A model generated the notes under the pieces. It ran no database searches and had not been told where the DNA came from. It saw only the letters and a list, made by a program, of their open reading frames with translations. Positions 1 through 64,000 of a stretch of DNA of 64,000 nucleotides are shown here, piece by piece. The stretch is from Gammaproteobacteria bacterium (GTDB lineage Bacteria > Pseudomonadota > Gammaproteobacteria > JBCCGL01), in the NCBI GenBank assembly GCA_965277715.1, contig OZ255836.1:1824001-1888000 (forward strand), read 5' to 3'. Made by a program: the position numbers and the translations under genes. Each line of letters starts with the position of its first letter. The first letter of the stretch is position 1.

Positions 1-157
1 GACCTCCCCAGTCAGATGGTAGTAGCCACGAATGAAAAGGCCAAATTCACTCGGCTGCCTATGTGTGAAGGGTTACGCAGTATGAATTTATCCAATAGCG
101 TGGCAGTGGCGGTTTTATCAGGTGTGGCGACAAATGGGGCTCTATGGCCGTGTGTAA
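1..157 (+). pseudogene. trmL: 3' end of a TrmL-like tRNA (cytidine/uridine-2'-O)-methyltransferase with an apparent frameshift, cut by the window edge
   Basis: RLPMCEGLRSMNLSNSVAVAV matches the SPOUT TrmL motif (IPM...RSLNLSN.VAV.VYEAWRQ). The expected continuation YQVWRQMG...* is in the +1 frame after a TTTT run at 113-116, with a stop at 155-157. Confidence 0.6.
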
Positions 158-176
158 AACGCACTGCTAAAACAGT

Positions 177-710
177 CTATTTCCCGATAAGCTGGGCCAG
201 TTGGTTAAACCAGGCCACCAGGTCGTCCAGTGAAAATACGGCATTTGCCGGGCTGGGGTTGGGTGCTACAAATACACTGGATTGGCCAATTTTATTGTCT
301 TGCAGCCCCCACGGTACGGATTGTGACGCCGTATGCGCTGCGTATTTCACATAGTTTTTATATGCCACCTTACCGTGAAACCACACGAGCCCTGGCTGGT
401 AGCACAGTAACTTTTCCTCCAGTACGGGCACCCACTGCTTAAAATCGGCGGCGCGCAAATCACCTGCGCCCGCTGTCGGGCGCTTAACCGTATCGGTAAA
501 TCCTATCCGCTCGCGCTCAAGCATGTGTTGCATCGATTCACGCGAAGGCGTTAGCGGGTTTTGCAGTAGCCGGGATTGGTTCAGGGCGGGCCAGAACCGA
601 TTGCGCCTGCCGGAAAAATAATAACCATCGCGCACAGACGGTAACGAGGGGTTAAGCCCAACAGAGATCATGCACAAATCGTGATCGAGGTAGTCGCTGA
701 GGGTTTGCAT
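177..710 (-). CDS. mug: Mismatch-specific uracil-DNA glycosylase (Mug/TDG family)
   Basis: Motifs GLNPS, NRFW, GFTD.VKRPT and PNPSPAN. Confidence 0.85.
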   Translation of the reverse strand: MQTLSDYLDHDLCMISVGLNPSLPSVRDGYYFSGRRNRFWPALNQSRLLQNPLTPSRESMQHMLERERIGFTDTVKRPTAGAGDLRAADFKQWVPVLEEKLLCYQPGLVWFHGKVAYKNYVKYAAHTASQSVPWGLQDNKIGQSSVFVAPNPSPANAVFSLDDLVAWFNQLAQLIGK

Positions 711-715
711 TTGAA

Positions 716-1330
716 TTAATCCGGTCGCTGGATAAAAATTTTCTCACCAAACGTGCTGTATTCACCGCCGCCGAGCCTGCCGATGGGGTCAATTTTTTCG
801 GCCAGAATCTTGCGGCGGTTTTTCGCGTCCAGGGTGACAACATCATCGTCGGTGTAGGTGTATTGGATACGGCCAAAGAGCAGGCACTGCGCCGAGTTGC
901 CAATCTCTTCAGATTTCTCCAATGTGCAGGCAAATGCGATGCGGCACGCGGCCAGTCGCGGCAGTCGAAAACCATCAAATTCGGTCAGCTCAAGGCCGAG
1001 TTTTTCCACTTCAGACACGCCACTGGGCAGCGTGGCGGAGCTTTGCGTCATTGCATTCGCCATTTCCCGGTGGGCGATGTGCACTACAAATTCCTTCCGC
1101 GCTTCAATATTGGTGCGGGTATCTTTGTCGCTGCCATCGTTTTGCCGGGCGATGGATAGCATTATAAGGGGTGGATCACTGCACACTGCGTTGAAATAGG
1201 AGAAGGGCGCGAGGTTGAAATTGGCTTCCTGATTTTCTGATAATACCCAGGCGACCGGGCGCGGGATAATGGTTTGGATCATGGTCATATAGGCTTGCGC
1301 GGGCGATAGGGTGTTCATATCGATAATCAT
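716..1330 (-). CDS. Flavin reductase family protein
   Basis: IPRPVAWV, NLAPFSYFN, KDTRTNIE and IGRLGG motifs. The start is placed at MIIDM (1330) rather than the longer ORF start. Confidence 0.85.
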   Translation of the reverse strand: MIIDMNTLSPAQAYMTMIQTIIPRPVAWVLSENQEANFNLAPFSYFNAVCSDPPLIMLSIARQNDGSDKDTRTNIEARKEFVVHIAHREMANAMTQSSATLPSGVSEVEKLGLELTEFDGFRLPRLAACRIAFACTLEKSEEIGNSAQCLLFGRIQYTYTDDDVVTLDAKNRRKILAEKIDPIGRLGGGEYSTFGEKIFIQRPD

Positions 1331-1433
1331 GGAAAATTCCTGGCAGTGATTGTGCAATAGCGTGGATGGGGTAACCGTGGTTACAATGGTAGAAGACAAT
1401 AGTCTATCCCAATAACTCTGCAAAGGTGCTCCA

Positions 1434-2048
1434 ATGAAATTGCGTTATTCCCCTACGTCGCCCTATGTGCGTAAAGTCTCTATCACCGCTATTGAGTTGG
1501 GCCTTGCCGGGCAGCTCGAACACATCGATACCAATCCCTGGGACGCCAATTCGGATATTGTTACCGATAACCCGCTGGGCCGTGTGCCTGCACTAAGCAC
1601 CGATGCGGGTGAGTGTCTGTACGACAGTGTGGTGATATGTGAGTACCTCGATTCGCTGTCTACGGCGCAGACTTTGTTTCCTGCGGATGGGTCACGTTGG
1701 GTAGTATTGCGCCAGCATGCGTTGATGAACGGTGTGTTGGATGCGGGGATTAATGCATTTATTGAGCGGATGCGGCGGCCAGATAATCTGCAGTGGGGAG
1801 AGTGGGTGGATTTTCAGTTGGCGGCGGTTGTGCGTGCGTTGGCGGTGATGGCGGGGGAGGTGGCTGGCTTCAATGGGCAGCCATTGAATATTGCGCATAT
1901 TACCGCAGGGGCGGCGCTGGGTTATCTGGATTTTCGTTTTGCTGATGATGTTGACTGGCGTGCCATGCATCCAGAATTGGCTGATTGGTATGCGGGGTTT
2001 TCGCAGCGTGAGTCTATGCAGGTGACGGTGCCAAGAATGCCGCAGTGA
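1434..2048 (+). CDS. Glutathione S-transferase (YibF-like)
   Basis: SPTSPYVRKV, NPLGRVPAL, YDS.VICEYLD and LGYLDFRF motifs. Confidence 0.9.
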   Translation: MKLRYSPTSPYVRKVSITAIELGLAGQLEHIDTNPWDANSDIVTDNPLGRVPALSTDAGECLYDSVVICEYLDSLSTAQTLFPADGSRWVVLRQHALMNGVLDAGINAFIERMRRPDNLQWGEWVDFQLAAVVRALAVMAGEVAGFNGQPLNIAHITAGAALGYLDFRFADDVDWRAMHPELADWYAGFSQRESMQVTVPRMPQ

Positions 2049-2191
2049 TCATTTGGTTTTTTATACTAATACATCCCCAGTTTTAAATTGATTAATATAT
2101 AAGGCTACTTAGGTAAGTAGCCAATATATCAGAGGCACAATCTGATTGTTGATTGTATGGAGGCTTACCTTGATGCATTGCCTGCCTGTTG

Positions 2192-3184
2192 TTAGCGGCC
2201 TACTGGAGATAGGTCTACATTGCCCCCAGTAAGAATGATGCCCACCCGCTTTCCGGAAAATATAGTGGGGTTGGCAAAGATTGCCGCCAGCGCAACGGCG
2301 GAAGAAGGTTCTACGATAATTTTCATGCGTTGCCAAATCAAACCCGTGGCCTCGATAATTTGCTGTTCGCTCACGCGTAAAATATCGGTGAGGTGTCGGT
2401 GGATAATGGGGAATGTCAGCGAACCGAGGGAGGTTTTCAGCCCGTCTGCGATGGTGTTGGGGGCATCTTCTTCGATAATATAACCCGCCTTAAATGATCG
2501 GTAGGCGTCGTCCGCATTGTGGGGTTCGGCGGCATAGACGGTGATGTTTTGCCTGGCCGCCGCCGCGCTGATGGCACAACCGCTGATTAATCCACCCCCG
2601 CCCACTGGCGCGACGATAATTTCCAGTTCATCGATTTCTGTCAATAACTCCAGTGCGCAGGTTGCCTGCCCGGCAATGACATCGGTGTTGTTGTAGGGGT
2701 GTACAAAGTGTGCACCACACTTTTCAGTGATGGCGTTGAGTGTGGCTTCACGTGCCGCATTGCTGGCGGCGCAGGTAACAATTTCCCCACCGTAATGGCG
2801 CACAGCATCTTGCTTAACCTGGGGGGCATTTTCCGGCATTACCACGGTAGCGGAGATTCCCCGGTTGGCGGCGGCACAACAAAGTGCGGCACCATGATTG
2901 CCCGATGAGTGCGTTGCAACGCCATTGGCCGCGTCCGTATCGGGCAGTGCAAATACAGCGTTGTGGGCACCACGCGCTTTAAAGGCACCGGTTTTCTGGA
3001 AATTTTCACATTTGAAAAATAATTGTGCACCGGTGATTTTATCAAAGGTTGTACTGGTCAGTACCGGGGTGTTGTGTACCCATGGTCGGATGCGTGTGTG
3101 TGCGGCGTGCACATCGTCAATGGTGGGTGGTGTGGTTATTGTGGTCGAGGGTGGCTGTGTAGCCTGGTTTGCATTGCTGGACAT
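2192..3184 (-). CDS. PLP-dependent Ser/Thr dehydratase family enzyme, resembling beta-hydroxyaspartate dehydratase BhcB
   Basis: KCENFQKTGAFKARGA (PLP lysine), THSSGNHG, GGGG, DDAYRSFKAGYII and TGGNVD; close to recalled BhcB sequences. Confidence 0.8.
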   Translation of the reverse strand: MSSNANQATQPPSTTITTPPTIDDVHAAHTRIRPWVHNTPVLTSTTFDKITGAQLFFKCENFQKTGAFKARGAHNAVFALPDTDAANGVATHSSGNHGAALCCAAANRGISATVVMPENAPQVKQDAVRHYGGEIVTCAASNAAREATLNAITEKCGAHFVHPYNNTDVIAGQATCALELLTEIDELEIIVAPVGGGGLISGCAISAAAARQNITVYAAEPHNADDAYRSFKAGYIIEEDAPNTIADGLKTSLGSLTFPIIHRHLTDILRVSEQQIIEATGLIWQRMKIIVEPSSAVALAAIFANPTIFSGKRVGIILTGGNVDLSPVGR

Positions 3185-3201
3185 ACATTGTTTTCCGCTT
3201 A

Positions 3202-6200
3202 TTACAATGGGTATTGTAATAAAACGCGGGTGTTGGCGTTAACGTTTTGTTGTCCCGTTACTTTGCCGTTTGGCCAGATAACTTTGATGTCGACAGCGCT
3301 TGCATCACCTAAGCCAAAGTGTTGTTCTTTGGGGTGGACTGACATATAGCCGGTGGTGCTTTGTACTTCACGGCTCATTTGCCTGCCAGAGGCGGTGACC
3401 AGTATCTTTGCACCGACAGCATCGCGGTTGATGCCTTTTTGACTATTGCCCACGAGCCTGACTTTTAACCAGTTGCGCTGGTGTCGTTGTGTGTTGTTTC
3501 GGTATAAGGTGGCGTGGTCGTGGTAATTGTTGAGAACAATATCCAGGTCGCCGTCGTTGTCCAGATCCAGATAGGCGGCGCTGCGGGAGTTTCCCAGTAG
3601 ATCCGCGCCACTTTGTTGGGAGCGGTTTTGTAGTTTGCCGCCTTCGTTGACAAAAAATACATTGCTCTCTTTGGTCGATACGGGAATCACAATGCCCTGC
3701 CGGGCGTTATTGTCCGGGTCTGTGTAATAGGGGTTTTCGCTGCTGTAGAGGTTGTACTCATTCATGCCATTGAGCACATATAAGTCGTCATCGCCATCGT
3801 TATCAAAGTCGAAGAAGTCGGCATCCCATGACCAGCCCGTCGATGAATAGCCGCGTTCGACCAGTTCGCTTAATTGGTAATGGGCGCCGCCCTCTGCCAA
3901 TGGGCGGGATAAAAACAGGTCGTTGGCCTCCACCACGCGCATATCTGATAGCTTGTCCGGGTTGAATTTCATGGGGGTTGTCGCGTTGGGCTGCACATAG
4001 GTTTCATCCTTGTTCATCACGACGATATTGGCGATGTAGATGTCGGGAAATGTATCCCGGTTTAGGTCGGTGCTGCTAATGCTCATGGTGTACGACGGTT
4101 TGCGGGTGCCAATTTTTGCCGCAATGTCCTCGAATTTTCCGTTGCCTTTATTGAGGTAGTAGCTGTTCACGCCAAAATCGTTGCCAACAATCAGGTCTTG
4201 CAGGGTGTCGTTGTTTAAGTCGGTATGCGTTACCGCTTGCGTCCAGCCGGTGTTATTGAACGATTCATCGATGGCTACCTCACGGAATGTAAATCCGCCC
4301 AGGTTTTTGAACAGTTTATTGGGCAAGCCGTTGTCGTTATATCTTTTTAAGGTGGGTAAAACGCCGTGCAGGTAATCGCCAAAATAGGTGATATAGATAT
4401 CCAGCAGGCCATCGTTGTCGTAATCCAATAAGGTGGCTGGCCCACCCACCAGACCTTTCCCACCCAATTTGGCCTGCGCAGTGACATCTTCAAATGTGGC
4501 ATTGCCCCGGTTTTTGAACACCCGGTGGTTATCATCAACGTAGGTGATAACAATATCCTGTAAGCCATCGTTGTCCAGGTCGGCGATCAGCGGTTGCCTG
4601 GGTTCTCCCGGTTGTTGATCTTCCGGGCGGCGCCATTGCAGGCCGGATGTGGCACTGACATCGATAAAGCGTTCGCCGCGCTGGTTTAGGTACAGGTGGT
4701 TGCCCAGGCCACTGAGCAACAGGATATCCACAAATCCGTCAGCATTAATATCTTCAGCGGCGACGCCTGCGCCACCAAATGCAGGGGGGATGGTGATAAT
4801 CCCGGTGTTTTCATCTTTCTTTAAATAGCTGCGCAATTGGCGGCTCAACCAATCGGATGACCGGTGTAAATGCGTGATGCCATAGGGCTGTGTAATATCG
4901 GTAAAATAACCGGATTGCGCCGCATCGGTCACTGTGGGTGTCGATGTGATGGCTGCCTGCTGGGCATCTACGGTGGGTTGCGCATTATTCCCGGTTATGC
5001 GCTCGTTGATGCGCGCAATCGCCAGAGCTACGTGGTCGGCTTTAATCCGGTTATCGCCCTGTTCTTTTCCCACCTGGCCCACCAGTCGTAATAAAAGTAC
5101 ACCAAATTGTGCAATATTCTCGGCGAGTAATTCGGCAGCAAACGGGTCTGGCGCGAGCTGACCATTAAATTCCGGGTGCTGAATGGCGAACTGGAGATAG
5201 CGCCAGTGGTTACCGCTGTCCCGAAATGCATCCATATCGTAGGATTCAATGGGCACCTGCCTGGTAGGGGGCAGGCGTGGGAAAAAGATAACATCCTCGT
5301 ACTGATTGACCTGGTGCGGAATAAAATGCTGAATAAAAGCGCTGACATCGCTTTCTCTGATCAGGTTGTGTTTATGGTGGTTGGCGACAATTTCCGCCCC
5401 TAGATAAAGATCATTGGCAAAGACGATAACCGCTTCTTGAAAAAGACCGATAAAACGCTGGCTTTCCTGTTGCGTTTCCGGCCAGCGGTTTTTGCTTAGA
5501 AAGACTTGCAGGTTGCGAATAAACAGTTGGTTACTGACCTGGTTGTATTGCTTATAAGAGGCGACTTTCTGGTCGATAATACTGTGCAAAACGGTAAGCC
5601 CTGCTTCTCCCGTATTATTTGATGCAGATACGGGTGTCGGGACTGTCTTATCGGTTTGTTGTGGCGTCTCGATGCTGAGCAGTTGTTGCCAGGTTTCGCG
5701 TAGCAGGGTTTCGCTAATCTGGTATTGGTTGTTGCGGCGGGCGCGTTGGTCGGCAATCTTGAGAACGGCCAATGCAAACAAATCCAGCGTTTGCTTTAGT
5801 TGATCGATTGTGTCACGAGATAGCGGCAGGGTGTGTTTGTTTCCAGTCAATATATATTCCTGCTGTACCGCTAACAGCGCCCGTAGAGAATAGGCAATAC
5901 TAGCGTATTGGCGCAGGTCGTTTTTGTGGATAGTAACCTCAATACGGTCGTTGAAATGCAGTGCCCAATGCTGGTTGGTGTCAGGGGTGTAGCTGAATAT
6001 TTTTGCGGTGGCGGCGTCTAGTTGTGCTGGATTTACCTGTTTGTATTTCAGTGCCAGTGCGCTGGCCGAGGCTTGTTTCCACAGGTGTTGAATAAAAGCG
6101 CGCGATAGGTCGTTTTTTGCAAACCGGGCCGGTGATGACAACGGCGTGCCAAACATAAAATCCTCCAGGCGTGAGGCGGTGGCATAGCACTTGGGTTCGT

Positions 6201-6339
6201 TATCGCCTTCCAGATTTTTGATTGCACTAGTGATTTCCTGCAGGCTTTGGGTGTCTGCGAGGGATGCCAGTGGCGCTATTAACGCAATTAAAAATATCGT
6301 GTGTAGGCAGGTTTTTATTGAGCACACGGGCTTATGCAT
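3202..6339 (-). CDS. Secreted CRTAC1-like protein with FG-GAP repeats and a C-terminal ASPIC/UnbV domain; novel helical N-terminal half
   Basis: Signal peptide MHKPV...LASLA. Multiple DxDNDGxxD FG-GAP motifs, GWSW, and C-terminal NRDAVGAKI...HFGLG...WPNG. Confidence 0.85.
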   Translation of the reverse strand: MHKPVCSIKTCLHTIFLIALIAPLASLADTQSLQEITSAIKNLEGDNEPKCYATASRLEDFMFGTPLSSPARFAKNDLSRAFIQHLWKQASASALALKYKQVNPAQLDAATAKIFSYTPDTNQHWALHFNDRIEVTIHKNDLRQYASIAYSLRALLAVQQEYILTGNKHTLPLSRDTIDQLKQTLDLFALAVLKIADQRARRNNQYQISETLLRETWQQLLSIETPQQTDKTVPTPVSASNNTGEAGLTVLHSIIDQKVASYKQYNQVSNQLFIRNLQVFLSKNRWPETQQESQRFIGLFQEAVIVFANDLYLGAEIVANHHKHNLIRESDVSAFIQHFIPHQVNQYEDVIFFPRLPPTRQVPIESYDMDAFRDSGNHWRYLQFAIQHPEFNGQLAPDPFAAELLAENIAQFGVLLLRLVGQVGKEQGDNRIKADHVALAIARINERITGNNAQPTVDAQQAAITSTPTVTDAAQSGYFTDITQPYGITHLHRSSDWLSRQLRSYLKKDENTGIITIPPAFGGAGVAAEDINADGFVDILLLSGLGNHLYLNQRGERFIDVSATSGLQWRRPEDQQPGEPRQPLIADLDNDGLQDIVITYVDDNHRVFKNRGNATFEDVTAQAKLGGKGLVGGPATLLDYDNDGLLDIYITYFGDYLHGVLPTLKRYNDNGLPNKLFKNLGGFTFREVAIDESFNNTGWTQAVTHTDLNNDTLQDLIVGNDFGVNSYYLNKGNGKFEDIAAKIGTRKPSYTMSISSTDLNRDTFPDIYIANIVVMNKDETYVQPNATTPMKFNPDKLSDMRVVEANDLFLSRPLAEGGAHYQLSELVERGYSSTGWSWDADFFDFDNDGDDDLYVLNGMNEYNLYSSENPYYTDPDNNARQGIVIPVSTKESNVFFVNEGGKLQNRSQQSGADLLGNSRSAAYLDLDNDGDLDIVLNNYHDHATLYRNNTQRHQRNWLKVRLVGNSQKGINRDAVGAKILVTASGRQMSREVQSTTGYMSVHPKEQHFGLGDASAVDIKVIWPNGKVTGQQNVNANTRVLLQYPL

Positions 6340-6416
6340 TATCAATAGTGTCGATGGAAAAATGACCCACAAAAAAGCGTGGGTCATTGAATAAATCGAG
6401 TGTAAAGCGACAGAAG

Positions 6417-7811
6417 TCAGGGCTTTGCGCTGGCTCCCAGCAATTGGTTAACTTTTTCACTGAGGTTTTTCAAAAGGGTTGTGTTTTGCTGGATTTGCGC
6501 GTCTTTTTGGGTGAGTTTTGCTTCCAGCGCGATTATCTTCTGCTCTTTTAGTGCCAGCTTTTGATTTAACGCCTGAATTGAGGCCAGGGCTATACCGTCG
6601 CTATCCACTGTCGATATACGCCTTTTATCTGAACCCAGGCCAAACAGGTCAAAAAAGTCCTCTGCCATCGGGCCAATATGAGAAGCACCTGTGCCATCAT
6701 CTTTAAAGCGCCATTTCAAGATAGGCATATTCACCACAGCATCCAGAATGGAAAGCGGGTTAATTTCAGAAAAGTTTTCTTTCAGGGTACGGGATGATGA
6801 AGGGTTAAACGCAACTGCAGTGACCTCGCCCCGGATTAAAGCATCACCTGTTGGTGAGAGTGAAAACTCTACATTGCCATCAGAAAAGTCACCGGCCAGA
6901 AAACCACCAGCGGCAGTGAGTAATAGCCCTGTTACTCCCCCAGCACCAAATGTTTCACCTGCAGCACTCAATAATAGAGAACCTGGAGCTATACCATCTG
7001 ATTGGCCTATAAGCCACGTGTTACTGGTGTTGGTGTTATTCAGCAGAACCCTGCTGTTACTGTTAGTGCGTAGCTCCAGCAATGTGTCACCGGACCCCGC
7101 TACCCCGGTGGTTGTACTGGCGGTTTCCTCGACCAATATCCTTGCACCGCCATCGGTTGAGAACAGGTGTAAATCTGTCGTTGGGGTGTTGGTACCGAGG
7201 CCTATATCACCGGTATTTTCAATAACTAAGCTATTGTTGCCTGCGCCTGGCTGAATCCGAAAGGGCAGTAGACTGCTATTGGTCACATCGCGAATAAAAA
7301 AATTGCTTTCATTGCTACCTAAATCCCACGCCTGTGGGGTAAAGCCACTGCTACCGTTTTGTTCCAGGCGCACTGTCGGTGTATTGCCATCGACAACATG
7401 TACCTGGACAATCGCACTGCTGGTGCCAACACCAATATTACCGCTGCTGTTGACGCGCAAACTATCGGCAGGGGCGCCAGCATCGACGCGAAAAACCTGG
7501 CTATTCGCAGTAGAATCTTCAACAGCGAAGTAATTACTCCCACCATTGGCTGTATCGTTAAAAACAAAACGCCAGTCATTTGAGGGGAAGCTGGAACTAC
7601 TACTGGTATCGTCAAAATGAATACGCAGGTTGTTTTCTTTTAAGCGAAATGTATCAAAACCAAAATTTTCCCCATTGACGCAATCATTGCCCGTGCAGAG
7701 GCTGAATGTAATGATGGTGTCATCAAGATGCACAATATCGGCGTGTGCACTGGGTGTTATGGTAAGTAATATCAGCCACATCAGTGGGTTTTTTACTGTC
7801 TTTGTAAACAT
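6417..7811 (-). CDS. Secreted tail-fibre-like protein with a C-terminal intramolecular chaperone (peptidase S74) domain and coiled coil
   Basis: Signal peptide ...PSAHA. G(N/D)IG(V/L)GT repeats; SSRTLKEN...HIGPMAEDF...GIALASIQAL followed by a coiled coil. Confidence 0.8.
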   Translation of the reverse strand: MFTKTVKNPLMWLILLTITPSAHADIVHLDDTIITFSLCTGNDCVNGENFGFDTFRLKENNLRIHFDDTSSSSSFPSNDWRFVFNDTANGGSNYFAVEDSTANSQVFRVDAGAPADSLRVNSSGNIGVGTSSAIVQVHVVDGNTPTVRLEQNGSSGFTPQAWDLGSNESNFFIRDVTNSSLLPFRIQPGAGNNSLVIENTGDIGLGTNTPTTDLHLFSTDGGARILVEETASTTTGVAGSGDTLLELRTNSNSRVLLNNTNTSNTWLIGQSDGIAPGSLLLSAAGETFGAGGVTGLLLTAAGGFLAGDFSDGNVEFSLSPTGDALIRGEVTAVAFNPSSSRTLKENFSEINPLSILDAVVNMPILKWRFKDDGTGASHIGPMAEDFFDLFGLGSDKRRISTVDSDGIALASIQALNQKLALKEQKIIALEAKLTQKDAQIQQNTTLLKNLSEKVNQLLGASAKP

Positions 7812-7903
7812 AGTTATATATCTCTAAGCATTGGGGTACCAAGGTAACGCTATACGGCGCAGAAGCCTCTGCTGGTATTGACCATTGGTTTTGGCTGGAC
7901 GCA

Positions 7904-8311
7904 TCACTGGTTGGACGCATCAGGCACTGCATTGCTGACGAAGTGGAACCTACCGCTTTCCACGACACCGACAGGCTCACCACGTGCAGCGCGTTGTGCT
8001 TCGCTTCTACCATCATTGAGAGGCTGTTTGACGGTGTGTGCAATTTCCACGCCGGGTAGCGGTGCACTGATTTGGTAAGTGTAGGTGCCCTCGGTTAGCG
8101 GTTCATCCACAAATATCAGGAGTGAGTCGGTCTGGAGGTAAAACCCGTTAGGGCCGGTGATAGTCAATTGCCGAACGTCAGGGTGATCGGTCTCGAACTG
8201 GATGCTGTAGTCATCTGTGGTGACAATGGTTTCGGCGTAAACCTGGGCTGGCGTTATCAGGGTGCAAGCCAACAGGGTTAAAAAGGAAGCAGCGCTAACA
8301 TGTATATTCAT
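7904..8311 (-). CDS. Small secreted hypothetical protein, beta-rich
   Basis: Signal-like N terminus (LLACTLITPAQVYA) and an upstream AGGT RBS-like site; co-oriented with its neighbours. Confidence 0.65.
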   Translation of the reverse strand: MNIHVSAASFLTLLACTLITPAQVYAETIVTTDDYSIQFETDHPDVRQLTITGPNGFYLQTDSLLIFVDEPLTEGTYTYQISAPLPGVEIAHTVKQPLNDGRSEAQRAARGEPVGVVESGRFHFVSNAVPDASNQ

Positions 8312-8458
8312 GGTGATAACCTACCTAATATTTAAGTTGACTTAGTTGAGTATAGCTAGAAAAACAAGCTGTACACTGAATGTGTAAATATTTTTGTTAC
8401 GCATTTTGATACGGTTCAAAGTGACGCTTATACAAATGTTGAGGGTAATAAGTTATTG

Positions 8459-10384
8459 CTACTTTTCAAAACGTTGTAGAAATAACCCCACCATTATGCC
8501 TTTGAGTAAGACAGTGCCCGCCTGGTTAGTCAGTAACGGATTGATGTCAGTCAGTGTATGTTTGAATACAGTTTCCATGTACGGTAGATCTAAATATTCC
8601 TGGGCCAGGTCTGATTGCTGTAATTGCTTTAGGCTGTCTCGTATTGCACTGCTGCTATGGCGTATTCGCATAATAATATCGGCGGCCTGTTTACCTTTCT
8701 GCTTATTCCATAAAAAACTATCGGGCATCAGGCCAGCCATGCCCCTTCGGATCAGCATTTTTTCCTGGCCACGCTGTGTGTATTGGTTCTCTGGAATACC
8801 AAAACAATACTCAATGATACGTTTGTCTGCGGTGGGGTCGCGAATCTCCACATCGTAGTGGGCGCCGAGTTCTGACCAAAAGGCGCCTGCGGCGTTGCCA
8901 GGGGCGAGCATGATGGATCGATACTCAGGATTGTGCTGCGATAGCAGCATCCGCTCTCCGTCAATCAACCGGTCTTTAATGCCTAAGGTAATCGCTACTT
9001 TTGGGTTTATTGCAGAGAACGCCATCCAGTTTTTATAGCCGCCGGTGATTAGTCGGTATTGCCGTGCCCAGGATAAGGGTAAAAGCGGGGAAATAACTTG
9101 GTTTTTCAATGTGGATATCCATGATTGTTTATTACATTTTTTCCATTTTATAACTTCCATTCGATAGGTTTCCCAGTTTCCCGTCTGGCGTAAACGTTTA
9201 AGCAGCTGCGCTCTGTTTCCGTTCCAGGACACAGTGGCATTGCCAAACTGTCCGGTCAATAGGGTGCCAATCCCCGCTTCTTTAAGCTTCTGTAAAATGG
9301 CAAGTATCCAGTACATATTGACCGCTGCATGCTCTGGCTCTTCTCGGATATGCAGTGTGGATGCCAGGCCAGCCAATGGAGTGGTTTCTGCCGCATCGAC
9401 ATAGTGAATATCCACTCCTTTCAGGTAGGGTTCCAACATGTGGATAAAAGCCTTTTCATCACCAAATTGGTGCGGATAAACACCGCCACGGGTGTCATAG
9501 AGCGGAATAGCGCTGTAGGCGGCTATTCTTTCGCTTGATTGTATGCCTTCATGGTTGGCCAGGGCTGTCACCGAGCTGGAGTCCAGGCCACCACTCAACG
9601 TGGTTGCCACGGGTTTTTTGCTGTGCAACCTGCACCTGACAGCCTCTGAGTAAATATCTCTAAATGCTTCTACATATTCTTCATCGGTATTAAAACGCAC
9701 ATCGGGTGCATCCATTGGGTTCCAGTACCTGCTTAGCTGGTGGCTTGTACGGGAAACGTTTAAACAATGGGCGGGCGGCAGGCGAGAAATATTTTGGTAG
9801 CATGTTTGGCCGTTATCGTCATCAACGTGGATCGTCACCAATAGGCGAGATAACATGTCCCTATTAGGGGCGATTGAAACAGCGGGTATTTTTAACAGTC
9901 CTTTTATCGATGATGAAAAACAGAAAAAATCGGCCCCCAGGTAATAGTAGAGACCTGTATTGCCAAAGTGATCGCGTGCAATAAACAGTGTTTGTTTATG
10001 TTTATCCCATACGGCGAATACCCAGTCACCCAAAAGGTACAATGGGCACCTGTCGCCCCATTTTAAATAAGCCTGAATCACTAAATAGCCATCAGTGACT
10101 GACACTCTATCCTGGGTTGGAATGGCCAGCTGCTGAAAAAGTGCGCTACGGTTATCCAGTCGAAAATGACCAATTAGCGTAAGCTGTTCAGTTTTATACG
10201 GGAGTCGTTCGTTGACTGATTCCGGTGTGTTATGGCGCAGACAGAAACCCATGCGCATATTGCCATCATGTGAAAAACCACTACCTTCTTTTCCCCAATA
10301 CGAGAGTGAGTGTTCTACCGCTTTCAACGGATCTGGAGAAGGATATTGACGCGCCCTTTGGAAATACCCAAATAGTGCTGACAT
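8459..10384 (-). CDS. Asparagine synthetase-like protein, probable lasso peptide cyclase (isopeptide-forming)
   Basis: The N terminus is MSALFG rather than MCG, so the Ntn glutaminase Cys is missing. RLDNR, ARDHFG, ATP-binding LSGGLDSS, LLTGQFG, RDPTADKR and C-terminal KG.QAAD; adjacent to a lasso precursor. Confidence 0.85.
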   Translation of the reverse strand: MSALFGYFQRARQYPSPDPLKAVEHSLSYWGKEGSGFSHDGNMRMGFCLRHNTPESVNERLPYKTEQLTLIGHFRLDNRSALFQQLAIPTQDRVSVTDGYLVIQAYLKWGDRCPLYLLGDWVFAVWDKHKQTLFIARDHFGNTGLYYYLGADFFCFSSSIKGLLKIPAVSIAPNRDMLSRLLVTIHVDDDNGQTCYQNISRLPPAHCLNVSRTSHQLSRYWNPMDAPDVRFNTDEEYVEAFRDIYSEAVRCRLHSKKPVATTLSGGLDSSSVTALANHEGIQSSERIAAYSAIPLYDTRGGVYPHQFGDEKAFIHMLEPYLKGVDIHYVDAAETTPLAGLASTLHIREEPEHAAVNMYWILAILQKLKEAGIGTLLTGQFGNATVSWNGNRAQLLKRLRQTGNWETYRMEVIKWKKCNKQSWISTLKNQVISPLLPLSWARQYRLITGGYKNWMAFSAINPKVAITLGIKDRLIDGERMLLSQHNPEYRSIMLAPGNAAGAFWSELGAHYDVEIRDPTADKRIIEYCFGIPENQYTQRGQEKMLIRRGMAGLMPDSFLWNKQKGKQAADIIMRIRHSSSAIRDSLKQLQQSDLAQEYLDLPYMETVFKHTLTDINPLLTNQAGTVLLKGIMVGLFLQRFEK

Positions 10385-10465
10385 CTACAAGACAAATAAT
10401 ACGTATAGCACCAAGCCTGCGCTCAACTTTAGTGCATCAGGCAAAGTACAAATCAGCTGAGTACC

Positions 10466-10495
10466 TTGCCCGTTCGTTGTTATTGAACGGGCCAA
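10466..10495 (-). terminator. Stem-loop between the precursor and cyclase genes
   Basis: GCCCGTTC-9 nt-GAACGGGC perfect 8-bp stem (10468-10492), about 15 nt downstream of the precursor stop. There is no strong U-tract on the transcribed strand, so it may stabilise or attenuate the mRNA rather than terminate it. Confidence 0.55.
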
Positions 10496-10508
10496 CAAAA
10501 TTGCGGAA

Positions 10509-10673
10509 TTAGCTGAGAAAACCACCATCCAGCCCACCTCCTGGCGTCGCTAAAGTGATTTGGTTTATATTGCCTAAATCCCTCAGTAAAGGGGAGTGGT
10601 ATTCTTTTTTTGTGGTTTTTTCAGCGCTGGAATCGGTTGAGGGGGTATTTTCATCAATATCTTGCTTCATCAT
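10509..10673 (-). CDS. Lasso peptide precursor, 54 aa: MMKQDIDENTPSTDSSAEKTTKKEYHSPLLRDLGNINQITL-ATPGGGLDGGFLS
   Basis: Hand-translated and absent from the ORF track. AAGAGG RBS; leader motif YxxPxL..LG.....T(-2); the core starts with Ala and has Asp at position 8. Confidence 0.85.
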   Translation of the reverse strand: MMKQDIDENTPSTDSSAEKTTKKEYHSPLLRDLGNINQITLATPGGGLDGGFLS

Positions 10674-10952
10674 AGTGCCTCTTACATAGGGGGTTTAGTC
10701 GTTTAGTAATCTTTCAATGTAAGTAAATAAACAAAGCTTATTATCTACACACAGAGTGGTTGCAATTAAGGATAGTATATTCTTTGAAAATAGTGCTCTA
10801 GCTCTAGCTTTATTGGGTACTTTTAGTGCCAATATGGAAGCTGCTGAAGCATACCAGAAGCAGTGTCGTTTTAAATATTTTTTGCTCGCTTTGGCAATGT
10901 GCCGCATTAATCGGTTCTAAGTTCTGCGTCCGGTTGAGTGAGTGTGGTTCCA

Positions 10953-13900
10953 TCATTCATTTAGCCAAGCCGAAGGTTTGCGCCACACCCGGACCATAAA
11001 AATGAGCAGTAAACCTAGCAACAGGTTGTCGATCACGGTGTAACTGCCACCACCACCCGCTTGGGTGACGGCAGGTTGGTTGGCTGCAATGGTTACGCTG
11101 GCGCCGGTAATGGTGGTGGTACTGGCACCATCATTAACCAGCGCACTCAGGGTCAGCGTGCCGGTCGTTGTACCTGCCGTTACCTGGGCGGTGTAGCGGC
11201 CATTACCGTTATCGGTTGTGGCTGTTATTGTGGTGTCTGCCACGCCGGTACCACTAATGGTTACTGTGGCGCCCAGCACCGGGTTGCTGCCGGCATCCAC
11301 CAGGTTCAAGGTTACTTGCGTGCTGCTGCTGCCGTCGGCGGGCAGTGATGTGATGCTGGAGGATAGCGTGCTTAAAGCCACATTGAGTACCCGGCTGGTA
11401 ACGCCACCTGGGTCGGTAATAACATTATTCGCCTCACCATCGGCATCGTTGGGGCCGCCATCGGTGATCGTTAGGCGTATGCAGCTATCGCCCTGCGTGA
11501 GCGCTGTCCGCCAACGGGTATCGGCCTGCCCAGGGCACAGGCCATTGGCCAGGCGCGCTGCAGATACCACGGTGTCTGTCATGCCGTTGGCATTGACGGT
11601 ACTTTGGTCAAAATCGACCCAATTGACCCGCGCTGGAAAGTTTGGCAGGCGGGTAGCCAGGTATTTGCGGTAAATGGGGTTAACCGGGATAGCGTTTGAC
11701 AGCGGAATGACGACATTGACCTGCTGACCCGTAGTGGGTAGGTTCAGGACTTCAAAATCGACGATGGCGGTTGGGTGCGATAGGCTGTCGGCGGGTAGTA
11801 TCACTGTGCCGCTGCTATCCACTGAGCCTTCGGTGACTGTTGCGTCAAAACGATTTGCCAGGCCGACAATTGCCGAGGCGGCAATTGTGCCCAGGCGCAG
11901 TGTAAGGCCGGGTTCGGTGGTGATAATTTCGCTGGTGTTAACTGCGTTGACGACGGGCAGAAAGCGGGCGTTGTTATTCTGTACATCAATAAAGCCGGGA
12001 ATCCGGTCACCATCCGGGTCCGCCAGGCCAGCCATGATATCCGGTATGCCATCATTATTGCTATCGGCAGTGGGGTTGTTTGAAAATAAGCTACTAGGCT
12101 CGACTATCAGCGCGCTACGACCACTGGCGCTATTGGTGCCATCGCTGACCTGTACCCGCAATTCGTAGAGACCGGCGGTAGGTACCGCGAGGGTGAAACT
12201 ATCGGTAGTGCCTGGTGGCACGGTGACGGCAGTGGTCGCGCTCCAGTCATAGCTTATGGTGTCTCCACTATTGCCATCGGTTACCACGGCAGTCAATGTC
12301 AGTATGCTGCTACCGGCAATAACATTGGAGACGGTCTGGCCATTCTGACTAATGCGAATAGTAACGGTGGGGGCGATATTGCCGGAGACTACCTGGATCG
12401 TCTGGGATACCTCGCCGCTGGCGATGACCCGGTCGGTTGTAGGGTTGATCGCGCTTATATTTTGCGCAAAGGGGGCCGCACCCGTATTCAGGCTAACTGA
12501 CAAGCTGCCGGGGTTGGCACCGGCGGTAAAAGAGGTGGTGCCGCTAATCGACCCGGCTGCCAGTGTGATGGTGCCGTTGCTGGTGGCGCTGCCGCTGGTA
12601 TCGGTACTGACCGTAAACGGTACGGTGATAGCGGTGCCGGTGTCGACGGGGTTACCGTTGAGCTGAGCGTTGATGTCGATGGTAGAACCTGTGCCAACTG
12701 TCGGGTTGGTGGCGGAAACAGATACCAGCGGCACGATATTGACTGTTTGTTGTGCAGCACCACCAGCGGGCCAGTTTCCGGTACTGTCGAGGGCCAGCCA
12801 CCAGAGGTCATTGGCGCCGGGGTAGAGCAATAGATCACCACTGCTGTTAACGAGGACTGATGTGCAAACGCTGGCAAAATTGGCGGGTAGAATGCTGCCC
12901 GTGCAGGCACCGCGGCGGTAGTAGGCAGTGCGCGAGGTGTTGTTGCTTGCGGTGACGCCGTGCGGGGCGGCAGTGACAATCGCGACTGAGGCCAGTGTCA
13001 GTGGTGTGGTGAGTGTGATAACGGGGCGGGTACTGCCAATAAAATCGACGGACCCCAGGTCTAACGGGTCGACGCCCAGTCGTACATCCACTACATCAGG
13101 TATGCCATTGGCATTGGCGTCGGTGCTGTTGTTGACACTGTTAGTGGTGCCGCTGAGGTAGCGTTCGACAGCATCTGTGATGCCGTCATTGTCTGTGTCT
13201 GTGGTGGTTGCAGTAGACGCTGTATCCAGGTTGTCAGACAGGCCATCGCCGTCGGTGTCTTCGCCCGCGTTGCCCAGTACCACCTCGATATTGGTGGTGA
13301 TCGAGGCCTGGTTGCCGTTACCAGTGGTATCTTCGGCCAGATTGGCGGCGATACCGATACTGGCTGTACCGGCGCTACCCACAGTAATGTTCACGGTATA
13401 ACTGTTATTGCTACCGGAAAAATTATTCAGCGTGGCATTACTGACACTAATATCGCTTGCATCAAACCCAACGACACCTTCACTGAAGGTAATCGTGGCC
13501 ATCACTGTACCAGACGCGATAATACGTGCGCTGTTGGTGGCGATTGATACGCTGGGACGGGTAATGTCGTAGTTGATGCTGCGTTGAGTGGCCGCTGTGT
13601 TGCCATTACCGGCAACATCCTGAGCGACAGCGGCGGCGACATCGAGTGTAACCGTGCCCTCGGTCGTGGGGGTAATGTCTGCTGTGTAGGTCGTGTTACT
13701 GCCCGCAAAGTTAGCGACTGTGGCGTTGCCCGCATTGATGTCACTCAGCGCAAACCCGGTGACGTTTTCGGTAAAGGTAAACGTGGCGGTAAATGTGGTA
13801 TTGACGTCACTACTGGGGGTGGTAATGGTCACGCCGGGATTGGTAATGTCGTAGTTCATGCTGCGTTGAGTGGCCGCTGTGTTGCCATTACCGGCAACAT

Positions 13901-16900
13901 CTTGAGCGACGGCGGCGGCGACATCGAGTGTAACCGTGCCCTCGGTTGTGGGGGTAATGTCTGCTGTGTAGGTCGTGTTACTGCCCGCAAAGTTAGCGAC
14001 TGTGGCGTTGCCCGCATTGATGTCACTCAGCGCAAACCCGGTGACGTTTTCGGTAAAGGTAAACGTGGCGGTAAATGTGGTATTGACGTCACTACTGGGG
14101 GTGGTAATGGTCACGCCGGGATTGGTAATGTCGTAGTTCATGCTGCGTTGGGTGGCCGCTGTGTTGCCATTACCGGCAACATCTTGAGCGACGGCGGCGG
14201 CGACATCGAGTGTAACCGTGCCCTCGGTCGTGGGGGTAATGTCTGCTGTGTAGGTCGTGTTACTGCCCGCAAAGTTAGTGACTGTGGCGTTGCCCGCATT
14301 GATGTCACTCAGCGCAAACCCGGTGACGTTTTCGGTAAAGGTAAACGTGGCGGTAAACGCGGTATTGACGTTGCTGCTGGGGGTTGTGATGGTAACGCCA
14401 GGGGCGGTGTTATCGACCGAGAAGGCTGTGCCAGTGGCCGTGCCAGCAGAAATATTGCTGCTGCTGCGCGCCGTATTGGCGGCTATCCCGATGCCTAGCG
14501 TACCGTTACCGGAGATGCCACTGATAGTCACCGTGGGTGTGGCAGTGGTGCCATTTTGTACCGACACAGTACCGCTGGCGCCGCCGGTTGTCACCAGGTT
14601 GATAGCCGATACCTGCAAATTGACATCTAATGCATTGGTATAGGTCAACTGGTACGTCACTGGCCCGCCATTGGTTAGCGAGGCACTTGGATTGCCGACA
14701 CTAATGGTGGGAGTTTGTAAGGGGTTTGATACGACCAGATTATCACTGGCGGCGGGGCCTGTGATAGCTAGGCTGTTGATGGTGCCAGTGATACCGCTGG
14801 TGGTATTGGTTGCGGTAACGCCTGCGCTGTTAGCAGGTACTGTCAGGGTGGCGTTAAACGTACAGGAAGCACTGGCAGCCAGGCTGCCACCAGTAAATGT
14901 TAGGGTGTCCGTACCACTGAGTGAGGAACCTGTACCACAGATATTATTTATTGGCAGGCCACTAGCGACCAGCCCGGTTATCGCTGCGCCCAGATTGTTG
15001 GTGAAGGCGATATTGCTGGCAGCGCTACTGGTATTCAGGTTGCTCAGGGTAAATGCCAGTGTGACTGGGGTGCCTGCTGTCACAGGGTCATCGGTAAAGG
15101 TGGCGCTGAGTGATAACAGTGCTGAATTGACGGTCAGTTGTGCCGTGGCGGGAGGGAGTGACAGGTTGCTACTGCCTACCATGGCAGATAGATTGCCGGT
15201 GGTACTGGCATAGGTGGTAGAGGCCGCTCCCGCCGGTACTCGCACAGTCACATCAAAGCTGCAGGTTTCCCCAGCTAACAAATTACCACCGCTAAATATC
15301 AGGGGAGTTGTTCCAACAATAAGAGAGCCACTACCACAGGGGGTGGTGGGTAACGGTGCAACGACTGTGAGGCCACTGACCACTGTGTTAAGGCTATGGC
15401 TAAATACCATCCCGGTAGCGGCCAGTGTCGACTGGCTATTGTTGATAGTATAGCGCAGGGTTGTGGTATCACCGGGTATCACCGGGCTGTTGAGAAATGT
15501 TTTGCTGAATACCAGTGCGGCGATATCCAGAGTATCCTGTGCAGGGTTGCCACTGACGGCAATGCCGCTGGCTGTTGCGGTAATATTGCTGGTGGTATTG
15601 GTGAAGCTGCCACTGACAGCGGCAGCAGGCACGTTAAGTGTGATGGAAAAAGTACAGCTTGCGCCAGGCGCGAGAGATCCCGCTGTAAAGTTCAGTGTAG
15701 TGGTGCCACTAATTGAAGAGCCTGTACCACAAATATTGTTCATTGGCAGGCCGCTGGCCTCCAGGCCTGCGAGTGTCGTCGATAAGTTGTTGCTAAAGGT
15801 AATTGCGGTGGCACTGGTAGGTGCCTGAGCGCTGTGGCTGATAGTGTACTGGAGGGTCGCGGTGGCGCCGGGCAATACGGGATCGTTGATGAACAACCCG
15901 GTGAGTGTTGGCGCGCCCACTACGGTTAAAGCGGCGCTGGTAGTGCCGCCGGTTTGGCTATTGCCAGTAACGGTTGCGGTCAGCGTTTCGGTCGTTAGAG
16001 TAAACGTACCGGCAGCGGCGCCCAGTGGTACAGTCAGGCCGACATTAAAGGTACAGTTTGTACCCGCAGCCAACTCACCGTTGGCAATTCCTAGAGTAAT
16101 ATTGCCGTTGACGGTCGTAGTAGTGGCGTTGGAACTGCTGCCACAAAATCCAATGGTGGGTAAGGCGCTGGCTGTAACGCCGTTTATAAAGCTATCAAGG
16201 TTGGTGGTAAAGGCAATATTGCTGGTAGTACTCGTGCTGTTGCTGCTTATCGTAAACTCCAACATCGTTGTGCCACCACCACTCACCGGGCTGTTCAGAA
16301 AGCGGGCACTGATACTCGGTGCGCTACTGACGGTCAGCGAATCGCGGGATGGGCTACCCACAAAAGAGCTGCCGCCAATACTCGCGCTCAGTGCGCTGGT
16401 GGTATTAACATGGTTGCCAGTGGCGGCGCCAGCGGGCACTTGCAACGTGACATTGAAGGTACAGCTACCACCATTGGCGGCCAGGCTGCCATTTGACAGG
16501 GTGAGTGTACTGCTGCCAGACAGGGTCGAACCCGATCCGCAGATATCACCCGCTGGTAACCCGGTGGCCACCAACCCTGAGAGAACGGTGCTTAGATTGT
16601 CGGTAAAGGTGATACTGGTGGCGTTGGCATTTCTGTCGTTATTTGTCAGTGTGAATGACAGTACAACGGTGCCCCCGGCAGGTGTTGGGTCATTGGTAAA
16701 GTCCTGGGTAAAAACAATTGTTTCGGTGTTGACTGTCAATATTGCGCCTGCCATGCCGCTGGAAACGGGAGCAAAACCGCTTGCACTGCTGGCAGCATTC
16801 AATGCACCGCTCACGTTATTCAGTGTACCTGTCGATGTTGCGCGCACATCGACACTCACTGTGCAGGTGGCGCCCGCATTCACTGCACCGCCTGTAAAAC

Positions 16901-17591
16901 TAATTGAGTTTGAACCGGGCAACGCAGTAACCCCACCCGGGCTGCAGCTAGTCGATGCATTGGAGGGGCTGGCGATCTCCATACCCGCTGGTAATGTGTC
17001 ACTAAATGAGGCAGAAAAAACCTGCACCGTATTGGCACTGTTGTCGATGGTAAAGGTCAGTGTGCTACGGGCGCCCAGTGTCACCGTGGCGGGTGAAAAG
17101 TGTTTACTGAAGCCTGGTCTTGCGGCATTCACAATAAGATTATCCGTGGCGGTACCACTGTTACCTGCGCTGGAGGTGAGGTTTCCGGTGGTATTGGTGT
17201 GGGTGCCTGCTACGGCACTGGTCACATTGACACTGATAGTACAGGTATTATTGGCCGCGAGGCGGCCATTGCTCAGGGTGATGGTGCTACCACCGTTCGG
17301 CGCGCTGATCGTTGTGTCGAGGCAGGTGGTTGCGACGGCGGCAGGGGTGGCAATGGTAACACCTGCTGGCAATGTATCGGTAAACGCCAGACTGGTGGCG
17401 GCATTGGAGGAGGCGCTGTTATTGATGGTAAAGATCAGCGGAGTCAAACCGCCAGGGCCAATCGTATCTGGCGAGAAGGTTTTGCTGAAAACCGGCGCAA
17501 TGGCGCTGGCGGTGGATGAGAAACACACTACAATCGCGGCCAGTAGCAACGTTTGCAAATGTTTATTGGTTCGTTTAGATAAAAAGTTCAT
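10953..17591 (-). CDS. Giant secreted adhesin-like surface protein: DUF11-like Cys-containing beta repeats, Ig-like repeats, TSP3-like Ca-binding motifs, choice-of-anchor-U-like domain, invasin-like Big domain, GlyGly-CTERM
   Basis: Signal peptide from MNFLSK...STASA. About 7 repeats of FSK.F.P..LTFTI.N...C...C; DxDGDG.xD motifs; LTITDGGPNDADG..N..I.DPGG; C-terminal GGGGS + hydrophobic helix + RVWRK. Confidence 0.85.
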   Translation of the reverse strand: MNFLSKRTNKHLQTLLLAAIVVCFSSTASAIAPVFSKTFSPDTIGPGGLTPLIFTINNSASSNAATSLAFTDTLPAGVTIATPAAVATTCLDTTISAPNGGSTITLSNGRLAANNTCTISVNVTSAVAGTHTNTTGNLTSSAGNSGTATDNLIVNAARPGFSKHFSPATVTLGARSTLTFTIDNSANTVQVFSASFSDTLPAGMEIASPSNASTSCSPGGVTALPGSNSISFTGGAVNAGATCTVSVDVRATSTGTLNNVSGALNAASSASGFAPVSSGMAGAILTVNTETIVFTQDFTNDPTPAGGTVVLSFTLTNNDRNANATSITFTDNLSTVLSGLVATGLPAGDICGSGSTLSGSSTLTLSNGSLAANGGSCTFNVTLQVPAGAATGNHVNTTSALSASIGGSSFVGSPSRDSLTVSSAPSISARFLNSPVSGGGTTMLEFTISSNSTSTTSNIAFTTNLDSFINGVTASALPTIGFCGSSSNATTTTVNGNITLGIANGELAAGTNCTFNVGLTVPLGAAAGTFTLTTETLTATVTGNSQTGGTTSAALTVVGAPTLTGLFINDPVLPGATATLQYTISHSAQAPTSATAITFSNNLSTTLAGLEASGLPMNNICGTGSSISGTTTLNFTAGSLAPGASCTFSITLNVPAAAVSGSFTNTTSNITATASGIAVSGNPAQDTLDIAALVFSKTFLNSPVIPGDTTTLRYTINNSQSTLAATGMVFSHSLNTVVSGLTVVAPLPTTPCGSGSLIVGTTPLIFSGGNLLAGETCSFDVTVRVPAGAASTTYASTTGNLSAMVGSSNLSLPPATAQLTVNSALLSLSATFTDDPVTAGTPVTLAFTLSNLNTSSAASNIAFTNNLGAAITGLVASGLPINNICGTGSSLSGTDTLTFTGGSLAASASCTFNATLTVPANSAGVTATNTTSGITGTINSLAITGPAASDNLVVSNPLQTPTISVGNPSASLTNGGPVTYQLTYTNALDVNLQVSAINLVTTGGASGTVSVQNGTTATPTVTISGISGNGTLGIGIAANTARSSSNISAGTATGTAFSVDNTAPGVTITTPSSNVNTAFTATFTFTENVTGFALSDINAGNATVTNFAGSNTTYTADITPTTEGTVTLDVAAAVAQDVAGNGNTAATQRSMNYDITNPGVTITTPSSDVNTTFTATFTFTENVTGFALSDINAGNATVANFAGSNTTYTADITPTTEGTVTLDVAAAVAQDVAGNGNTAATQRSMNYDITNPGVTITTPSSDVNTTFTATFTFTENVTGFALSDINAGNATVANFAGSNTTYTADITPTTEGTVTLDVAAAVAQDVAGNGNTAATQRSINYDITRPSVSIATNSARIIASGTVMATITFSEGVVGFDASDISVSNATLNNFSGSNNSYTVNITVGSAGTASIGIAANLAEDTTGNGNQASITTNIEVVLGNAGEDTDGDGLSDNLDTASTATTTDTDNDGITDAVERYLSGTTNSVNNSTDANANGIPDVVDVRLGVDPLDLGSVDFIGSTRPVITLTTPLTLASVAIVTAAPHGVTASNNTSRTAYYRRGACTGSILPANFASVCTSVLVNSSGDLLLYPGANDLWWLALDSTGNWPAGGAAQQTVNIVPLVSVSATNPTVGTGSTIDINAQLNGNPVDTGTAITVPFTVSTDTSGSATSNGTITLAAGSISGTTSFTAGANPGSLSVSLNTGAAPFAQNISAINPTTDRVIASGEVSQTIQVVSGNIAPTVTIRISQNGQTVSNVIAGSSILTLTAVVTDGNSGDTISYDWSATTAVTVPPGTTDSFTLAVPTAGLYELRVQVSDGTNSASGRSALIVEPSSLFSNNPTADSNNDGIPDIMAGLADPDGDRIPGFIDVQNNNARFLPVVNAVNTSEIITTEPGLTLRLGTIAASAIVGLANRFDATVTEGSVDSSGTVILPADSLSHPTAIVDFEVLNLPTTGQQVNVVIPLSNAIPVNPIYRKYLATRLPNFPARVNWVDFDQSTVNANGMTDTVVSAARLANGLCPGQADTRWRTALTQGDSCIRLTITDGGPNDADGEANNVITDPGGVTSRVLNVALSTLSSSITSLPADGSSSTQVTLNLVDAGSNPVLGATVTISGTGVADTTITATTDNGNGRYTAQVTAGTTTGTLTLSALVNDGASTTTITGASVTIAANQPAVTQAGGGGSYTVIDNLLLGLLLIFMVRVWRKPSAWLNE
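13561..14406. repeat. Three near-identical tandem 282-bp (94-aa) Ig-like repeats inside the giant protein
   Basis: The same motif recurs at 13561, 13843 and 14125 (period 282), with only a few substitutions between copies. Confidence 0.95.
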
Positions 17592-17776
17592 TGTGTTTTC
17601 TCTACCAGTACCGTTATTGGCCTGATTTACCGGGTTTCCTTTGCTCGCAATAGCGGGGGAATCCCTGTGGTTCATCAAAATCATAGTATAAAATTCCACA
17701 ATTGCAGTGGGTATTCGCTATATTTGTGACGGAAATGCAGTGATAATAGTCACTTAACAGAACACCCAGTCCACAT

Positions 17777-19924
17777 ATGATTCAAATAGCTCCCGGTTTA
17801 TCTTCGTATCCCAAATATTGGGCTGAGTGCTATGGCACTGCGCCTTTTTTACCGATGTCGCGTGCCGAGATGGATACACTTGGCTGGGACAGTTGCGACA
17901 TTATTATCGTCACCGGTGATGCCTATGTTGACCACCCCAGCTTTGGCATGGCAGTGATTGGCCGTTGTCTGGAGGCACAGGGGTTTCGCGTTGGCATCAT
18001 CGCGCAACCCGACTGGAACGACCCGGAGGCATTTCGCGTACTCGGTGCACCCAATTTATACTTTGGTATCACAGCGGGTAACATGGATTCGCTAATCAAC
18101 CGCTACACAGCCGATTTGCGCCTGCGTAGTGATGATGCCTATACCCCAGGCGATGTCGCTGGTAAGCGCCCGGATCGCGCTGTTATTGTCTATAGCCAGA
18201 AGTGTCGTGCCGCCTACAAAACGGTGCCGATTGTTATTGGTGGGATTGAGGCCAGCTTGCGCCGTATCGCACAATATGACTACTGGAGTGATAAGGTAAG
18301 ACGGTCAGTGCTGGTCGACTCGGCGGCCGATATCCTGCTGTATGGTAACGCCGAGCGGGCGATTGCGGACATTTCCTGGCAACTCGCCAATGGCCGCAGT
18401 GTTGATCAATTACAGGGGATTCGCGGTACCGTGCTGGTAAAAGATACACCACCGGCAGGCTGGACTGAGATTGACTCCACCCGCATCGACTGGCCCGGTA
18501 ATATCGATCATATTGCCAATCCTTATACGTATGATCATAACCAGGGCAGTGGTTGCAATAACACCGGCGCGGATGCCGCGCCTGATGTAAACCAAGCGCT
18601 AACTGACGCGGCACCGACCAGCCTGGCCACAGTCAAAGCGGTGCCGATACGCATTATCCCCGAGCCGTTAAAGGCGCGGCAAAAGCTCGACAATGCCCGC
18701 ACCTATATCCGCCTGCCCTCGTATGAAAAAGTCAGCAGAGATCCGGCGCTATATGCCCATGCCTCACGGGTGTTACATGTCGAATCCAACCCGCACAACG
18801 CACGCACCCTGGTTCAAAAACACGGTGACAAGGAGATATGGGTCAACCCACCTCCGATTCCACTGAGCACCCCGGAAATGGATGGCATTTTTGATCTGCC
18901 TTACCAGCGCAGACCCCACCCGGCATACGGTGAAGCAAAAATCCCGGCTTACGACATGATTCGGTTTTCAGTCAATATCATGCGCGGCTGTTTTGGTGGG
19001 TGCACTTTCTGTTCGATTACCGAGCACGAGGGGCGGGTTATCCAAAGCCGTTCACAGGCATCGGTGATCCGTGAAATCGAAGATATCCGCGATAAAGTCC
19101 CCGGTTTTACCGGCACCATCTCCGATCTCGGTGGGCCAACAGCGAATATGTACCACCTCAATTGCAAGAGTGAGGAAATTCAATCCAATTGCCGTCGACT
19201 GTCCTGCGTATACCCGACGATCTGTAAAAACCTGAAAACCGACCACACGCAAACTACTGAGCTATACCGCAAATCACGCAAAGTCGAGGGAGTGAAACGC
19301 GTGGCGATTGCATCGGGCCTGCGTTATGACCTGGCGATCGAAGACCCCGAATACGTCAAGGAGTTAGTCACCCACCACGTTGGCGGCTACTTGAAAATAG
19401 CCCCCGAGCACAGCGAGGAAAATACCCTGGCGAAGATGATGAAACCGGGCATGGGAACCTATTATAGATTCAAGAAAATGTTCGATAAATTTTCCAAACA
19501 GGCGGGTAAAAAACAATACCTGATTCCCTACTTTATTGCCGCCCACCCCGGTTGTGAAGACGAGGATATGCTCAACCTTGCGCTGTGGTTGAAGAAAAAT
19601 GACATGCGTGTCGATCAGGTACAAACGTTCTACCCCTCCCCCATGGCGCTGGCAACTGCCATGTACTATTCGGGGCGCGACCCGTTGAAGAAAGTGACGT
19701 ACAAATCAGCGAAGATGTTTATTGCAAAAGATATTACTCAGCGTCGCCTGCAGAAAGCACTTTTGCGCTACCACGATCAAAGCAACTGGCCTGCCCTGCG
19801 TGAAGCCCTGCATAAGATGCAGCGAACAGAGCTGATCGGTGACGGTGATCATCAATTGATCCCTGCCGCCCAACCTCTATTTTCCAGCGACCGTAAAACC
19901 AGAGGAAAGCGTGCGCGGCGATAG
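17777..19924 (+). CDS. ygiQ: YgiQ family radical SAM protein
   Basis: [30 protein letters not shown] (CxxxCxxC) and [10 protein letters not shown]. Confidence 0.93.
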
Positions 19925-20119
19925 TGTGTCAAAGAAATTACATGCTTCAGTGGTTGTGTGATGGTTTAGGTTTTGTTTGTGGCAAAATACTGCCATAAAA
20001 AAACAATACCTGCTTACCGCCACTTTGCCCGTTTGTGAACGAGTAGGGGTTTACAAACGATTGAAAACTATAACCGCCTATTTATGGGGTTTTCTAATGC
20101 CCACTGTAATCCCTGTACC

Positions 20120-20449
20120 TGTGGATAAACTGTCTGTCAAGCCATCGTTACGACGATATAGAGGGTGTACCACGCTGTTCTTATGCACACGCGGCTCGCG
20201 TGTATAAAAAAAACCCTGTTTTTTTTGATAAAGGGTATTGACAAAATTATTAAAAACTTAACCTATTGATAATATTGAAATTAATAGTTTTGTTCAAAAA
20301 ATGACCAGTCTAAAGGTAACCCCCACTCGACGGGGCTTAGAGGCGACTTTCTCCGGCTACCCACAGAGTTATCCACAATAATTGTGGATAATCATTTTTT
20401 TCGCTCAACAGACCAATTAGTACCATTTTCCCGAATAGGCTCATTCACA
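20120..20449. promoter_or_regulatory. DnaA-box cluster (DARS/datA/oriC-like)
   Basis: TGTGGATAA at 20120, TTATGCACA at 20181, CTACCCACA at 20357, TTATCCACA at 20369, TGTGGATAA at 20383 and TCATTCACA at 20441; AT-rich stretch at about 20205-20300. Confidence 0.75.
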
Positions 20450-20506
20450 GGTTTTAACTGGCAGTTGCCTTCGAACAGCGGCGCTATGCCGTGATAAAGT
20501 CACTGT

Positions 20507-22786
20507 ATGGATAACCCCATCCCCATTTTATGCATCGCTATACCGACGCCACTGTCGCGTAGCTTTGATTATCTGCTCAGTGCGCACGATTTTGCCACGC
20601 GACAACCCGATGAGTTGGTGGGGTGTCGTGCTGAAGTTTCGTTTGGCCGTAGCCACTGTATTGGTGTGGTTCTTGGGTGGCGGGAAAAAAGTACGGTGCC
20701 GCCTGGCAAATTGAAAACGGTAAAACGCATACTCGATACAACGCCCGTATTATCGGCCAATGTGTTGCGCTTGATTCACTGGGCCAGCCAGTATTACCAC
20801 TATCCGATCGGTGAAGTGGTGGCGGTGGCACTGCCCAACGCGTTGCGAAGAAATAAACCCGCCAAGGAGAAGTCGGCCAAATCGATACCGGCCGCCTGGA
20901 AACTAAGCAAGGCAGGCCAGTCGCTGCCGATAGATACCCTGAATAGTGTGCTGGGTAATGCTCCCCTACAACAAAAAATATTCGAGGCATTGCGCCACAC
21001 CCCTTACACAGACCGCGCACACCTTGCCAGCCTGGGCAGTAGCTGGCGAAACAGTGTAAAACGCCTGTGCCAGGCGGGCTGGGTAGAGCCTTGCGAGGCT
21101 AGCGAAGAGGCGGTGCTTAATTCACCCGAAATAGTACCGGATCCAGGTGCTAATCATCGCGCCATACCCGTATTGAATGAAGCGCAACAAACGGCGCTGA
21201 AACGCTTACAACAATCGGGCGATCACTACACACCTTACCTGCTGGATGGCGTGACCGGCAGCGGTAAAACAGAAATCTATCTGCGCTATAGCGCCCAGAA
21301 AATAACAGAGGGGCGGCAAGTCCTGGTCATCGTGCCGGAAATTGGCCTGACCCCGCAATTGGTGAGCCGCTTCAAATCGCGCTTTGGCAGTGCCGTCGTC
21401 GCATTACACTCGGGCTTGAACGACACCGAGCGGTTGCGCAACTGGCGATTGGCTGCCAATGGCGGGGCAGCGGTGGTAATCGGCACACGCTCAAGCGTCT
21501 TTGTTGCGTTTGATTCATTGGGCCTGATCATCATCGACGAAGAGCACGATGGGTCGCTGAAACAGCAGGATGGGTTTCGCTATCACGCCCGTGACCTGGC
21601 CTTGGTGCGGGCGCGTGATGAAGATATTCCAGTGATATTGGGCAGTGCTACACCATCATTGGAAACCCTGCACAATGCACAGACGGGAAAATACCAACAC
21701 CTGCTGTTAACACAGCGTGCCGGTAAGGCCAGTGCGCCCACCATCAGCCTGCTAGATGTGCGCCGCGCACCGCTGAATGAGGGTTTATCTGCGCCATTGA
21801 TCAAACAGATGCAAGTGCACCTCGACCGTGGCAACCAGGTGATGCTGTTTTTAAACCGTCGCGGTTATGCCCCGGTGATGTTGTGTGATGATTGCAGCCG
21901 CACACTCGATTGCCTGCGTTGTGATGCCCACATGACCGTGCACATTGGCAATAAACGTCTGCGTTGCCATCACTGCGGTGCCGAGCGACCGGTGCCATCC
22001 GTATGCGGTCATTGTGGGGCGCGTGCACTGGTAATGGCAGGGCAAGGCACCGAACGGGTCGATTACGCTTTGCGCGCTGTGTTTCCCCATCGATCGATTG
22101 TGCGTATTGATCGCGATACCACACGCCGCAAGGGTGCCCTGCAAAACCATCTGGACATGGTGAACAGCGGTGAGGCAAATATTCTTATCGGCACCCAAAT
22201 GCTGGCCAAGGGTCACCATTTTCCCGGTGTGACAATGGTGGCAATGCTGGATGTTGACCGTGGCTTTTTTGGGGTGGATTTTCGCGCTGCCGAGCAAATG
22301 GCACAAACCATTGTGCAGGTGGCGGGCCGTGCCGGACGGGTGGCACAGGCAGGTGAGGTGCTGATACAGACCAGCAAGCCAGATAACCCGTTATTTCAAA
22401 CCCTTATTCATCAGGGTTACACCGCCTTTGCCAAAACCTTGCTAACAGAGCGGCAGGTAGTCGGTTTACCTCCCTACCAGTGCCTCGCTTTATTGCGCGC
22501 TGAAGCCTCGGCTGAAAGCAGTGCACTGCACTTTCTGCGCACAATGAAGCAGTGGATCGCGCAACATGATCACCCACAAAGACAGGTGCCAGTGCAGGTG
22601 CTGGGTCCTGCGGCTGCCCCCATCGAACGGGTTGCCGGTCGCTACCGTGCACAATTGTTACTGTCCTCCCCGTCGCGCAAGTCACTGCACAACCTGCTGG
22701 CCGTGTTGCGACCGGCACTGGAGACCCTGCCAGAAAGCCGCAAGGTGCGTTGGTCACTGGATATTGATCCAATCGATTTGATGTGA
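20507..22786 (+). CDS. priA: Primosomal protein N'
   Basis: GVTGSGKTE, DEEHD, Cys-rich Zn motifs, GTQMLAKGHHFP and QVAGRAGR. Confidence 0.97.
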   Translation: MDNPIPILCIAIPTPLSRSFDYLLSAHDFATRQPDELVGCRAEVSFGRSHCIGVVLGWREKSTVPPGKLKTVKRILDTTPVLSANVLRLIHWASQYYHYPIGEVVAVALPNALRRNKPAKEKSAKSIPAAWKLSKAGQSLPIDTLNSVLGNAPLQQKIFEALRHTPYTDRAHLASLGSSWRNSVKRLCQAGWVEPCEASEEAVLNSPEIVPDPGANHRAIPVLNEAQQTALKRLQQSGDHYTPYLLDGVTGSGKTEIYLRYSAQKITEGRQVLVIVPEIGLTPQLVSRFKSRFGSAVVALHSGLNDTERLRNWRLAANGGAAVVIGTRSSVFVAFDSLGLIIIDEEHDGSLKQQDGFRYHARDLALVRARDEDIPVILGSATPSLETLHNAQTGKYQHLLLTQRAGKASAPTISLLDVRRAPLNEGLSAPLIKQMQVHLDRGNQVMLFLNRRGYAPVMLCDDCSRTLDCLRCDAHMTVHIGNKRLRCHHCGAERPVPSVCGHCGARALVMAGQGTERVDYALRAVFPHRSIVRIDRDTTRRKGALQNHLDMVNSGEANILIGTQMLAKGHHFPGVTMVAMLDVDRGFFGVDFRAAEQMAQTIVQVAGRAGRVAQAGEVLIQTSKPDNPLFQTLIHQGYTAFAKTLLTERQVVGLPPYQCLALLRAEASAESSALHFLRTMKQWIAQHDHPQRQVPVQVLGPAAAPIERVAGRYRAQLLLSSPSRKSLHNLLAVLRPALETLPESRKVRWSLDIDPIDLM

Positions 22787-22804
22787 AAATGACGATAAAC
22801 AATA

Positions 22805-22820
22805 TGGTAAAATTCCGCGC
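22805..22820 (+). promoter_or_regulatory. Putative extended -10 promoter of argS
   Basis: TGgTAAAAT followed by a GC-rich discriminator (TCCGCGC). Confidence 0.4.
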
Positions 22821-22927
22821 TTTTTAGTGGCACTTGTGACGAAAGTGGCGGAAAGCTACTGCACCCGCAACGTTTTTCGACACCCTCTTAACACTATTGA
22901 GGGCCACACTGTACTGGAATCCTTAAC

Positions 22928-24700
22928 GTGAAATCCCGACTGGAATCGCTGATTAACACCGCTGTGCAAACACTGATTGCCGACGGTACTTTGCCGGGCG
23001 ATGTATCGCCAAATATCCAGATTACGCGCAGCAAAGGCCTGGAACACGGTGACTTTGCCAGCAATATCGCCCTGATACTCGCCAAGCCAGCTAAAACAAG
23101 CCCACGTATACTCGCCGAAAAACTGGTTGACGCAATAACCACTGCCCCGGCTGCCGACAGTGACATTTCCAAAGTGGAAATCGCAGGCCCGGGGTTTATC
23201 AATTTTTTTGTAGTCACTGACAGCGCCGCTTCAGTCGTCGGTGATATTCTCACTGCCGGTGAACACTACGGCCGCAGTGCGTTGGGCCAGGGTCGCAGCA
23301 TACAAGTGGAGTTCGTCTCGGCTAACCCGACCGGGCCACTGCACGTCGGTCACGGTCGCGGCGCGGCCTATGGTGCAACCCTGGCCAACTTACTGGAGGC
23401 AGTCGGTTATCAGGTACACCGAGAATACTACGTCAACGACGCAGGTCGGCAAATGGATATTCTTGCCACCTCCGTATGGCTGCGCTACCTGCAAACCCTG
23501 GGGGAGCCGCTCAACTTTCCGGTAAATGGTTACAAGGGTGACTACATCTACGACATCGCCAAACAGATTCAGGCCGATGAAGGTGAACGCCTGCGTTACA
23601 GCGTGGCCGCCGTATATGCCGATACCCCGCCCGATGAAAACGACGGTGGTAATAAAGAAACACATATCGATGCACTGATCGCCCGTGCCAAAGCACTATT
23701 AGGTGATGCCGGTTACCGACGCGTGTTTGACTGCGCACTGCACGCCATCCTCGACGACATACGCGATGACCTCGAACAGTTTGGTGCAAAAATCGACCGC
23801 TTCTTTAGCGAGCGCAGCATGGTGGATAGTGGCGAAGTGGAACACGCGCTTAACACCCTAAACGATGCGGGTTACCTCTATGAAAAAGACCAGGCACTGT
23901 GGTTCCGCTCCAGTGATTTTGGCGATGAGAAAGACCGTGTAGTCAAGCGCAACAATGGGCAAACCACCTACTTCAGTTCAGACATTGCCTATGTACTGAA
24001 TAAACTCAAGCGCGGCTTTGAAACCGCCATTTACGTATGGGGCGCTGACCACCACGGTTACGTAGCACGCCTCAAAGCCGTTGTCAGTGCACTGGGCGAA
24101 CAGCCTGAGCGCGTTGAAATTCCACTGGTACAGTTTGCGGTGTTGTATAAAAACCAGCAAAAAATACAAATGTCGACCCGCTCAGGTAAATTCGTCACCC
24201 TGCGGCAACTTTGTGAGGATGTGGGGTCTGACGCGGCCCGCTTTTTCTACGTCATGCGTCGCTGCGAACAGCATCTGGATTTTGACCTTGATCTGGCTGT
24301 GTCCAAATCCAATGAAAACCCCATGTACTACATTCAATACGCTCATGCGCGCATTTGCAGCGTACTGCGACAGCTCGCGCAAAAGGGGTGGTCACTGGAC
24401 AACGACAACGGCTTGGTACAGCAACCCTTGCTACAGAGTGAACAAGCGCAAAAAATCATACTTGGCTTACAGCGGTTTCCCGAAGTAGTGGAAAAAGCCG
24501 CGATGCAGCGTGAACCCCACCAGGTGACTAACTACCTGCGTGAAATAGCCACGGCATTTCACGCCTGGTATAACGCTGAACAATTTATTATCGAGGACAA
24601 AGACTTACGTGATGCCTGTTTGGTGCGCTGTCTGGCCGTGCGTCAGGTTATTGCCAATGGCCTCGGCATGATCGGTGTTTCCGCGCCAGAGTTCATGTAA
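22928..24700 (+). CDS. argS: Arginine--tRNA ligase
   Basis: SANPTGPLHVGHGR (HIGH), WGADHHGY, MSTRSG and YYIQYAHARI. Confidence 0.97.
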   Translation: MKSRLESLINTAVQTLIADGTLPGDVSPNIQITRSKGLEHGDFASNIALILAKPAKTSPRILAEKLVDAITTAPAADSDISKVEIAGPGFINFFVVTDSAASVVGDILTAGEHYGRSALGQGRSIQVEFVSANPTGPLHVGHGRGAAYGATLANLLEAVGYQVHREYYVNDAGRQMDILATSVWLRYLQTLGEPLNFPVNGYKGDYIYDIAKQIQADEGERLRYSVAAVYADTPPDENDGGNKETHIDALIARAKALLGDAGYRRVFDCALHAILDDIRDDLEQFGAKIDRFFSERSMVDSGEVEHALNTLNDAGYLYEKDQALWFRSSDFGDEKDRVVKRNNGQTTYFSSDIAYVLNKLKRGFETAIYVWGADHHGYVARLKAVVSALGEQPERVEIPLVQFAVLYKNQQKIQMSTRSGKFVTLRQLCEDVGSDAARFFYVMRRCEQHLDFDLDLAVSKSNENPMYYIQYAHARICSVLRQLAQKGWSLDNDNGLVQQPLLQSEQAQKIILGLQRFPEVVEKAAMQREPHQVTNYLREIATAFHAWYNAEQFIIEDKDLRDACLVRCLAVRQVIANGLGMIGVSAPEFM

Positions 24701-25299
24701 TGGCTGCCCGTCAAACTACACGTAGAAATACACGTAGAAATACACCGAAACAAAATACCGGGGCGTCTTCGTGGATGATGTTACTGGTGGGTGTCGGCCT
24801 GGGCCTGCTTATTGCGTGGTTGATCTATGCTTCTGTGCACGGTAATACAACCAAGCAAAAGACCCAGAAAAAACCTGTGGCCAGCGAGGAAAAACAACCC
24901 CCAGAGAATGCCCTACCACAATTCGACTTCTACAGCATTTTGCCTGAGCTGGAAGTGGTGATTCCCGAGCAGTTTACCGATAGCCTGCGTGAAGCATTGC
25001 CGAATCGTGGTGAAAATAAAACGGCACAGACCACAGCTAACGCTGCACAACCCGTTGAAAAACCGAGCAATACCTATTTTATACAAGCGGGATCATTTAA
25101 AAGCCCGCAGGATGCAGAGCGAATGAAAGTCAATCTTTTGTTACTGGGTATGGATGTCTATATTAACCCTGTCAGCGTTGAGGGTGTGAAGTACCACCGC
25201 GTGCGCATTGGGCCGTTGAAAGACTACGCTACGTTTGAGCAAGCGCGCAATCGTTTGAAAGAAAACAATATCCAGTATATGGTTTTGAAGGCGCGTTAA
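24700..25299 (+). CDS. SPOR-domain cell division protein (FtsN-like)
   Basis: One TM helix, FDFYSILPE, and C-terminal SPOR motif QAGSF...RVRIGP; canonical position after argS. Confidence 0.88.
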   Translation: MAARQTTRRNTRRNTPKQNTGASSWMMLLVGVGLGLLIAWLIYASVHGNTTKQKTQKKPVASEEKQPPENALPQFDFYSILPELEVVIPEQFTDSLREALPNRGENKTAQTTANAAQPVEKPSNTYFIQAGSFKSPQDAERMKVNLLLLGMDVYINPVSVEGVKYHRVRIGPLKDYATFEQARNRLKENNIQYMVLKAR

Positions 25300-25413
25300 T
25301 TTTACCTGTTTATTACACGCTCTTTTTTTAAAAGCAGCGTGAAATTAGCCTTAACGCTTGTGTAAAGCACGCATAGAAAAGAACGTTCCATACGTTCTTT
25401 TTTTTCCTCAATA

Positions 25414-25836
25414 GTGTGCAAAAAATGGCTCAAATCGGTGCTTCCCCCGCTACGGGCGCCTAAACTTTGCGCCTGGAAAACAGGGCTACCTAAAGCACTG
25501 GAACAACGACTACGCGAACTGGTAAACAACTCACAAACAGGTCAGCTCTTCGATCTAAGCCCCTACAATCACCGATATAAAACAAATACGATGGACGAGG
25601 GAAAAGTTACAAGCTTATTCAGACGATTCAAACGACGAGACCTGAATATATCCCCTCATCGGCTACGCCACTCATTTGCAACCAATTTTGCAAAAAATGG
25701 ACACATAAGACTACTGCAACATGCATTAGGGCATACCAGCTTGAAGACGACAATGATCTATATAACGCCAGATATAAGCGATCTAACTGCGCATATGGAT
25801 CAGCTTGAAGTGCCGTTTTTGTTGAAAAAAGTTTGA
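25414..25836 (+). pseudogene. Truncated tyrosine recombinase/integrase (C-terminal catalytic part only)
   Basis: SPHRLRHSFAT (HxxR), LQHALGHTSLKTTMIY (catalytic H and Y). The N-terminal domain and first Arg box are absent; AT-rich; next to the tRNA-Lys 3' end. Confidence 0.75.
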
Positions 25837-25892
25837 TAAATCAGATAAATTTATCTATCCTGAAGATGGATAGTAGAGAATCCCATATAAAA

Positions 25893-25924
25893 CTAAGGCC
25901 CGCATTCGCGGTGCAGGCCTTAGA
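25893..25924. terminator. Hairpin between the integrase remnant and the tRNA operon
   Basis: CTAAGGCC...GGCCTTAG inverted repeat, followed by TTTT on the minus strand (the direction of tRNA transcription). Confidence 0.5.
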
Positions 25925-26017
25925 AAGAGGGGACTTACCTTCCTCACAACATTAATGAGACTTGATCGAAATTCGACCAAACTATATGCTTATAATCCAT
26001 TGATTTATAAGCAAAAA

Positions 26018-26093
<76 letters not shown>

Positions 26094-26127
26094 TTTGTAC
26101 TATGCAATAGCATCCGCTGCAATAAAG

Positions 26128-26204
26128 TGGGGTGGACGATGGGGCTCGAACCCACGACCACTGGAATCACAATCCAGGGCTCTACCAACTGAGCTACGCC
26201 CACC
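26128..26204 (-). tRNA. tRNA-His(GTG)
   Basis: GGTGGGCGTAGCTCAG...TTGTGAT...GGTTCGAGCCCC...CCA, including the G-1 base. Confidence 0.95.
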
Positions 26205-26351
26205 ACTGATATAAGAAATGATTTACCTGTAAGCAGATACATTTAAATCGGTTCTACGCAACACGCCGATCAAAACTGTTTCCAACGAATTATCGAACCG
26301 ACAGACCGAACCAAGATCACCAGCCCTACCACCTTAAAGCCAACGGTAAGA

Positions 26352-26428
26352 TGGCGCGCCCGGCAGGATTCGAACCTGCTACCCTCGGCTTAGAAGGCCG
26401 ATGCTCTATCCAAATGAGCTACGAGCGC
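26352..26428 (-). tRNA. tRNA-Arg(TCT)
   Basis: GCGCTCGTAGCTCATTTGGATAGAGC...CTTCTAA...GGTTCGAATCC...CCA. Confidence 0.95.
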
Positions 26429-26467
26429 AGTCGTTTTGTATAAATACCTATTTCAATAAACGTAAGG

Positions 26468-26544
26468 TGGTCGGGGCAGAGAGATTCGAACTCCCGACCC
26501 TCTGCTCCCAAAGCAGATGCGCTACCAGGCTGCGCTATGCCCCG
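26468..26544 (-). tRNA. tRNA-Pro(TGG)
   Basis: CGGGGCATAGCGCAGCCTGGTAGCGC...TTTGGGA...AGTTCGAATC...CCA. Confidence 0.95.
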
Positions 26545-26703
26545 ATCTACTATTGTCTTTATATAGAATTTAACCTGCTATACAGGGGACGCGAGTTTAC
26601 GCCGGGGGTACACCAACGTCAATCAAAAAAACCCGATAATATTTAGCAAAACACTGCCCCAATCACCCCCCTATAGAGAGAGCGGAGACGGGCAGCCCTC
26701 TGG

Positions 26704-28116
26704 TCAAATCACCCGCGCAGTCTCCGCCGCCGCTTTAACCGAGCGAGAGGTACTGACGACCTGAGATTCCTGATAGGCCTCGTGGTTTTTCTCAATATTC
26801 TCCAGCCTATAGAGATAATTCACCATCAAACCGTGGGCATCGCGCAGGCCTTTTTCTGATATATCACCCAGCCAGTTGATACGCTCAATTAACGCACCGT
26901 TGGCCAAATGAAAATTGGCCACCGGGTCAATTACCCGGTCACGGTGTTTTTCATTAACCAGATAATGGGCGCAGAGGCGCGTCATGGGTGCCTCCAGAGC
27001 ATCACACAGCGCCGTGTCCTGGTGCCAGTTACCGGTGCTGAGCAGATCCGATAAAGAGGTTTCTGCCAGATACTGTTGCAATGCCTTCTTTTCCACATCA
27101 AGCAGCAATGATTCACCGTTTTCACTCAACTGTAACTGCAGCCAACGGGCAAAACCTGGGATGGGTGACAGTGTGGAGAATGTATCCAGATGTGGCAGTT
27201 TGCGCAGTAGCTGGTCGACCACGCGTTTAATTAAGAAATTACCCAGGCTAACCCGCTGCAAGCCCGTTTGCGTATTCGATATAGAATAAAAAATGGCCGT
27301 CGAAACACTATTGGGATCGCGACGCTCCGCCGCTATATCGAGCAGTTCGGTGACGTTATCTGACAAACTGGGCACCAGTGCAACCCAGACAAAAATCAAC
27401 GGCTCATCCGGCATGCGCGGATGAAAAAAGGCAAAACAGCGCCGGTCGTCCTGCAGGCGGTTTTTTAAGTCTCGCCACGAATCAATTTTGTGCACCGCCT
27501 CGTAGTGGATCAACTTTTCCAACAACGCCGCAGGCGCATCCCAGGTAATGCGTCGCAGCTCCAGAAAACCAATATCAAACCATACCGACAGGCGTTCACG
27601 CAGCACTTCATCCATCATCTCCAGGTGTACATCACCGCGTTTGCAGGCCAGCAGATCGGCACGCAAGTCGACTAAAAACTTTACCCCTTGCGGCAGTGCA
27701 TTAAACTGCGTCAATAACGTGAGATACGGTGGTGACAACTGGTTGCGCAGAGACTGCTCCAGTGCCAGTTTTTCTATCAGTGAACACTCCGAGCACAAAC
27801 CATCAGACAAACCTTTAATCGCACTGTGATCGACGCCAAAATTATGCGCCAATACCTGCAAAAACTGCTGCTTTCCCTCATCGCTCAAACCCAGATACAC
27901 CTCCCCCAATGCAGCCGCCCGGCTGCGCGCAGAGACTTCACCGCCCCGTCCCTCTAAGCATTCGCGAATTTTCTTCAATAGCAAACCATGTTCAGATGCA
28001 GGTAAGTGCTGACTAAAGGTCAACGCCTCACTGTCACGGCGCATAGAGGCGATTCCCCTCCATGCGGTGCGAATATTGGAAAGTGTCCGATCAAACAGCG
28101 TGTTATTGGTACTCAT
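26704..28116 (-). CDS. Malonyl-CoA decarboxylase
   Basis: LEKLIHYEAVH, DRRCFAFFHP, FYSISN.Q.GL, TLSPIPGF, DPVANFHLANGA and GLMVNYLY. Confidence 0.93.
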   Translation of the reverse strand: MSTNNTLFDRTLSNIRTAWRGIASMRRDSEALTFSQHLPASEHGLLLKKIRECLEGRGGEVSARSRAAALGEVYLGLSDEGKQQFLQVLAHNFGVDHSAIKGLSDGLCSECSLIEKLALEQSLRNQLSPPYLTLLTQFNALPQGVKFLVDLRADLLACKRGDVHLEMMDEVLRERLSVWFDIGFLELRRITWDAPAALLEKLIHYEAVHKIDSWRDLKNRLQDDRRCFAFFHPRMPDEPLIFVWVALVPSLSDNVTELLDIAAERRDPNSVSTAIFYSISNTQTGLQRVSLGNFLIKRVVDQLLRKLPHLDTFSTLSPIPGFARWLQLQLSENGESLLLDVEKKALQQYLAETSLSDLLSTGNWHQDTALCDALEAPMTRLCAHYLVNEKHRDRVIDPVANFHLANGALIERINWLGDISEKGLRDAHGLMVNYLYRLENIEKNHEAYQESQVVSTSRSVKAAAETARVI

Positions 28117-28284
28117 AATATTTATTTACCAGATGATATTGATTAGTCCAACAAGCCTTGAGTGCAACCCACCCATCGCTTCTGACCACTTTTAAATACA
28201 ATTAGCATCAAAAAACCGTGCCATATGCACAGATTTTTCTATAATGCCGCCGCCACAGTGAAATACTACCGAGGGGGTTTTAGC

Positions 28285-29391
28285 ATGTTTCAACTGTCAA
28301 TGGGCGCCCGTGTGCGCAAGTCGCCTTTTTTTGACGCCACAGTACGCCACGGTGTTACCCACTTCACTACCTACAACCATATGTATATGGCCACTTCCTA
28401 CGGTAACCCACAAGCCGAATACCAGCGTCTGCTCGAAGGGGTTAGCTTATGGGATGTCAGTTGCGAACGGCAGGTCGAACTCAGTGGCCCGGACGCTGGC
28501 GCACTGGCTCAATACCTATGCCCACGCGATCTCTCCCGCTGTGTGGTCGGCCAGGGATTATACACGCCGTTGTGCGACCACAGCGGCCGGATTATCAATG
28601 ACCCGGTATTGCTCAAGCTCAGTGAAAACCGCTTTTGGCTGTCGATAGCCGATAGCGATATTTTACTGTGGGCGCGGGCCGTTTGTGCTGAGAAAGGCTT
28701 TGATGCCACTGTCTGTGAGCCCGACGTCTCCCCTCTGGCAGTGCAAGGCCCCAAAGCCGAGGCAGTCGTCGCCGATTTGTTTGGCGATTGGGTGAAAACC
28801 TTAAAGTATTTCTGGTTCAAAGAAACCTCGCTCGACGGCATTCCCGTGGTCGTCGCCCGCTCCGGTTGGAGTAAGCAGGATGGGTTTGAGCTATACCTGA
28901 TGGACAGCGCACAAGGGTTGGCCCTATGGGACAAGGTATGGGCCGCCGGGGAGCCTTATGGTATTGGTCCCGGCACACCCAATGCAATCGAGCGCGTCGA
29001 AAGTGCGCTGATTTCCTACGGCACAGAAACTGACGATGACACCAACCCGCTGGAACTGGGGCTAGGTAAATACGTGCACCCCAATATCGACGCTGATTTT
29101 ATCGGTAAACAAGCACTCAAAAAAATCGCTGAAACCGGGCCAAGTCGTTTGCTGACCGGGTTATTCATGGCGAGCGATACGCCCGTTAATGGCATCGACC
29201 ATAAATGCCCTGTCACCCTTGACGATAACCCCGTCGGATTTATTTCAGTGGCCACGCACTCGCCGCGCCTGAATAAAAACATCGGGATCGCATTGCTCGA
29301 ACGCAGCGTCGTCGAAAATCAACAAACGGTTATTGCCCATACCCCAGAACGCGCCTACACCTGTGAAATTACTTCACTGCCATTTTGTTAA
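28285..29391 (+). CDS. GcvT-family aminomethyltransferase, DMSP demethylase (DmdA)-like
   Basis: R(K/R)SPFF, YNHM, WDVSCERQVE, INDPVLLKL...FWLSIADSD, RSGWS..GFE and PN.IERVE. The start is placed at ATG 28285 after GAGGGGG. Confidence 0.75.
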   Translation: MFQLSMGARVRKSPFFDATVRHGVTHFTTYNHMYMATSYGNPQAEYQRLLEGVSLWDVSCERQVELSGPDAGALAQYLCPRDLSRCVVGQGLYTPLCDHSGRIINDPVLLKLSENRFWLSIADSDILLWARAVCAEKGFDATVCEPDVSPLAVQGPKAEAVVADLFGDWVKTLKYFWFKETSLDGIPVVVARSGWSKQDGFELYLMDSAQGLALWDKVWAAGEPYGIGPGTPNAIERVESALISYGTETDDDTNPLELGLGKYVHPNIDADFIGKQALKKIAETGPSRLLTGLFMASDTPVNGIDHKCPVTLDDNPVGFISVATHSPRLNKNIGIALLERSVVENQQTVIAHTPERAYTCEITSLPFC

Positions 29392-29416
29392 TTAATCCTC
29401 TTCCCGGAAAAATATT

Positions 29417-30406
29417 ATGAACCACTACCATGTATATGGGCTAGGCAACGCGCTGGTCGACTTTGAATTTGAAGTCAGTGATGCCGTGTTATCAAACCTG
29501 AGTATCGAAAAAGGCGTGATGACCCTGATCGACGAGCCACAACAAATTGCTCTGATGGATAAACTAGGCACCTTGCAGCACAAAAAATCCAGTGGGGGTT
29601 CGGCGGCGAATACTATTATTGCGGTCAGTCAGTTTGGCGGCAAAACCTGGTATTCCTGCAAAGTGGCCGACGATTCAACCGGCGATTTTTACCTACAGGA
29701 TCTGCGCGACTGTGGCGTTGACACCAATATTTCTGAATCCGGGCGCGAATCGGGGCACACGGGTAAATGCGTGGTAATGGTCACCCCGGATGCCGATCGC
29801 ACCATGAACACCTTTCTCGGTATCACCGGCAGTATCGCCGATACCGAGCTAAACCCAGACGCCATTGCCGCCGCCGACTACTTATATATGGAAGGCTATC
29901 TCGCCTCCTCAGACAGCGGTTACCGCGCCGCCATAGAGGCCCGCAAAATCGCCGAGGCAGCAGGTCGCCGCACCGCCTTAACCCTCTCCGATCCCAATAT
30001 GGTGAAATTTTTCAAAGGCAACCTAATCGAGATGATCGGCGATGGTGTCGATCTATTGTTTTGCAATGATACCGAGGCGACCACGATGACTGACACCACT
30101 TCGGTGGAAGCCGCAGCGCAGGCACTAAAAGCCCACGCAAAATCGCTGTGCATTACCCTTGGTGCGAAAGGGGCGCTTATTATCGAGGGTGAAAACACCA
30201 TCGAAATTGCCCCACACCCGGTAACGGCAGTCGACACCAACGGCGCGGGCGATATGTTCGCCGGGGCGTATTTATATGCCATCACCCACGGCATGGGCAT
30301 TGAAGCGGCGGGTAAGCTGGCGGCACGTGCGGCGGCGGAGATCGTCGGTGTATTTGGTGCACGCCTGACCCAGGCACACTTTACAGCATTGCAAAAAGCG
30401 GTTTAA
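29417..30406 (+). CDS. PfkB-family carbohydrate/adenosine kinase
   Basis: GNALVD, GGSAANT and DTNGAGDMFAG. Confidence 0.9.
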   Translation: MNHYHVYGLGNALVDFEFEVSDAVLSNLSIEKGVMTLIDEPQQIALMDKLGTLQHKKSSGGSAANTIIAVSQFGGKTWYSCKVADDSTGDFYLQDLRDCGVDTNISESGRESGHTGKCVVMVTPDADRTMNTFLGITGSIADTELNPDAIAAADYLYMEGYLASSDSGYRAAIEARKIAEAAGRRTALTLSDPNMVKFFKGNLIEMIGDGVDLLFCNDTEATTMTDTTSVEAAAQALKAHAKSLCITLGAKGALIIEGENTIEIAPHPVTAVDTNGAGDMFAGAYLYAITHGMGIEAAGKLAARAAAEIVGVFGARLTQAHFTALQKAV

Positions 30407-30563
30407 ACCTTAGAGGGCGTTTTCAATTATCTGGGCGAGGCTGATTTTTCGCTACAGTCGTGCCGACAAGGCGCAATGAGGAATTTAGGATAATAGTCAT
30501 TCGCTATGCCATAGGCCCAATAGTTTTAGTAGCCTACACAACCTTTCAAGTGGGAGAATAACA

Positions 30564-31937
30564 ATGAGCAGCAACGAAAACACCTTGGCCGATGCCGATA
30601 AACAATACGTTCTGCACCCTTATACCAATCTGAGTGGGCACCAGGAGGTCGGCCCCTTTACCATTACACGCGGTGAGGGCGTCTATGTATGGGACGACAA
30701 AGGCAATAAACTGATTGAGGGCATGGCCGGTTTATGGTGTACATCGCTGGGATTCAGTGAGTCGCGGTTAATCGACGCCGCCACCGAACAATTCAAAAAG
30801 CTCCCCTACTCACACCTGTTCACCCATCGTGCCACCGAGCCCGCTATTGCACTCTCCGAGCGGTTGGTACAAATCGCTCCAGAGGGTATTGCGCGTGCAT
30901 TCCTGGTCAACTCGGGATCAGAGGCTGTCGATACCGCCATAAAAATGGTGTGGTATTACAACAACGCACTGGGCCGCCCAAAAAAGAAACGCATCATCTC
31001 GCGCAAACGCGCCTACCACGGTGTCACCATTGCCGCAGGTAGCCTCACCGCCCTGCCCTACGCACAAGACGGCTTTGACCTGCCCGCTATCGACGTACTG
31101 CACTGTGAAACGCCGCATTACTACCGCTATTGCCACACGGGTGAAAGCGAGGCGCAGTTTACTGATCGCCTCGTCGATGAACTGGAAAAACAAATTATCG
31201 CCGAAGACCCAGACACCATCGGCGCCTTTATCGCCGAGCCGGTGATGGGGGCCGGCGGTGTATTGATCCCCCCTGTGGGGTATTTTGAAAAAGTGCAGGC
31301 CGTATTAAAAAAATACGGCATTTTATTTATCGCCGATGAGGTGATCTGTGGCTTTGGCCGCACCGGGGCAATGTGGGGCAGTGACACATTCAATATCCAG
31401 CCAGACTTAATCACTTGCGCCAAGCAACTCTCTTCAGCGTACCTGCCAATTGGTGCCGTACTGGTCAGCGATGCGGTTTACCAGGCCTTTGTCAGCCACA
31501 GTGACAAGCTCGGTATCTTTGGCACTGGCAACACCTACGGTGGCCACCCAGTCGCCTCTGCCGTGGCGTTGGAAACATTGAATATCTACCGTGACGACAA
31601 CATCATCGAACACGTACAACAGGTAGCCGCTGTATTTATGCAGCGTGTTGAAGCATTGGGCGCACACCCTCTGGTTGGCCATGCAAGGGGGGTGGGATTA
31701 ATCGCCGGGCTGGAGCTGGTGGAGGACAAAGCCAGCAAAGCACAGTACCCGGTTGCCGACAAAGTGGCATTACAGGTGGTCACCAAAGCACGCGGGCACG
31801 GGCTTATTTTGCGGGCGATTCCAGGCGATAGCGTCGGTATTTGCCCACCGTTAATTATCAGTGAGACGCAAATCCATGAAATGTTCGACAGCATTGCGCG
31901 TTCGCTTGACGATGTGCACCAACATATTGCCAAGTAG
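30564..31937 (+). CDS. Class III PLP aminotransferase (omega-amine/putrescine type)
   Basis: GLWC..LG, SGSEA, YHG, DEVICGFGRTG, AKQLS and TYGGHP. Confidence 0.92.
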   Translation: MSSNENTLADADKQYVLHPYTNLSGHQEVGPFTITRGEGVYVWDDKGNKLIEGMAGLWCTSLGFSESRLIDAATEQFKKLPYSHLFTHRATEPAIALSERLVQIAPEGIARAFLVNSGSEAVDTAIKMVWYYNNALGRPKKKRIISRKRAYHGVTIAAGSLTALPYAQDGFDLPAIDVLHCETPHYYRYCHTGESEAQFTDRLVDELEKQIIAEDPDTIGAFIAEPVMGAGGVLIPPVGYFEKVQAVLKKYGILFIADEVICGFGRTGAMWGSDTFNIQPDLITCAKQLSSAYLPIGAVLVSDAVYQAFVSHSDKLGIFGTGNTYGGHPVASAVALETLNIYRDDNIIEHVQQVAAVFMQRVEALGAHPLVGHARGVGLIAGLELVEDKASKAQYPVADKVALQVVTKARGHGLILRAIPGDSVGICPPLIISETQIHEMFDSIARSLDDVHQHIAK

Positions 31938-32018
31938 CGTAGCGCTATCAATGTGTATAAGGGGGTAGTTAGCCTGCCTCCTCAGCAAAGCTGGTGGGAG
32001 AGTACGCGTGGCCGCTCA

Positions 32019-33269
32019 TCACCCTGCGCAGGCTTCTACTATTTCCCGCGCAGCCCGAATACCCGAATTAAACGCACCATGGCAGGTTGAATTGTCCCCG
32101 ACAGTGGTTGCCTCACCGGCAAAAAACAAGCGGTTATCAACCGGGCGGGCCAATTCACGACGTTGATGCGCCTGTCCCGGCAATGCACACGAATACGACC
32201 CTTTTGTCCACGGTTCAGTCGACCAGGCCGTCACAATAGAGCGGTTAACATGGCGTCGAACCCCATTGCCAAACACTTCGGCAATACGATCAACAGCATA
32301 GTCGTGCCCCGCTCGCTGTCCCTGTTTTTCCAGCCAGATCGCGTGTCGACCACCCGTGAAGACTATCGCCGTATTCTGCCCCATTACGCTGGCTTCAAAT
32401 CCGGCGGCTTCACCCGCTGCATTCCACACATTGTGGAAACCACGGCCATCGGCACCGAACACATCGCAATCGAAGTGCACACAGATCTTGTTCTCAGTCC
32501 CTGTCGGCAAACCTGAGATAGCGCCCATCTTCCAGTCAGGCAGCTTAGGTGCAAACGCGATGTCACCCGCCGCCAGCACACCGTTAGAAACAGTGGACAG
32601 CACCACACGCCCGCGCAATGCCCCCTTTGTCGTATCGACAGAGACGCCATCGGCAAACCAACTGATGCGCTTTACCTGTGTATTCAGCGATACAGGCACA
32701 TCACAACCCCACGCAAGGACCAAATTCCCGTAACCGTTGAGCACGGGAATATCCGTACCATCGACAAAACCAACATAATCTGTACTTGATGTCTGATCGA
32801 TATCCAGTGTATTGAGTGCCGCCATACCATTCATATACGACTCGGCATACTCACTGTCCAGATCCACCAGGTCGGCGATGGCAACATCCTCACCGCGCCC
32901 GACAGCCGCAACAATCGCCTTTGTACACGCATCCTGATAGGCGAGATAGGCACGGTGCTCAGGCACACTCAATGGTGTACCATTTTTATGCACGCGGATA
33001 TGATTAAACATATCACCGTATTCTTTGCCCAGCACAACACCCAACGCATCGGCAATCGCTACAAAGGGATTTGTCCCGCCTTGATGCAAATAACTACAAC
33101 CCAAATCAAACCACACGCCGGGCGCAATCTCCTCGCTATAGGCCCTGCCACCGATGCGGTGCGAGCCCTCAATAACGGTATAACTCACACCCAGCGCGCC
33201 TAACGCCTTGGCCGCCGAAAGGCCAGCAGCCCCCGCACCAATAATGACAACATCGGTTTCAATCGACAT
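32019..33269 (-). CDS. Flavin monoamine oxidase family protein
   Basis: GAGAAG, RIGGR, GSYS, FAGEAT and HGA..SG.RAA. Confidence 0.88.
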   Translation of the reverse strand: MSIETDVVIIGAGAAGLSAAKALGALGVSYTVIEGSHRIGGRAYSEEIAPGVWFDLGCSYLHQGGTNPFVAIADALGVVLGKEYGDMFNHIRVHKNGTPLSVPEHRAYLAYQDACTKAIVAAVGRGEDVAIADLVDLDSEYAESYMNGMAALNTLDIDQTSSTDYVGFVDGTDIPVLNGYGNLVLAWGCDVPVSLNTQVKRISWFADGVSVDTTKGALRGRVVLSTVSNGVLAAGDIAFAPKLPDWKMGAISGLPTGTENKICVHFDCDVFGADGRGFHNVWNAAGEAAGFEASVMGQNTAIVFTGGRHAIWLEKQGQRAGHDYAVDRIAEVFGNGVRRHVNRSIVTAWSTEPWTKGSYSCALPGQAHQRRELARPVDNRLFFAGEATTVGDNSTCHGAFNSGIRAAREIVEACAG

Positions 33270-33337
33270 AAATACGCCCGCTACTACCCTCAACTGTGCG
33301 AGAAAGTAGATAGATAGTCATCTGACAGAATTCCTGT

Positions 33338-34507
33338 CTATTGAAATAAGCCCGCTCTAATCGCATCAACCACCACCAGCGCTTCATCAACAGAGGCTCC
33401 CGTCACATTAATATGCCCCATTTTCCGCCCTGGCCTCGCCTCAGCCTTACCGTACAAATGCAGCGTGGCATCAGCCGGTAGCAGCGCCGCCCAGTCCGGC
33501 TCACCGCGCTGCCATAGATCACCCAATAAATTCAACATCACCACTGGCGTGGTCAACGCCGGATCACCAGCAGGTAATCCGCATACCATACGCACCTGCT
33601 GCTCAAACTGTGAGGTCACTGTGGCGTCCAGCGTATAGTGGCCACTGTTGTGCGGGCGTGGCGCAATCTCATTAATTAATACACGTTCATCCGTTGCCAC
33701 AAACATCTCGACACCGAGTACACCCACATAATCCAGTGCATCCGCCAGCGCCGTAGACAATCGCTGCGCCTCCACCGACAAATGACTATCTATCCGGGCG
33801 GGCACTGCCGAGGTCGATAAAATACCGTTGACATGTACATTCTCCGCCACTGGAAAGCACACCGCCTCCCCCTTATCACTGCGCGCCAACACAACCGAAA
33901 GTTCAGTGCGCAGGTCAATTTTCTCTTCCAGTACGCAGGGTACGCCAGCAAAGCGCGCAAAGGCTGCTTCAACGCCCTCACGGCTAGTACACACCGCCTG
34001 TCCTTTGCCGTCATAACCGAGCGTGGCTGTCTTCAAAATACACTCACCGCCGATCTCAGCAAACGCTGCGGCACAGTCTGAATCATTACGCACACAGCAA
34101 AACCGCGCTGTCGCCAGACCATTATCCCGAATAAACTGCTTTTCAAGCAGGCGGTTCTGCGCAATTTCCACCGCGACCAGCGACGGCGCCAACCGCACCC
34201 TCCCCTGCAAGGCACGCAGCGCCGCCGCCGGAATACTTTCAAATTCGATGGAAACCGCTGCGCAGTTTTCCGCGATGAAATCCAGCGAGGTAGAGTCTGT
34301 ATAAGCAGTGTGCAAATGCCGGGTGGCGATCTGCCCGGCAGGACTGAGTGGATCGGGATCGAGTACACAAACCCGGTAGCCCATAGTTAGCGCGGCTTGT
34401 GTGAATAGACGGCCCAATTGGCCACCGCCGAGCATGCCCAGCATTTTACCGGGGGGGATAATAGGTGAAGGGTGAAGGGTGAAGGGTGAAAAAGGGGGTG
34501 TGGTCAT
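33338..34507 (-). CDS. purK: N5-carboxyaminoimidazole ribonucleotide synthase
   Basis: [26 protein letters not shown] and RKMGH. Confidence 0.95.
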
Positions 34508-35046
34508 GTTTGTGTGGTGCTGTTGTTTGTTGGGGGGAGAGTCATGTTTAGGGATGTTTGGCGTTGTGTTAAGCGGTATTGCCGGAGTTTTTCAGCAAGC
34601 GATGGCGTTGTGGTTGCCAGTATGCTGACAGCGAATAAACCGGCATTTGCGGCGCCCGCTTCGCCAATGGCGAAGGTGGCCACGGGGACGCCTCTAGGCA
34701 TTTGTACGATTGAGTAGAGGGAATCCTGCCCGTGCAGGTGGCGTGATGGCACCGGCACACCCAATACCGGAACAGTCGTTTTTGCCGCCAGCATACCCGG
34801 CAAGTGAGCGGCGCCACCGGCACCGGCGATAATGCACACCAAACCACGCGCCTGTGCGGTTTCGGCGTATTCAAATAATAAGTCAGGGGTGCGGTGCGCA
34901 GAGACTACGCGGTACTCATGGGGCACAGCAAACTGCTCAAGCTGCTGCACTGCCTGCTGCATAATTGGCCAGTCGCTGTCACTGCCCATTACAATACCCA
35001 CCAGAGGGTGCCCCTCGGTGGTTAGCTCATTGCTTACATCAGTCAT
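34504..35046 (-). CDS. purE: N5-CAIR mutase
   Basis: [24 protein letters not shown] and QMP.GVPV. Confidence 0.97.
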
Positions 35047-35312
35047 AACGGCAGCTCAGCCAGATGAAAGCAGGGCATTCTCGCTGATTTTTTTGGTAAT
35101 CGCCAGTACACCGTCTACCTTATAATGCGTACCAGGCCGATAAGGCCGTACCTCAATCGTCGTTCTGCCGTGGTCAGTGGCAATAACTGACTGACAACAA
35201 AAACCCAAAAGCTTGCCTACCCTCGACAAGACACTGTTTACCCCACAAAATACAGATGCCTGAACACGCTGACTTTGGTAAGGTACGCGCCTCAAACTGC
35301 CCCAGGAAAACA

Positions 35313-36215
35313 GTGCCTTCTCAACAAGCAATTTTAGAAACCTGTATTCACTCGCTGCCGTTGATACACCGTGGCAAAGTGCGCGATTTATACGCAGTCG
35401 GAGAGGATCATCTGCTGATGATTGCCAGCGACCGCTTATCCGCATTTGATGTAATTCTGCCGCAGCCATTGACAGGCAAAGGCAAGCTACTGACCGCTAT
35501 CTCGTTGTTTTGGTTTCAACAACTCAACGACATCATTCCCAACCACCTCAGTGACTTATCGTTACAGAATGTGCTGCCAGACCCCAATGAATACGCCCAG
35601 GCGGAAGGCCGTTATATGCTGGCAAAGCGCCTGCGCGCCCTGCCGATTGAAGCCGTGGTACGTGGCTACCTCATCGGTTCCGGTTGGAAAGACTATCAAC
35701 ACAGTGGGCAGATTTGTGGCATCGGTCTGCCCAGTGGGCTGCGCATCGCAGAACAACTACCCCAACCGATTTTCACCCCGGCGAGTAAAGCCGCCGTCGG
35801 CGACCACGACGAAAACATCCCCTTTTCGACCGTCATCGACACCATCGGCGAAGACCTCGCCGAACAGGTACGCCGCACCAGCCTGGAACTGTACCAACGC
35901 GCCAGCGGCTACGCCCGACAGCGGGGTATTATCATCGCCGACACCAAATTTGAGTTCGGCCTCGATGAAAACGACCAACTGGTGTTGATGGACGAAGCGC
36001 TCACCCCCGACTCATCGCGCTTCTGGCCCGCCGACCAATGGCAACCGGGGTGCAACCCCCCCAGCTTTGACAAACAGTTTGTACGTGACTACCTGGAAAC
36101 CCTCGACTGGGACAAAACAGCCCCCGGCCCCCTACTCCCACAAGAGGTTATGGACAAGGCACTCGGCAAATACCGGGAAATCGTGTCACTGCTCACCGCA
36201 GACCCGGTGCACTAA
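35313..36215 (+). CDS. purC: SAICAR synthase
   Basis: GKVRDLY, DRLSAFD, ADTKFEFG, DEALTPDSSRFW and DKQFVRD. The start codon is uncertain (GTG at 35313 chosen). Confidence 0.95.
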   Translation: MPSQQAILETCIHSLPLIHRGKVRDLYAVGEDHLLMIASDRLSAFDVILPQPLTGKGKLLTAISLFWFQQLNDIIPNHLSDLSLQNVLPDPNEYAQAEGRYMLAKRLRALPIEAVVRGYLIGSGWKDYQHSGQICGIGLPSGLRIAEQLPQPIFTPASKAAVGDHDENIPFSTVIDTIGEDLAEQVRRTSLELYQRASGYARQRGIIIADTKFEFGLDENDQLVLMDEALTPDSSRFWPADQWQPGCNPPSFDKQFVRDYLETLDWDKTAPGPLLPQEVMDKALGKYREIVSLLTADPVH

Positions 36216-36257
36216 TAGACAACTTTCCACACTCTCTTTATATCAGCAGGTTATCCC

Positions 36258-37151
36258 ATGACTACTTTTGAACAGCAACTACACAAAATTGAAACACAAG
36301 TGGGTTTTATCGCGGCGCTCGACCAAAGTGGCGGCAGCACACCCAAAGCACTGCGCCTATACGGTATCGAAGAAGACGCCTATGCCAATGAGGCCGAAAT
36401 GTTCGACGCCGTTCACGCCATGCGCAGCCGCATCGTCACCAGCCCCAGCTTTAACGGCGAGCGCGTAATGGGCGCTATTTTATTTGAAATGACCATGGAC
36501 CGAGAGGTCGACGGCCAGCCCTCAGCCCACTACCTGTGGAACGAAAAACGCGTTGTGCCCTTTCTAAAAGTCGACAAAGGACTCGCCGACGAAGCCGACG
36601 GCGTGCAACAAATGAAACCGATGCCCGCACTCGACGCACTGCTGGCCCGCGCCAGTGAAAAAGGCATATTTGGCACCAAGATGCGCTCGGTGATTAAACT
36701 GGCCAATGCAGCGGGGATCAACGCTGTTGTCGACCAGCAATTCGATGTCGGTTTGCAAATCATCGCTGCCGGATTAGTGCCGATTATCGAGCCTGAAGTC
36801 GATATTCACAGCACAGAAAAAGCCGCTGCGGAAAATGCATTAAAAACCGCCTTACTGGCGCGCCTGGATCAACTATCCAGCGACCAAAAAGTCATGCTCA
36901 AACTGACCTTGCCAGAAACCGACAACTTCTACTCAGACTGTGTAAACCACCCCAACGTACTCAAAGTAGTGGCGCTATCGGGTGGTTACAGCCGCGAAGA
37001 GGCCAATGCCCGCATGTCGCGCAACAACGGCGTTGTCGCCAGCTTCTCGCGGGCGCTCACTGAAGGTTTATCGGCACAACAAAACGACGACACCTTCAAC
37101 GTCATGCTCAACGACTCAATTGAAAGTATTTATCAGGCATCAAAAACCTAA
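36258..37151 (+). CDS. Class I fructose-bisphosphate aldolase (Staphylococcus/Fda type)
   Basis: ALDQSGGSTPKAL, KVDKGL, GTKMRS, IIEPEV, ALSGGY and SFSRAL. Confidence 0.92.
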   Translation: MTTFEQQLHKIETQVGFIAALDQSGGSTPKALRLYGIEEDAYANEAEMFDAVHAMRSRIVTSPSFNGERVMGAILFEMTMDREVDGQPSAHYLWNEKRVVPFLKVDKGLADEADGVQQMKPMPALDALLARASEKGIFGTKMRSVIKLANAAGINAVVDQQFDVGLQIIAAGLVPIIEPEVDIHSTEKAAAENALKTALLARLDQLSSDQKVMLKLTLPETDNFYSDCVNHPNVLKVVALSGGYSREEANARMSRNNGVVASFSRALTEGLSAQQNDDTFNVMLNDSIESIYQASKT

Positions 37152-37285
37152 CACCTCCCCAACATTGAATTGATAAATATATAAGGCAACCCAAAGAACC
37201 CTCTCAATCACCACAGACGGATCGATTGTGGTGATTGAAAGCCCCCCAGCAAACGGACAACAGACAAAAAGCACAACCCCATACC

Positions 37286-37376
37286 ACCAGCAATTAGTGT
37301 CAGCCTACTTTCCACAGAAACAGTTGGCGTACGACTGTATGGATACAGGAGAGAGAGCAACGCAGGAGCAGTTACC
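37286..37376. repeat. Dispersed ~90-bp repeat, copy 1
   Basis: ACCAGCAATTAG..TCAGCCT..TTTCCACAGA.ACAGTTG.CGTACGACTGTATGGATACAGGAGA.AGAGCAACGCAGGAGCAGTT, shared with 39410-39500. Confidence 0.85.
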
Positions 37377-37486
37377 AGGGAGCGGTAGCTTCACCCTGCA
37401 AAGCGCAAAGAAAAACACCAAAACACCGCGAGCGAACCCCCACAACACTACCTAAAGAAGAGTAAAACACCCTCACTCCTGCGCCC

Positions 37487-38926
37487 TCACTCCTCAGGCA
37501 ACAAATCAGCAACCTTAACCACCTCCATCACACTCGTCCCCCCACCCACTCCCGCAAGGTTACCCTTAGTAATAATCACTATATCATCGCGTTCAACAAT
37601 CCCCTCTTTCACCATCAGCGCCACCGCATCATGGTTCGCACTCTGGTGATCATGTTTTATTTCAGCCATCTCAACCGGATAAACCCCCCGGTATAAAGTG
37701 ACCTTACTGCGTGTGCGCGCATGCCGGGTCAATGCATAAATGGGGATACTGGAACTGATTCTCGACATCCACAACGCCGTGGAGCCAGACTCGGTATACG
37801 CGGCAATAGCACGCACATGCAAATGATTTGCCGCATACATCGCCGACATAGCAATCGACTCATCGATGCGTACAAACGTATCGTCAATGCGGTGCCGGGA
37901 GCGCGTAGCACTGCCGTGCAATTCAGCCTTTTCACAAATTTCACCCATGGCTTTAACCGCCAACACCGGGTATTCGCCCGCCGCCGTCTCGGCAGAGAGC
38001 ATCACCGCATCGGTGCCATCGATCACCGAATTGGCCACATCAAACACCTCGGCGCGTGTCGGAATCGGGTTTTTGATCATCGACTCCATCATCTGCGTGG
38101 CAGTAATAACCACCTTGTTTGCACTGCGTGCCTGGCTAATCAGGCGCTTTTGCACAGCGGGCAACTCGGCATCGCCAATCTCCACACCAAGATCACCCCG
38201 GGCGACCATAATAGAGTCTGATGCTTTCAGTATTCCCTCAATATTATCCAGCGCCTCAGCGCGCTCAATCTTGGCACAGATCAACGCATCACCGCCCGCC
38301 TCATGTAACAACTGGCGCGCCTCTTCGATATCCGCTGCATCACGGGGGAACGATACCGCCAGATAATCCACACCGATTTCGGCGGCGGTTTTAATATCCT
38401 CACGGTCCTTATCCGTCAACGCCGGGGCAATCAACCCACCGCCGCGCATATTAATTCCCTTATTATTGGACAACACCCCACCTGTCATTACCCGCGTGTG
38501 AATCTCCGCCCCCTGAACAGCCTTCACCTGCAACACGATGCGGCCATCATCCAGCACCAGTGTGTTCCCCTCGCTCACTTCCTGGGGGAGATTTTTATAC
38601 GTGATACCCACCCGCTCTTTGCTGCCGACATCCCCGGTCAGGCTGGCATCGAGAATAAAATCACCCCCTTTGTGCAGCAGTACCGAACCATCGACAAATT
38701 TTTCAGTGCGGATTTTTGGCCCCTGTAAATCCCCCAAAATACCCACACACCGCCCCAGTACTTTAGAACGCTCACGCACCCGTGCCGCACGCGTCTTGTG
38801 ATCCTCTGCTGTGCCGTGAGAAAAATTCAGCCGCACCACATCCACACCCACATTGATCAGCCCATCGAGCTGGCGTGTCGGGTCAGTTGCCGGGCCAAGA
38901 GTTGCAACAATTTTAGTTCTGCGCAT
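37487..38926 (-). CDS. pyk: Pyruvate kinase
   Basis: RRTKIVATLGP, RLNFSHG, DLQGPKIR, MVARGDLG, TQMMESM and DAVMLS.E. Confidence 0.97.
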   Translation of the reverse strand: MRRTKIVATLGPATDPTRQLDGLINVGVDVVRLNFSHGTAEDHKTRAARVRERSKVLGRCVGILGDLQGPKIRTEKFVDGSVLLHKGGDFILDASLTGDVGSKERVGITYKNLPQEVSEGNTLVLDDGRIVLQVKAVQGAEIHTRVMTGGVLSNNKGINMRGGGLIAPALTDKDREDIKTAAEIGVDYLAVSFPRDAADIEEARQLLHEAGGDALICAKIERAEALDNIEGILKASDSIMVARGDLGVEIGDAELPAVQKRLISQARSANKVVITATQMMESMIKNPIPTRAEVFDVANSVIDGTDAVMLSAETAAGEYPVLAVKAMGEICEKAELHGSATRSRHRIDDTFVRIDESIAMSAMYAANHLHVRAIAAYTESGSTALWMSRISSSIPIYALTRHARTRSKVTLYRGVYPVEMAEIKHDHQSANHDAVALMVKEGIVERDDIVIITKGNLAGVGGGTSVMEVVKVADLLPEE

Positions 38927-39078
38927 AGCGGTATTGATTTCCAGAGAAAAAGGGTACGGATATACGTACTCTTAAGGTGTTAAACAGCGAGGATTATAGC
39001 CGTGTAACACCACAGGCAAGATAAAACATTTATTACAGCAACCACACCGGCAAGTGTAAGGTAAACGGTGTACCAACC

Positions 39079-39320
39079 TCAACCAATCGGCACCTTACCC
39101 CCTATTTTTGCCGTAATCTGCCCGGCGGCCCGGACTACCTCGGGGGCAATTTCAGCAATGGCATTATTCGGAAACCGGGCAGCAGGCCCAGATACAGAAA
39201 TACCGGCGACCGCTTCACCGTATGCGTTGTATACACAGGCCGCAATGCAGCGCATCCCCAGATAACGTTCCTCATCATCGTAAGACCACCCTCTCGCACG
39301 CGTTGTTTCCAGATCTATAA
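39079..39320 (-). pseudogene. C-terminal fragment of an IclR-family regulator (BhcR-like)
   Basis: RARGWSYDDEE..GMRCIAA.V...AGISVSGP..R effector-domain tail; the HTH and first half of the protein are absent. Confidence 0.75.
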
Positions 39321-39409
39321 ACCTAAATTCCTCAGTCGAATTGATTAACAAAAACATACCAACCAGATAAACAGGCAATACACCAGAGACACAACCTCAT
39401 GCACCAACT

Positions 39410-39500
39410 ACCAGCAATTAGCATCAGCCTGGTTTCCACAGAGACAGTTGCCGTACGACTGTATGGATACAGGAGATAGAGCAACGCAGGAGCAGTTGCC
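39410..39500. repeat. Dispersed ~90-bp repeat, copy 2
   Basis: Same orientation as, and near-identical to, 37286-37376. Confidence 0.85.
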
Positions 39501-39665
39501 GACACCTATATTGATTAGCACGGTATTCTTACGGCCTGTACCTGGCTCACTTACGGGCACAAAGAAGCCCAGGATAGTCAAAGAATTAAGAGGTGAGTGA
39601 AGCAACGATAACGGTCTGATTAAAATCAGGTACGCAAACTACTGGCTGACAATGAAATTCAACCT

Positions 39666-40847
39666 CTACCTGGTATAGCGTTCTTCCAGCATAGCCACAG
39701 CAGGCAGCTTCTTGCCTTCCAGAAACTCCAAAAACGCCCCACCACCAGTAGAAATATACGATACCTTATCGGCAATGGCATATTTATCGACAGCCGCTAA
39801 CGTATCCCCTCCCCCCGCAATGGAAAATGCCGAAGATTCAGCAATCGCCCTGCCCAGCGTTTCAGTCCCCTGACCAAACTGATCAAACTCAAACACACCG
39901 ACCGGGCCATTCCAGACAATAGTACCCGCACTCTTCAGAATACCGGCATATTGCGCAGCAGTTTGCGGGCCTATATCAAAAATCATATCATCGCCATTCA
40001 CGGCATCGACAGCTTTAGTTTCAGCCACCGCCGATTCAGAAAAAACCGCACCGATAACCACATCGACCGGCACCGGAATATCACCGCCTTTTTCGCGAGC
40101 CGCTTCACTCAAACGCCGCGCCTCACCAATCAAACCAGCCTCACACAGTGACTTCCCAATGTTATGCCCTTCACTGGCAATAAAAGTATTGGCAATACCG
40201 CCACCCACGATGAGCTGATCAACGATTCCTGATAACGCATCCAGCACCGTCAATTTGGTCGACACTTTTGACCCACCGACAATCGCCACCAACGGCCTGG
40301 CGGGGTTATCCAGCGCCTTACCGAGCGCCTCCAGCTCAGCGGCCAGCAACGGCCCGGCACAGGCCAGTGGCGCATACAAACCGACACCGTGAGTAGACGC
40401 CTGGGCGCGGTGCGCCGTGCCAAATGCATCCATCACATACACATCACAGAGCGCCGCGTATTGGCGGGACAAAACCTCGTCATTGCCTTTTTCACCCGCG
40501 TTAAAACGCACATTTTCCAGTAGCACAACCTCGCCATCATCAAGCTCAGGCACCTGATCACAATACGCTTTCACCAACCGCACCGGCGCACCAAGCAGGG
40601 TGGACAAGTGCTCAGCAACTGGCGCCAGTGAAAATTCCTCGGCGTACTCGCCCTCGGTCGGGCGCCCCAGGTGGGACATCAGCATAAGCTGCGCCCCGCT
40701 ATCCCGCGCCTGGTGAATCGTCGCCAGCGATGCACGAATCCGCGCATCGCTGGTCACTTTACCGTGCTTTATCGGTACATTCAGATCCTGGCGGATAAGC
40801 ACGCGTTTACCGGCCAAGTCCAGGTCGGTCATTTTCAACACGGACAT
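39666..40847 (-). CDS. pgk: Phosphoglycerate kinase
   Basis: [34 protein letters not shown] and STGGGA. The start is placed at MSVLKM. Confidence 0.97.
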
Positions 40848-40858
40848 ACAGACAAAAC

Positions 40859-41869
40859 CTATTGCGCGTTGGCCAACGCCACCGTGGTATCCAACATACG
40901 GTTGGAGAAACCCCACTCGTTGTCATACCAGGACAGTACTTTCACCATCGTGCCCTGCATCACTTTGGTGAGCGGTGCCTCGTAGGTAGACGAGGCTGGA
41001 TCGTGGTTGAAGTCAATCGACACCAGGGGTTTGTCGTTGTAGGCCAGAACACCTTTCAATGAGTCCTGAGAGGCTTCGCGCATGATGGTGTTAATTTCTT
41101 CAACACTGGTTTCACGCGCCGCTTCAAAAGTGAGATCGACAACAGATACATTAATGGTGGGCACGCGCATGGCGTAGCCGTCAAGCTTACCCGCCAGCTC
41201 AGGCATCACCAGCCCCACTGCCGCCGCCGCACCCGTGCTGGTGGGAATCATCGAGCTGGTGGCCGAGCGTGCGCGGCGCAAGTCACTGTGGTACACATCG
41301 GTCAACACCTGGTCGTTGGTGTAGGCGTGAATGGTGGTCATCAGACCATGCTTGACACCGATGGCATCGTGCAGTGGTTTCACCAGCGGCGCCAGGCAGT
41401 TGGTGGTACACGAAGCATTCGAGATCACCGTATCACTGGCTTTCAGCACGCCGTGGTTGACACCGTAGACAATCGTCGCATCGACATCTTTACCGCCAGG
41501 CGCCGAGATAATCACCTTGCCCGCACCACCTTGCAGATGCGCCGATGCCTTTTCCTTGCTGGCAAAAAAACCGGTACTTTCGTGCACGACATCCACCCCC
41601 AAATCACCCCAGGGCAGCTTGGCTGGGTCGCGCTCGGCGAGTACTTTGATGCGGTCACCGTTGATGATCATATCGTCACCATCGACAGACACCTCGCCAT
41701 TGAAACGGCCATGCGCGGTGTCGTATTGAGTCAGGTGGGCGTTGGTATTGGCATCACCCAAATCGTTGATAGCGACAATTTTTATGTCGTCACGGCCAGA
41801 TTCGTACAGGGCGCGCATGATATTGCGGCCGATGCGGCCATAGCCGTTAATTGCTACGTTGATAGTCAT
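40859..41869 (-). CDS. gap: Type I glyceraldehyde-3-phosphate dehydrogenase
   Basis: [17 protein letters not shown] and WYDNEWG. Confidence 0.97.
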
Positions 41870-41902
41870 CAGTGCTCCTAAAGAGAATGTGCTTGAGGTT
41901 AT

Positions 41903-43894
41903 TTATAAAATTTTTTCGACAGTGTCGACAACATTGGCAACGGTAAAACCGAAGTGCTCGAACACCTGCTCGGCAGGCCCGGACTCACCAAAGGTATCAA
42001 GCCCTACCACTGCGCCATCCAGACCAACGTATTTGCGCCAGTAGTCACTGACGCCCGCCTCGACAGCCACGCGTCTGCGCACAGTAGAGGGCAGTACAGA
42101 CTGTTTGTAGTTATCGTCCTGCGCGTCAAATGCATCCGCAGAAGGCATCGAGACCAAACGCACCTGGATGGATTTTTCAGCCAGCACCCGCTGCGCATTC
42201 ATCGCCAACGCCACCTCAGAACCAGTGGCGATTAAAATTGCATCCGGCTGACCGTCACAGTCAATGAGGACATAGGCACCGCGCTCAATCGCAGCGATTT
42301 GTTCGGCACTGCGCGGCATATGCGGCAAGCCCTGGCGTGAAAACAATAAACAGACCGGGCCTTGGCGCCTTTCACAGGCAAGTTTCCAGGCTACAGCCGA
42401 TTCGACCGCATCGCACGGCCGCCATACCGACATGCCGGGGATCATGCGCAAGGTGGCTGTCTGTTCAACCGCCTGGTGGGTGGGACCATCTTCACCGAGG
42501 CCAATAGAGTCGTGCGTGTAGACAAAAATATTTGGCACGTTCATCAGTGCCGCCATACGCAGCGCATTGCGGGCATATTCAGAAAACATCAAAAACGTCG
42601 CGCCATACGGTTTAAAACCACCGTGCAGCACAATGCCATTCATAATCGCCGACATACCAAATTCACGCACACCGTAATAGATATAATTACCGGCGGGGTC
42701 ATCCTGAATGCCCTTAGCGCCAGACCAGAGCGTTAGATTAGAGCCAGCCAGGTCAGCGGAGCCACCGAGAAACTCGGGCAACAATTGCCCAAACCCTTCA
42801 ATCGCATTTTGCGATGCTTTACGGGTGGCAATTTTCTCAGCTTTAGCATCGACTGCAGCGACAAATACGCTGGCTTTTTCCTGCCAGTCGGCAGGCAGCT
42901 CACCCGCTGTGCGCCGTTCAAATTCGGCGGCAAGTTGTGGATGGGCTGCGCGGTAGGCGGCCAGTCGCTGCTTCCATTCCACCTCTGCGGCGGCACCTTT
43001 TTCCCGGGCGTTCCACCCCTGGTATACCGTTTGCGGTATTTCAAAAGGCGCATGTGGCCAACCAATAGCTTCCCGTGTCAGGGCAATTTCGGTCTCACCC
43101 AGCGGTGCACCATGACTGGATTCCTTACCCTGCTTATTCGGTGAACCGGCACCGATAATTGTTTTACAGATAATCAACGTGGGCTTGTCACCACTGGCAC
43201 GTGCCGCCACGATGGCTGCACTGACCGCCTGTGGATCGTGGCCATCGACAGCCTCAATAACCTGCCAGCCATACGCCTCAAAGCGTGCGGCAGTGTCATC
43301 GCCAAACCACCCGGCCACATCGCCATCGATAGAGATGCCATTGTCATCATAAAAGGCGATCAGTTTACCCAGCTTCAAGGTACCTGCCAGCGAGCAGACT
43401 TCGTGTGATATACCTTCCATCAAACAACCATCACCGAGAAAGCAATAGGTGTGATGGTCGACCAGGGTATGGCCATCGCGGTTGAATTGCGCGGCCAGTG
43501 TGCGCTCGGCAATCGCCATACCCACGGCGTTACTGATGCCCTGCCCCAGCGGGCCAGTCGTGGTTTCCACACCCGGTGCATAGCCGTATTCGGGATGCCC
43601 CGGTGTCTTTGAGTGCAATTGGCGAAACTGGCGCAGATCCTCAATACTGAGGTCATAACCGCTCAGGTGTAACAACGAATAGATCAACATCGAGCCGTGC
43701 CCATTGGACAAAACAAAGCGGTCACGGTTAGCCCAGGTGGGGTTGGCAGGGTTGTGAACCAGATAATCATTCCACAACACTTCGGCGATATCGGCCATTC
43801 CCATCGGCGCGCCAGGGTGGCCGGATTTGGCCTGTTGCACCGCATCCATACTCAGTGCACGTATTGCATTTGCCAGCGTTCTACGCCCGGACAT
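41903..43894 (-). CDS. tkt: Transketolase
   Basis: [28 protein letters not shown] and GEDGPTHQ. Confidence 0.97.
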
Positions 43895-44201
43895 AGTGAT
43901 ACCCTCTCAAGCTAATGTATTGATTTATCAGCGTATTCAAAAATACCCTGATAGTATTTAATTGGATCAATGCGCCGTGCGCGCAGGCGCCGAATAAAAA
44001 GTCGGAAACAGTAAACCCAATTGGCCTATAGATCCATGCCATCAAGGTTTACCGGGGAAATATGCCCAAAAAGCGCGCATTTTCCTTTAACGCGCCGCGA
44101 TGAGCAAGCAAACTTTTCCATCGAAATGACTATAACATTACCACTGGTGTGCTATTTGCTCGTAGCATCCTGTGATTAATCAATGGCCTGAACAATTCTA
44201 T

Positions 44202-44231
44202 TTGAAAAAAACTTCGATAATTTGCTATAAT
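44202..44231 (+). promoter_or_regulatory. Putative sigma70 promoter of rpoD
   Basis: TTGAAA-18 nt-TATAAT with an extended -10 TG. Confidence 0.55.
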
Positions 44232-44294
44232 TACTCGTTTATTTTCCCTGCCTTATTCTGGCAATAACCTTCATAATGTGGTGACATTACGCGA

Positions 44295-46115
44295 ATGGAT
44301 CAAGATCAACAATCCCGCTTAAAGCTATTGATCGCCAAGGGCAAAGAACAGGGCTACCTGACCTATGCTGAGGTGAATGATCATTTACCGGATGGCATTG
44401 TCGAGCCAGATCAGGTCGAAGTGATCATCAGCATGATCAACGACATGGGCATTTCTGTGCATGAGACAGCGCCCGATGCCGACAGCCTGATTCTTTCTGA
44501 TAATGTCAGCACTGACGAAGACGCCGCCGATGAAGCGGCGGCGGCGCTGGCCTCAGTAGATAGCGAATTTGGCCGCACCACTGACCCGGTGCGCATGTAC
44601 ATGCGCGAGATGGGCACTGTCGAGCTACTCACCCGTGAGGGTGAAATCGAAATTGCCAAACGTATCGAAGAAGGTCTCAAGCAGGCATTGACGGCACTTG
44701 CCGAATACCCGGCGTCTGCCAATAGCGTCCTCGCCCACTACAAGGCATTCGCCGACGGCAAGGCCCGCCTCAACGACCTGATGAGCGCTCTTATCGACCC
44801 CAATGCCATCGATGAAATCGCCACCCCCGTACAAAAAGACTCCAGCAATACCGAACAACAAGATGACACCGAGGACGAGGCAGAGCCCGTCGATACCGGC
44901 CCCGATCTCAACGAGGTCAAAGCGGTAATGAAAAACCTCAACAGGCTGCACAACAAATCATTGGCGGCACTGCAAAAGTCCGGCAACTTAAAAGATAAGC
45001 GCACGCAGACAGCACTTAGAAAAATGATCGAATTGTTTATGACGATCAAATTCTCCCCTGCATTTGTCGACAAAATGACCACCACCCTACGCGATATTGT
45101 TGCGCGTATTCGTCGCCAGGAGCGCATCATTCGGGATATTTGTATTATCGACTGCAAAATGCCACGGCAGGAATTCCTCGCTGGCTTCCCCGGCAACGAA
45201 TCCAATGACGAATGGTTGCAGGCACAAATCGATGCCGGGCACCCCTGGTCAGCCAGGCTAAACACCTACGCGGGCGAATTGCGTAAATCACAGCGCCGCC
45301 TACGCGCCGTCGAAACCGATTCATCACTGACAATTCACGAAATCAAAGACATCAGCCGCCGCATATCGATTGGCGAGGCAAAAGCCCGCCGCGCCAAGAA
45401 GGAAATGGTTGAAGCTAACCTGCGCCTGGTGATCTCCATCGCCAAAAAATACACCAACCGTGGCCTGCAGTTTCTCGACCTGATTCAGGAGGGCAATATT
45501 GGCCTGATGAAGGCCGTGGATAAATTTGAATACCGCCGGGGCTACAAATTCTCGACCTATGCCACCTGGTGGATTCGCCAGGCGATCACCCGCTCGATTG
45601 CAGACCAAGCGCGCACCATTCGCATTCCGGTTCATATGATCGAGACGATCAACAAGCTCAACCGCATCTCGCGCCACATGTTACAGAAAATGGGCCGCGA
45701 GGCGACGCCGGAAGAGCTGGCGGAAAAAATGGAAATGCCGGAAGATAAAGTGCGCAAAGTATTAAAAATTGCCAAAGAACCCATTTCGATGGAAACCCCG
45801 ATTGGCGACGATGAAGACTCACACCTCGGTGACTTTATCGAAGACCAGGGCGCCGTATCCCCAGTCGAATCGGCGACCAATTCAGGGCTGGGTGAAACCA
45901 CCCACGACGTGTTATCCTGCCTGACGCCACGCGAGGCAAAAGTATTGCGGATGCGTTTCGGTATCGACATGAACACCGACCATACACTGGAAGAAGTCGG
46001 CAAACAATTTGACGTAACGCGCGAGCGGATACGGCAGATAGAAGCCAAAGCGTTACGTAAATTACGCCACCCGACCCGCTCGGAACAGTTGCGCAGCTTC
46101 CTCGACGGCGATTAA
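44295..46115 (+). CDS. rpoD: RNA polymerase sigma factor RpoD
   Basis: Region 1.1; [11 protein letters not shown]; [13 protein letters not shown]; [12 protein letters not shown]; TRERIRQIE. Confidence 0.98.
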
Positions 46116-46160
46116 AATCACCACTCAGGGCAATCGCCCTACCCCACTGTTTAAACATGT

Positions 46161-46237
<77 letters not shown>

Positions 46238-46439
46238 CATCCATTCATTACGCGGGTTTCCGCGTGATTGGTTTCTCCAAAATCATAAGCCTTACTCAAT
46301 TCTTTTCTGGTGCAGGGTGGAATTCCTATACCCATTTTATAGTTGCCAAAGGTGTCTTTCCGAGCTAACTACCTATAAACTCAGATCAAAACCAATTTTT
46401 TATAACACTTGGTAAAACCAAGTGAACTAAGCGAACCAC

Positions 46440-48347
46440 GTGAATTCCCCAAAGCTTTCGTACAGAACTGAAATTGACGGCTTGCGAGCAATAGCTGTTA
46501 TCAGCGTCATTCTTTATCACGTCCAATATGCAAAATTTGGAAGAGTTTGGTTTGAAGGTGGCTTCATTGGTGTGGACATCTTTTTTGTAATCAGTGGCTA
46601 TCTGATTACTCGCATTATTCTTTCGGAACTGCAAACGAAAGACTCCTTTAGCTTTCTAAACTTTTATGAGCGAAGAGCTCGGCGCATATTGCCAATGCTT
46701 TTTGCAGTGATTTTTCTTTCTATGCCATTTGCCTGGGTAATTCTCAGTCCAAGTGACCTAATCGAGCTATCCCAAAGCATCATTTCTTCACTTTTCTTTG
46801 GGTCTAATTTCTTTTTCTATTTTAATACCACTGAGTATGGTGCTGACAACGCTCTTTTAAAGCCTTTTCTTCACACTTGGAGTTTAGGTGTCGAAGAGCA
46901 GTTTTACCTGGTTTTTCCGATCATTGCGATCATTACATTCAAGTACTTCAGAGCGCATTTTTTGACGATCATAGTGGCTCTGTCTCTTGTTAGTTTGCAA
47001 TTTGCAGAGCTAATGGAAGGTCGAAACGCTGATCTGAACTTCTACCTTCCTTTTAGTCGTTTTTGGGAATTGGCTGTTGGTTCTGCGCTCGCGTACAGAG
47101 AGCTTAATTACAAGCCATCAGAAGAAGGATTTGTTAACCGGGTTCTCCCAATGGTTGGTTTGTACTTGGTCACGTACAGTGTCTTGTTTTTTAATGATAA
47201 GACTCCTCATCCAGGTTTTCATACCATCGTTCCAATTTTGGGTGTGGCGCTAATTATTGGGTTTGCCTCAAAAGATGAGTTGGTTGGAAAGATTTTAGGT
47301 AGTAAGCCGTTTGTATGGGTCGGATTAATTAGCTACTCCGCTTATCTTTGGCACTTCCCAATTATGGCATTTATGAGGTCTGCATCATCGAAGATTTATC
47401 TTTCTTCTAAGGATTCAGGTGCCATTATTGTTGCAATTTTTTTTATGTCTTTTTTTTCATATCTTCTCATTGAGCGTCCCTTCAGAAACAGACAGAATTT
47501 GACGGCAAAAAAGTTTTGGGTGATCATGTTTTTTGCATCTTTAACAATCTTAGCTGCAGCGTTTTCTGTAATACAACAAGATGGTTTTCCGAATCGTTAT
47601 CCAAAATATCTGCAAAAATCCTCGTTCGACGATAGGTTCGCAAATTTAGAAATTTTCGACAAATGTCATAGGCTTAGAGGCGAATTTGCAGTTGAGAGAG
47701 ATGAATTTTGTTCTTTGGGCGAGGGCTCGAATGACGTATTCCTTATAGGTGACAGCCATATGGTCTCTATCGCTTTCAAACTAATGGAGGGTCTTCAACA
47801 AAGAGACGGAAAATTATTTCTTATGACGAGAGCCGGCAGTTTATTTGGAAGAAACAAAAAGCTTGACATTGCTCGCTTGGATTATTTGAAGGGCGTTGCA
47901 GACAGCACGGTTATTTTTGGTGGGTATGCCCACAGAGAAAATAGTGAATTTTTTAATTCCGTTCGCGATCAGTACGTGGATTTATTCAATGGATTGGAAG
48001 AGAGAAATAACAGCGTTGTGATCATTTACCCCATCCCATCAACCAACATACAGGCAAGAGGATTGAAGTTTGAATATATCGTCAATGGAAGGTTACTTGA
48101 TAAAACTTCTGCCCTGCAGACGTTTGAGAGTGAGTCAGCGGATGCGTACAGTTTTTATGATTCGTTCTCCAATGACAATATCTCCCGTATTTACCCAAAA
48201 GATTTTCTATGTGATGAGTCAACGTGCTTTGGTGTAAAGGATGGGCGGATACTTATTAGCGATATAGCTCACCCCTCGAATCTAACGGCAGAATGGATTG
48301 TGAATAAATTGTTTTCTGAATTGCATTGGGATGTGTTGGACATTTAA
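46440..48347 (+). CDS. O-acyltransferase (Acyltransferase_3 + SGNH-like domain; OafA/OatA-like)
   Basis: IDGLRA, GVDIFFVISG, R.RRI.P, HTWSLGVEEQFY, SYS.YLWH, GDSH and D..H; noticeably AT-rich. Confidence 0.9.
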   Translation: MNSPKLSYRTEIDGLRAIAVISVILYHVQYAKFGRVWFEGGFIGVDIFFVISGYLITRIILSELQTKDSFSFLNFYERRARRILPMLFAVIFLSMPFAWVILSPSDLIELSQSIISSLFFGSNFFFYFNTTEYGADNALLKPFLHTWSLGVEEQFYLVFPIIAIITFKYFRAHFLTIIVALSLVSLQFAELMEGRNADLNFYLPFSRFWELAVGSALAYRELNYKPSEEGFVNRVLPMVGLYLVTYSVLFFNDKTPHPGFHTIVPILGVALIIGFASKDELVGKILGSKPFVWVGLISYSAYLWHFPIMAFMRSASSKIYLSSKDSGAIIVAIFFMSFFSYLLIERPFRNRQNLTAKKFWVIMFFASLTILAAAFSVIQQDGFPNRYPKYLQKSSFDDRFANLEIFDKCHRLRGEFAVERDEFCSLGEGSNDVFLIGDSHMVSIAFKLMEGLQQRDGKLFLMTRAGSLFGRNKKLDIARLDYLKGVADSTVIFGGYAHRENSEFFNSVRDQYVDLFNGLEERNNSVVIIYPIPSTNIQARGLKFEYIVNGRLLDKTSALQTFESESADAYSFYDSFSNDNISRIYPKDFLCDESTCFGVKDGRILISDIAHPSNLTAEWIVNKLFSELHWDVLDI

Positions 48348-48392
48348 TAACTTCTGGCAAGAACTTCTGGGATAGGCATCAAATCATTGACA

Positions 48393-48512
48393 GTAAGCGC
48401 CAAACCAACTACCTGTTGAAATTCCACGACAGTGACGTATCCACATCTTCCAGTGCAGACATATGTGTCTCAAATATGCAGGCGGTTCAATGTGATTGGC
48501 CTTGGCCGTAGT
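48393..48512 (-). mobile_element. IS66-family remnant: transposase C-terminus plus terminal inverted repeat
   Basis: The minus strand encodes TAKANHIEPPAYLRH and, frameshifted, LEDVDTSLSWN (IS66 TnpC tail TAK.NG.EP..YL...L..LLPWN). It ends in GTAAGCG (plus strand, 48393), the IS66-type terminus. Confidence 0.65.
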
Positions 48513-48621
48513 ACTGCCCTGACTAGCGCTGAACACCTACTTCCTGCGGCCAATCACAAAAGGCCGGAGGGTATTTTCGGCCCGATTGTTGCCTAATTGA
48601 CATCAATTTAATACATGAGGT

Positions 48622-48840
48622 CTAGGAAACCACGTCTTTAACCGCTTCCGTGGTTACAAATGAAGACGTGCTTGCGGTATACGGCAAGGTGGTAATGCTC
48701 TCACCAAGGATACGACGGAAGCTTTGGATGTCAGCGGTGCGAACCTTCAAGAGATAGTCGAACGACCCCGCAATCATGTGGCATTGCTCGACTTCAGGGA
48801 TATTCAGAACAGCCTGGTTAAACGCCTGTAGAGTGATAGC
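48622..48840 (-). pseudogene. putR: Truncated Lrp/AsnC regulator (putR remnant), ligand-binding domain only
   Basis: Hand-translated: TLQAFNQAVLNIPEVEQCHMIAGSFDYLLKVRTADIQSFRRILGESITTLPYTASTSSFVTTEAVKD. There is an in-frame stop just upstream and no HTH; it is divergent from putA. Confidence 0.75.
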
Positions 48841-49000
48841 ATATGCTCGTTATGCCGATAGAGTCTATTTTAGTGTTTCTATTACTAACGTCTATCAAGG
48901 CGGGCTTATGCCCAGTGAACAGGCTACCGGCGGGAATCATTCACTTTTATTCACTGCACTCAAATCTCATTAAATTTGAAAACATACAGGGCTAATTAGC

Positions 49001-52000
49001 ATGAACAACTCCGATGTATTTAGCAGGGAAGACGGCAGCGATTATCGTGTCGCTGTGCGTAAAAATTATGCGGCGGACGAGGCGACAGTAATACGCAATT
49101 TGATCGCATCTATTCGACTGAGTGCGGCCGAACGCGAAACTATCGCCGCAGCAGGCGCGAAAATGGTCGACCGTGTAAGACAGGAAACCACACCATCGAT
49201 GATGGAAAGTTTTCTCGCCGAATATGGTCTTTCGAGCGATGAGGGCGTCGGCCTGATGTGTCTCGCGGAAGCATTGCTGCGCGTTCCTGACGCCGAAACT
49301 ATCGACGATCTTATTCAGGACAAGATCGAACCTTCCAACTGGAGTGCCCACCTCGGCAACTCCGCCTCACCGTTGATCAACGCCTCTACCTGGGCACTGT
49401 TGTTGACGGGCAAGGTGCTCGAAGACGCCCCGAAAGGACCTGCAGCAGTGCTGCGTGGCCTTATCCGGCGTGTCGGTGAACCGCTAGTGAGGACTGCGGT
49501 TGCGCAAGCGATGAAGTTGCTCGGTCGCCAGTTTGTACTCGGCCAGACGATTGAAGAGGGTTTGTGCAACGCACGCGAGCTCGAACACGCGGGCTACACC
49601 TACTCCTACGACATGCTCGGCGAGGCCGCACGCACCGAGGCGGACGCGATTCGCTACCACCAGGCTTACGCCACAGCGATTGGCGAGATCGCGCAGCAGG
49701 CGAAGGGTGATGTCCGCTCCAGCCCGGGCATTTCGGTGAAGCTGTCCGCGCTGCACCCGCGCTACGAATACACGCACTACGCAACCGTCATGGCCGAGCT
49801 GGTGCCGCGCACCATCGACCTGGCCCGCCAGGCCGCCGCTGCTAACATCGGTTTCAATATCGATGCCGAAGAGCAGGACCGACTGGATTTATCGCTGAGC
49901 GTGATCGAGGTTCTAATGTCCACCCCGTCGCTCGCGGGATGGGATGGGCTAGGCATTGTGGTGCAGGCCTACGGCAAGCGCGCCGCAGCGGTTATCGAGG
50001 CACTCTACGATATGGCCAAACGCAACGACCGCAAAATCATGGTGCGCCTGGTCAAGGGCGCTTACTGGGATACCGAGGTGAAACTGGCGCAGGAGCTTGG
50101 CGTGTCGTCGTTTCCTGTTTTTACACGCAAGATTAACACCGATGTCAGCTACATGGCCTGCACACAAATGCTGATGGACAGGTGCGACCGGATTTACCCG
50201 CAGTTCGCGACCCACAATGCGCATACCTGCGCCGCAGTGATGGCATTAGCGGGCAATGACCTCAATAGCTTCGAATTCCAGCGCCTGCACGGTATGGGTG
50301 AATCGCTGCACAATATCGTGCGCGACACCCATGGCGTACACTGTCGCATCTACGCGCCGGTCGGCGCACATCGCGACCTACTCGCCTACCTCGTGCGGCG
50401 CCTGCTCGAAAACGGCACCAACAGTTCATTCGTCAACCAGATCGTCGACGAGAAGATTTCATCAGAGTCGATAACCAGCGACCCGGTGGCCGAGGTCGGG
50501 GCGCTCGGTGATGCGATCTCTAACCCGATGATACGCATGCCGCACGCACTGTTTGCGCCGCAGCGTCGCAACTCAAAAGGTTACCGCATCAACGAACCGG
50601 CATCGATTACCGCCTTACTCAAAGCGCGTGAACAATACACCGACCACATCTGGTACGCGGCGCCGATGATTGCCGGTATTGCCACAGCGAGCGGAGCGCT
50701 GCGAAAAGTCACTTCCCCGGCCGATGAAAACCGAATTGTCGCCGAAGTGCGGGAAGCAACCCCGGAAGAAGTGGCGCAGGCACTCGATGCCGCCCAGGGT
50801 GGGTTTAACGAATGGTCGACCATGTCAGTTGCCCGCCGCACCGAAATACTGCGCAAGGCGGCCGATCTGTACGAGGAAAATATCGCCGAACTGATCGCAA
50901 TCACCACGCGTGAGGCTGGCAAGACAGTGCCCGATGGCATCGCCGAGGTGCGCGAAGCGGTCGATTTCCTGCGTTTTTACGCCGACGAAGCCGAGCGCCT
51001 CGAAGACGAAGCACCGGCCACGCCCTGCGGTATATTTGTCTGCATCAGCCCGTGGAACTTTCCATTGGCCATCTTTAGCGGCCAGATCGCGGCCGCACTC
51101 GCGGCGGGCAACGCCGTGCTCGCCAAACCAGCGGAACAGACGCCCGTAATCGCGGCGCGCGCGGTTGTGCTGATGCGTGAGGCCGGATTACCGGAAGCGG
51201 CGCTGCAATTGCTGCCGGGCGACGGTCCCACGGTCGGCGGCCCGCTAACCTCTGATCCGCGCATTGCTGGCGTTTGCTTCACCGGGTCGACCGAAGTCGC
51301 CCAAACCATTCACAGGGCGCTGGCGCAAAACGCCGGGCCGGATGCGGTGCTTATCGCCGAAACCGGGGGGCTAAACGCAATGATCGTCGACAGTACCGCG
51401 CTTACAGAGCAGGCGGTGCGCGATATTCTGATATCGTCGTTTCAATCGGCCGGCCAGCGCTGCTCGGCGCTGCGTATGCTCTACGTGCAGGAAGAGACCC
51501 GCGAGCGGCTGCTGGAAATGCTCTACGGTGCGATGGAGGCGCTGTCGATCGGCGATCCGTGGAATCTCGACACCGATGTCTCACCGGTGATCGATGCCGA
51601 TGCACAGCAGAGCATCAACACCTACACCGCGCAGCACGAGGCAGCGGGGAAACTGCTGAAAAAATTACCGGCCCCGGAACAGGGTACTTACGTTTCACCG
51701 GCGGTGATCGCCGTCGACGGTATTGCCGATATGGCGCGTGAAGTTTTCGGCCCGATCCTACACGTAGCGGGTTTCAAGGCCCGCGATATAGACCGGATCG
51801 TCGACGACATCAATACACGCGAATACGGGCTGACCTTTGGTCTGCACACACGCATCGACGGCCGTGTGCAGCAAATCGTCGAACGCATTCACGTCGGCAA
51901 CACTTATGTCAACCGCAACCAGATCGGTGCCATTGTCGGCTCCCAACCCTTCGGCGGAGAAGGACTATCCGGTACTGGCCCAAAGGCGGGCGGGCCGCAC

Positions 52001-52666
52001 TACGTTAAACGTTTCCAACGCAGTGGTGAACCTAAGACGCACGATGCGCCGACCGCCTCCACAGTGGCCACGCAACAGATCCAGCACAGTATCGAAGCGC
52101 TCGATGCGCGTAACTGGTCGGCGCGGCTGGACCGTGTCGCAGTGCTGCGCAAGGCACTGGCAGGCAGCGGCAGCTTAATTCGCAAAGCCCTCGCCGAGAC
52201 AGCGGCCTTCGATATGACACCGCAAACACTGCCAGGGCCGACCGGAGAAAGTAATCGCCTCAGTCTCTACCCAAAGGGTACGGTCCTGTGCCTTGGGCCG
52301 ACCGCCGAAATCGCAATCGCCCAGGCTGCCCAGGCACTCGGTGCGGGCTGCCCTGTCGTTATCGTGGCACCTGATGTCGACAAGCCTGCCCGGTCCCTGG
52401 TTGAGGCAGGTGCCCCGCTGGCGTTTTTTAATGGCACAGTAGAAGCAGATACGCTCAGTGCGCTGAAAGGCATAGCGGCGGTGGCAGCAGCAGGCACCTC
52501 CGATTGGACACGTGCGCTGAGAATTGCCCTTGCGCAACGGCCGGGAGCCATCGTCCCGCTCGAAAGCCAGGAAATTGCACCCGAGCGCTACATCATCGAA
52601 CGCCACCTGTGTATCGATACTACCGCTGCGGGCGGTAACGCCAGCCTACTGGCTGCGGTCGACTGA
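49001..52666 (+). CDS. putA: Bifunctional proline dehydrogenase / P5C dehydrogenase
   Basis: LMCLAEALLRVPD, SVKLSALHP, RLVKGAYWD, FATHN, RRLLENG, SAGQRCSA and C-terminal DTTAAGGNASL; no N-terminal RHH domain. Confidence 0.95.
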   Translation: MNNSDVFSREDGSDYRVAVRKNYAADEATVIRNLIASIRLSAAERETIAAAGAKMVDRVRQETTPSMMESFLAEYGLSSDEGVGLMCLAEALLRVPDAETIDDLIQDKIEPSNWSAHLGNSASPLINASTWALLLTGKVLEDAPKGPAAVLRGLIRRVGEPLVRTAVAQAMKLLGRQFVLGQTIEEGLCNARELEHAGYTYSYDMLGEAARTEADAIRYHQAYATAIGEIAQQAKGDVRSSPGISVKLSALHPRYEYTHYATVMAELVPRTIDLARQAAAANIGFNIDAEEQDRLDLSLSVIEVLMSTPSLAGWDGLGIVVQAYGKRAAAVIEALYDMAKRNDRKIMVRLVKGAYWDTEVKLAQELGVSSFPVFTRKINTDVSYMACTQMLMDRCDRIYPQFATHNAHTCAAVMALAGNDLNSFEFQRLHGMGESLHNIVRDTHGVHCRIYAPVGAHRDLLAYLVRRLLENGTNSSFVNQIVDEKISSESITSDPVAEVGALGDAISNPMIRMPHALFAPQRRNSKGYRINEPASITALLKAREQYTDHIWYAAPMIAGIATASGALRKVTSPADENRIVAEVREATPEEVAQALDAAQGGFNEWSTMSVARRTEILRKAADLYEENIAELIAITTREAGKTVPDGIAEVREAVDFLRFYADEAERLEDEAPATPCGIFVCISPWNFPLAIFSGQIAAALAAGNAVLAKPAEQTPVIAARAVVLMREAGLPEAALQLLPGDGPTVGGPLTSDPRIAGVCFTGSTEVAQTIHRALAQNAGPDAVLIAETGGLNAMIVDSTALTEQAVRDILISSFQSAGQRCSALRMLYVQEETRERLLEMLYGAMEALSIGDPWNLDTDVSPVIDADAQQSINTYTAQHEAAGKLLKKLPAPEQGTYVSPAVIAVDGIADMAREVFGPILHVAGFKARDIDRIVDDINTREYGLTFGLHTRIDGRVQQIVERIHVGNTYVNRNQIGAIVGSQPFGGEGLSGTGPKAGGPHYVKRFQRSGEPKTHDAPTASTVATQQIQHSIEALDARNWSARLDRVAVLRKALAGSGSLIRKALAETAAFDMTPQTLPGPTGESNRLSLYPKGTVLCLGPTAEIAIAQAAQALGAGCPVVIVAPDVDKPARSLVEAGAPLAFFNGTVEADTLSALKGIAAVAAAGTSDWTRALRIALAQRPGAIVPLESQEIAPERYIIERHLCIDTTAAGGNASLLAAVD

Positions 52667-52989
52667 CCGAAAACAGCCCCACAAATAGCCCAGGTAACAG
52701 CATGCCCGTTGTACTAAAAACCGAATTCAAGGATGATTTTTTCGCCATCCAGCCTGGCCAGCAGGTGCTGCCCCTGTTTATGCCGATTTGCTGGCGGATA
52801 TTGGCGGGGTGACAACACGCCCGCTTTGACCGACAGCGATAAAGAAATACGATTTTAATAAAAGCTTACGTTATAAACAGTGGTTGTCTTTTTTTAGATG
52901 CAAAAGCCAGCCGAACCACCAATAACAAAAAATCAGTCAAGGTAATAGTTAACTCAATATAGTGGTTTAACTTTTCCATTAATAATTGC

Positions 52990-53541
52990 TCACCTGAGCA
53001 AAACCATCTCCCACACCGAGTAATTTATCTCAGCACTGGTGCAGAGCTGGAGTGATAGTACGCGCCACCTATCGAGTGGTGAGTAGGTGACAGATGATGC
53101 ATTACCAACAGCCAGGCATAACTCAGATCCACGAAGTTTCAACTGGCCATTCCTCGTATAATCAAATTTTTGCAGGTCAGAAGTATCGAAAAATGCAGTA
53201 CGCTGATCACAAGGGCGAAGCAGAATCGACGTGCCTGGTAACACAGTATTGTTTACGCCGAATGCGGTGACGCAAACATTCGCACCCGGAAACAGTAACT
53301 GCCCCTGGTTGGTGTAAATGATCGTGCTATCGGGTGTTGCACCGCCTTTACAATTGTGTGCAAACAGTGGCAAATCCACACGTAAATTATTACCTGTTCC
53401 CAAGATGTCCAGGCAATATCCATCACCCGGGCGATCCAGACGGTCTTTCAGGCGTACATGGACTAAATCCATCGCGGCGACATTCGTGGTGATGATTGCA
53501 GTCAAAGCTGAAGCGAATAACGAAAAGCGCAATTTTTTCAA
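52990..53541 (-). CDS. Secreted ricin-type beta-trefoil (lectin-like) protein
   Basis: Signal peptide; GYCLD, paired Cys, GQL and LCL motifs, QKF/VW repeats. Confidence 0.6.
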   Translation of the reverse strand: MKKLRFSLFASALTAIITTNVAAMDLVHVRLKDRLDRPGDGYCLDILGTGNNLRVDLPLFAHNCKGGATPDSTIIYTNQGQLLFPGANVCVTAFGVNNTVLPGTSILLRPCDQRTAFFDTSDLQKFDYTRNGQLKLRGSELCLAVGNASSVTYSPLDRWRVLSLQLCTSAEINYSVWEMVLLR

Positions 53542-53587
53542 AGTCTTACCCTCTGTTAAAGTACAGGTGCCCAGTGTGCTCCCTGTA

Positions 53588-55147
53588 TTAACAATGATTG
53601 GTCAAGGTCTTCTGATCTTTGTGACGACATGTGAGCATGTTAATGTCTCGTTGGTTGGAAAAATCGATCGTATCGAGAAATTTAAAAGCAGCATTGAATG
53701 AAGCGAGTAGATGCTCTGCCAGATTGTGCGTTAAATTGCTTTTTACGACAATGCGGAACATAGTCCGTTGACTATCTTCATCGTGGAAAAGGGAAATATT
53801 TTCCTCAGTGAGAGGATCGTTGAATCCCATACGATAGCCACTGACGTACCAGTGATGTTGTGATAATACATGTTGTAAATCGATATCATCGTAAGCAAAT
53901 TCACACGCTGGGTTTAACGCAGCAGTTACAACAGGTAAACAGTGCTGGTCGCCATCGTCTAAAATAACGAACCTGGGTGTGTTGTTGTAGGTCATCGCCT
54001 TTAATGCATCACGTAAAAACTTTGCGGTTTTCATCATGTTATCACAGCATTTTTGATAGCCCGATACGCCATAGCGCAGTAGTTTGTAATATTGGACGTA
54101 TACACCGCTGGCAGGTCTTGAAAAATTGAGTGTATAAGACTCGGCTTTACCACCAAGATAAGTGACTGAAATGGCGATATGTTCACTCAGATCTTTGCGT
54201 TGACGCCAGACTACCCAGCCTGTGCCACAGCAGGATTCGCCATACTTGTGGCCGCTTGCGGAAATAGACAATACGTTGTCTAGTCGAAAATCCCAGTCGG
54301 GTAGCCCGTCTTGAAAAGGTGCAATGAATCCTCCAGAGGCAGCATCGACATGGATACCGACCTGGTATCCTTTTTCCTTATTCACAGTCTCAACAACCTT
54401 GTTTATCTCCCACACAGGGTCGTACTGGCCACCGTAATGGTTACCCATAATACAGACCACGCCAATCGTATTTTCATCAATGGCCTCCCGAACGGCTTCT
54501 GGGCATAGTTTAAAAGTGCCGACTGAGGGGCTGATAAGTTTTGGCTCAATATCCATGTATCTAAACAGCTTTTCCCAGGCCGCCTGGAAACACGTGGACA
54601 TCACCACATTGGGGCGTATACCGAGTGTTTGATCAGTGGTTATATTTTTGCGTGCGGCATACCAGGTCCGCCAGCGAAATTTGAGTGCCAGACCAGCCAA
54701 TAAACACGCTTCAGTGGACCCTACAGTACCTGCGCCAGCGTAAACACCGTACTCATCGAAGTCATCGGGTTGAGGACAATGCCAGAGCCGTGCAATCATA
54801 TTGATCACGCTGTTATGCATTTTATAAGATTGCGGATACACGGTTTGATCAGCCAGATTTACTCGCATACCCATTAACGCCACAGCTTCCTCCTCCTCCT
54901 CAAAACTGACATTGACATAAGAAGATGTGTTAAGCCTTTCGTCAAAATCCAGGGCGTGATTGTTCTTAATGATAGTTTTAATGGTGCCAGCTGCTTGCCC
55001 AGATGCAGGTATTTCGGTCATATTGAGCCAATCGTGTTGGGCCAATGGGGAAATATAATAGGGCTCTTGCTTTTGCTGCTTGATCTGTTCCAATTCTGCG
55101 CGTAGCGTATTGATTTCTTCTTGTAATATGCTGGCTTTATCGGGCAT
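53588..55147 (-). CDS. Group II PLP-dependent decarboxylase, glutamate decarboxylase-like
   Basis: GTVGSTEA, WEK, IHVDAASGGF, SISASGHKYG and TLNFSRP. Confidence 0.85.
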   Translation of the reverse strand: MPDKASILQEEINTLRAELEQIKQQKQEPYYISPLAQHDWLNMTEIPASGQAAGTIKTIIKNNHALDFDERLNTSSYVNVSFEEEEEAVALMGMRVNLADQTVYPQSYKMHNSVINMIARLWHCPQPDDFDEYGVYAGAGTVGSTEACLLAGLALKFRWRTWYAARKNITTDQTLGIRPNVVMSTCFQAAWEKLFRYMDIEPKLISPSVGTFKLCPEAVREAIDENTIGVVCIMGNHYGGQYDPVWEINKVVETVNKEKGYQVGIHVDAASGGFIAPFQDGLPDWDFRLDNVLSISASGHKYGESCCGTGWVVWRQRKDLSEHIAISVTYLGGKAESYTLNFSRPASGVYVQYYKLLRYGVSGYQKCCDNMMKTAKFLRDALKAMTYNNTPRFVILDDGDQHCLPVVTAALNPACEFAYDDIDLQHVLSQHHWYVSGYRMGFNDPLTEENISLFHDEDSQRTMFRIVVKSNLTHNLAEHLLASFNAAFKFLDTIDFSNQRDINMLTCRHKDQKTLTNHC

Positions 55148-55318
55148 GTTGTTTCCTCGCAATATGATAGTAATTAAAGGGATCGGTAGTCTTTATAATA
55201 CCTGACCACTCGGTGCAGAATCTGTGACATGAGTAACTAAGAATAAAGGAAGACAGACCACAATTCAGGTAAAGCTGAACCCGGTGAAGCCATCGGCGAC
55301 GAATTGTTCACAGATTTT

Positions 55319-55488
55319 CACATAATCTGCTTCCCCCATCTGCGTGTCGATGACGCCCGGGTGAATCGAATCAACGCGTATCGGCTCGCCTTTGCTGGCA
55401 AAGGTGACAGCAGCCTGGCCGATAAGGGTGCCCTGCCAGTAGAGAGGATATTGATATCGATCCGATCCAGTTTCGGGTTCCCGGTCAC
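55319..55488 (-). pseudogene. Chimeric scar: Lrp/AsnC N-terminus joined to an SDR fragment
   Basis: RBS plus GTG, then TGNPKLDRIDINILS; in another frame AAVTFASKGEPIRVDSIHPGVIDTQM* (SDR IRVNSIHPG.IDT motif). Confidence 0.55.
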
Positions 55489-55507
55489 CTTCTTTCCTCT
55501 ACTTGAT

Positions 55508-56230
55508 TTAACGCCCCGATTCTATCTGATGCGCTTTAACCATGCCTATCATGCTGTTGAACTGAAAGTTATATATAGGCATCTCTCCAGGGTTCATAGT
55601 GGCGCCAAAGCCCTCCTTATCGTGACGGCGGTAAATCCAGCAATTTGCCAATCCGTGCTTGTTTGCAGGGGCATGATCGTGAAACATGCTTTCAGCGGTA
55701 TGCAGGATCTCATGTTTTTCGACCCCCTGTCGTTTCAGTGCCTCGATCATATATTCAAAGTTTCGGTCGTCGGGCTTGTAACTACCAATATCCTCAGCAG
55801 TGTAGACCCCATCGAACTGAACACCCAACCGGGCGTTAGAGCCGGAGAAGCTCAAATTGTCCGTATTGGTCAGAACGATCAGCTTATAGTGTGCTTTCAG
55901 ATAACTCAGTGCTTCAGCGCTATCAGAAAAAGCGGGCCACTGACGAACCGAAAGACCGTAGGCGACACATTCTTCCCAAGTCACCGCTACACCCCACTCC
56001 TCAGCGAGGCGGCGGTATACCACGGGGAGTAACTCATAATATTTCTTCTCGGGTGTCCAGCGTTGCGTGGTCGACTCATAGTAAGCGTGAGCTTCCAGTA
56101 TGTCGTTTCGGGTCAAACTACGGGAGACTCGATCAGTCAGCGGCTTCAGGCCAGCAACCATACCGCTTTCCCAGTCGATCAGCGTTCCGTATACATCAAA
56201 AACCAACGCCTTATAATCACTCAATTTCAT
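55508..56230 (-). CDS. Haloacid dehalogenase type II family hydrolase
   Basis: FDVYGTLIDWE, LTN, YKP and H.AES.FHD. Confidence 0.88.
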   Translation of the reverse strand: MKLSDYKALVFDVYGTLIDWESGMVAGLKPLTDRVSRSLTRNDILEAHAYYESTTQRWTPEKKYYELLPVVYRRLAEEWGVAVTWEECVAYGLSVRQWPAFSDSAEALSYLKAHYKLIVLTNTDNLSFSGSNARLGVQFDGVYTAEDIGSYKPDDRNFEYMIEALKRQGVEKHEILHTAESMFHDHAPANKHGLANCWIYRRHDKEGFGATMNPGEMPIYNFQFNSMIGMVKAHQIESGR

Positions 56231-56483
56231 ACCTTACCCCTTGATACCCAGCATTGTATTAAAGTAGCAGCGAAAATATTCTGTTACATAGAAAAAACGC
56301 AGCATTTGTAAAGCCTACCTCACTACAATGGCCAAAAAACCCAGAATCATTTGGTATTTAAAAATAATCCACTAAAATTTGATCCTGGGCGGCATAATAT
56401 TTTCTACCCCTTCTTTTATATTTTACGCTTCTGCCTATGCTTGACCAACTTCAATTCAGCACGCCCAGTAGTACTCATCCATA

Positions 56484-57797
56484 TTAAGCAGCAATCCAAC
56501 TTTGGTTTAGCGCCGAGACACCAAGCCCTTGCGAGACGCTGACAAACTTTTCACCCACCAGCACTTCGCTGGTTGGAAATTTATTTTGAAACTGCCGCCT
56601 CAAATATCTGATGGATGTAGACCCCCCCGTAAAATAAATAGCGGTGATGTCAGATTTTTTTATTCCCGAGTTATTAACCAACTGCCCAGCGCATGCCACG
56701 ATTTTTTCAATACACACCATCAATGCATCAGACAAAATAGATTCAGATAAATACGACACCAGTTTGCTTTCAACAAAATCGAGATCAATTTGCACATCAC
56801 CGCCTTCTGAAACACCTATTTTTGCCACTTCGACTGCATCTATTATCCTATGACCCAGCCTATTCTGGAGCGCCCGCATAAGTCGTTCATGCATTTTTAC
56901 ATCGGCAAACTCAGAGCGCATCTCCTTGACTCTACTGATTTCGACCTTGTTATACAGTGTGTTGATTTCGTGCCAGGTCGAGAGGACAGAATAAACATTG
57001 CCCGGAAGTACCCTGCCGAATTTGCCGATAGCGCCAAAACCCAGAGTTTTCATGGCAGAACGGAGGCTTAAATAGTAATCAAAATCGGTGCCTGCAATAT
57101 GGATACCCGCCGTTCCAATCACACTTTTAGCGCGGTTTTCCTCACCCTTGAACGAAGGCCCCAGGTGCAGCAGTGAAAAATCAGATGTGCCGCCACCGAT
57201 GTCCACGATTAAAACAATTTTATCTTCATTAAGCCCCACTTCGTAATCCAATGCGGCGGCAATAGGTTCATATTGAAAACTTACTGCGTTAAAACCAATT
57301 GCGTTGACAATGCGCCTCAGGGTTACCTCGGCGTATTTATCCCGTTCCTCGTCGTCATTCACGAAGTGAACCGGGCGGCCCAGAATCACCTGCTCAACAC
57401 TGCTGCCCATAAATGACTCGGCTTTCTCTTTGATGTGTGACAAAAATAATTCTATAACGCGTCTGTGCTGAATCAACCCACCGCGCACCGCCGTTGATTC
57501 GTTTATCAACCTACTGCCCAGCACACTTTTCAGGGATTTCATCAAGCGGCCATTTGTTTCTAATTTGTACTCATCGATAGCGGCCGTTCCATACACAACG
57601 CCCAGTTTCTCGGCGCTGAAAAATATTGCGCTTGGAATAATCGGGTTGTTCCCTTCGAGCGGAATGACAGTAATCCTGCCATCTTGAACCCAGCAGGCTG
57701 AAGAGTTCGTCGTTCCAAAATCAATACACAGTATCGGTTTATCTGTTGTAATCATATAGGTCATCACCAATCGCAATACAGAATCCACTGGATACAT
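56484..57797 (-). CDS. Hsp70-family protein (YegD-like)
   Basis: IDFGTTNS, RLMKSLKS.LG, GRPV.F, EPIAAA, DIGGGTSD and TGGS; no substrate-binding domain. Confidence 0.88.
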   Translation of the reverse strand: MYPVDSVLRLVMTYMITTDKPILCIDFGTTNSSACWVQDGRITVIPLEGNNPIIPSAIFFSAEKLGVVYGTAAIDEYKLETNGRLMKSLKSVLGSRLINESTAVRGGLIQHRRVIELFLSHIKEKAESFMGSSVEQVILGRPVHFVNDDEERDKYAEVTLRRIVNAIGFNAVSFQYEPIAAALDYEVGLNEDKIVLIVDIGGGTSDFSLLHLGPSFKGEENRAKSVIGTAGIHIAGTDFDYYLSLRSAMKTLGFGAIGKFGRVLPGNVYSVLSTWHEINTLYNKVEISRVKEMRSEFADVKMHERLMRALQNRLGHRIIDAVEVAKIGVSEGGDVQIDLDFVESKLVSYLSESILSDALMVCIEKIVACAGQLVNNSGIKKSDITAIYFTGGSTSIRYLRRQFQNKFPTSEVLVGEKFVSVSQGLGVSALNQSWIAA

Positions 57798-58048
57798 TTA
57801 TCCTGTTCTTTGCAGTTGCCTATTTTACAATTATTTCAACTAATGTGGTTTATGTAAGTATTAAATAATACAAAACCCTGCCCACTAGAAAAAGAGTAGA
57901 CGTTAGCTCACCTTTTATGAATCTTTGTATTTATTCGTGGTGCTATAGGGATTTGGTTCGCGAGGCGAGTGAAACCCAATACGCCCGACATTATCTGAAT
58001 AAAAACAGAAACTGAGCAAACCACCCATCAATTCAAAACTGGAAAATA

Positions 58049-59746
58049 CTAATGAGACACTCCATTAAACACCTCTTCACCTCGTAATATTGTCATTGTA
58101 ACAACGGCCTTTTCAACTGCATCAGCACTCACATTAACAATACTGCGATCAAGCAACACAAAATCTGCAGATTTGCCCACTTCAATAGAGCCTGTAATCG
58201 CCTCCAACCCCAACGCACTCGCACCATTAATCGTCGCTGCGCGAATCGCGGTGTGAATATCAGGCAACCCTTTGGTGTTTTTAAGCCGCAAAGAATTGGC
58301 AATGGCAACAAGCGGGTTTAGCGGGTTCACAGTCCAGTCACTGCTAAAAGTGACATTTGCACCTGTTTCAAATACCGCCCGCATCGGCATCATGCGTTTG
58401 GCTTTTTCACTACCAATATAAAACCTCGCCCAATGCGTTTGAGCGAAGTATTCAGCACCGGCCTGAAAATCAGCGTGCACGTTGAGTTGCGCAAACCGAG
58501 CATAATCGTCTGGATCGATAAGTTCCAAATGCGTCATACTGTAAATCGCTTCAGAACCTGCGGCGCGTGCTTGTTCGATAGCGTCGAGCACTTCGCGCAC
58601 ACCGCCATCGCCGATGGCATGCACATGCGCACCGTAGCCAATCCTGTCCAGGTCAACCAACAACTGTGACAACTTATCGGGCTGGATATAATTGAGCCCG
58701 TACGGCAAGCCCTCCTGCCAACTTTCTCGATAAGGTGCCAGCATTTTTGCCGTCCCAAAATGCAAAACACCATCGATATACATTTTGACTTGATCGACGA
58801 TAAGTAAACTACCGGGGTCACCGCTATGGATTGTTTTGAGATAAGCCAATTGCTCGTCAAAATCTATCCCTGGATAAATCCACGGGCGCAGTGAAGTGCG
58901 CACAATCACCGCATTATCCTGTAACGCTTTCTGCCAGACTGCATACCAACCACGCCGCCAGTACAAACGACCATCGCCGATAGTGGTAATACCGTTGCTG
59001 ACGGCTTCATCCATACCCGCGATCAAACCATCGTAGCTGGCATCGAATTTGTCACTGAGACTATTCCACGCCAATTCCATAACAATATCACCCGCATTGT
59101 CGAACAAAATGCCGTTCGGGCGGTCATCGCTGCCGAATAAAATAGTGCCACCTTGTGGGTTCGGTGTATTTTCATCAAACCCCACCAGCGCCAACGCCTT
59201 CGAGTTAACTAACATCGAATGCGATGATTCCTCCATGATCACGACAGGGTTTTCAGGAAAGTATTCGTCCAGAATACTGCGCGGATTAGCCGATGGATTG
59301 TTTTGTAACAGCGTATCGAGCTGGTGACCGTAGCCAATCACCCATTCACCAGGGCCGCTAATGGATTGTTGGCAGTCCTGCAAAAACCGCACCTGACCGT
59401 TTAATGTGCGATCCCGTGACAACTCACAACCGCCACCCACTTCAGACGCACCCTCAAACACATGGTTATGTGTATCGATAAAACCCGGCATTAACATCTG
59501 CCCCTGCAAGTCAATTACCTCGGTTTTCTGTTTAATGTACGCTGTCACATTGGCGTCATCACCTACAAAGATAATTTTCCCATCCTCTACGGCCACAGCC
59601 GTGGCAGTGGGTTGTTTCTCATTAACTGTGTAAACAATGGCATTGTGGTAAACCGTATCTGCCGCCTGACATAACCCGGCAAAAAACACCGCACACAGTA
59701 CAAACGGCATACACGCACAATACCGCCTATCAGTGATCAATTTCAT
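58049..59746 (-). CDS. Secreted amidohydrolase (YtcJ-like, Amidohydro_3)
   Basis: Signal peptide; PGFIDTHNH, K..IDG, HAIGD, THLE, SSDW and GSIEVGKSAD. Confidence 0.88.
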   Translation of the reverse strand: MKLITDRRYCACMPFVLCAVFFAGLCQAADTVYHNAIVYTVNEKQPTATAVAVEDGKIIFVGDDANVTAYIKQKTEVIDLQGQMLMPGFIDTHNHVFEGASEVGGGCELSRDRTLNGQVRFLQDCQQSISGPGEWVIGYGHQLDTLLQNNPSANPRSILDEYFPENPVVIMEESSHSMLVNSKALALVGFDENTPNPQGGTILFGSDDRPNGILFDNAGDIVMELAWNSLSDKFDASYDGLIAGMDEAVSNGITTIGDGRLYWRRGWYAVWQKALQDNAVIVRTSLRPWIYPGIDFDEQLAYLKTIHSGDPGSLLIVDQVKMYIDGVLHFGTAKMLAPYRESWQEGLPYGLNYIQPDKLSQLLVDLDRIGYGAHVHAIGDGGVREVLDAIEQARAAGSEAIYSMTHLELIDPDDYARFAQLNVHADFQAGAEYFAQTHWARFYIGSEKAKRMMPMRAVFETGANVTFSSDWTVNPLNPLVAIANSLRLKNTKGLPDIHTAIRAATINGASALGLEAITGSIEVGKSADFVLLDRSIVNVSADAVEKAVVTMTILRGEEVFNGVSH

Positions 59747-60004
59747 TGCTACCTCTTTCTACCTTATTTCTCTTCTGTTCATCGAAAGTTCAGCCGCAGC
59801 ATTGCGAAAACTCAGGTGCCCGGCTCGCCTCGAACGCATAGAGCGCTTTAAATGAATACAGTTTTCGAGTCATCCATACATCAATTTTTTTAATCTATAC
59901 GGCTAATTTTTTCATTTGCGGAATAAATATTATAGGCAATATACTCATGCGCCTAGCGTTTCGTTTCCAACGTGCACACTTTAGTAAGTTAAATAGTTGA
60001 CGCC

Positions 60005-61015
60005 ATGAGCACTTCTTCCCAGCAATCGTCGAAAAACAGCAACACCCCCAAGCAGGCATGGCATTACACGCCCGCGCTACCCTTACAGGTTTCACCGTAT
60101 TTCCGTCGTCCGTTCAATCTGTGGCATATCGCCCAATGGATTCTCGGTAGCTGGTTTCCGGTGTCCGAACGCCTGATCATATTGATACTGGCAATTATCT
60201 CCTGGGCCTATTTTCACCCTGCGCTGGCACGTTGCCAGAATTTCGCCCCTGACTGGATCGCCCAGATCTACCTGCGCAACCTGGTGTTGATGTGTGTCGT
60301 CGCTGGTGGTTTGCACCTGTATTTTTATACGTTTCGCTGCCAGGGTGATGAACGCCGATACGACGCCCGCCCGCTACCCACAAAGAATCGAAAATTCACC
60401 TTCAATTCCCAGGTAAGGGATAACATGTTCTGGTCTATTGTGAGTGGCGTTACAATTTGGACGGCTTACGAATCACTTATGATGTGGGCAATGGCAAACA
60501 GCTACATCCCAACACTCTCCGCGACTGAAGACCTACCCTGGTTGATACTTATGATCCTGCTGCTACCAATCTGGGAGACTGTCCATTTCTTTCTGATCCA
60601 TCGATTGATCCATTGGCCGCCCCTGTTTCGCAGGGTACATGCGCTGCATCACCGCAATGTCAATGTCGGCCCTTGGTCTGGCCTGTCCATGCACCCCGTT
60701 GAGCACTTGATTTACCTGAGCACGGTGTTGATCCATTGGGTGGTGCCCACCAGCCCCCTGTTCATTATCTACCACCTTCAATACTTTACCCTAACGGCGG
60801 CGACGACCCATACCGGCTACCAGGGCATCGTCATCGGTGGCAAAGTAGTACTGCCACTCGGTACATTTCACCACCAAATGCATCATCGTTATTACGAATG
60901 TAACTATGGCGGGCTTGAAATCCCTTGGGACCACTGGACAGGCTCGTTCCATAACGGCACCGATGCATCGCACCTCGCATTTCTTCAACGCCGAAGGAGA
61001 CAAATGCGTGGTTAG
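60005..61015 (+). CDS. Sterol desaturase / fatty acid hydroxylase family protein
   Basis: His boxes HRLIH, HALHH and HHQMHH; W.GLSMHP.E; TM helices. Confidence 0.88.
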   Translation: MSTSSQQSSKNSNTPKQAWHYTPALPLQVSPYFRRPFNLWHIAQWILGSWFPVSERLIILILAIISWAYFHPALARCQNFAPDWIAQIYLRNLVLMCVVAGGLHLYFYTFRCQGDERRYDARPLPTKNRKFTFNSQVRDNMFWSIVSGVTIWTAYESLMMWAMANSYIPTLSATEDLPWLILMILLLPIWETVHFFLIHRLIHWPPLFRRVHALHHRNVNVGPWSGLSMHPVEHLIYLSTVLIHWVVPTSPLFIIYHLQYFTLTAATTHTGYQGIVIGGKVVLPLGTFHHQMHHRYYECNYGGLEIPWDHWTGSFHNGTDASHLAFLQRRRRQMRG

Positions 61016-61143
61016 TACCCCCTTATCCTTTAAGTCTGGGGTGAATAGCCGCTAAAAAACGCACATTTTGCAAAGGACTCTATAGACAGGCCCTGTCGCG
61101 ATCAATTACCTTGCCCCGCTTATAAATAAGAAAAGTGATACGC

Positions 61144-63963
61144 GTGAAAATTCTCTTGTATAACAGGCTCAACCCCCACCAGATAACAGGGTTTGCCAAA
61201 TTCCGCGCCGCTATTGAGGCAGATAACCTTATCGGTGCCGATGTGCGAAAAGTAGGCGACAATCTGTTTCGCGCCAAACTCAACCGCAAAGACCGACTGC
61301 TCTTTTCCCTGTACCGCTATAACGATGAATGTTATTGCCTGGTATTAGAGTTTTTAGCCAACCACGCCTACGAAAAATCCCGCTTTTTAGCCGGAAAAAC
61401 CATCGTTGATGATACCTTAGTACCCGCCGAACCACTGCCGACAGTGGAGCAGGTAACGGCGATAAGCTACCTCAATCCGGCCAGTGGCCAGTTCAACCTG
61501 CTCGACAAGATACTGTCATTTGACGATGCGCAACAGGCGATTTACCAGTTGCCGCCGCCGCTTGTCATAATCGGTTCGGCCGGGAGCGGCAAAACCGCGC
61601 TGGTGCTGGAAAAAATGAAACAGGCGGTAGGCGACATACTATACGTAAGCCTATCGTCCTTTCTGGTTGAAAGTGCGCGAAACCTGTATTTTGCCAACAA
61701 CTACCAGAACGAGGATCAGGAAATAGAATTTCTTTCCTTTCGGGAATTTCTGGAAAGTATTCAAGTACCGGAAGGGCGTGAAATAACGCAACGGGATTTT
61801 GAGGGTTGGTTGCAACGCCACAGACCCGGTCGTGGAATTAACGATTCCCATAAGTTATTCGAGGAATTTCGCGGCGTGATCACCGGCCCCGATACCGAAA
61901 AACCCTGGCTGGAGCGGGAGGATTATCTGGCCCTGGGAGTTAAACAATCCATTTTCGCCGAAGAGGAACGCCCACAAGTCTACGATCTATTTGAAAAATA
62001 CCAAAAGCATCTGCAACAGGAAATGCTATTCGATACGAACATAATCAGCCATCACTACCAGGAAAAAGTCAGCGCACGTTACGATTTTGTCGTCGTCGAT
62101 GAAGTACAGGATTTAACCAATATCCAATTGTTTCTTATTCTTAAAGCCCTGCGTACGGCGAGCGGTTTTTTACTTTGTGGCGATTCCAACCAAATAGTAC
62201 ACCCCAATTTTTTTTCCTGGTCAAAGGTGAAGACCCTGTTTTTTCAAAACCGGGGAATAGCCGGTCAAAGCGAGGTAGTGCGGGTATTGAACGCCAATTA
62301 CCGCAACTCACCGCTGATTACCCAGATTGCCAACCGCATACTCAAACTTAAACAGGCACGCTTTGGTTCCATTGATAAAGAAAGCAATTATCTGGTGACC
62401 GCCATCAGTGCTAAACACGGCGCTTTGCAACTGCTGCCAGACGACGACAAAACCAAGTACGACCTGGATGCGAAAACCCGCCACTCCACACAATTCGCTG
62501 TTCTGGTGATGCACCCGGAGCAAAAACAGCAGGCGCGTCGCTGGTTTAATACACCGCTGGTGTTTTCCATCCAGGAGGCCAAAGGCCTGGAATACGACAG
62601 CATTATCCTGTTTAACTTTATCAGCGATGAAGACAAGGCTTTTCGTGAGATTGCCAGAGGTATTGACCCTGGCGAACTCGACAAAGACAGCCTGGATTAC
62701 CGCCGGGTCAAAGATAAAAAAGACCGCTCGCTGGAGGTCTACAAATTTTATATTAACGCCCTATACGTGGCGATAACCCGCGCCGTACACAACCTTTACG
62801 TTATCGAAGCCAAGGACGCCGCCGCGCTGATAAAGCTGCTTAAATTATCCGATTTCGGCGGCGAACTGGCGGTGGAACAACAAAAATCCAGCTTACAGGA
62901 ATGGCAAAAAGAAGCGCGCAAGCTGGAACTGCAGGGCAAGCAGGAACAGGCAGACGATATTCGCAGCCGCATTTTACAGCAAGTACCCGTGCCCTGGCCG
63001 GTGCTGACGAGAGAGGCGTTCACCACCCTGTTCGAGAAAGAACAAGCCGGGGAAACCAACAAAAAACAGCGATTGCAGTTATTGGAATACGCTCAACTTT
63101 ACTGCCACAGACCCGCACTCAAGAGCCTGCACGTGGCTGGTTTCAAGGCAGTCAACCAAGGGGAAAAAAAGTGTTTAAAGCAGCTCTACCGCAACCATTA
63201 CCTAAAATACGATTTAAAACACTTTGGGGCCGTGTTGCTTGAGACGGAAAAATTCGGCATTGACCACCGCACCGTGTTCAACCTGACGCCATTGATGGTG
63301 GCGACGCGACTGGGCAATACCGGCCTCGTAAAAGCCTTGCTGGAGCGTGGGGCCAACAGCGCGCTATTGGCCAGCAACGGCTTTAACGCGCTACAGATTT
63401 CACTGGAAATGGCACTCACCGATGAACACTATTCGAGAGAGAAAATCGCCGCAATTTATCCCCTGTTATCCCCTGACAGCCTATCTATACAGGTGGATGG
63501 GCGTTTAATTAAAGTAGACAACCGTTTGATGGGATTTTTTTTGATCAACGTGATGATCGCTCTGTTTTACCGCTACCTGGGCAGTTCGAAATTTCGGGGG
63601 CGGGGGTTTAACGCGAAACAACTGACCGACACCCTGGCGATGCTGCCGGAGAGCATCTTGCCGAAACGCCGTAAGCAACACCAGTACATCAGCAGTATTT
63701 TATCCGGTAACGAAGTATTCCGGGAAAGCAATTACAACCGTAAGTTGTTTCGCCGCCTGGAAAGGGGCTACTACACTATCAACCCCAACCTCAAGCTACG
63801 CATTGGCGAGGCCTGGGTGGCCGTGCACGATGTGTATCGTTTGGAAGATCTCGGAGCAGAATATATTGACATGAAACACAACTACTTTGACTTAAATGAA
63901 TTGGCTCAGAATGTCATCAATAGGTTTCGTCAACATGTACGGGATATGATTGAAGAAACATAA
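61144..63963 (+). CDS. SF1 UvrD-like helicase with an N-terminal RelE-like domain and a C-terminal ankyrin repeat
   Basis: GSAGSGKT, VDEVQD, GDSNQ, NYRN, AKGLEYD and LYVAITRA; ankyrin TPLMVATRLGNTGLVKALLERGAN. The start codon is uncertain (61135 or 61144). Confidence 0.8.
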   Translation: MKILLYNRLNPHQITGFAKFRAAIEADNLIGADVRKVGDNLFRAKLNRKDRLLFSLYRYNDECYCLVLEFLANHAYEKSRFLAGKTIVDDTLVPAEPLPTVEQVTAISYLNPASGQFNLLDKILSFDDAQQAIYQLPPPLVIIGSAGSGKTALVLEKMKQAVGDILYVSLSSFLVESARNLYFANNYQNEDQEIEFLSFREFLESIQVPEGREITQRDFEGWLQRHRPGRGINDSHKLFEEFRGVITGPDTEKPWLEREDYLALGVKQSIFAEEERPQVYDLFEKYQKHLQQEMLFDTNIISHHYQEKVSARYDFVVVDEVQDLTNIQLFLILKALRTASGFLLCGDSNQIVHPNFFSWSKVKTLFFQNRGIAGQSEVVRVLNANYRNSPLITQIANRILKLKQARFGSIDKESNYLVTAISAKHGALQLLPDDDKTKYDLDAKTRHSTQFAVLVMHPEQKQQARRWFNTPLVFSIQEAKGLEYDSIILFNFISDEDKAFREIARGIDPGELDKDSLDYRRVKDKKDRSLEVYKFYINALYVAITRAVHNLYVIEAKDAAALIKLLKLSDFGGELAVEQQKSSLQEWQKEARKLELQGKQEQADDIRSRILQQVPVPWPVLTREAFTTLFEKEQAGETNKKQRLQLLEYAQLYCHRPALKSLHVAGFKAVNQGEKKCLKQLYRNHYLKYDLKHFGAVLLETEKFGIDHRTVFNLTPLMVATRLGNTGLVKALLERGANSALLASNGFNALQISLEMALTDEHYSREKIAAIYPLLSPDSLSIQVDGRLIKVDNRLMGFFLINVMIALFYRYLGSSKFRGRGFNAKQLTDTLAMLPESILPKRRKQHQYISSILSGNEVFRESNYNRKLFRRLERGYYTINPNLKLRIGEAWVAVHDVYRLEDLGAEYIDMKHNYFDLNELAQNVINRFRQHVRDMIEET

Positions 63964-64000
63964 GGTGCGACGATGCGCCGGGGCGCTCCCCGATCCTGGC

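Follow-up and report, generated by a model that had tools for sequence, protein, structure and literature searches.

Lasso peptide gene clusters of the paeninodin/pseudomycoidin type are the closest described systems to the locus analysed here. They encode a precursor (A), a cyclase (C), split B1 and B2 proteins, an HPrK-like kinase (K), a PF14907 transferase (N), and an ABC exporter (D). The RREs of lasso systems are described as binding the leader motif [Y/W]xxPx[L/V/I/F/A] (PMC13381572), and the conserved kinase site in phosphorylated lasso peptides is given as the C-terminal Ser (PMC9266682). According to PMC6993621, pseudomycoidin is isolated unthreaded if its tail has neither a bulky residue nor a modification. 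In contrast to these clusters, only A and C were found in the window (the whole 64-kb stretch of DNA analysed here, from the chromosome of a sponge-associated gammaproteobacterium), with no B1, B2, K, N, or D. I estimate an even chance that this is a genuine A and C lasso pair of the paeninodin-type clade, detached from the rest of its pathway. If so, the pair would be an ordinary lasso pathway in an unusual layout, possibly in decay.

The precursor, the cyclase, and their relatives

The small ORF reported in the original prediction (minus strand, 10509..10673) is present, as is its RBS, a Shine-Dalgarno-like AAGAGG (10678..10683, minus strand). Translation from the first in-frame ATG (10671-10673) would give 54 aa. 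The first ATG is lost and the second ATG (10668-10670) is kept in the contigs of runs X4, X5, and X7, and a 53-aa product beginning at the second Met is already present in NCBI/ENA-derived public collections. Thus, the true start is most likely at 10670, which gives a precursor gene at 10509..10670 on the minus strand (53 aa and a stop codon). The AAGAGG sequence lies 7 nt before this second ATG and is the same in X4, X5, and X7. Since the product is in public collections, the precursor is not unannotated as had been thought.

The leader (...EYHSPLLRDLGNINQIT-L, encoded at 10551..10670 on the minus strand) carries YHSPLL, a YxxPxL motif, and Thr(-2) before Ala1. The leader and the predicted core of 13 aa, ATPGGGLDGGFLS (10512..10550, minus strand), are thus as originally proposed, and they include the [Y/W]xxPx[L/V/I] motif and the Thr(-2) by which lasso precursors are recognised. 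The core would form an Ala1-Asp8 ring, with Asp8 inside the range of core positions 7-9 where the ring-closing Asp or Glu is sought, and a five-residue tail, GGFLS. A profile built from three precursors was run against 5.8 billion proteins, and 12 of 13 candidate peptides matched at E <= 0.01 (E 1e-11 to 4e-25). In the alignment, the YxxPxL leader motif is conserved in all 12 members, and the invariant residues are E, Y, P, L, G, Thr(-2), Asp8, and Ser13. The stretch from Thr to Asp is free of gaps, and this constant spacing in 12/12 members backs the proposed A1-D8 register. The window leader retains all family-invariant residues despite only ~40% identity to its relatives. Conserved precursors beside homologous cyclases, which had been suggested as a check, were found in two other genomes (L001 and L002), where family precursors sit directly upstream of the cyclase genes. 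By its alignment, the ORF is a member of a small conserved precursor family, beyond chance.

This family is rare (12 members in 5.8 billion proteins), and its very short, Gly-rich cores lie at the lower size limit of lasso peptides. The claim that the core is shorter than known ones does not hold. Huascopeptin likewise has 13 aa according to PMC12427821, so the present core only equals the known minimum, and related cores in the kinase-associated cyclase clade have 14-15 aa. The core ends at Ser13, that is, with the C-terminal Ser of a paeninodin-type precursor. In 11 of the 12 family members, Ser13 is not the final residue, and therefore its role as a kinase site is uncertain.

Between the two genes, the hairpin noted earlier was found at 10468..10492 on the minus strand. 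It has a G+C-rich stem of 8 bp (GCCCGTTC/GAACGGGC) and a loop of 9 nt, and it starts 16 nt past the precursor stop codon. Folding of the 136-nt spacer gave z = -2.2 against shuffled sequences. Since the hairpin is not followed by a T-run, it is not a canonical terminator; a terminator search of the region did not call it either.

The cyclase gene occupies 8459..10384 on the minus strand, with no evident Shine-Dalgarno sequence before its ATG. As stated originally, its product is an Asn-synthetase homologue whose N-terminal Cys is replaced: in MSALFG, Ser2 occupies the position of the nucleophilic Cys of AsnB, while the ATP-binding loop, SGGLDS, is intact. With 641 aa against 644 positions in the family model, no additional domain is fused to it. 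The best NCBIfam match is NF033535 (lasso isopeptide cyclase) at 375 bits. The cut-off of this model, 525 bits, is narrow; all clade members tested fall below it, including those from full clusters, such as a Paenibacillus cyclase from a B1/B2/K/N/D cluster (366 bits). The AsnB model TIGR01536 gave 160.8 bits against a cut-off of 267.1. Grouping with AsnB, which had been considered as an adverse outcome, was thus not found. The NF033535 match, Ser2, SGGLDS, and the tree placement together identify the enzyme, at the level of sequence, as a lasso cyclase of the kinase-associated (paeninodin-type) clade and not as an AsnB. The predicted link to paeninodin is borne out by relatives that carry HPrK-like kinases and PF14907 transferases, and the proposal of a lasso-type precursor next to a lasso-type cyclase is supported.

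The cyclase looks intact in the window: of 38 columns invariant among 35 relatives it retains 37, and where conservation reaches at least 90% (104 columns) it retains 93. It keeps more conserved columns than the L001 and L002 cyclases, although the L001 cluster has B1, B2, and a kinase. In the FastTree tree, whose deep forks are weak, its branch is long and isolated (0.99 versus a median of 0.35), with no close or supported sister. With ArgS as the query, no relative above 60% identity was found in 185,579 species genomes, an exact-peptide scan for the cyclase yielded only three loci (31-37% identity), and a metagenome scan yielded one 1.4-kb contig holding B1-B2-C. Thus, no syntenic relative is available for comparison.

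Accessory genes in the window and in other genomes

The reported absence of B1, B2, kinase, and ABC exporter genes nearby was confirmed over the whole window. A Pfam search of 35 ORFs detected no B1/RRE (PF05402, PqqD-like), B2 (PF13471), kinase, nucleotidyltransferase, or ABC exporter, and my own family HMMs matched no window ORF of at least 60 aa. In tblastn searches with 11 cluster proteins, the best match (E 0.03) fell in an AT3/SGNH acyltransferase gene, and no remnants of B1, B2, K, N, or D were found. The HPrK-like kinase of paeninodin-type clusters, which the relatives do carry, was found in the window neither by my own kinase HMM nor by tblastn (E > 2). The B1 HMM is contaminated, since it also matched three long proteins (L105, L114, and L131; E about 1e-141 to 1e-155) of a larger PqqD-containing family; B1 calls were never used alone. 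An upstream 70-aa ORF at 10695..10907 was considered as a hidden B1 gene and rejected, since it has no family match and other strains have a different sequence in its place.

Is a cyclase gene without B genes common in this clade? Among 76 full-length clade cyclase loci, 57 have B1/B2 adjacent and 15 have flanks too short to tell, while four, including the window, lack B1/B2 despite at least 5 kb on both sides. In all five other genomes with orphan cyclases (G001-G005), PF13471 is present at another locus, beside B1 in three of them. In control genomes, PF13471 was matched in 2/14 and above the cut-off in 1/14. The six stretches around the distal B2 genes contain B2 (6/6), B1 (three), kinase (two), and ABC genes (three) and no cyclase; Pfam confirmed B2 in 5/5 and B1 in 3/3 distal loci. 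On the closed 5.0-Mb chromosome of a Caldilineaceae bacterium (G002), the single cyclase gene lies at 0.64 Mb and the only B2-B1-kinase-ABC operon at 1.95 Mb. No precursors were recognised next to the distal B2 genes or the L003 cyclase. Among the papers listed by a literature search on orphan lasso cyclases, none deals with cyclase loci that are split or orphan.

Since orphan cyclases recur in the clade and B2 is encoded elsewhere in all five tested genomes, the different mechanism of maturation that had been proposed as one option is not needed, and a split cluster is the likeliest reading of the window locus. For genome mining, this means that in the kinase-associated clade a cyclase gene, sometimes with its precursor gene, may sit far from B1, B2, and the kinase gene: the placement is distant in all five tested genomes, and the separation between B and cyclase genes is 1.3 Mb on one closed chromosome. 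Split lasso systems of this kind will be missed or mislabelled by mining tools that demand B and C genes side by side.

Function and fate of the pair

In a split pathway, a PqqD-like B1 would most likely bind the leader and a transglutaminase-like B2 would cut it, both being encoded elsewhere in the 4.29-Mb chromosome, as the other genomes suggest; the leader still has the RRE-binding YxxPxL motif and Thr(-2), which makes these two steps the most likely ones. Asp8, once adenylated by the cyclase, would then be linked to the freed Ala1 amine, yielding a 13-residue macrolactam with a calculated [M+H]+ of 1130.55 (against 1148.56 for the linear core). The C-terminal Ser may be phosphorylated if a kinase is encoded elsewhere, with a calculated [M+H]+ of 1210.51. 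Since the tail is only GGFLS, Phe11 and Leu12 would be the sole plugs, and the product may unthread easily. Several observations weigh against this reading: the frameshift and the non-synonymous SNPs described below, the long isolated branch of the cyclase, the variable upstream region in which no sigma-70-like site was detected, the cyclase ATG with no evident Shine-Dalgarno sequence before it, and the uncertain role of Ser13.

It is rather doubtful, yet worth weighing, that B1/B2 are absent from the entire genome and that the pair is the leftover of a paeninodin-type cluster, making no mature product and drifting towards loss in a host-associated lineage. Variation between populations is evidence for such a relic. 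A 16-nt segment between two TGACGAT copies (9815..9830, minus strand) is deleted in X5 and X7, shifting the frame after cyclase residue 185. The cyclase is thus broken in two of the three other sponge-metagenome populations, from two other studies. Therefore, the locus is dispensable, under the split-cluster reading as well, and perhaps decaying, and a key role in the sponge symbiosis is thus unlikely. Four SNPs separate the window from X4, X5, and X7, three of them non-synonymous (H25R, H278R, and K413Q) and one synonymous; with the frameshift, this pattern fits relaxed selection, at a very small sample size. The non-coding stretch upstream of the precursor (10735..10966, no strand assigned), presumed to be the promoter region, is replaced or shortened in X4, X5, and X7, and no sigma-70-like promoter was detected upstream of the precursor. 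The lack of accessory genes and their remnants in the 64 kb points in the same direction. Moreover, the nearest cyclase relatives (L149, L086, L085, L087, and L088) all carry a B gene at the locus, L149 and L086 both B1 and B2, and thus the bare state is derived. On the other hand, both genes are intact in the window and in X4, and from the second ATG onwards the precursor gene is identical in four runs. The full set of family-invariant leader residues at such low identity and the 37 retained cyclase columns also speak against a relic.

More unlikely is a minimal system independent of B proteins, in which Ala1 is freed by a housekeeping protease and ring closure needs no enzyme other than the cyclase, giving a two-gene lasso or branched-cyclic pathway. 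As described in PMC6993621, PsmC forms the macrolactam from the precursor or the bare core in E. coli without B1/B2, and its authors pointed out a B-less cyanobacterial cluster. The window cyclase belongs by sequence to the same kinase-associated clade, and its gene is adjacent to an intact precursor gene. However, such a route has no need of the RRE-binding motif and Thr(-2) that the leader conserves, the five tested orphan-cyclase genomes have B2 elsewhere, and the cluster of pseudomycoidin itself encodes B1/B2 (PMC6993621). The frameshift in the sister populations argues against an important product. If such a system does exist here, in a genome that lacks B1/B2, the cyclase would both fold and close the 13-residue peptide unaided. 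The pair would be a self-sufficient two-gene lasso pathway with the shortest tail yet proposed (5 residues), and an uncultured sponge symbiont would be doing naturally what the pseudomycoidin experiment did in E. coli.

An AsnB-type amidotransferase beside a chance small ORF is highly improbable and already contradicted at the sequence level: public sources do name the cyclase relatives 'asparagine synthase', Pfam detects only PF00733 and GATase domains, and the best solved relatives are amidotransferases, but the enzyme has Ser in place of Cys2, NF033535 outscores the AsnB model more than twofold, B1/B2 lie beside 57 of the 76 clade members, and lasso hallmarks are shared by 11 homologues of the small ORF, of which two adjoin cyclase genes.

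Comparison with known systems

The detached pair, the preferred reading, shares several traits with the paeninodin/pseudomycoidin type. The cyclases fall in the same clade, in a tree that includes the Paenibacillus locus with B1, B2, K, N, and D. Both have a leader with YxxPxL and Thr(-2), Ala1 joined (here by prediction) to an Asp side chain, and a core ending in Ser, the residue phosphorylated by the kinase in the systems described in PMC9266682 and PMC6993621. In contrast, the pseudomycoidin core reaches at least residue 23 according to PMC6993621, against 13 residues here, and Trp is described as typical of the leader motif in Bacillota paeninodin-like precursors (PMC13381572), where the window leader has Tyr. 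Huascopeptin, a class II lasso peptide from an actinomycete (judging from a title cited in PMC12427821), matches the present core in length (PMC12427821) but has a Gly1-Asp7 ring of seven members and a six-residue tail, against the eight-membered ring and five-residue tail predicted here.

The precursors of a verrucomicrobial Pedosphaera MAG (L001/L117) and of L002 are homologous to the window precursor (36-37% identity over the full length; 48% over an aligned 54%). They share TL-A...D-G and Ser13, the order of A then C, and cyclases 37% identical to that of the window. However, their cores are 15 aa long, with a residue other than Ser at the end. Upstream, L001 also has B2, B1, a kinase gene, and a GDSL-like gene, with PF14907 on the downstream side, while L002 carries PF14907 and an ABC exporter. 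The split systems in G001-G005 resemble the window in having a cyclase locus without B1/B2 within 10 kb; in those genomes a B2 locus, in some cases accompanied by B1, kinase, or ABC genes, is located elsewhere, which for the genome of the window is only predicted. The cyclase of G002 has no recognised precursor next to it, while the precursor gene of the window adjoins its cyclase gene.

The precursor gene and its family

On the minus strand, an ORF with two in-frame ATG codons (54 or 53 codons, end at 10509) is preceded by a Shine-Dalgarno-like AAGAGG box (10678..10683). The C-terminal part of the product reads ...KKEYHSPLLRDLGNINQIT-L-ATPGGGLDGGFLS. In contigs of three other sequencing runs, the first ATG is gone while the second is retained; thus, judging from these sequences, the start is most likely at 10670. 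Public protein collections (NCBI/ENA/Logan sources) contain the 53-aa product from the second Met, on a 4,294,796-bp contig, so the gene, called unannotated in the original prediction, is not so everywhere. A hairpin with an 8-bp G+C-rich stem (10468..10492, minus strand) starts 16 bases past the precursor stop codon. The 136-nt precursor-cyclase spacer folds better than its shuffles (z -2.2); the hairpin has no T-run, and a terminator search gave no terminator call there. The next gene (8459..10384, minus strand) encodes an Asn-synthetase homologue of 641 aa with the N-terminus MSALFG. The ORF, ribosome-binding site, hairpin and MSALFG cyclase had been accurately described, and all were found again in the sequence.

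It had been proposed to look for conserved precursors 5′ of homologous cyclase genes. Two MAGs (loci L001 and L002), whose cyclases are 37% identical to that of the window, have a small ORF directly 5′ of the cyclase gene, alignable with the window peptide. A profile built from these three peptides was searched against 5.8 billion sequences, and 12 proteins with E <= 0.01 were found among 13 candidates (E 1.9e-11 to 4.3e-25). By these matches, the window peptide is not a chance ORF. In the alignment of the 12 precursors, E, Y, P, L, G, Thr(-2), core Asp8 and core Ser13 are invariant, the first core residue is A, N, G or T, and the stretch from Thr(-2) to Asp8 is gap-free. This constant spacing supports the Ala1-Asp8 register of the original prediction and, with it, an 8-membered ring. 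The cores are 13-15 residues long, the window's being the shortest; Ser13 is the last residue in the window precursor only, the other 11 members carrying one or two further residues. The L001 cluster has a kinase, yet its precursor extends past Ser13, so Ser13 is only a possible kinase site in this family, and C-terminal trimming a possible step.

The cyclase and its relatives

Pfam assigns only Asn_synthase and GATase domains to the cyclase. With NCBIfam, the lasso cyclase model NF033535 was the top match at 375 bits (AsnB, 161 bits), below a narrow cut-off of 525 bits under which all six relatives scored also fall; one of these, a Paenibacillus cyclase from a complete cluster (B1, B2, kinase, PF14907 and ABC genes), scored 366 bits. 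There were 1566 cyclase homologues with E <= 1e-30 among 7999 scored, and the closest non-self ones are 41-43% identical. Compared with 35 relatives, the window cyclase retains 37 of the 38 invariant columns and 93 of the 104 columns with at least 90% conservation. This ranks fourth lowest of 36, yet above the L001 and L002 cyclases, and the less conserved L001 cyclase has B1, B2 and kinase genes in its cluster. Thus, the window cyclase looks intact at the sequence level. In a FastTree tree it forms a long lone branch (0.99 vs a median of 0.35) with no supported sister.

An alignment-based scan gave 79 loci, of which 76 with a full-length cyclase were counted, the window included, after one duplicate and shorter fragments were dropped. 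Cluster genes were called with my own HMMs, and samples were checked by Pfam. B1 (RRE/PqqD-like) and/or B2 (leader peptidase) genes are in the same locus in 57 of the 76; most of these also have an HPrK-like kinase, and many have PF14907 and an ABC exporter. A further 15 loci have no B gene but have flanks under 5 kb, and four (the window, L098, L003 and L129) have none despite at least 5 kb on both sides. These B-less loci are scattered in the FastTree tree (four changes for four rows). As far as the accessible text of PMC6993621 and PMC9266682 describes it, the clade has the paeninodin/pseudomycoidin-type architecture. Short Ser-terminated cores are usual in it (SGPMYGAGDGGVYS in L105, beside a kinase, and GDSDGLDSGGGGLS in L141); L100 and L162, with a 14-aa and a 15-aa core, are further examples.

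Long proteins of ~260-380 aa in L105 (8034..8816), L114 (146..1291) and L131 (12252..13385) match the PqqD/B1 HMM with E ~1e-141 to 1e-155 and seem to form a PqqD-containing family of their own, adjoining lasso cyclases. Single ORFs in L102 (13449..15161), L103 (4478..6205) and L148 (14520..16145) match both the B2 and PF14907-type HMMs, which suggests that clusters of Chloroflexota and Armatimonadota contain B2-nucleotidyltransferase fusions.

B genes within the window and in other genomes

The lasso pair is surrounded by genes for a 2248-aa repeat adhesin, an S74-chaperone-domain protein and an FG-GAP/ASPIC protein, and the housekeeping genes of the window include PriA, ArgS, PurE/K, transketolase, RpoD and PutA. 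Among the 35 window ORFs scanned by Pfam, PF13471, PF05402, HPrK-like kinase, PF14907 and ABC exporter matches numbered zero. A tblastn search of the window with 11 cluster proteins (L001, L002, L004) gave nothing better than E 0.03, and this best match was rejected as a cluster-gene remnant, since it falls within an acyltransferase gene. HMMs built iteratively from related loci had no match in window ORFs of at least 60 aa. Thus, the predicted lack of nearby B1, B2, kinase and exporter genes held, and for the B genes this lack is shown over no more than the 64 kb. Among species genomes, this gammaproteobacterium has no close relative (ArgS <=60% identity).

Several other genes were noted. The 2248-aa surface protein (10953..17699, minus strand) has three near-identical tandem units of ~94 aa (...ITTPSSDVNT(A/T)FTATFTFTENVTGFALSDINAGNATV...) at 13.5-14.5 kb. 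A 464-aa secreted protein (6417..7811, minus strand) has a coiled coil at the C-terminus and an intramolecular-chaperone domain, Peptidase_S74, of the type found in tail spikes and endosialidases; its gene is chromosomal and adjoins that of the FG-GAP/ASPIC protein. An AT3 acyltransferase-SGNH fusion gene (46440..48347, plus strand), in a 2-kb stretch of markedly lower G+C (0.416 vs ~0.52), may have been acquired. A 140-aa phage-type integrase fragment (25414..25836, plus strand), after ArgS and a SPOR-domain gene, is a possible mobile-element scar ~15 kb from the lasso pair.

Are B genes found elsewhere in genomes with an orphan cyclase? Five genomes with a B-less cyclase locus were searched (L098, L003, L110, L121 and L163, the last three with one flank under 5 kb). 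PF13471 was over the cut-off in all five; in 14 control genomes it matched in two and was over the cut-off in one. Six stretches around a distant B2 (up to 10 kb each side for three, shortened by contig ends for three) contain B2 in all six, B1 in three, kinase genes in two and ABC genes in three, and no cyclase in any. Pfam confirmed B2 (5/5) and B1 (3/3) in the distant loci, and the kinases match Hpr_kinase_C below the cut-off. A closed 5.03-Mb chromosome shows the split most clearly: the single cyclase match lies at 0.637 Mb, and the sole B2 is part of a B2-B1-kinase-ABC operon at 1.95 Mb. Another orphan-cyclase genome has three full-length cyclases, several fragments and one B2. Thus, in this clade, a cyclase locus without B genes is no indication that the genome lacks them. 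The Acidobacteriota MAG of L098 (stretch 10001..12169, and G001:C35) has two tandem cyclase genes, with a precursor-like ORF (11993..12169) just after the first. A B2 is ~48 kb off on this contig, and another contig carries a further split cyclase.

Population evidence, mechanism and known lasso systems

The A (precursor) and C (cyclase) genes in the window are intact neighbours, both of lasso type. By the accessible text of PMC13381572, the leader carries the RRE-binding motif, and its retention together with Thr(-2) points to B1/B2 processing. A split cluster with B1/B2 elsewhere is the reading I prefer, with middling confidence. From family knowledge, the leader would be bound and processed by B1/B2, and the cyclase would then link Ala1 to Asp8 into a macrolactam (calculated [M+H]+ 1130.55), for whose 5-residue tail only Phe11 and Leu12 would be possible plugs.

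A relic of a lost cluster is possible, if rather unlikely. Three further studies have runs, labelled sponge metagenome, that contain near-identical DNA, and the cyclase protein cluster includes pieces of 202 and 418 aa from one 29-kb contig. Contigs of four runs were compared over 8200..11000. X1, probably the source run, is identical to the window, and the X4 cyclase is intact. In X5 and X7, which come from two other studies, a 16-nt deletion at 9815..9830, between two TGACGAT copies, shifts the cyclase frame after residue 185. X4, X5 and X7 have four cyclase SNPs in common, three of them non-synonymous (H25R, H278R, K413Q), and in these strains the 230 nt 5′ of the precursor have been shortened or replaced; no change is listed in the precursor coding region from the second ATG in the four runs. 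The cyclase is clearly dispensable and, over these few runs, may be drifting. In other strains, the last 13 nt of the 2248-aa surface protein gene and a downstream stretch are replaced (joint 10880 to 10966).

A two-gene system independent of B genes is improbable, given the processing signals in the leader; its precedents, in the accessible text of PMC6993621, are pseudomycoidin and a B-less cyanobacterial cluster mentioned in the conclusions. A search of the partly accessible literature brought up no study of lasso cyclases at orphan or split loci, and that remark is the only mention found. A chance ORF beside an amidotransferase gene is scarcely credible in view of the precursor family and the NF033535 match.

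The core had been predicted to be shorter than those known. By the accessible text of PMC12427821, huascopeptin also has a 13-aa core, so the window core equals it in length and does not fall below all known ones. Pseudomycoidin was isolated unthreaded as the unmodified product, and one Leu-to-Phe exchange is enough to bring threading back (accessible text of PMC6993621). By precursor and cyclase, the window system belongs to the kinase-associated lasso clade, without co-localised B1, B2 and kinase genes within the window. It is a real system of an ordinary kind whose layout is atypical and may be decaying, and the predicted combination of an 8-membered ring and a 5-residue tail would be at the extreme for lasso peptides.
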